This document shows positions 1 to 16,750 of a DNA stretch of 16,750 nucleotides, piece after piece (position 1 is the stretch's first letter; every line of letters begins with the position of its first letter). The position numbers and the translations under genes are program-made. Origin of the DNA: an uncultured bacterium. GTDB taxonomy: Bacteria; Abyssobacteria; SURF-5. The stretch lies in the NCBI GenBank assembly GCA_964510165.1, contig CAZEBC010000014.1, forward strand, positions 4,575 through 21,324. Reading direction: 5' to 3'. The notes under the pieces are model-generated. The model worked only from the letters and a program-made list of their open reading frames with translations. It had not been told where the DNA came from and made no database searches.

Positions 1-3
1 TGG

Positions 4-57
4 GGGGCACAGACCTTTACTTTTCACATCTTGTGAAAATTGTCAAGGTCTGACCCC
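4..57. repeat. Imperfect inverted repeat (about 25-nt arms) overlapping the 3' end and stop of the acyl-CoA synthetase gene; possible terminator or REP-like element
   Basis: Left arm GGGGCACAGACCTTTACTTTTCACA (4-28), loop TCT, right arm TGTGAAAATTGTCAAGGTCTGACCCC (32-57; reverse complement GGGGTCAGACCTTGACAATTTTCACA). Confidence 0.7.
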
Positions 58-1423
58 TGTACCGGGCGTAGTCGCGGGAGGCGGCGAGGGATTTGATGGC
101 GCGGTTGAAGTCGGGATAGACCGGAATCTGCATCCCTTCGAGGTGACTGAAGAGGTCCTCGTGATACTCCTTGTGTCCGATGGAGGTGACGGCGACGGGG
201 ATGCCGGGATATCGCGCCTGAAGTTCCTTGATGAATCCGAAGGTAAACCCGATCTCGGGAAACGGCGACCAGGTGACCACGAGGACAGCATCGGTTGCGG
301 GATTCTTGAATGCGCACTCGATGGTCATCTCGAACGCGCGCTGCATGCCGACCGTCTCGGTGAGCGGCTCGATGTCCATGGGGTGACGGAATGTGGCCCA
401 CGGGGGATACAGCCGCTGCACTTCGTCGAGCAGTTCCTGCGGAAACGGAGTGAGGCGGAAGCCCGCCTTGATGGCGGCGTCGGCGGACATGACAGCGGCC
501 CCGCCGGAAAGCGAGACGATGGACAAGCGGTCACCCCGCGCCAGCGGCTGATACGCTAGCAGCTTGGCGTGATCAATGAGTTCCTGAAACGCATCGACCC
601 GAATAATTCCGGCCTGCTTGAACGCCGCCGAGACGATTGCGTCGTTGTTGGCGAGCGAGCCGGTGTGTGAGACGGCGGCGGCGGCCCCTTCCGGCGTCTG
701 GCCGGATTTGAGCGCGAGCACGGGCTTGACTCGAGTGGCCGCACGGGCAGCCTGAAGAAAGCGTCTGCCGTCAACGATTGACTCGAGATACATCATGATC
801 GCTTTGGTGTGTTCGTCGCGCATCAGGTATTCGAGTGCGTCGGCTTCGTCAACGTCGCACTTGTTGCCCAAGCCCGCCACCTTGCTGATGCCGAAGCTTT
901 CGGACGAGAATATCCACTCCATGAGCATTCCGGCAAACATGCCCGTCTGCGCGATGAAGGCGACCGGGCCCTTCTTGACTTCTCTCAGGAGAACAAACGT
1001 GCTCGTGAATTTGTCGTGCGGATTCAGGATGCCGGTGGTGTTCGGGCCGATGATGCGGATGCCTGCGCTGCGGGCGACATCGAGCATCAGCTGTTGAAGC
1101 CGCACGCCTTCCTCGCCGGATTCTTTGAAGCCGGAGGAGATGATGATGACGCCCTTGACGCGCTTTTGAGCGCAGTCGCGAATCACCTGGAGCGAGCGCG
1201 AGGAGGGCACCGCCACGATGACGACCTCAACGGGCTCGGGTATCTCCGCGACGGAGGTGTAGGTCTTCAGGCCGGCGATGTCTTCAGGGTTCGGATTGAC
1301 CGGGTATATCCTGCCCTCGTAGCCGAGGGTGAGGAGGTTGCGAACGATGATGCTGCCGAATTTGAAGGGGTTCTGCGAGGCGCCGACAACGGCCACACTT
1401 TTGGGGTTGAAAAAGAAGTCCAT
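17..1423 (-). CDS. Acyl-CoA synthetase (ADP/NDP-forming) alpha-subunit-type, CoA-binding protein (AcdA-like), 468 aa
   Basis: N-terminal CoA-binding Rossmann motif FFNPKSVAVVGAS...IYPVNP; IRIIGPNTTG; AQTG; GLGNKCDVDEAD; YLES; LKSGQT...AVSHTGSLA (phospho-His loop); LSGGAAV. No ATP-grasp domain in this ORF. GAGGAG-like SD just upstream of the ATG. Confidence 0.88.
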   Translation of the reverse strand: MDFFFNPKSVAVVGASQNPFKFGSIIVRNLLTLGYEGRIYPVNPNPEDIAGLKTYTSVAEIPEPVEVVIVAVPSSRSLQVIRDCAQKRVKGVIIISSGFKESGEEGVRLQQLMLDVARSAGIRIIGPNTTGILNPHDKFTSTFVLLREVKKGPVAFIAQTGMFAGMLMEWIFSSESFGISKVAGLGNKCDVDEADALEYLMRDEHTKAIMMYLESIVDGRRFLQAARAATRVKPVLALKSGQTPEGAAAAVSHTGSLANNDAIVSAAFKQAGIIRVDAFQELIDHAKLLAYQPLARGDRLSIVSLSGGAAVMSADAAIKAGFRLTPFPQELLDEVQRLYPPWATFRHPMDIEPLTETVGMQRAFEMTIECAFKNPATDAVLVVTWSPFPEIGFTFGFIKELQARYPGIPVAVTSIGHKEYHEDLFSHLEGMQIPVYPDFNRAIKSLAASRDYARYRGQTLTIFTRCEK

Positions 1424-1460
1424 GTTTCTCCTCGGGAATAAAGGCGCGGCGGAGCCGCAA

Positions 1461-1491
1461 GTTTCGGGTCTCGGGTTTCGCGTTTCGGGTT
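1461..1491. repeat. Heptamer tandem repeat (GTTTCGG) x about 4.4
   Basis: GTTTCGG GTCTCGG GTTTCGC GTTTCGG GTT; adjacent mini-hairpin GCGGC-GGA-GCCGC at 1446-1458. Confidence 0.8.
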
Positions 1492-1512
1492 AAAAGGCCT
1501 GCGGATTTTTCA

Positions 1513-1535
1513 GGGCGCACGCCGTGCGCCCCTAC
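1513..1535 (-). repeat. GTAG-family REP-like palindrome
   Basis: Minus strand reads GTAG-GGGCGCAC-GGC-GTGCGCCC. Confidence 0.75.
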
Positions 1536-1575
1536 GAACCCATAAAACGATGTCAATAAGCCGTTGGGAGACGCT

Positions 1576-1602
1576 GTAGGGCGGTTCGCGAACCGCCCCT
1601 AC
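1576..1602 (-). repeat. GTAG-family REP-like palindrome with GTAG at the 5' end of both strands
   Basis: Plus strand GTAGGGCGGTTCGCGAACCGCCCCTAC; minus strand GTAGGGGCGGTTCGCGAACCGCCCTAC. Confidence 0.75.
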
Positions 1603-1625
1603 AAACGGGCTCTTGGCGCTGGTTT

Positions 1626-1647
1626 GCAGGCAGGATGCCTGCGCTAC
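1626..1647 (-). repeat. GTAG-family REP-like palindrome whose GTAG contains the TAG stop of the AcnX small subunit
   Basis: Minus strand reads GTAG-C-GCAGGCA-TCC-TGCCTGC; TAG is 1646-1644. Confidence 0.65.
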
Positions 1648-2063
1648 GCTTTCCTGGTGACTTCGATGATGCCGGCGTCGGCGTCGAGCTTGATCCAGTC
1701 GCCGTTCCTGATGACCTTGAAGGGGTCCTTGTCGAGGTCGGTCATCATCGGGATGTCGGAAATGGCGCAGCCGAGCACGCAGAGCGAATCGAGTTCGGTG
1801 TTGATGATCGCTGCCGGCGCGACGCCAAGTCGCTTGGCGATGTTGATGTAGGCCGACGTGCCGGACGAGCCTTTGGTGAAGCGGAAGATGAAGACCTTGC
1901 CGGCGAAGCTCTTGCCCTCGAACTTGTTGCCGACCTCGTGCACGACGCCGCGTGTGGGGTCGGTGCCGCCCCAGAACGAGACGCGCTCGTCGGCGATGAG
2001 GGCCTCGCCCTCGGCCTGTCCGCCGACTACTTTCTTTCCTTTTATCGTAATCGTCTTCGGCAT
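1644..2063 (-). CDS. Aconitase X small (swivel) subunit, DUF126 family, 139 aa
   Basis: Signature GGQAEGEALI...VSFWGGTDPTRG...GKSFAGKVFIF..TKGSSG (putative catalytic Ser)...APAAII...GCAISDIP...IRNGDWIKLDADAG. Starts 3 nt after the large-subunit stop. Confidence 0.88.
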   Translation of the reverse strand: MPKTITIKGKKVVGGQAEGEALIADERVSFWGGTDPTRGVVHEVGNKFEGKSFAGKVFIFRFTKGSSGTSAYINIAKRLGVAPAAIINTELDSLCVLGCAISDIPMMTDLDKDPFKVIRNGDWIKLDADAGIIEVTRKA

Positions 2064-2066
2064 GGC

Positions 2067-3287
2067 TCAGTCCCTTCTTCCCTTGATGGCCGCTTCGACG
2101 CAATCCTTCGTGTTCGCGAAGTGCACCTGCGCTCCGATCTGCCCCGGCGCGTAGTACGCTTGCTTGACCGAGTTGGTCATGTATCTCTTGTTGCGCGCCA
2201 TCTCGATCTGGCTGATGCACGGGCAGGTGTCGGCCATGATCTTGCCGCCCGCGTCGGCTATCATCTTGTCGTAACCCATCTTCTCGGCGTACGAGCGGAT
2301 GGAGTCGGTAGTGCAGACCCAGAGTTGAGTGTTGGGCGATATCTTCCTGCCCTCGAGCAGGTGCGCGATCTCGACAATCTCGGTGAGCGTGGCGTGCGGA
2401 CAGCCGAACATGACGATATCGACCTCGGGCGATGGGCAGGTGTTGAGGCGTTGATACACGGCGCGCTTGTGCTTGTTGGTGAATCTGTGGCGGCTTTTCG
2501 GTTGGCGGCCCTGGAAGGCGGCGGTCATGGTGGGCGCCTCGGGGGTGATGCCGACGATGTGGAACATGCCGACACCGCCTTCGGTCGCGAGCGCGGCGCA
2601 CATCTCCTTGGCCTCCTCGAGCGCGGGAACGCGGCATCCTCTGAACACCGGGACGCCAAGGCCTGCGAGGTCGCCACCGAAGTAGCCGAGCGTGCCCCAA
2701 TCGGTGAGGTTGTCCAGGTCGGCCTCGACGTCTATCAGGATCGTGCCGCGCCGGTTCTCGGTGATGTGATTACCGAAACAGGGGATGAAGCCGGTGACGG
2801 CCGCCGGCATGGTGGACTCGGCGCCCTCGCGATTGGTGCGCGCGCCGAGGATGCCGTTCGCGTAGGAGATGGCGGCCGATTCCATCCAGGCGCAGGTCTG
2901 TCCTTTGAGCGGGGCGTTGCCCACGATTTCGGGCGCGCACGTCCAGGTGAGTTGGATGCCCGCCTGGGCGGCCACAGGCACGAGCGAAGCCTGAAGCTCA
3001 TAGCGGCGCTCGTCAATGCCGAACTCGTGCCACTTTTTGAAGTCTATGAAGCCGACGTGAGTAGTGGTCGGCGCCTTCACTCGCAATTGGCCGAACATCT
3101 TGAGGAGCGCGACGACCTCCTCGCCGCCCTCCATCGGGATCGTGAATACCGTGTGCACATTCTCGACGGGGATGAGGTTTTTGGCGCCCATCGCCTCGCC
3201 GTACTTGACGAGATAATTCATCGCCATGGCGATGATCGGGCCGTCTTCCCCTTCGAGCATTCGTTTTTGTTGCTCGGTCAGTTTCAT
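2067..3287 (-). CDS. Aconitase X large (catalytic, Fe-S) subunit, DUF521 family, 406 aa
   Basis: MKLTEQQKRMLEGEDG N-terminus; LTWTCAP; AWMESAAISYANGILGARTNREG; GMFHIVGITPEA; FGCPHATL; ADTCPC; MTNSVKQAYYAPG. GGAG SD upstream. Confidence 0.9.
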   Translation of the reverse strand: MKLTEQQKRMLEGEDGPIIAMAMNYLVKYGEAMGAKNLIPVENVHTVFTIPMEGGEEVVALLKMFGQLRVKAPTTTHVGFIDFKKWHEFGIDERRYELQASLVPVAAQAGIQLTWTCAPEIVGNAPLKGQTCAWMESAAISYANGILGARTNREGAESTMPAAVTGFIPCFGNHITENRRGTILIDVEADLDNLTDWGTLGYFGGDLAGLGVPVFRGCRVPALEEAKEMCAALATEGGVGMFHIVGITPEAPTMTAAFQGRQPKSRHRFTNKHKRAVYQRLNTCPSPEVDIVMFGCPHATLTEIVEIAHLLEGRKISPNTQLWVCTTDSIRSYAEKMGYDKMIADAGGKIMADTCPCISQIEMARNKRYMTNSVKQAYYAPGQIGAQVHFANTKDCVEAAIKGRRD

Positions 3288-3305
3288 AAGCTGTCTCCAG
3301 AATGA

Positions 3306-3343
3306 ATTAGGGTTCAGGGTTTGGAGTTTAGGGTTTAGGGTTA
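3306..3343. repeat. Degenerate heptamer tandem repeat (TTTAGGG) x about 5
   Basis: ATTAGGG TTCAGGG TTTGGAG TTTAGGG TTTAGGG TTA in the VOC-AcnX spacer. Confidence 0.8.
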
Positions 3344-3344
3344 T

Positions 3345-3821
3345 TCATTCCGTTCTCCCTTTTCCCTTTTTTCCTTTCCCCTTTTCCTCTCTTGTTCGGA
3401 TCGTTGGCATCATGAGTTCGATGGTTTCGCCGTCGTATCCCTTGAAGAACACGACTTTGTACGGGCCGAGGTTCTGCGGCTCGGAATAGAATTCGATGCC
3501 GTTCTCCTTCAGTCTCCTGCAGATGTTATCCAGTTCATCAACTATGAATGCGACGTGCATGTAGCCCAGGTCGCACTGGCGGCGCTCGAGCTTTTTGCCC
3601 TTCGGCTGGTAAAACTGGAACAGCTCGAGGCGGCAGTTGTTAAGGCGGAGCATCGCGATGCGCTCGCGCACGCCCGGCAGGCTGATCACCGTACCGAACT
3701 CGGGGATGCCTTCGATTTCGGCGTCCCATTGCACTTCCATGCCGAGGATGTCGCGGTACAGCCCGAGCGAGCGCTCCATGTCGGTCACGCTGAGGCCGGT
3801 ATGATGCATTTCTCTTAGCAT
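3345..3821 (-). CDS. VOC (glyoxalase/methylmalonyl-CoA epimerase-like) metalloprotein, 158 aa
   Basis: Start moved to ATG 3821 (GAGGAG SD upstream, promoter upstream); the ORF-track extension to 3986 runs through REP sequence. Motifs HHTGLSVTDMERSLGLYRDILG, LELFQF, GYMHVAF and GETIELM give the H/E/H/E metal-ligand pattern. Confidence 0.87.
   Translation of the reverse strand: MLREMHHTGLSVTDMERSLGLYRDILGMEVQWDAEIEGIPEFGTVISLPGVRERIAMLRLNNCRLELFQFYQPKGKKLERRQCDLGYMHVAFIVDELDNICRRLKENGIEFYSEPQNLGPYKVVFFKGYDGETIELMMPTIRTREEKGKGKKGKGRTE
3353..3387. repeat. Polypyrimidine heptamer repeat (about TTTTCCC x5) inside the 3' end of the VOC gene
   Basis: TTCTCCC TTTTCCC TTTTTTC CTTTCCC CTTTTCC; encodes most of the low-complexity tail EEKGKGKKGKGRTE. 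Confidence 0.65.
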
Positions 3822-3854
3822 ACATCTCTCCTCTTGAAGTCCAAATACGAGTGC

Positions 3855-3883
3855 ATAATAAGGCGTGGGTGTTTGAAAGTCAA
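3855..3883 (-). promoter_or_regulatory. Putative sigma70 promoter for the VOC-acnX genes
   Basis: Minus strand TTGACT (3883-3878), 17-nt spacer, TATTAT (3860-3855), 33 nt upstream of ATG 3821. Confidence 0.6.
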
Positions 3884-3890
3884 GAGTGCG

Positions 3891-3958
3891 GGCGCACGGC
3901 GTGCGCCGGTGTAATCTGGTTGTGGCGCGACACGGGCGAACACAAGGTTCGCCCCTAC
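3891..3958. repeat. Pair of REP-like palindromes in opposite orientation
   Basis: GGCGCACGGCGTGCGCC (3891-3907) has the same core as the 1513-1535 element but in opposite orientation. At 3934-3958 the minus strand reads GTAG-GGGCGAAC-CTTGT-GTTCGCCC. Confidence 0.7.
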
Positions 3959-4019
3959 GAACGGGAAACGGCCGCAGCGTGACCACATTGGGTCGCCTGT
4001 AGAGGAACGGGGCAGTTTT

Positions 4020-4964
4020 TCATGTGAGCCGGGCGACAGCTTGGGCGTACTCGCGCTTGAGTTTTTCGAAGAGCTCGGCGACGGTGGGAATCTCGCGGAC
4101 AAGCCCGGAGGACTGCCCGGCCTCGAGAACTCCTTTCACGACGTCGCCCCGGACCATTCCGAGTTCGGCGCGGTTGTCCTCGTCCCCAATGATTTTCCAT
4201 ATCTCTTCGGAACTGGCGCCGTCGCGCTCGGCTTGGGCCAGTCGAAGGGTGAACTCGTTCTTCAGAACGCGGAGCATGTTGATCTTGCGGCCGGTGATGA
4301 TTGTGCCCGCATCGCCGGCCTCGACGATCTTGCGCTTGAAGTTTTCGTGCGCCGGGCATTCGACGGTGGCCACAAAGCGCGTGCCCATCTGAACGCCCTC
4401 TGCGCCGAGGCACAGCGCGGCGGCGATACCCCTGCCGTCGGCTATTCCGCCGGCCGTCACAACGGGGATACTGACCGCATCCACCACTTGCGGAGTGAGC
4501 GTGATGGTGCAGATTTCGTCCATGCCGTCATGTCCGCCTGCCTCATAGCCCTCACACACGATCGCGTCGCAGCCAGCCTCCTGCGCCTTCTGAGCGCCTC
4601 TGACGGAAGGAACGACATGGATAATAATGGTGTCATCTCGCTTCAGGAGAGGGGCGGATTTCATCGGGTTCCCCGCTGAGGTCGTGAAAATGCGCGCGCC
4701 TTCTTCGAGTCCGATCTTGCAGACATCCTCGAAATCTGGCCGGAGCATCGGGATATTGAAGCCCCACGGTTTGTCCGTCTTCTCGCGCATGATTCTGAGG
4801 TTCTCGCGAATTTGGTCCCAGGTCATCGAGCCGGCGCCCACCTGCCCAAGGCCGCCCGCATTGGAGACGGCTGCGGCCAGCCGCCAGTTGGACACCCACA
4901 CCATTCCGCCCTGTATCACCGGGTATTCGATCCCGAGCAATGCTGTCAAGCGAGTCTTTTTCAT
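4020..4964 (-). CDS. FabK-like enoyl-thioester reductase / nitronate monooxygenase family FMN-dependent oxidoreductase, 314 aa
   Basis: TRLTALLGIEYPVIQGGMVWVS...LAAAVSNAGGLG; EGYEAGGH (catalytic His); IPVVTAGGIADGRGIAAALCLGAEGVQMGTRF; C-terminal GDV..G.LEAGQSSGLV. GAGGA SD. Sequence alone cannot separate FabK from NMO. Confidence 0.87.
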   Translation of the reverse strand: MKKTRLTALLGIEYPVIQGGMVWVSNWRLAAAVSNAGGLGQVGAGSMTWDQIRENLRIMREKTDKPWGFNIPMLRPDFEDVCKIGLEEGARIFTTSAGNPMKSAPLLKRDDTIIIHVVPSVRGAQKAQEAGCDAIVCEGYEAGGHDGMDEICTITLTPQVVDAVSIPVVTAGGIADGRGIAAALCLGAEGVQMGTRFVATVECPAHENFKRKIVEAGDAGTIITGRKINMLRVLKNEFTLRLAQAERDGASSEEIWKIIGDEDNRAELGMVRGDVVKGVLEAGQSSGLVREIPTVAELFEKLKREYAQAVARLT

Positions 4965-5036
4965 CGTGTTTTCCTCTTCCGATTGGGTCGCGCGTTATGA
5001 TGGTCATCATTCGATACTGTGTGTATTCATGGCGGA

Positions 5037-5066
5037 ATTTTAATGAAATGGTGAAAACAAAGTCAA
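5037..5066 (-). promoter_or_regulatory. Putative sigma70 promoter for the FabK/NMO-family gene
   Basis: Minus strand TTGACT (5066-5061), 18-nt spacer, TAAAAT (5042-5037) in an AT-rich divergent spacer. Confidence 0.5.
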
Positions 5067-5086
5067 CCCGGGAGTCTTGGCATTCC

Positions 5087-5116
5087 TTGACAAGACCCGC
5101 GCATGAGAACGATAAT
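5087..5116 (+). promoter_or_regulatory. Putative sigma70 promoter for the selenoprotein-rlmI unit
   Basis: TTGACA (5087-5092), 18-nt spacer, GATAAT (5111-5116), 48 nt upstream of ATG 5165. Confidence 0.6.
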
Positions 5117-5164
5117 GGAATTGTGTTAGTTTCTATTGCGCTTTGAATTGCGCGGGAAAGACAT

Positions 5165-6139
5165 ATGAGAAGCGGCTACATAGACAGGAAAGCCGCCGCC
5201 AGGCGGGCGGCGTCTCTGATGCTGAAGACAGGCCACTGAGCGCAGGCGACCCTGCTCAATATGCAGGAACTCCTAGGTCTGGGAGATGCGAAGAAGGTGA
5301 GGGCGGCCGCCGGGCTCGCGGGCGGGATTGGTCATCGAGGGGCGGCGTGCGGCATCCTCGTGGGCGGGGCGCTGGTGCTGGGCCTTGCGAGCGCGTCGAC
5401 GGACGAGGAGCAGGCGGACATAATCGCGCGCGGAAGCGCATATGTTGGTGAATACGCGCGCCGATTTAAGAAGTTCGCGGGAAGCACGTTGTGCGCCGAT
5501 ATCACGGGGACCAACTTCGACGATGACGCCCATGTGCGGCGCTACATCCTGAAGCGGGCGCGCAACTGCGTGAAGGTCGCTTCGAGTGCGGCCTCCGAAA
5601 TGGTGGATATAATTGACCGGGGCGCCCAGACGAGCAAGTCCCATTACGCGCTCAACAGCGGATTCTCGGGGCAGGATTTCCATTGCGCCTACACGACGTT
5701 CCTGCGCGCCTCGGAGCAGTCCGGCGCGAACCCCGTGCTTCCCGCAAACATGCTGATTCCGCTCAACGGCGGCATCGGGTACAGCGGCGGCACATGCGGA
5801 GCTTTGTTGGGCGGCTGCGTTTTCATAGGGCTTCAGAAAGGCGGAGACACGAGCCAGGCGGGGACGCTTTCGATTTTGCGGCGGTACATCGTCACGTTGA
5901 TCCAGGGGGCGGCCGCCTTCCAGCGGCTCGACCTTTCGCCCGCCAACGACGCGCTTTTGCGGTGCTCGGCCTTGTACACATGGTTTGAAGGCAGATTCCA
6001 CTCCGCCGCGTGCGGGACGCTCACGCAGACGGATTTTCACAACGCTGACCAGGCTGGCCGCTTCTTCAAGGAGGGAATCGCGAAGTGCGCTTCGATGGCG
6101 GACGAGACGGCAGCGAAGGCCGCGGAACTGGCCCGGTAG
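5165..6139 (+). CDS. Tandem two-domain C-GCAxxG-C-C family redox protein, probable selenoprotein (Sec at codon 25, TGA 5237-5239), 324 aa
   Basis: ATG 5165 is in frame with the 5261 ORF: MRSGYIDRKAAARRAASLMLKTGH-U-AQATLLNMQE... Domain 1 has U25, GGIGHRGAAC62G, C110, C135. Domain 2 has FHC174AY, GGIGYSGGTC211GALLGG, C283, C308. GGGAAAG precedes the ATG, a promoter lies upstream and a SECIS-like hairpin follows the TGA. Confidence 0.85.
5262..5290 (+). promoter_or_regulatory. Candidate bacterial SECIS element
   Basis: Upper stem CTCCTA/TGGGAG (5270-5275/5280-5285, one G-U pair) with apical loop GGTC (5276-5279); lower stem TGCA/TGCG (5262-5265/5287-5290). 36 nt separate the TGA from the loop. 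The A-GGUC-U apex resembles the E. coli fdhF SECIS apex as I recall it. Confidence 0.6.
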
Positions 6140-6155
6140 CCGGGGAGATGGGCGC

Positions 6156-7331
6156 GTGCGGACGGTGAGGCTCAAGAAGAACGAGGACCGCCGCGTTCGG
6201 GCCGGTCATCTGTGGATTTTCAGCAATGAGATCGCCAACATCGCGCAGGAGTTCACGCCCGGCGAGATCGTGGAAGTAGTCACGTATGGCGGCACGTTCG
6301 TCGGACGCGGATACATAAACCCACGCTCTCTCATCTCGGTCCGGCTCTTGACGCGTGAAAGAGAGCCGATAGACCGAGATTTCTTTGTAAGGCGGATCGG
6401 GAGGGCGCTCTCGCTTCGCCATCGCATCTATCCCGAAGAGGACACGTATCGGGCAGTTTTCGGCGAGGCCGATTTGCTGCCCGGTCTGGTGATAGACAAA
6501 TATGGCGATGTGCTTGTGCTCCAGGTTTCGACCCTAGGCATGCAGCAGAGGCTGGGCGAGCTATTGGGCTCGCTGCCCGACGCCGGGCTCAAAGTTCGCG
6601 CGGTTGTGCTGCGAACGGATGAACTCATGGCGGAACTCGAGGGGTTCGCTCCCGAAAACAGGGTACTGAGCGGAGAGCTTGAGGGGCCGGTGCGAATCGA
6701 AAAACACGGCCTGCTCTTCGATGTGGATGTTCTCGAGGGTCAGAAGACCGGCTTTTTCCTCGACCAGCAGGAAAACCGGCGTGAGACTTCGGCCCTGCTG
6801 AGAGACTGGAGCGTGCTCGACTGTTTCTGTTATACCGGCGCGTGGTCGCTCTCGGCGGCGAAATCGGGTGCGAGAAGGGTGGTGGGAATTGACTCGTCGG
6901 CCCGCGCCATAGAGATGGCCCGGCAGAACGCCGCGTTGAATTCGTTTGGATCGGCTTGCTCGTTCGAGGAGGCAAATGTCTTCGAAAAGCTCGAAGAATT
7001 GGCCGAGGACGGAGCGCAATTCGACTGCGTGATCCTTGATCCTCCGGCGCTCGTCAAGAGCAAGAAACACCTCGCGCAGGGCGAAGCCGGGTACGAAAAG
7101 CTTAATCGGCTTGCGATGAGGCTGCTCCCGGCGGACGGGCTGTTGATAAGCTGCTCCTGTTCATTTCATGTTTCCCGCGAGAGGTTTCAGCAGACTCTGT
7201 CGGCGGCGGCGCGGAAGGAGCGGCGCACCGCGGCCGTGTTGGAATGGAGGGGCCAGTCGCGGGACCATCCGACACTGCTCGCGATGCCGGAGACCGCTTA
7301 TCTGAAGTGTGCGGTAACTCGCGTGATGTGA
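6156..7331 (+). CDS. rlmI: RlmI-like class I SAM-dependent rRNA (m5C) methyltransferase with N-terminal PUA domain, about 391 aa
   Basis: Start set at GTG 6156 (GGGGAG SD at 6142-6147). GHLWIFSNEI; FGEADLLPGLVIDKY; GQKTGFFLDQQENR; VLDCFCYTG; FDCVILDPP; SCSCS; DHP...PETAYLK. Confidence 0.88.
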   Translation: MRTVRLKKNEDRRVRAGHLWIFSNEIANIAQEFTPGEIVEVVTYGGTFVGRGYINPRSLISVRLLTREREPIDRDFFVRRIGRALSLRHRIYPEEDTYRAVFGEADLLPGLVIDKYGDVLVLQVSTLGMQQRLGELLGSLPDAGLKVRAVVLRTDELMAELEGFAPENRVLSGELEGPVRIEKHGLLFDVDVLEGQKTGFFLDQQENRRETSALLRDWSVLDCFCYTGAWSLSAAKSGARRVVGIDSSARAIEMARQNAALNSFGSACSFEEANVFEKLEELAEDGAQFDCVILDPPALVKSKKHLAQGEAGYEKLNRLAMRLLPADGLLISCSCSFHVSRERFQQTLSAAARKERRTAAVLEWRGQSRDHPTLLAMPETAYLKCAVTRVM

Positions 7332-7381
7332 AGTCATCCAAGAGGGGGTCTGTCAGCCGTGTTCCATGTTGCGGTTTCGTG

Positions 7382-7410
7382 TTGAAAGCGAACTATGACT
7401 CAGGCATAAT
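7382..7410 (+). promoter_or_regulatory. Putative sigma70 promoter for lptFG
   Basis: TTGAAA (7382-7387), 17-nt spacer, CATAAT (7405-7410), 45 nt upstream of the lptF ATG. Confidence 0.55.
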
Positions 7411-7455
7411 TCGTTCATGAATGATTGTTTGAAGGCTTAGAAGTCGTCTTAACCG

Positions 7456-8574
7456 ATGAGTATTTTGCAGCGACACGTTGCCAGAGAGATATTGGCGCCA
7501 TTCGGGATCGCATTTCTGGTGATCACTTTTCTCATGTTTGTCGGGGAATTGTTTCACCAGCTATCCGACCGGTTCATGGGCAAGGGACTGGCCCTGGGCG
7601 ACCTGGCGCTGCTGGCGGGTTATGTTCTGCCCTCGTTGGTGATTTATACGATTCCCATTTCGCTGCTCCTGGCGACGCTGCTCGCATTCATCCAACTTTC
7701 GCAGGACAGCGAGATCACGGCGCTGAAGGCCGCCGGCGTGCCGACGCGAAAGGCGTTTGCGCCGGCGATCGTGATAGGGGCCGTCGCGACGATGGTGTTG
7801 CTTGCGCTGTGGGCGGAGGTCGCGCCGTGGTCGCGGAGGCAGATCAGCGACTTCATAATACGCACCATCCTGGAAAAGCCCACGCTGGTGTTAACCGAGC
7901 AGACATGGACGCACGAGGTTGACAACATGAGGATATTCGTGGGTCGGATAGACGATGAGCAAATGCTGCTCGAGGACATAAAAGTTCAGATAAACAAGGA
8001 AGGGTCGCCTCACAGGACGGTGGTCGCGAAGGCTGGGAAAATCCGTATCGAGCCGAAGAAGCAACAGATATACCTGCAACTTCTGGACGGCGCGATGCAC
8101 GAATACGACTTGAAGAAACCTGACGAATACTCGACGACCGCATTCAAGAGTCTCATGCTGCCGGTGACCATCGCCTCATTGGACCATTACGTGAAGAGGT
8201 ATCACACGCTCACCTCCGTGCGCACGAAGGAGATGTCGCTTTTGGAGATCACAAGGAAATTTCTCGACCCGTCCCTCGCCTCCCGCGAGAGAAACGAGAT
8301 GCTTGAGCAGATAGGCGAGCGGACAGCGCTCGCATTCATGCCGCTCGTGTTCGTGTTGATAGGCGCGCCGCTGGGGATCATTCCGCACAAGGCGCGCCGG
8401 TTCTATGGCCCGATAGCCTGCCTCGGACTGCTGTTTGCCTATTATTCTCTGCTGGTGGCGGGCGAGACGCTGTCGGAGAAGGAGCTTGTCAATCCTGTGC
8501 TTGCGATGTGGATACCCAACCTGTTCCTTGGAGTGTCGGGAGTCGGGTTCATGATAAGGGCGGAGATGCTGTAG
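7456..8574 (+). CDS. lptF: LPS export ABC transporter permease LptF (YjgP/YjgQ family), 372 aa
   Basis: MSILQRHVAREILAPF; three N-terminal TM segments; coupling helix LSQDSEITALKAAGV; periplasmic beta domain; three C-terminal TM segments ending AMWIPN. First of a tandem pair. Confidence 0.87.
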   Translation: MSILQRHVAREILAPFGIAFLVITFLMFVGELFHQLSDRFMGKGLALGDLALLAGYVLPSLVIYTIPISLLLATLLAFIQLSQDSEITALKAAGVPTRKAFAPAIVIGAVATMVLLALWAEVAPWSRRQISDFIIRTILEKPTLVLTEQTWTHEVDNMRIFVGRIDDEQMLLEDIKVQINKEGSPHRTVVAKAGKIRIEPKKQQIYLQLLDGAMHEYDLKKPDEYSTTAFKSLMLPVTIASLDHYVKRYHTLTSVRTKEMSLLEITRKFLDPSLASRERNEMLEQIGERTALAFMPLVFVLIGAPLGIIPHKARRFYGPIACLGLLFAYYSLLVAGETLSEKELVNPVLAMWIPNLFLGVSGVGFMIRAEML

Positions 8575-8578
8575 CGAA

Positions 8579-9658
8579 ATGAGTATCCTCACCCGTTACA
8601 TCTCGCGCCGGCTCGTCTTGTACTATCTCGCCATCATAGCAACGCTGCTCGTGTTTTTCGTGTTCGTGGACTTGATGGAAAACATCGATATCGTGACGCA
8701 GCATCGCGCCCCGTTCAGACTGGTGGTTCTCTATTATGCCTGCTATCTGCCCAGGATATTCATTGAGATGTCCTGGGTCGGTTTCCTTGTTTCGATGCTG
8801 TTTGTGCTCGGGGGTCTCGCGCGAAACAATGAGTACACGGCGATGCTCGCGGGAGGCGTAAGCCTGTACAGGCTGGGGCAGCCCGCCCTTGTGATCGGCG
8901 TCGCATTGAGCGTGCTCGTGTTCTTCGTGCAGGAGTTCGTTGTCCCCAGCTCGATGTTGGCCGTCCAGGAAATGCGGGAGAGCGACTTTTCGGGGGAGCC
9001 TCAACGCCGGCAACTGTTCGACATCGCGGGCGTCGGAAAACGAAACCGTTTCTATTTCTTCGATGTCGTTGATGTGGAGCATGGCGTGCTGAAAGGGGTG
9101 CACATCCACACCATGGGAGACGGCTCGATAACGGAACGGATCGATGCCGAGACGGCGGTCTGGGACGAGCGAGCCGGCAAGTGGCGCCTCGAAAACGGGA
9201 CGATAAAGCGGTTTGACTCGCGCGAGGTGGTTGTCGAGAACACGCCGTTCGAGAGCATGGAAGCCCCGTTCAGGGATTCGCCGCGCATGCTTGAGATTTC
9301 AGCATCGGGGACCAGTCAGCTCGGGCTCCGCCAGCTCAGACGCCAGATAAGGAACCTGGAGAAGAGCGGATACAGCGCGCAGCGCCTGAAGGTCAATTAT
9401 CACACCAATTTCTCGCTTCCGGCGGCACACATAGTAGTAGTGCTTCTCGCGTTGCCCTTCGCACTGGAGCGGAGAAGGGGTGGGCTGACAATCGGGTTCG
9501 CCCTGAGCCTGATGGCCGCGCTTCTTTATTATGGCACATTTCAGATGGGCCTGGCACTCGGCAAGGGAGACTATCTACCCGCCGCGCTATCGGCCTGGAT
9601 GGCCAACGTCATTTTCCTGGGGGTTGGCCTGGGACTGACGATGAAAGCACGGACCTAG
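8579..9658 (+). CDS. lptG: LPS export ABC transporter permease LptG (YjgP/YjgQ family), 359 aa
   Basis: MSILTRYISRR; LARNNEYTAMLAGGVSLYRL; RIDAETAVWD...WRLENG; AWMANVIF. Starts 4 nt after lptF. Confidence 0.87.
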   Translation: MSILTRYISRRLVLYYLAIIATLLVFFVFVDLMENIDIVTQHRAPFRLVVLYYACYLPRIFIEMSWVGFLVSMLFVLGGLARNNEYTAMLAGGVSLYRLGQPALVIGVALSVLVFFVQEFVVPSSMLAVQEMRESDFSGEPQRRQLFDIAGVGKRNRFYFFDVVDVEHGVLKGVHIHTMGDGSITERIDAETAVWDERAGKWRLENGTIKRFDSREVVVENTPFESMEAPFRDSPRMLEISASGTSQLGLRQLRRQIRNLEKSGYSAQRLKVNYHTNFSLPAAHIVVVLLALPFALERRRGGLTIGFALSLMAALLYYGTFQMGLALGKGDYLPAALSAWMANVIFLGVGLGLTMKART

Positions 9659-9711
9659 CGGTTTGCCACTGTCGAATGTATAAGTCGGGAATCGAGAAGG
9701 CGGAATCTCGC

Positions 9712-9748
9712 GTATGGGCGCAGTCACGCCACGGCGTGACGCCCCTAC
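9712..9748 (-). repeat. GTAG-family REP-like palindrome between convergent lptG and rho; may also act as a terminator hairpin
   Basis: Minus strand GTAGGGGC-GTCACGCC-GT-GGCGTGAC-TGCGCCCATAC. Confidence 0.65.
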
Positions 9749-9808
9749 CAAAACCGATCAGAATCCAAAAACGGACTTGAGTGACTCTGGCATCGCATAG
9801 GGCTGGGG

Positions 9809-11059
9809 TTACATGCGCTGCATGGAATCCAGGAACTCCTTGTTGCTCTTGGTCTTGAGCATCTTCTCGTAAAGCAGTTCCATCGCCTCGACCGCTCCCA
9901 ACGGACTCAACACCTTCCTCAGTATCCACACCTTGTTCAGCTCCTCAGGCGAAAGAAGGAGTTCTTCCTTTCGGGTGCCGGATTTGTTAATGTCGATCGA
10001 GGGGAAGATGCGCTTGTCCACAAGCCGCCTGTCGAGGTGGACTTCCATGTTGCCCGTTCCCTTGAACTCCTCAAAGATCACGTCGTCCATTCGGCTGCCG
10101 GTGTCGATCAGAGCTGTGGCCATGATGGTGAGGCTGCCGCCGCCTTCGATGTTGCGCGCGGCGCCGAAGAAGCGCTTCGGTCTTTGCAGCGCATTGGCGT
10201 CGATACCGCCCGACAGCACCTTTCCGCTGGGCGGGATGATCGTGTTGTACGCTCTTGCGAGCCGGGTGATACTGTCAAGCAGGATCACGACATCCTTTTG
10301 ATGTTCGACAAGACGCTTGGCTTTCTCGAGCACCATTTCAGCAACCTGCACGTGGCGTTCGGCCGGCTCATCGAAGGTGGAACTGATGACCTCGCCGGTG
10401 ACGGAACGCTCCATGTCGGTAACCTCTTCGGGCCGCTCGTCAATGAGCAACACGATCAGAACGATTTCCGGATGATTGACCATGATGCTGTTTGCGAGCT
10501 TTTGCAGAAGAACCGTTTTGCCGGTTCTGGGAGCGGCCACGATGAGTCCGCGCTGACCTTTTCCTATGGGAGTCAACAGGTCCATGATGCGCATGGACAC
10601 TTCTTCCGACTTGGTCTCAAGCCCTATCCGCTCTTCGGGATAAAGCGGCGTGAGGTTGTCGAAGAGGATTTTCTCCTTGGCCACATCGGGGTCTTCGAAG
10701 TTGACGGCCTCGACCCTGAGCAGGGCGAAATAGCGCTCGCCTTCCTTGGGCGGGCGTATCTGCCCGGAGATCGTGTCTCCCGTGCGGAGTCCGAACCGCC
10801 GTATCTGAGAGGGCGAGATGTAGATGTCATCCGGCCCCGGCAGATAGTTGTAATTGGGCGAGCGCAGGAACCCGAAGCCGTCGGGCAGTATCTCGAGGAC
10901 GCCCTCTCCGTAGATGGCGCCTTCGGACTCGATCCTGGCCTGGAGAATCTTGAATATCAACTCCTGCTTTTTCAAGCTGCTGTAGCCGTTGATACTCAAG
11001 TCCTTCGCCATCTTGGACAGTTCCGAGATTGTTTTCTCTTTTAATTCAGCAAGATTCAT
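9809..11059 (-). CDS. rho: Transcription termination factor Rho, 416 aa
   Basis: [55 protein letters not shown] (Walker A); [56 protein letters not shown]. Confidence 0.98.
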
Positions 11060-11181
11060 AGAGTCGTCTTCCTCTCCTTTAGATTGGACATTGTTTGTCT
11101 GCTTTTCTTGATTTGATAGGATCCTGATACTGGTTCATTCTGTTCTGCGAACACCTCCCTTGATGTGAAATATCAAACCTG

Positions 11182-13923
11182 TCAGTCATGCGCCTCGAGC
11201 CAGTTGCGGCCCGTCCTCACATCGGCTACTATGGGCACGCTGAGGGGATATGCGGTCTCCATGATTCTCTTGACCAACGGTTTCATCTGCTCCACCTCGT
11301 CGGACGGCACATCGAAAAGCAGCTCGTCGTGCACCTGGAGAATCATCTTGGAGCGAAGCCGCAGCGCCTTCAATTCCTCGTCTATTCGTATCATTGCGAC
11401 CTTGATGAGGTCGGCGGCCGAGCCCTGGATCGGCGTGTTGATGGCGATTCGCTCGGCGAACCGTCTCACGCCGAAGTTCTGGCTGTCTATATCGGGGATG
11501 TACCGACGCCGATTCATTATCGTAATCACGTATCCATTGCGGCGAGCCTCTTGTATCATACTCTCGATATACTGCCTCACTCGCGGGAATATCTCGAAGT
11601 AGTGGTCAATAAACTTCTGCGCTTCCTCAAGGTTGATGCCCAGGTCAACCGCGAGCCTGGGCGCCGAGATGCCGTAGAGGATTCCGTAGTTTGCGACCTT
11701 CGCCCGGCGCCGCATTTCCGGAGTGACCTTATCGAGCGGGGTCTGGAAAATCTTGGCGCTCGTCTGGTCGTGAATGTCCTGTCCCTCACGGAACGCCTTG
11801 CAGAGCACCTCGTCGCCGCTGAGTTGCGCGAGGATTCTGAGTTCAATCTGCGAATAATCGGCGGACAACAGGACGTTGTTGGCGTCGCAGGGGACGAAGG
11901 CGCGCCGAATCTCGCGCCCCAGTTCCGACCTGATGGGAATGTTCTGCAAATTCGGTTCGCTGCTGCTGAGGCGTCCGGTGGCCGTGACGGCCTGATTGAA
12001 CGACGTATGGATTCGTCCGGTTTCCGGATTGAGCAGTCCGGGCAGGGCATCGATATAGGTTGACTTGAGCTTGCTCAGAGTCCGATATTCGAGCACTTTT
12101 CTGGGAAGCTCATGTTCGGCGGCCAGTTTCTCGAGCACCGCCATATCGGTCGAGAAGCCGGTCTTGGTCTTCTTGCCGGCTGGCAAGTGCAACTCCTCGA
12201 ACAATATCTTGCCCAACTGCTGTGTCGAGTTGATATTGAATTCGCGGCCGGTCATCTCGTATATCTGTTCCCCGAGGGCTTGCAGTTGGCCTTCGACGCG
12301 GGTGGACAACTCGCGCAGTACGGAAACATCTATGCAGACCCCGCACAGTTCCATCTTTGCCAATACGTGAATGAGCGGAATCTCGACGCCTTCGAAAAGC
12401 TCATACAACTGCTTTTCCTTGAGCAACGGCTCGAGCACCTCCCGCAGGCGAAGGGTGATGTCGGAGTCCTCGCACGAATAATCGGCCGCCTGCCTCACGC
12501 TCACCTTATCCATCGTTGTCTGCGAAGCGCCCTTGCCAATAAGGTGTTCCAGCGGGATCTTTCGGAAGTTGAGATACTCGAGCGCGAGCTGGTCAAGGTT
12601 GTAGTTCAACTTCGAGGGATTCAGCAGATAGGCGGCAACCATCGTGTCGAACTCAACGCCTCTGAGTTCGACGCCCTGCCGTGCGAGCATGACTTCCTCG
12701 TACTTGATGTTTTGACCGGTCTTCTTCACGGAATCATCTTCGAGGAGCGGCTTGAGTCTCTGCAAGACGAGCCTGGGCCCAAGCTGTTTCGGGGGCATCT
12801 CCGAGAACAACTCGCCGCCGTTGTCGTCTCCTCGGTTCTGCTGTGGGGCGACGGCGCCCGCGGTATGGCCGACCGGTATATAGTAAGCTGCTGAAGGCTC
12901 GTGGGCCACGGATATCCCGACGAGCCTCGCCTTCATGGGGTCCTGATGAGTGGTCTCAAGGTCGAGGGTGAAGCTGCCTGCGCGCGTGAGGGCCTCGATG
13001 AGGTGGTCGAGTTGCCGCTCATCGTCAATTATGCGGTATTCAGCGCCGGTCGTCTGCTTGACCTCGACGACTTCATTGATGAGTGAGCGGAACTCGAACC
13101 TCTTGAACAATTCCACGAGCTTATCAGCGTTGTGCTCCCTCAGTTTGCAGGCCTCGATGTCAATATCAAGCGGGACATCGCGGAGGACGGTCACGAGTTC
13201 CCTACTCAGGTACGCCGTCTCCTTATTCTCACGGAGGCTTTCCTGACGCTTTGGCCCCTTGATCTGGTCTATGTGCTCGAATATTCCCTCAAGCGAACCG
13301 TACTCCTTGAGCAGGTCCGCCGCCGTTTTAGGGCCGATGCCCGGCACGCCTGGGATATTGTCAATCTGATCGCCGGTCATGGCGAGCAGGTCGCGCATCT
13401 TTTCCGGCCCGACGCCATACCGTTCCTTTACGGCCCGGGCATCATAAACGAAGTTTTCCTTGTGAGGATGCAGCACCTTGACTCCGTTCGAGACCAACTG
13501 AAGCATGTCCTTGTCACCGGTGACGATGATGGCCTCGACTCCCTTGTCCACGGCGCGCTGCGCCAGGGTAGCCAGGATATCGTCGGCCTCGTACCCGGGA
13601 AGTTCGAAGCTGACGATGTTGAACGCCTCGACGACCTCCTTGATCAGCGGTATCTGGTGGCGCATGTCCTCGGGCTGTTCGGCGCGGTTGGCCTTGTACT
13701 GCTCGTAGCGTTTATGTCTGAACGTCTCGCCTTTCGAGTCGAAGGCGACCGCGATGTACTCGGGCCGCTCGTCCTTTATGAACTTCAGCAGCATTCGCGT
13801 AAATCCGTAGACGGCATTCAGGGCGAGACCCTTCGAATCGGTCAACTGCCGTATCGCGTGAAACGCGCGATACGCATACGAATGCCCGTCTATAAGGTAT
13901 ATTCTCTTCTTGCCGTCATCCAT
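11182..13923 (-). CDS. polA: DNA polymerase I (5'-3' exonuclease, 3'-5' exonuclease and polymerase domains), 913 aa
   Basis: Start moved to ATG 13923 (MDDGKKRIYLIDGHSYAYRAFHA), overlapping the lpxB end by 8 nt. YKANR, GYEADD, TGDKD, DNIPGVPGIGPKTA; TGRLSSSEPNLQNIP; ADYSQIELR; RRRAKVANYGILYG; NTPIQGSAAD; LQVHDEL. Confidence 0.97.
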   Translation of the reverse strand: MDDGKKRIYLIDGHSYAYRAFHAIRQLTDSKGLALNAVYGFTRMLLKFIKDERPEYIAVAFDSKGETFRHKRYEQYKANRAEQPEDMRHQIPLIKEVVEAFNIVSFELPGYEADDILATLAQRAVDKGVEAIIVTGDKDMLQLVSNGVKVLHPHKENFVYDARAVKERYGVGPEKMRDLLAMTGDQIDNIPGVPGIGPKTAADLLKEYGSLEGIFEHIDQIKGPKRQESLRENKETAYLSRELVTVLRDVPLDIDIEACKLREHNADKLVELFKRFEFRSLINEVVEVKQTTGAEYRIIDDERQLDHLIEALTRAGSFTLDLETTHQDPMKARLVGISVAHEPSAAYYIPVGHTAGAVAPQQNRGDDNGGELFSEMPPKQLGPRLVLQRLKPLLEDDSVKKTGQNIKYEEVMLARQGVELRGVEFDTMVAAYLLNPSKLNYNLDQLALEYLNFRKIPLEHLIGKGASQTTMDKVSVRQAADYSCEDSDITLRLREVLEPLLKEKQLYELFEGVEIPLIHVLAKMELCGVCIDVSVLRELSTRVEGQLQALGEQIYEMTGREFNINSTQQLGKILFEELHLPAGKKTKTGFSTDMAVLEKLAAEHELPRKVLEYRTLSKLKSTYIDALPGLLNPETGRIHTSFNQAVTATGRLSSSEPNLQNIPIRSELGREIRRAFVPCDANNVLLSADYSQIELRILAQLSGDEVLCKAFREGQDIHDQTSAKIFQTPLDKVTPEMRRRAKVANYGILYGISAPRLAVDLGINLEEAQKFIDHYFEIFPRVRQYIESMIQEARRNGYVITIMNRRRYIPDIDSQNFGVRRFAERIAINTPIQGSAADLIKVAMIRIDEELKALRLRSKMILQVHDELLFDVPSDEVEQMKPLVKRIMETAYPLSVPIVADVRTGRNWLEAHD

Positions 13924-15109
13924 TAACGACTTCAACCTCTTGTCTGGTTCGGGCGTCGCCGGCAGTGACCGGGGCGCGGCACAGCAATTCGGCGACGACC
14001 CCGGCGGCCTTGCGCGAGGCGCCGGGCGAGCCAAGCATGTTCCTCACCTTTTGCAGATCGCCAATCATGGCGCGCCTTCTGTCGCCCTCTTCGCAGAGTT
14101 GGAGAACCGTCTCGGCCAACAGGTCAGGCCGCATCCGGTCCTGCAAGAGTTCCGGGACCGCTTCTCTTCCCGCCAGTATGTTGACGAGGGAAATATTCGG
14201 AACCCGCAGGAATCGCCTTCCCAGGAACCAGAGCAGGCGGCCGGCCTTGTAGACCACCACGAGCGGCGTGAGGAAACAGGCGACCTCAAGGGTGGCCGTC
14301 CCGGAGGCGACGACGCAGCAGCGCGAAGCCTTCGCCACATCGTATGTCCCGCCTTCGAATACTCTCACAGGCAGTTTCTCCTCGCCTAGGATTTGCCTGA
14401 CAAGTTGAAAGGTGTGCTGATTGCTGCAAGGTATCAGGAACCCGGCGCGCGGCATTTTCTCGAGCACCATCCTGGCCGTCTCAATCATGACCGGCAGCGT
14501 GGCGATTATCTCCTGGCGCCGGCTGCCGGGGAGCAGGCCGATGAGCGTGTCGAACTCGCCTCCCACCCGCGCGGTGAAATCGGCGTCGAGGCCGGTTTCC
14601 GCGATATTGTCTAGCAGTGGGTGCCCGACATATGTCACGTCGACTTTGATTTTCCTATAGAGTTCTTCCTCGAACGGGAGAATGACGATCATCTTGTCCA
14701 CAATGTTCGCGATCTTGCTGATGCGTCCCGGCCTCCATGCCCACACCTGCGGGCTTATGTAGTATGCAATCGGGATGCCCATCTTCTTCGCGGTGGCGGC
14801 CAACCTCATGTTGAAGCCCGGATAATCGACCACTACGAGCGCGTCGGGCCTCCATTGCCTCAAACGCGCGACGGTCTCGCGGAACAGTTTTCGGAAGAAG
14901 CGCAGATTCTTCAGGACTTCGGAGAACCCCATCACGGCGCCGGAAACGAGGTCAGCCCGCAGTTCACAACCAGCCGCTCGCATCCTTTGCCCGCCCAGGC
15001 CTTCCACCTGAAGGTCCGGGAAGGAGGCTCTGAGGGCTGCGATCAGCCTGGCGGCGTGCATGTCGCCGGAATCCTCGCCCGCCACGATGAAAAGCCTGCG
15101 CTGGGTCAT
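13916..15109 (-). CDS. lpxB: Lipid A disaccharide synthase LpxB, 397 aa
   Basis: Start moved to ATG 15109 (ATGA overlap with the upstream stop, AGGAG SD). FIVAGEDSGDMHAA; VDYPGFN; YYISPQVWAWR; ILPFE; YVGHPL; LLPGSRRQEI; ASGTATLE; PELLQ. Confidence 0.95.
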   Translation of the reverse strand: MTQRRLFIVAGEDSGDMHAARLIAALRASFPDLQVEGLGGQRMRAAGCELRADLVSGAVMGFSEVLKNLRFFRKLFRETVARLRQWRPDALVVVDYPGFNMRLAATAKKMGIPIAYYISPQVWAWRPGRISKIANIVDKMIVILPFEEELYRKIKVDVTYVGHPLLDNIAETGLDADFTARVGGEFDTLIGLLPGSRRQEIIATLPVMIETARMVLEKMPRAGFLIPCSNQHTFQLVRQILGEEKLPVRVFEGGTYDVAKASRCCVVASGTATLEVACFLTPLVVVYKAGRLLWFLGRRFLRVPNISLVNILAGREAVPELLQDRMRPDLLAETVLQLCEEGDRRRAMIGDLQKVRNMLGSPGASRKAAGVVAELLCRAPVTAGDARTRQEVEVVNG

Positions 15110-16059
15110 TCGTATCTCCTGGCGCGGATGACCTGGACGATATCGGAGGCCACCTGCAGCGCCTCGCGCGCGTCGCGGCCGGAGACCGCTGGAGCGCGTC
15201 CGGTACGCACGCTGTCCACGAATGCCTCTATCTCGCGCCTGAGCGGCTCCTCTTTGTCCACGGGGACGCTCTCGACGATTATCGCCTGAGGGTTCTCCCA
15301 GTCGATGGGTCCCTTTCTCAACTGATAGCACTTGATTGACTGGGCCGCGTAATCCAGCGAGAAATAGGTATAGGGCTGGAATATGCGAATCTTGCGCATA
15401 GGCTCGGCCGATATGCGGCTCGCCGTCACGTTGGCGACGCACCCATTGCGGAACAGGAGCCTGGCGTTGGCGATGTCTTCCTCGTTCGAAACCAGCGGCA
15501 CTCCCACTGCGTCGATTATCCTCTCTACGGGCGAATTCAAGAGATTAAGGATGATGTCCAGGTCGTGTATCATCAGGTCGAGCACGACGTTGACGTCGCA
15601 GCCGCGCGGAGTGAAAGGCGCCAATCGGTGTGACTCTATAAACATGGGCTTTCTTATCCGTTCGCGCAAGGTCTGGACGGCGGCGTTGAACCGCTCGAGA
15701 TGACCCACCTGCAACGTGACGTTATTCTGCCGACTGAGTTCTATAAGCGTGTCGGCCTCTGTGACGGTCGTCGCTATCGGCTTCTCAAGGAGCACATGTT
15801 TTTTCTTGCGCAAGAAGTATTCAGTTACCTCAAAGTGCTTGCTTGTGGGCACCGCCACGCTCACGGCGTCCACCTGTTCGGCCAACTCCCTGTAATCTAA
15901 GAAGGCCCTTGTCTTCAAATCGGCGGCCACTTGCCTGGCCCGTTCCTCGTTGATGTCGGCGACGCCGGCCAGCTCCACGTTCGGGAGCAAGGCGAGATTG
16001 CGCGCGTGATGAAAACCGAGATGGCCAACGCCGGCCACGCCCGCCCTGATCTTATCCAT
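15106..16059 (-). CDS. Gfo/Idh/MocA family NAD-dependent oxidoreductase, candidate GnnA-like UDP-GlcNAc 3-dehydrogenase, 317 aa
   Basis: GVAGVGHLGFHH Rossmann motif; HVLLEKPIA; QVGHLERFN; DVNVVLDLMIHDLD; NGCVANVTASRIS. Lies between lpxA and lpxB. Confidence 0.88.
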   Translation of the reverse strand: MDKIRAGVAGVGHLGFHHARNLALLPNVELAGVADINEERARQVAADLKTRAFLDYRELAEQVDAVSVAVPTSKHFEVTEYFLRKKKHVLLEKPIATTVTEADTLIELSRQNNVTLQVGHLERFNAAVQTLRERIRKPMFIESHRLAPFTPRGCDVNVVLDLMIHDLDIILNLLNSPVERIIDAVGVPLVSNEEDIANARLLFRNGCVANVTASRISAEPMRKIRIFQPYTYFSLDYAAQSIKCYQLRKGPIDWENPQAIIVESVPVDKEEPLRREIEAFVDSVRTGRAPAVSGRDAREALQVASDIVQVIRARRYE

Positions 16060-16123
16060 TGCGAGAATCCAAACTCAGGAAAGCGTTTATGTGTGAAAAG
16101 AAGCCCGACGCAGAACGAATCGC

Positions 16124-16750
16124 CTACTTGCAAATGCCGCGGCTGGAGTTCTCGATAAACTCGATGAGGTGGTCGATTTCCGGACACGAGTTGAATTCGG
16201 CCCGCAGCCTTTCAAGCGCCTGCGAAGTGTTCAAATTGGAGCGACAGACGATCTTGAACGCCCGCTTGATCTCTGTCCTGACTTCCTCGGGAACTCCGTT
16301 CCGTTTAAGACCGACAAAATTGACGCTTTGCCACCTGGTCGGGTGACCGTCCACCATCGAGTACGGCATGACGTCCTGAATAACCTTCGAGCAACCGCCC
16401 ACGATGGCCATCTTTCCCACCCGCACGAACTGATGAACCGCCGACAGCCCGCCCAAAATGGCCTTTTCCTCGACGGTGACATGGCCCGCAAGGGTGGCGT
16501 TGTTGGCCATGACGACCCCGTCACTCACGGAGCATTCATGGGCGATGTGCGTGTACGCCATCAGCAGGTTGTTGTTGCCCACACGCGTCGGGTGCTCTTC
16601 CGACGTGGAGGTATTGATCGTCGCGTACTCCCGTATCGTATTGTCGTCCCCCACAATAACAAATGTCTTGCCGCCCTGGTATTTCAAGTCCTGAGAGGCG
16701 GTCCCTATCACCGCCCCCGCGAAAATCCGGTTGTTCTTTCCGATGATGGT
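16124..16750 (-). CDS. lpxA: Acyl-ACP--UDP-N-acetylglucosamine acyltransferase LpxA (5'-truncated by the window edge)
   Basis: Frame stays open to the window end (TIIGKNNRIFAGAVIGTASQDLKY); hexapeptide repeats; IREYATI; LMAYTHIAHEC; LAGHV; VHQFVRVG; NFVGLKRNG; C-terminal SSRGICK. Confidence 0.96.
   Translation of the reverse strand, partial: TIIGKNNRIFAGAVIGTASQDLKYQGGKTFVIVGDDNTIREYATINTSTSEEHPTRVGNNNLLMAYTHIAHECSVSDGVVMANNATLAGHVTVEEKAILGGLSAVHQFVRVGKMAIVGGCSKVIQDVMPYSMVDGHPTRWQSVNFVGLKRNGVPEEVRTEIKRAFKIVCRSNLNTSQALERLRAEFNSCPEIDHLIEFIENSSRGICK

What the first reader, a model, noticed from the sequence alone, without database searches (positions are those of the whole stretch)
5165..6139. 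Hidden selenoprotein: in-frame UGA at the first Cys position of a C-GCAxxG-C-C redox protein
Seen in sequence: the ORF track starts this gene at 5261, but the frame extends to ATG 5165 through a single TGA (5237-5239), giving ...KTGH-*-AQA.... The protein's own second domain is an internal control. CAC-TGA-GCG (H-*-A) aligns with CAT-TGC-GCC (H-C-A, 5681-5689), and in both domains that position lies exactly 37 residues before the Cys of GGIGxxGxxCG. Without readthrough, domain 1 lacks its first helix and first Cys. Other genes here end in TGA (rlmI, polA, lpxB), so TGA is not globally reassigned. Established: this family has a four-Cys motif and unknown function, and as I recall Sec-containing members have been annotated. 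Inference: UGA is decoded as Sec, standard gene callers will truncate the gene, and the host encodes SelA/B/C/D.
Basis: partly seen in the sequence, partly recalled or inferred. Interest (0 to 1): 0.9.

Follow-up and report, generated by a model that had tools for sequence, protein, structure and literature searches.

The report
Overlooked selenocysteine codon in redox gene
A UGA codon near the start of this bacterial gene almost certainly encodes selenocysteine rather than stop, so public records list the protein 32 residues too short; the protein family is already known to include selenoproteins.

Summary
ATG 5165 to TAG 6139 is one frame broken only by TGA 5237-5239. It gives a 324-aa tandem C-GCAxxG-C-C protein whose first conserved Cys position in domain 1 is the TGA; domain 2 has Cys at that position.

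The Sec reading is strongly supported:
- All 10 orthologues in the bacterial family (52-63% identity) keep the TGA at the same codon, with a conserved ATG and 24 upstream codons that evolve like coding sequence.
- Seven more distant database homologues have Cys there.
- The 17 codons after the TGA show the strongest synonymous constraint in the gene (0.76 vs 0.45). They hold a hairpin with a GGUC loop that fits the published bacterial SECIS geometry.
- The genome has selA, selB and selD (itself with a Sec-TGA), and a Sec-type fdhA.

The weak points: no tRNA-Sec gene is in this fragmented assembly (5 of 5 relatives have one), no compensatory base pairs were seen, and there is no protein-level evidence.

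Novelty is low. NCBIfam names TIGR01909 "C-GCAxxG-C-C family (seleno)protein", and two reviews list the family among known selenoproteins.

Two useful by-products came out of the work. At least 34 of 50 database homologues start at the truncated site, and domain 1 resembles in fold the iron-centre domain of split-Soret cytochrome c.

The parts
5087..5116 (+). Sigma-70-like promoter (TTGACA, 18 nt spacer, GATAAT; 11 of 12 matches), about 49 nt upstream of ATG 5165
   Evidence: 3 promoter-like sites in 4900-6300 against 0.5 expected from shuffles. This is a consensus match only. Its position suggests the mRNA includes the 24 codons upstream of the TGA.
5154..5160 (+). Weak Shine-Dalgarno-like GGGAAAG, 4 nt before ATG 5165
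   Evidence: Most orthologues carry a GGAGG-, GGGGG- or GGAAG-like purine run just upstream of the aligned ATG (read by eye from the sequences printed).
5165..6139 (+). Full coding sequence of the tandem C-GCAxxG-C-C selenoprotein: 324 aa, stop TAG 6137-6139
   Evidence: PF09719 scores 109.5 bits (cut-off 27) in 2 stretches; TIGR01909 scores 69.3 bits (cut-off 47.4). The AF2 model has pLDDT 93.0 and pTM 0.93.
5165..5236 (+). The 24 N-terminal codons missed by gene callers; they form helix 8-22 of the model
   Evidence: The ATG is aligned in 10 of 10 orthologues. Mean pairwise differences at codon positions 1/2/3 are 0.28/0.32/0.54, like the rest of the gene at 0.32/0.23-0.27/0.57-0.59. The Cys-form homologues run straight through this region.
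5237..5239 (+). In-frame TGA, read as selenocysteine U25; the first Cys position of domain 1
5251..5267 (+). Hairpin H1: CCUGC, 7-nt loop, GCAGG. It starts 11 nt after the UGA
   Evidence: The stem is kept in the orthologues while the loop varies. A G falls in the first two loop positions in only 3 of 10, so H1 is not the best SECIS apex.
5270..5285 (+). Hairpin H2: CUCCUA, loop GGUC, UGGGAG. This is the candidate SECIS apical stem-loop, with its loop 36 nt after the UGA
   Evidence: In 10 of 10 orthologues the loop is 4-6 nt with a G in its first two positions, the stem is 5-8 bp, and the spacing is 35-36 nt. Own-genome fdhA and selD have GGUCU and GGUUC loops after their Sec-TGA.
5240..5290 (+). 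Zone of synonymous constraint (codons 26-42), taken as the footprint of the RNA element
   Evidence: identical-codon fraction among same-residue pairs is 0.76 (609 pairs) against 0.45 (7624 pairs) elsewhere, the highest in the gene; third-position difference is 0.30 against 0.57-0.59.
5165..5623 (+). Domain 1 (residues 1-153), with site residues U25, C62 (5348-5350), C110 (5492-5494) and C135 (5567-5569)
   Evidence: VIA-align matches model residues 1-153 to 1h21_A with Z 10.2.
5624..6136 (+). Domain 2 (residues 154-324), all-Cys site: C174 (5684-5686), C211 (5795-5797), C283 (6011-6013) and C308 (6086-6088)

Best explanation
Window 5165-6139 (+) is one gene for a 324-residue, all-helical, probably cytoplasmic protein made of two tandem C-GCAxxG-C-C domains.

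- Recoding (inferred). UGA 5237-5239 is read as selenocysteine by the standard bacterial route. SelB carrying Sec-tRNA(Sec) is recruited by a SECIS stem-loop inside the coding sequence just downstream. The best candidate is hairpin H2 (5270-5285, GGUC loop, 36 nt from the UGA), preceded by a second conserved hairpin H1 (5251-5267).
- Position in the protein (shown by alignment). Sec25 takes the first of the four conserved Cys positions of domain 1 (U25, C62, C110, C135). Domain 2 keeps Cys at all four positions (C174, C211, C283, C308).
- Chemistry (inferred). Sec25 is the reactive or ligand residue of a redox or metal site. The nature of the site is open: either a thiol/selenol redox centre or, as the fold match to split-Soret cytochrome c suggests, an iron centre.
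- Annotation (shown). The 292-aa product on public record is an N-terminally truncated miscall.
For: 1. The TGA is conserved. All 10 genomes of the bacterial family, the window's own included, hold an orthologue (52-63% identity) with exactly one TGA, at the same codon (GH-U-AQATL).
2. The upstream part is coding. The ATG aligns in 10 of 10 orthologues, and the codon-position substitution pattern matches the rest of the gene.
3. Sec/Cys pairs exist. Seven of 50 database homologues contain ...TGHC[AG][QP]A... at the aligned position, 5 of them with the full upstream region. Domain 2 and a distant single-domain homologue have H-C there.
4. There is an RNA footprint. Codons 26-42 show the strongest synonymous constraint in the gene (0.76 vs 0.45). 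The residues LLGLGD encoded by H2 are fixed in Sec forms but variable in Cys forms (LIGFDG, FLQFEP, LLSVDD, MLTLDM).
5. H2 fits three of the four published bSECIS constraints in 10 of 10 orthologues (model read in the Fig. 2 legend of PMC13188914).
6. The machinery is present and used. selA scores 581 bits and selB 340 bits. selD scores 394 bits and carries its own Sec-TGA (GGUACK). fdhA scores 882 bits and has CARLUH. A single-domain paralogue also has a TGA at its first Cys position.
7. TGA is the commonest stop in the genome.
8. The family is curated as "(seleno)protein" and is listed in two reviews' tables (passages read).
9. In the AF2 model, U25 opens helix 25-37 just as C174 opens helix 174-186. 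Truncation at Met33 would remove helix 8-22 and most of helix 25-37.
Against: - No tRNA-Sec gene is in this assembly. The best RF01852 hit scores 45.9 bits against a cut-off of 47 and is a tRNA-Leu. ARAGORN finds 40 tRNAs, none of them Sec. BLAST with the relatives' selC finds only 15-19-nt matches. The assembly has 325 contigs. Five of 5 relatives searched have selC.
- selB is cut off by a contig end.
- None of the 13 predicted pairs shows a compensatory change; the region is too conserved to covary.
- The 64 nt from the UGA do not fold better than shuffles (z = -0.35; 67 of 200 shuffles fold as well).
- H2 alone is -6.9 kcal/mol in this genome, short of the model's -7.5. Only 5 of 10 orthologues pass this criterion with H2 alone.
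- The spacing of 35-36 nt is near the model's upper limit of 37.
- Rfam gives no match in the window.
- There is no protein or selenium evidence of any kind.
Confidence: 0.9

Rival explanations
1. The UGA is a real stop. The functional protein is the 292-aa product from ATG 5261, and the 24 upstream codons are a short upstream ORF or untranslated leader.
For: This is what gene callers produce: the window's own product is on record as a 292-aa protein (P0002), and 34 of 50 homologues start at that site. Met33 is invariant. No tRNA-Sec gene is in the assembly.
Against: - The frame, the ATG and the codon-like substitution pattern upstream are conserved in 10 of 10 orthologues.
- Cys-form homologues are continuous through this point.
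- The truncated product would lack one of the four invariant site residues and the first two helices.
- There is no purine-rich ribosome-binding motif before ATG 5261, whereas one precedes the upstream ATG in most orthologues.
Confidence: 0.04
2. The UGA is translated, but not as selenocysteine. It is read by near-cognate read-through (Trp, Cys or Arg) or by an unrecognised suppressor tRNA.
For: selC is not found in this assembly. There is no direct evidence for selenium.
Against: - selA, selB and selD are present, and selD and fdhA carry their own Sec-TGA at the canonical catalytic positions.
- Five of 5 relatives searched, each carrying the same TGA, have tRNA-Sec.
- TGA is the main stop codon of the genome.
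- The position is a Cys in homologues, which is the usual signature of a Sec site.
- ARAGORN lists no tRNA with anticodon UCA.
Confidence: 0.04
3. The TGA is an assembly error or a recent nonsense mutation, making the gene a decaying pseudogene.
For: None beyond the bare presence of a stop codon.
Against: The TGA is present in 10 of 10 orthologues spanning 8 genera. It is also present in contigs of 4 runs from 3 studies. The gene is otherwise intact and its profile matches are strong.
Confidence: 0.01

Closest known systems
C-GCAxxG-C-C family (seleno)proteins (Pfam PF09719, NCBIfam TIGR01909); listed as 'C-GCAxxG-C-C family protein' forms 1 and 2 in the selenoprotein tables of PMC9312934 and PMC13188914
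   Same: The profile match is above both curated cut-offs. The four-Cys pattern is present. Sec replaces a conserved Cys. The function is unknown ('putative redox-active protein').
   Different: This protein is a tandem of two such domains in one chain, with Sec only in the first, and it comes from a small candidate phylum (relatives are labelled Candidatus Abyssobacteria). I could not see the sequences behind the reviews' 'form 1' and 'form 2'. Only table rows were read and supplements are closed. So I cannot say whether either form has Sec at this position or has this architecture.
HUGP/GUXX-star fusion selenoprotein (NF045501) and DVU_1555 family C-GCAxxG-C-C protein (NF045669)
   Same: Both models match domain 1 (52.6 and 77.4 bits). 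The name 'HUGP' suggests His-Sec, as in H24-U25 here; this is an inference from the name alone.
   Different: Both scores are far below the curated cut-offs of 325 and 103 bits, so this protein is not a member of either.
[quoted passage not shown]
   Same: - Fold: VIA-align gives Z 10.2, rmsd 3.6 A, 141 residues aligned and 21% identity, covering model residues 1-153. The next hit has Z 4.5.
- Sequence: marginal profile matches, E 0.044 and 0.028.
- Residues: C62, C110 and C135 align with Cys of the cytochrome.
   Different: - There is no CxxCH haem motif in the window protein (read).
- The first-Cys/Sec position aligns with Ala in the cytochrome.
- Foldseek alone was not significant (E 0.69).
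- That the cytochrome's iron centre is a Cys-bound iron-sulfur cluster is my recollection. The paper is not held.
Bacterial SECIS elements (consensus model in PMC13188914, Fig. 2 legend; E. coli fdhF as prototype)
   Same: The stem-loop lies within the coding sequence just 3' of the UGA. The loop is small with G in its first two positions followed by G or U, and the spacing falls within 16-37 nt. The GGUC loop equals the E. coli fdhF loop as I recall it.
   Different: The apex lies 35-36 nt from the UGA, near the model's limit. A second conserved hairpin (H1) fills the spacer. H2 alone does not reach -7.5 kcal/mol in this genome.

Membership tests
C-GCAxxG-C-C family (PF09719 / TIGR01909) | Profile match above the curated cut-off | tested here: met
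   PF09719 scores 109.5 bits against a cut-off of 27, in 2 stretches. TIGR01909 scores 69.3 bits against 47.4. Domain 1 alone, read through the TGA, scores 47.6 against 47.4. Domain 2 alone scores 32, below the cut-off.
C-GCAxxG-C-C family (PF09719 / TIGR01909) | Four conserved Cys in the order C ... G-C-[GA]-x-x-G ... C ... C | tested here: met
   Domain 1 has U25, C62 (CGILVG), C110 and C135. Domain 2 has C174, C211 (CGALLG), C283 and C308. All are invariant in the 10 orthologues and in the domain-on-domain alignment. The first position of domain 1 is Sec, not Cys.
Bacterial selenoprotein gene | In-frame UGA conserved among orthologues, with coding sequence on both sides | tested here: met
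   10 of 10 orthologues. The codon-position pattern upstream is that of coding sequence.
Bacterial selenoprotein gene | Homologues with Cys aligned to the UGA | tested here: met
   7 of 50 database homologues, the protein's own domain 2, and a distant single-domain homologue in L033.
Bacterial selenoprotein gene | SECIS stem-loop downstream that fits the bSECIS model: loop 3-9 nt, stem 4-16 bp, G in the first two loop positions, spacing 16-37 nt, MFE at or below -7.5 kcal/mol | tested here: inconclusive
   H2 meets the loop, stem, G and spacing constraints in 10 of 10 orthologues. The MFE of H2 alone is at or below -7.5 in 5 of 10, and is -6.9 in this genome. There are no compensatory pairs. 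Strong synonymous constraint supports an RNA element.
Bacterial selenoprotein gene | Host encodes SelA, SelB and SelD | tested here: met
   All three score above the curated cut-offs. selB is cut off by a contig end.
Bacterial selenoprotein gene | Host encodes tRNA-Sec (selC) | tested here: not met
   selC was not found in this 325-contig assembly, which is 97% complete by marker genes. It is present in 5 of 5 relatives searched. Absence from the organism is not shown.
Bacterial selenoprotein gene | Selenium physically present in the polypeptide | not testable with these tools
   This needs 75Se labelling or mass spectrometry.
DVU_1555 family (NF045669) / HUGP-GUXX-star fusion (NF045501) | Score above the curated cut-off | tested here: not met
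   77.4 bits against 103, and 52.6 bits against 325.
Split-Soret cytochrome c | c-type haem attachment motif CxxCH | tested here: not met
   None of the Cys in the 324-aa sequence lies in a C-x-x-C-H motif (read). Only the N-terminal non-haem part matches in fold.

The most novel reading that the evidence does not exclude
The four-residue site of the C-GCAxxG-C-C domain may bind an iron or iron-sulfur centre like the one in the structurally matching N-terminal part of split-Soret cytochrome c. In this tandem protein, domain 1 would then carry a selenocysteine-ligated, or selenocysteine-gated, metal centre next to an all-cysteine twin in domain 2. That would be a natural side-by-side Sec/Cys pair in a single chain. 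The conserved two-hairpin arrangement, with the apex 35-36 nt from the UGA, would be a lineage-specific extended SECIS.
Probability: 0.2. Interest if true: 0.6.

Novelty: new member of a known kind. Interest (0 to 1): 0.3.

Why it matters
- Annotation. The window's own product and at least 34 of the 50 closest database homologues are on record as proteins starting at the Met33 equivalent. If the UGA is read as Sec, those records lack the first 32 residues, including the likely reactive residue.
- Biology. The finding adds a selenoprotein, a single-domain paralogue, and Sec-type SelD and FdhA to a little-studied candidate phylum. It also offers a natural Sec/Cys internal control within one chain, for a family whose function is still unknown.
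- Limits. It does not open a new kind of system. Sec decoding, the family, and Sec use within the family are all already described.

Tried and rejected
- Rfam at gathering thresholds gave no match in the window.
- The search for related loci with the single protein in genome contigs found nothing. With the alignment it returned only 7 loci, on contigs of lengths already seen among the genome search and database hits.
- Two metagenome scans gave nothing useful. The first found no relative. The second used a degenerate motif pattern and found one locus holding only a distant single-domain relative, 36% identity over residues 14-110. I therefore could not get DNA of the more divergent Sec forms (for example those with LLGQRD or LLGLRD) to test covariation in H2.
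- RNAalifold found no compensatory pair.
- Foldseek against the PDB had no hit at E <= 0.001. The 1h21 match rests on VIA-align and on marginal profile hits.
- No RNA holder was listed among the public runs, so expression is untested.
- I looked for selC beside selB and through synteny with relatives. It is not next to selB in relatives, and its flanks are not syntenic.
- The literature gave no functional study of the family. Searches for 'C-GCAxxG-C-C' and 'C_GCAxxG_C_C' found 3 and 6 papers, all with passing mentions only.
- The split-Soret structure paper is not held, and papers citing it gave no ligand details.
- The listing of cluster members gave no organism names for the Cys forms.
- The model's coordinates are not exposed, so distances between U25, C62, C110 and C135 could not be measured.
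- Supplements of the selenoprotein reviews and databases, which may hold the 'form 1' and 'form 2' sequences, are closed.

Full report
**The observation**

The window sequence shows ATG at 5165, an in-frame TGA at 5237-5239 and TAG at 6137-6139. The mechanical ORF list starts the frame at ATG 5261, giving 292 aa. Read with TGA as U, the frame gives 324 residues with a single recoded codon, U25, in the context LKTGH-U-AQATL.

The product matches Pfam PF09719 (C_GCAxxG_C_C) at 109.5 bits in two stretches. It matches NCBIfam TIGR01909 at 69.3 bits against a cut-off of 47.4. NCBIfam's name for that model is "C-GCAxxG-C-C family (seleno)protein".

I aligned domain 1 (residues 1-153), domain 2 (154-324) and a single-domain paralogue. 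The invariant columns were U/C25, G53, G54, G56, C62, F101, C110, F118 and C135. So the TGA sits exactly where domain 2 has C174 (5684-5686). In both domains this position lies 37 residues before the Cys of the GGIG..G..CG motif.

**TGA is an ordinary stop elsewhere**

Five of the 9 other window genes examined end in TGA, and lpxB does too. TGA also closes 933 of 1597 open frames of at least 400 codons in the genome.

The TGA at 5237-5239 is not an assembly slip. Contigs from 4 public runs in 3 studies cover it and show no other letter there. One of these is a hot-spring strain that differs at 23 positions over 1120 bases. One run may be the source sample.

**Comparative evidence**

The phylum is small in the genome library, with 11 species genomes.
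- All 10 genomes of the window's family, its own included, hold an orthologue of 52-63% identity with exactly one internal TGA. The single genome of the sister family has no match.
- In all 10 the TGA is at the same codon (H-U-AQATL). All 10 also have an ATG 24 codons upstream.
- Most have a purine-rich ribosome-binding motif before that ATG.
- The 24 upstream codons evolve like coding sequence. Mean pairwise differences at codon positions 1, 2 and 3 are 0.28, 0.32 and 0.54. The rest of the gene shows 0.32, 0.23-0.27 and 0.57-0.59.
- A sigma-70-like promoter (11 of 12 matches) lies about 49 nt upstream of ATG 5165.

The 5.8-billion-protein collection returned 50 homologues at E <= 1e-10. I sorted them by their N-termini.
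- 29 start at MQ[DEN]LLG by the script's pattern, and 5 more start at the same position with variant residues (my reading). So 34 of 50 are calls from the Met33 equivalent. One of them is the window's own 292-aa record.
- 7 contain ...TGHC[AG][QP]A... with Cys at the TGA position. Five of these also carry the upstream region (I-D/N-R/K-K-A...ML.TGHC). The other two are called from the Met19 equivalent.
- 9 are fragments or have other starts.

This is the classical Sec/Cys pair signature.

**The RNA element**

The sequence after the TGA is far more conserved than 52-63% protein identity would predict.
- The fraction of identical codons among same-residue pairs is 0.76 for codons 26-42 (609 pairs) and 0.45 for the rest (7624 pairs). 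The four highest 10-codon windows in the gene all lie between codons 21 and 45.
- Third-position divergence there is 0.30, against 0.57-0.59 elsewhere.
- RNAalifold predicts two hairpins: H1 (5251-5267, CCUGC/GCAGG with a variable 7-nt loop) and H2 (5270-5285, CUCCUA-GGUC-UGGGAG).

I tested both against the published bSECIS model (Fig. 2 legend of PMC13188914, read). That model asks for a loop of 3-9 nt, a stem of 4-16 bp, a G in the first two loop positions, 16-37 nt between the UGA and the loop, and an MFE of -7.5 kcal/mol or lower.
- H2 meets the first four constraints in 10 of 10 orthologues. The loops are GGUC, GGGUCU, CGGGAC or CGGUCU, the stems are 5-8 bp, and the spacing is 35-36 nt.
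- H2 alone reaches -7.5 kcal/mol in only 5 of 10, and is -6.9 in this genome.
- H1 has a G in the first two loop positions in only 3 of 10.

Two further points favour H2.
- The residues it encodes (LLGLGD) are fixed in Sec forms but free in Cys forms.
- The genome's own fdhA and selD have hairpins with GGUCU and GGUUC loops after their Sec-TGA, about 18 and 32 nt downstream.

Several points count against the RNA element.
- None of the 13 predicted pairs shows a compensatory change.
- The 64 nt from the UGA fold no better than shuffles (z = -0.35).
- Rfam has no match in the window.

**The Sec machinery**

The machinery genes found are:
- selA, at 581 bits;
- selB, at 340 bits, cut off by the end of a 3.8-kb contig;
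- selD, at 394 bits.

All three score above their curated cut-offs.

The genome also appears to use Sec elsewhere.
- selD carries a TGA at the catalytic GG-U-ACK position.
- One of the two formate dehydrogenase alpha genes that score above the curated cut-off carries CARL-U-H.
- A 149-aa single-domain paralogue has a TGA at its first Cys position. It scores 76.9 bits on TIGR01909.

The gap is selC.
- The best RF01852 hit scores 45.9 bits, below the cut-off of 47, and ARAGORN calls it tRNA-Leu.
- ARAGORN lists 40 tRNAs in the genome, none of them Sec.
- BLAST with the relatives' tRNA-Sec finds only 15-19-nt matches.
- All 5 relatives searched have a 95-nt tRNA-Sec at 67-69 bits.

I read the gap as a hole in a 325-contig assembly, but this is not shown.

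**The protein**

AlphaFold2, run with a 43-sequence alignment, gives a confident all-helical model (pLDDT 93.0, pTM 0.93). U25 opens helix 25-37, just as C174 opens helix 174-186. Starting at Met33 would delete helix 8-22 and most of helix 25-37.

The structure and profile searches gave these results.
- Foldseek against the PDB has no significant hit.
- The exhaustive VIA-align search finds one outlier: 1h21_A, split-Soret cytochrome c, whose entry is titled "A novel iron centre...". The match has Z 10.2, rmsd 3.6 A, 141 residues aligned and 21% identity, covering model residues 1-153. The next hit has Z 4.5.
- Profile searches give the same chain as top hit at marginal E-values (0.044 and 0.028). 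C62, C110 and C135 align with Cys of the cytochrome. The first-Cys/Sec position aligns with Ala.
- The window protein has no CxxCH motif.

I recall that the cytochrome's non-haem centre is a Cys-bound iron-sulfur cluster, but I could not read the paper. This makes an iron-centre role for the four-residue site a lead, not a result.

**Gene neighbourhood**

The neighbours give no functional hint. They are a divergently transcribed nitronate-monooxygenase-like gene upstream, then rlmI, lptF/lptG, rho and polA downstream. The arrangement is partly syntenic among orthologous loci. The NMO-like gene was seen in 5 of the 9 loci from the relatives' genomes, within 1.5-kb flanks.

**What is known and what is new**

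Two reviews list "C-GCAxxG-C-C family protein" (PF09719) among prokaryotic selenoprotein families. The 2026 review splits it into forms 1 and 2 (table rows read). NCBIfam curates the family as "(seleno)protein" and has a related HUGP/GUXX-star selenoprotein model. So Sec in this family is established.

I could not see whether the tandem architecture with Sec only in domain 1 corresponds to either published form, because the sequences and supplements were not available. The literature searches found no functional study of the family.

**Verdict**

The finding is a new, systematically mis-annotated member of a known selenoprotein family, in a poorly known phylum.

The mechanism of recoding is standard. 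The chemistry of the Sec site is unknown. I rate the thiol/selenol redox and iron-centre readings as both open, with about 0.2 for a Sec-linked iron centre. Interest is modest.

Noticed in passing
L041:1495-1941 (-) = G000:C147:2245-2691: A second hidden selenoprotein of the same family: a 149-aa single-domain C-GCAxxG-C-C protein with an in-frame TGA at its first Cys position (FN-U-TQSV). It scores 76.9 bits on TIGR01909. Relatives have the same arrangement, with 1 TGA.
   Followed up: partly
L009 (G000:C52:8450-9370, +): selD itself carries an in-frame TGA at the catalytic GG-U-ACK position. A hairpin GCGCA-GGUUC-UGCGC lies about 32 nt downstream.
   Followed up: partly
L063 (G000:C185:3497-5488, +) and L064 (G000:C216:3929-5965, +): The genome has two high-scoring formate dehydrogenase alpha genes. 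One has a Sec-TGA (CARL-U-H) followed by a GUGGCC-GGUCU-GGCCAC hairpin. The other has no internal stop and is presumably a Cys form.
   Followed up: partly
whole genome G000: No tRNA-Sec gene is in the assembly, although selA, selB, selD and at least four Sec-TGA genes are present. Only 40 tRNA genes were found. selB is cut off by the end of contig C276.
   Followed up: yes
window 5165-5623 (model residues 1-153): The C-GCAxxG-C-C domain matches in fold the N-terminal non-haem part of split-Soret cytochrome c (1h21_A, Z 10.2). Three of the four site Cys align with Cys of that protein. This hints that the family's Cys site may bind an iron centre.
   Followed up: partly
window 5037-5116: Back-to-back sigma-70-like promoters lie in the 200-bp gap between the NMO-like gene (- strand; TTGACT/TAAAAT, 10 of 12 matches) and the selenoprotein gene (+ strand; TTGACA/GATAAT, 11 of 12 matches).
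   Followed up: no
window 1635-3305 (+) versus 2067-3287 (-): The long 556-aa ORF on the + strand has no Pfam match. The opposite strand encodes aconitase X (PF04412, 428.8 bits). The + ORF is probably a shadow frame of GC-rich DNA.
   Followed up: no
window 13916-14034: The mechanical ORFs for lpxB (13916-15442, -) and polA (11182-14034, -) overlap by about 119 bases. The polA start is probably further downstream than the TTG listed.
   Followed up: no
window 5472-5474: The hot-spring strain (runs X3 and X4) has one base left out at 5472 and one put in behind 5474. This is a compensated pair that shifts the frame over a single codon only.
   Followed up: no
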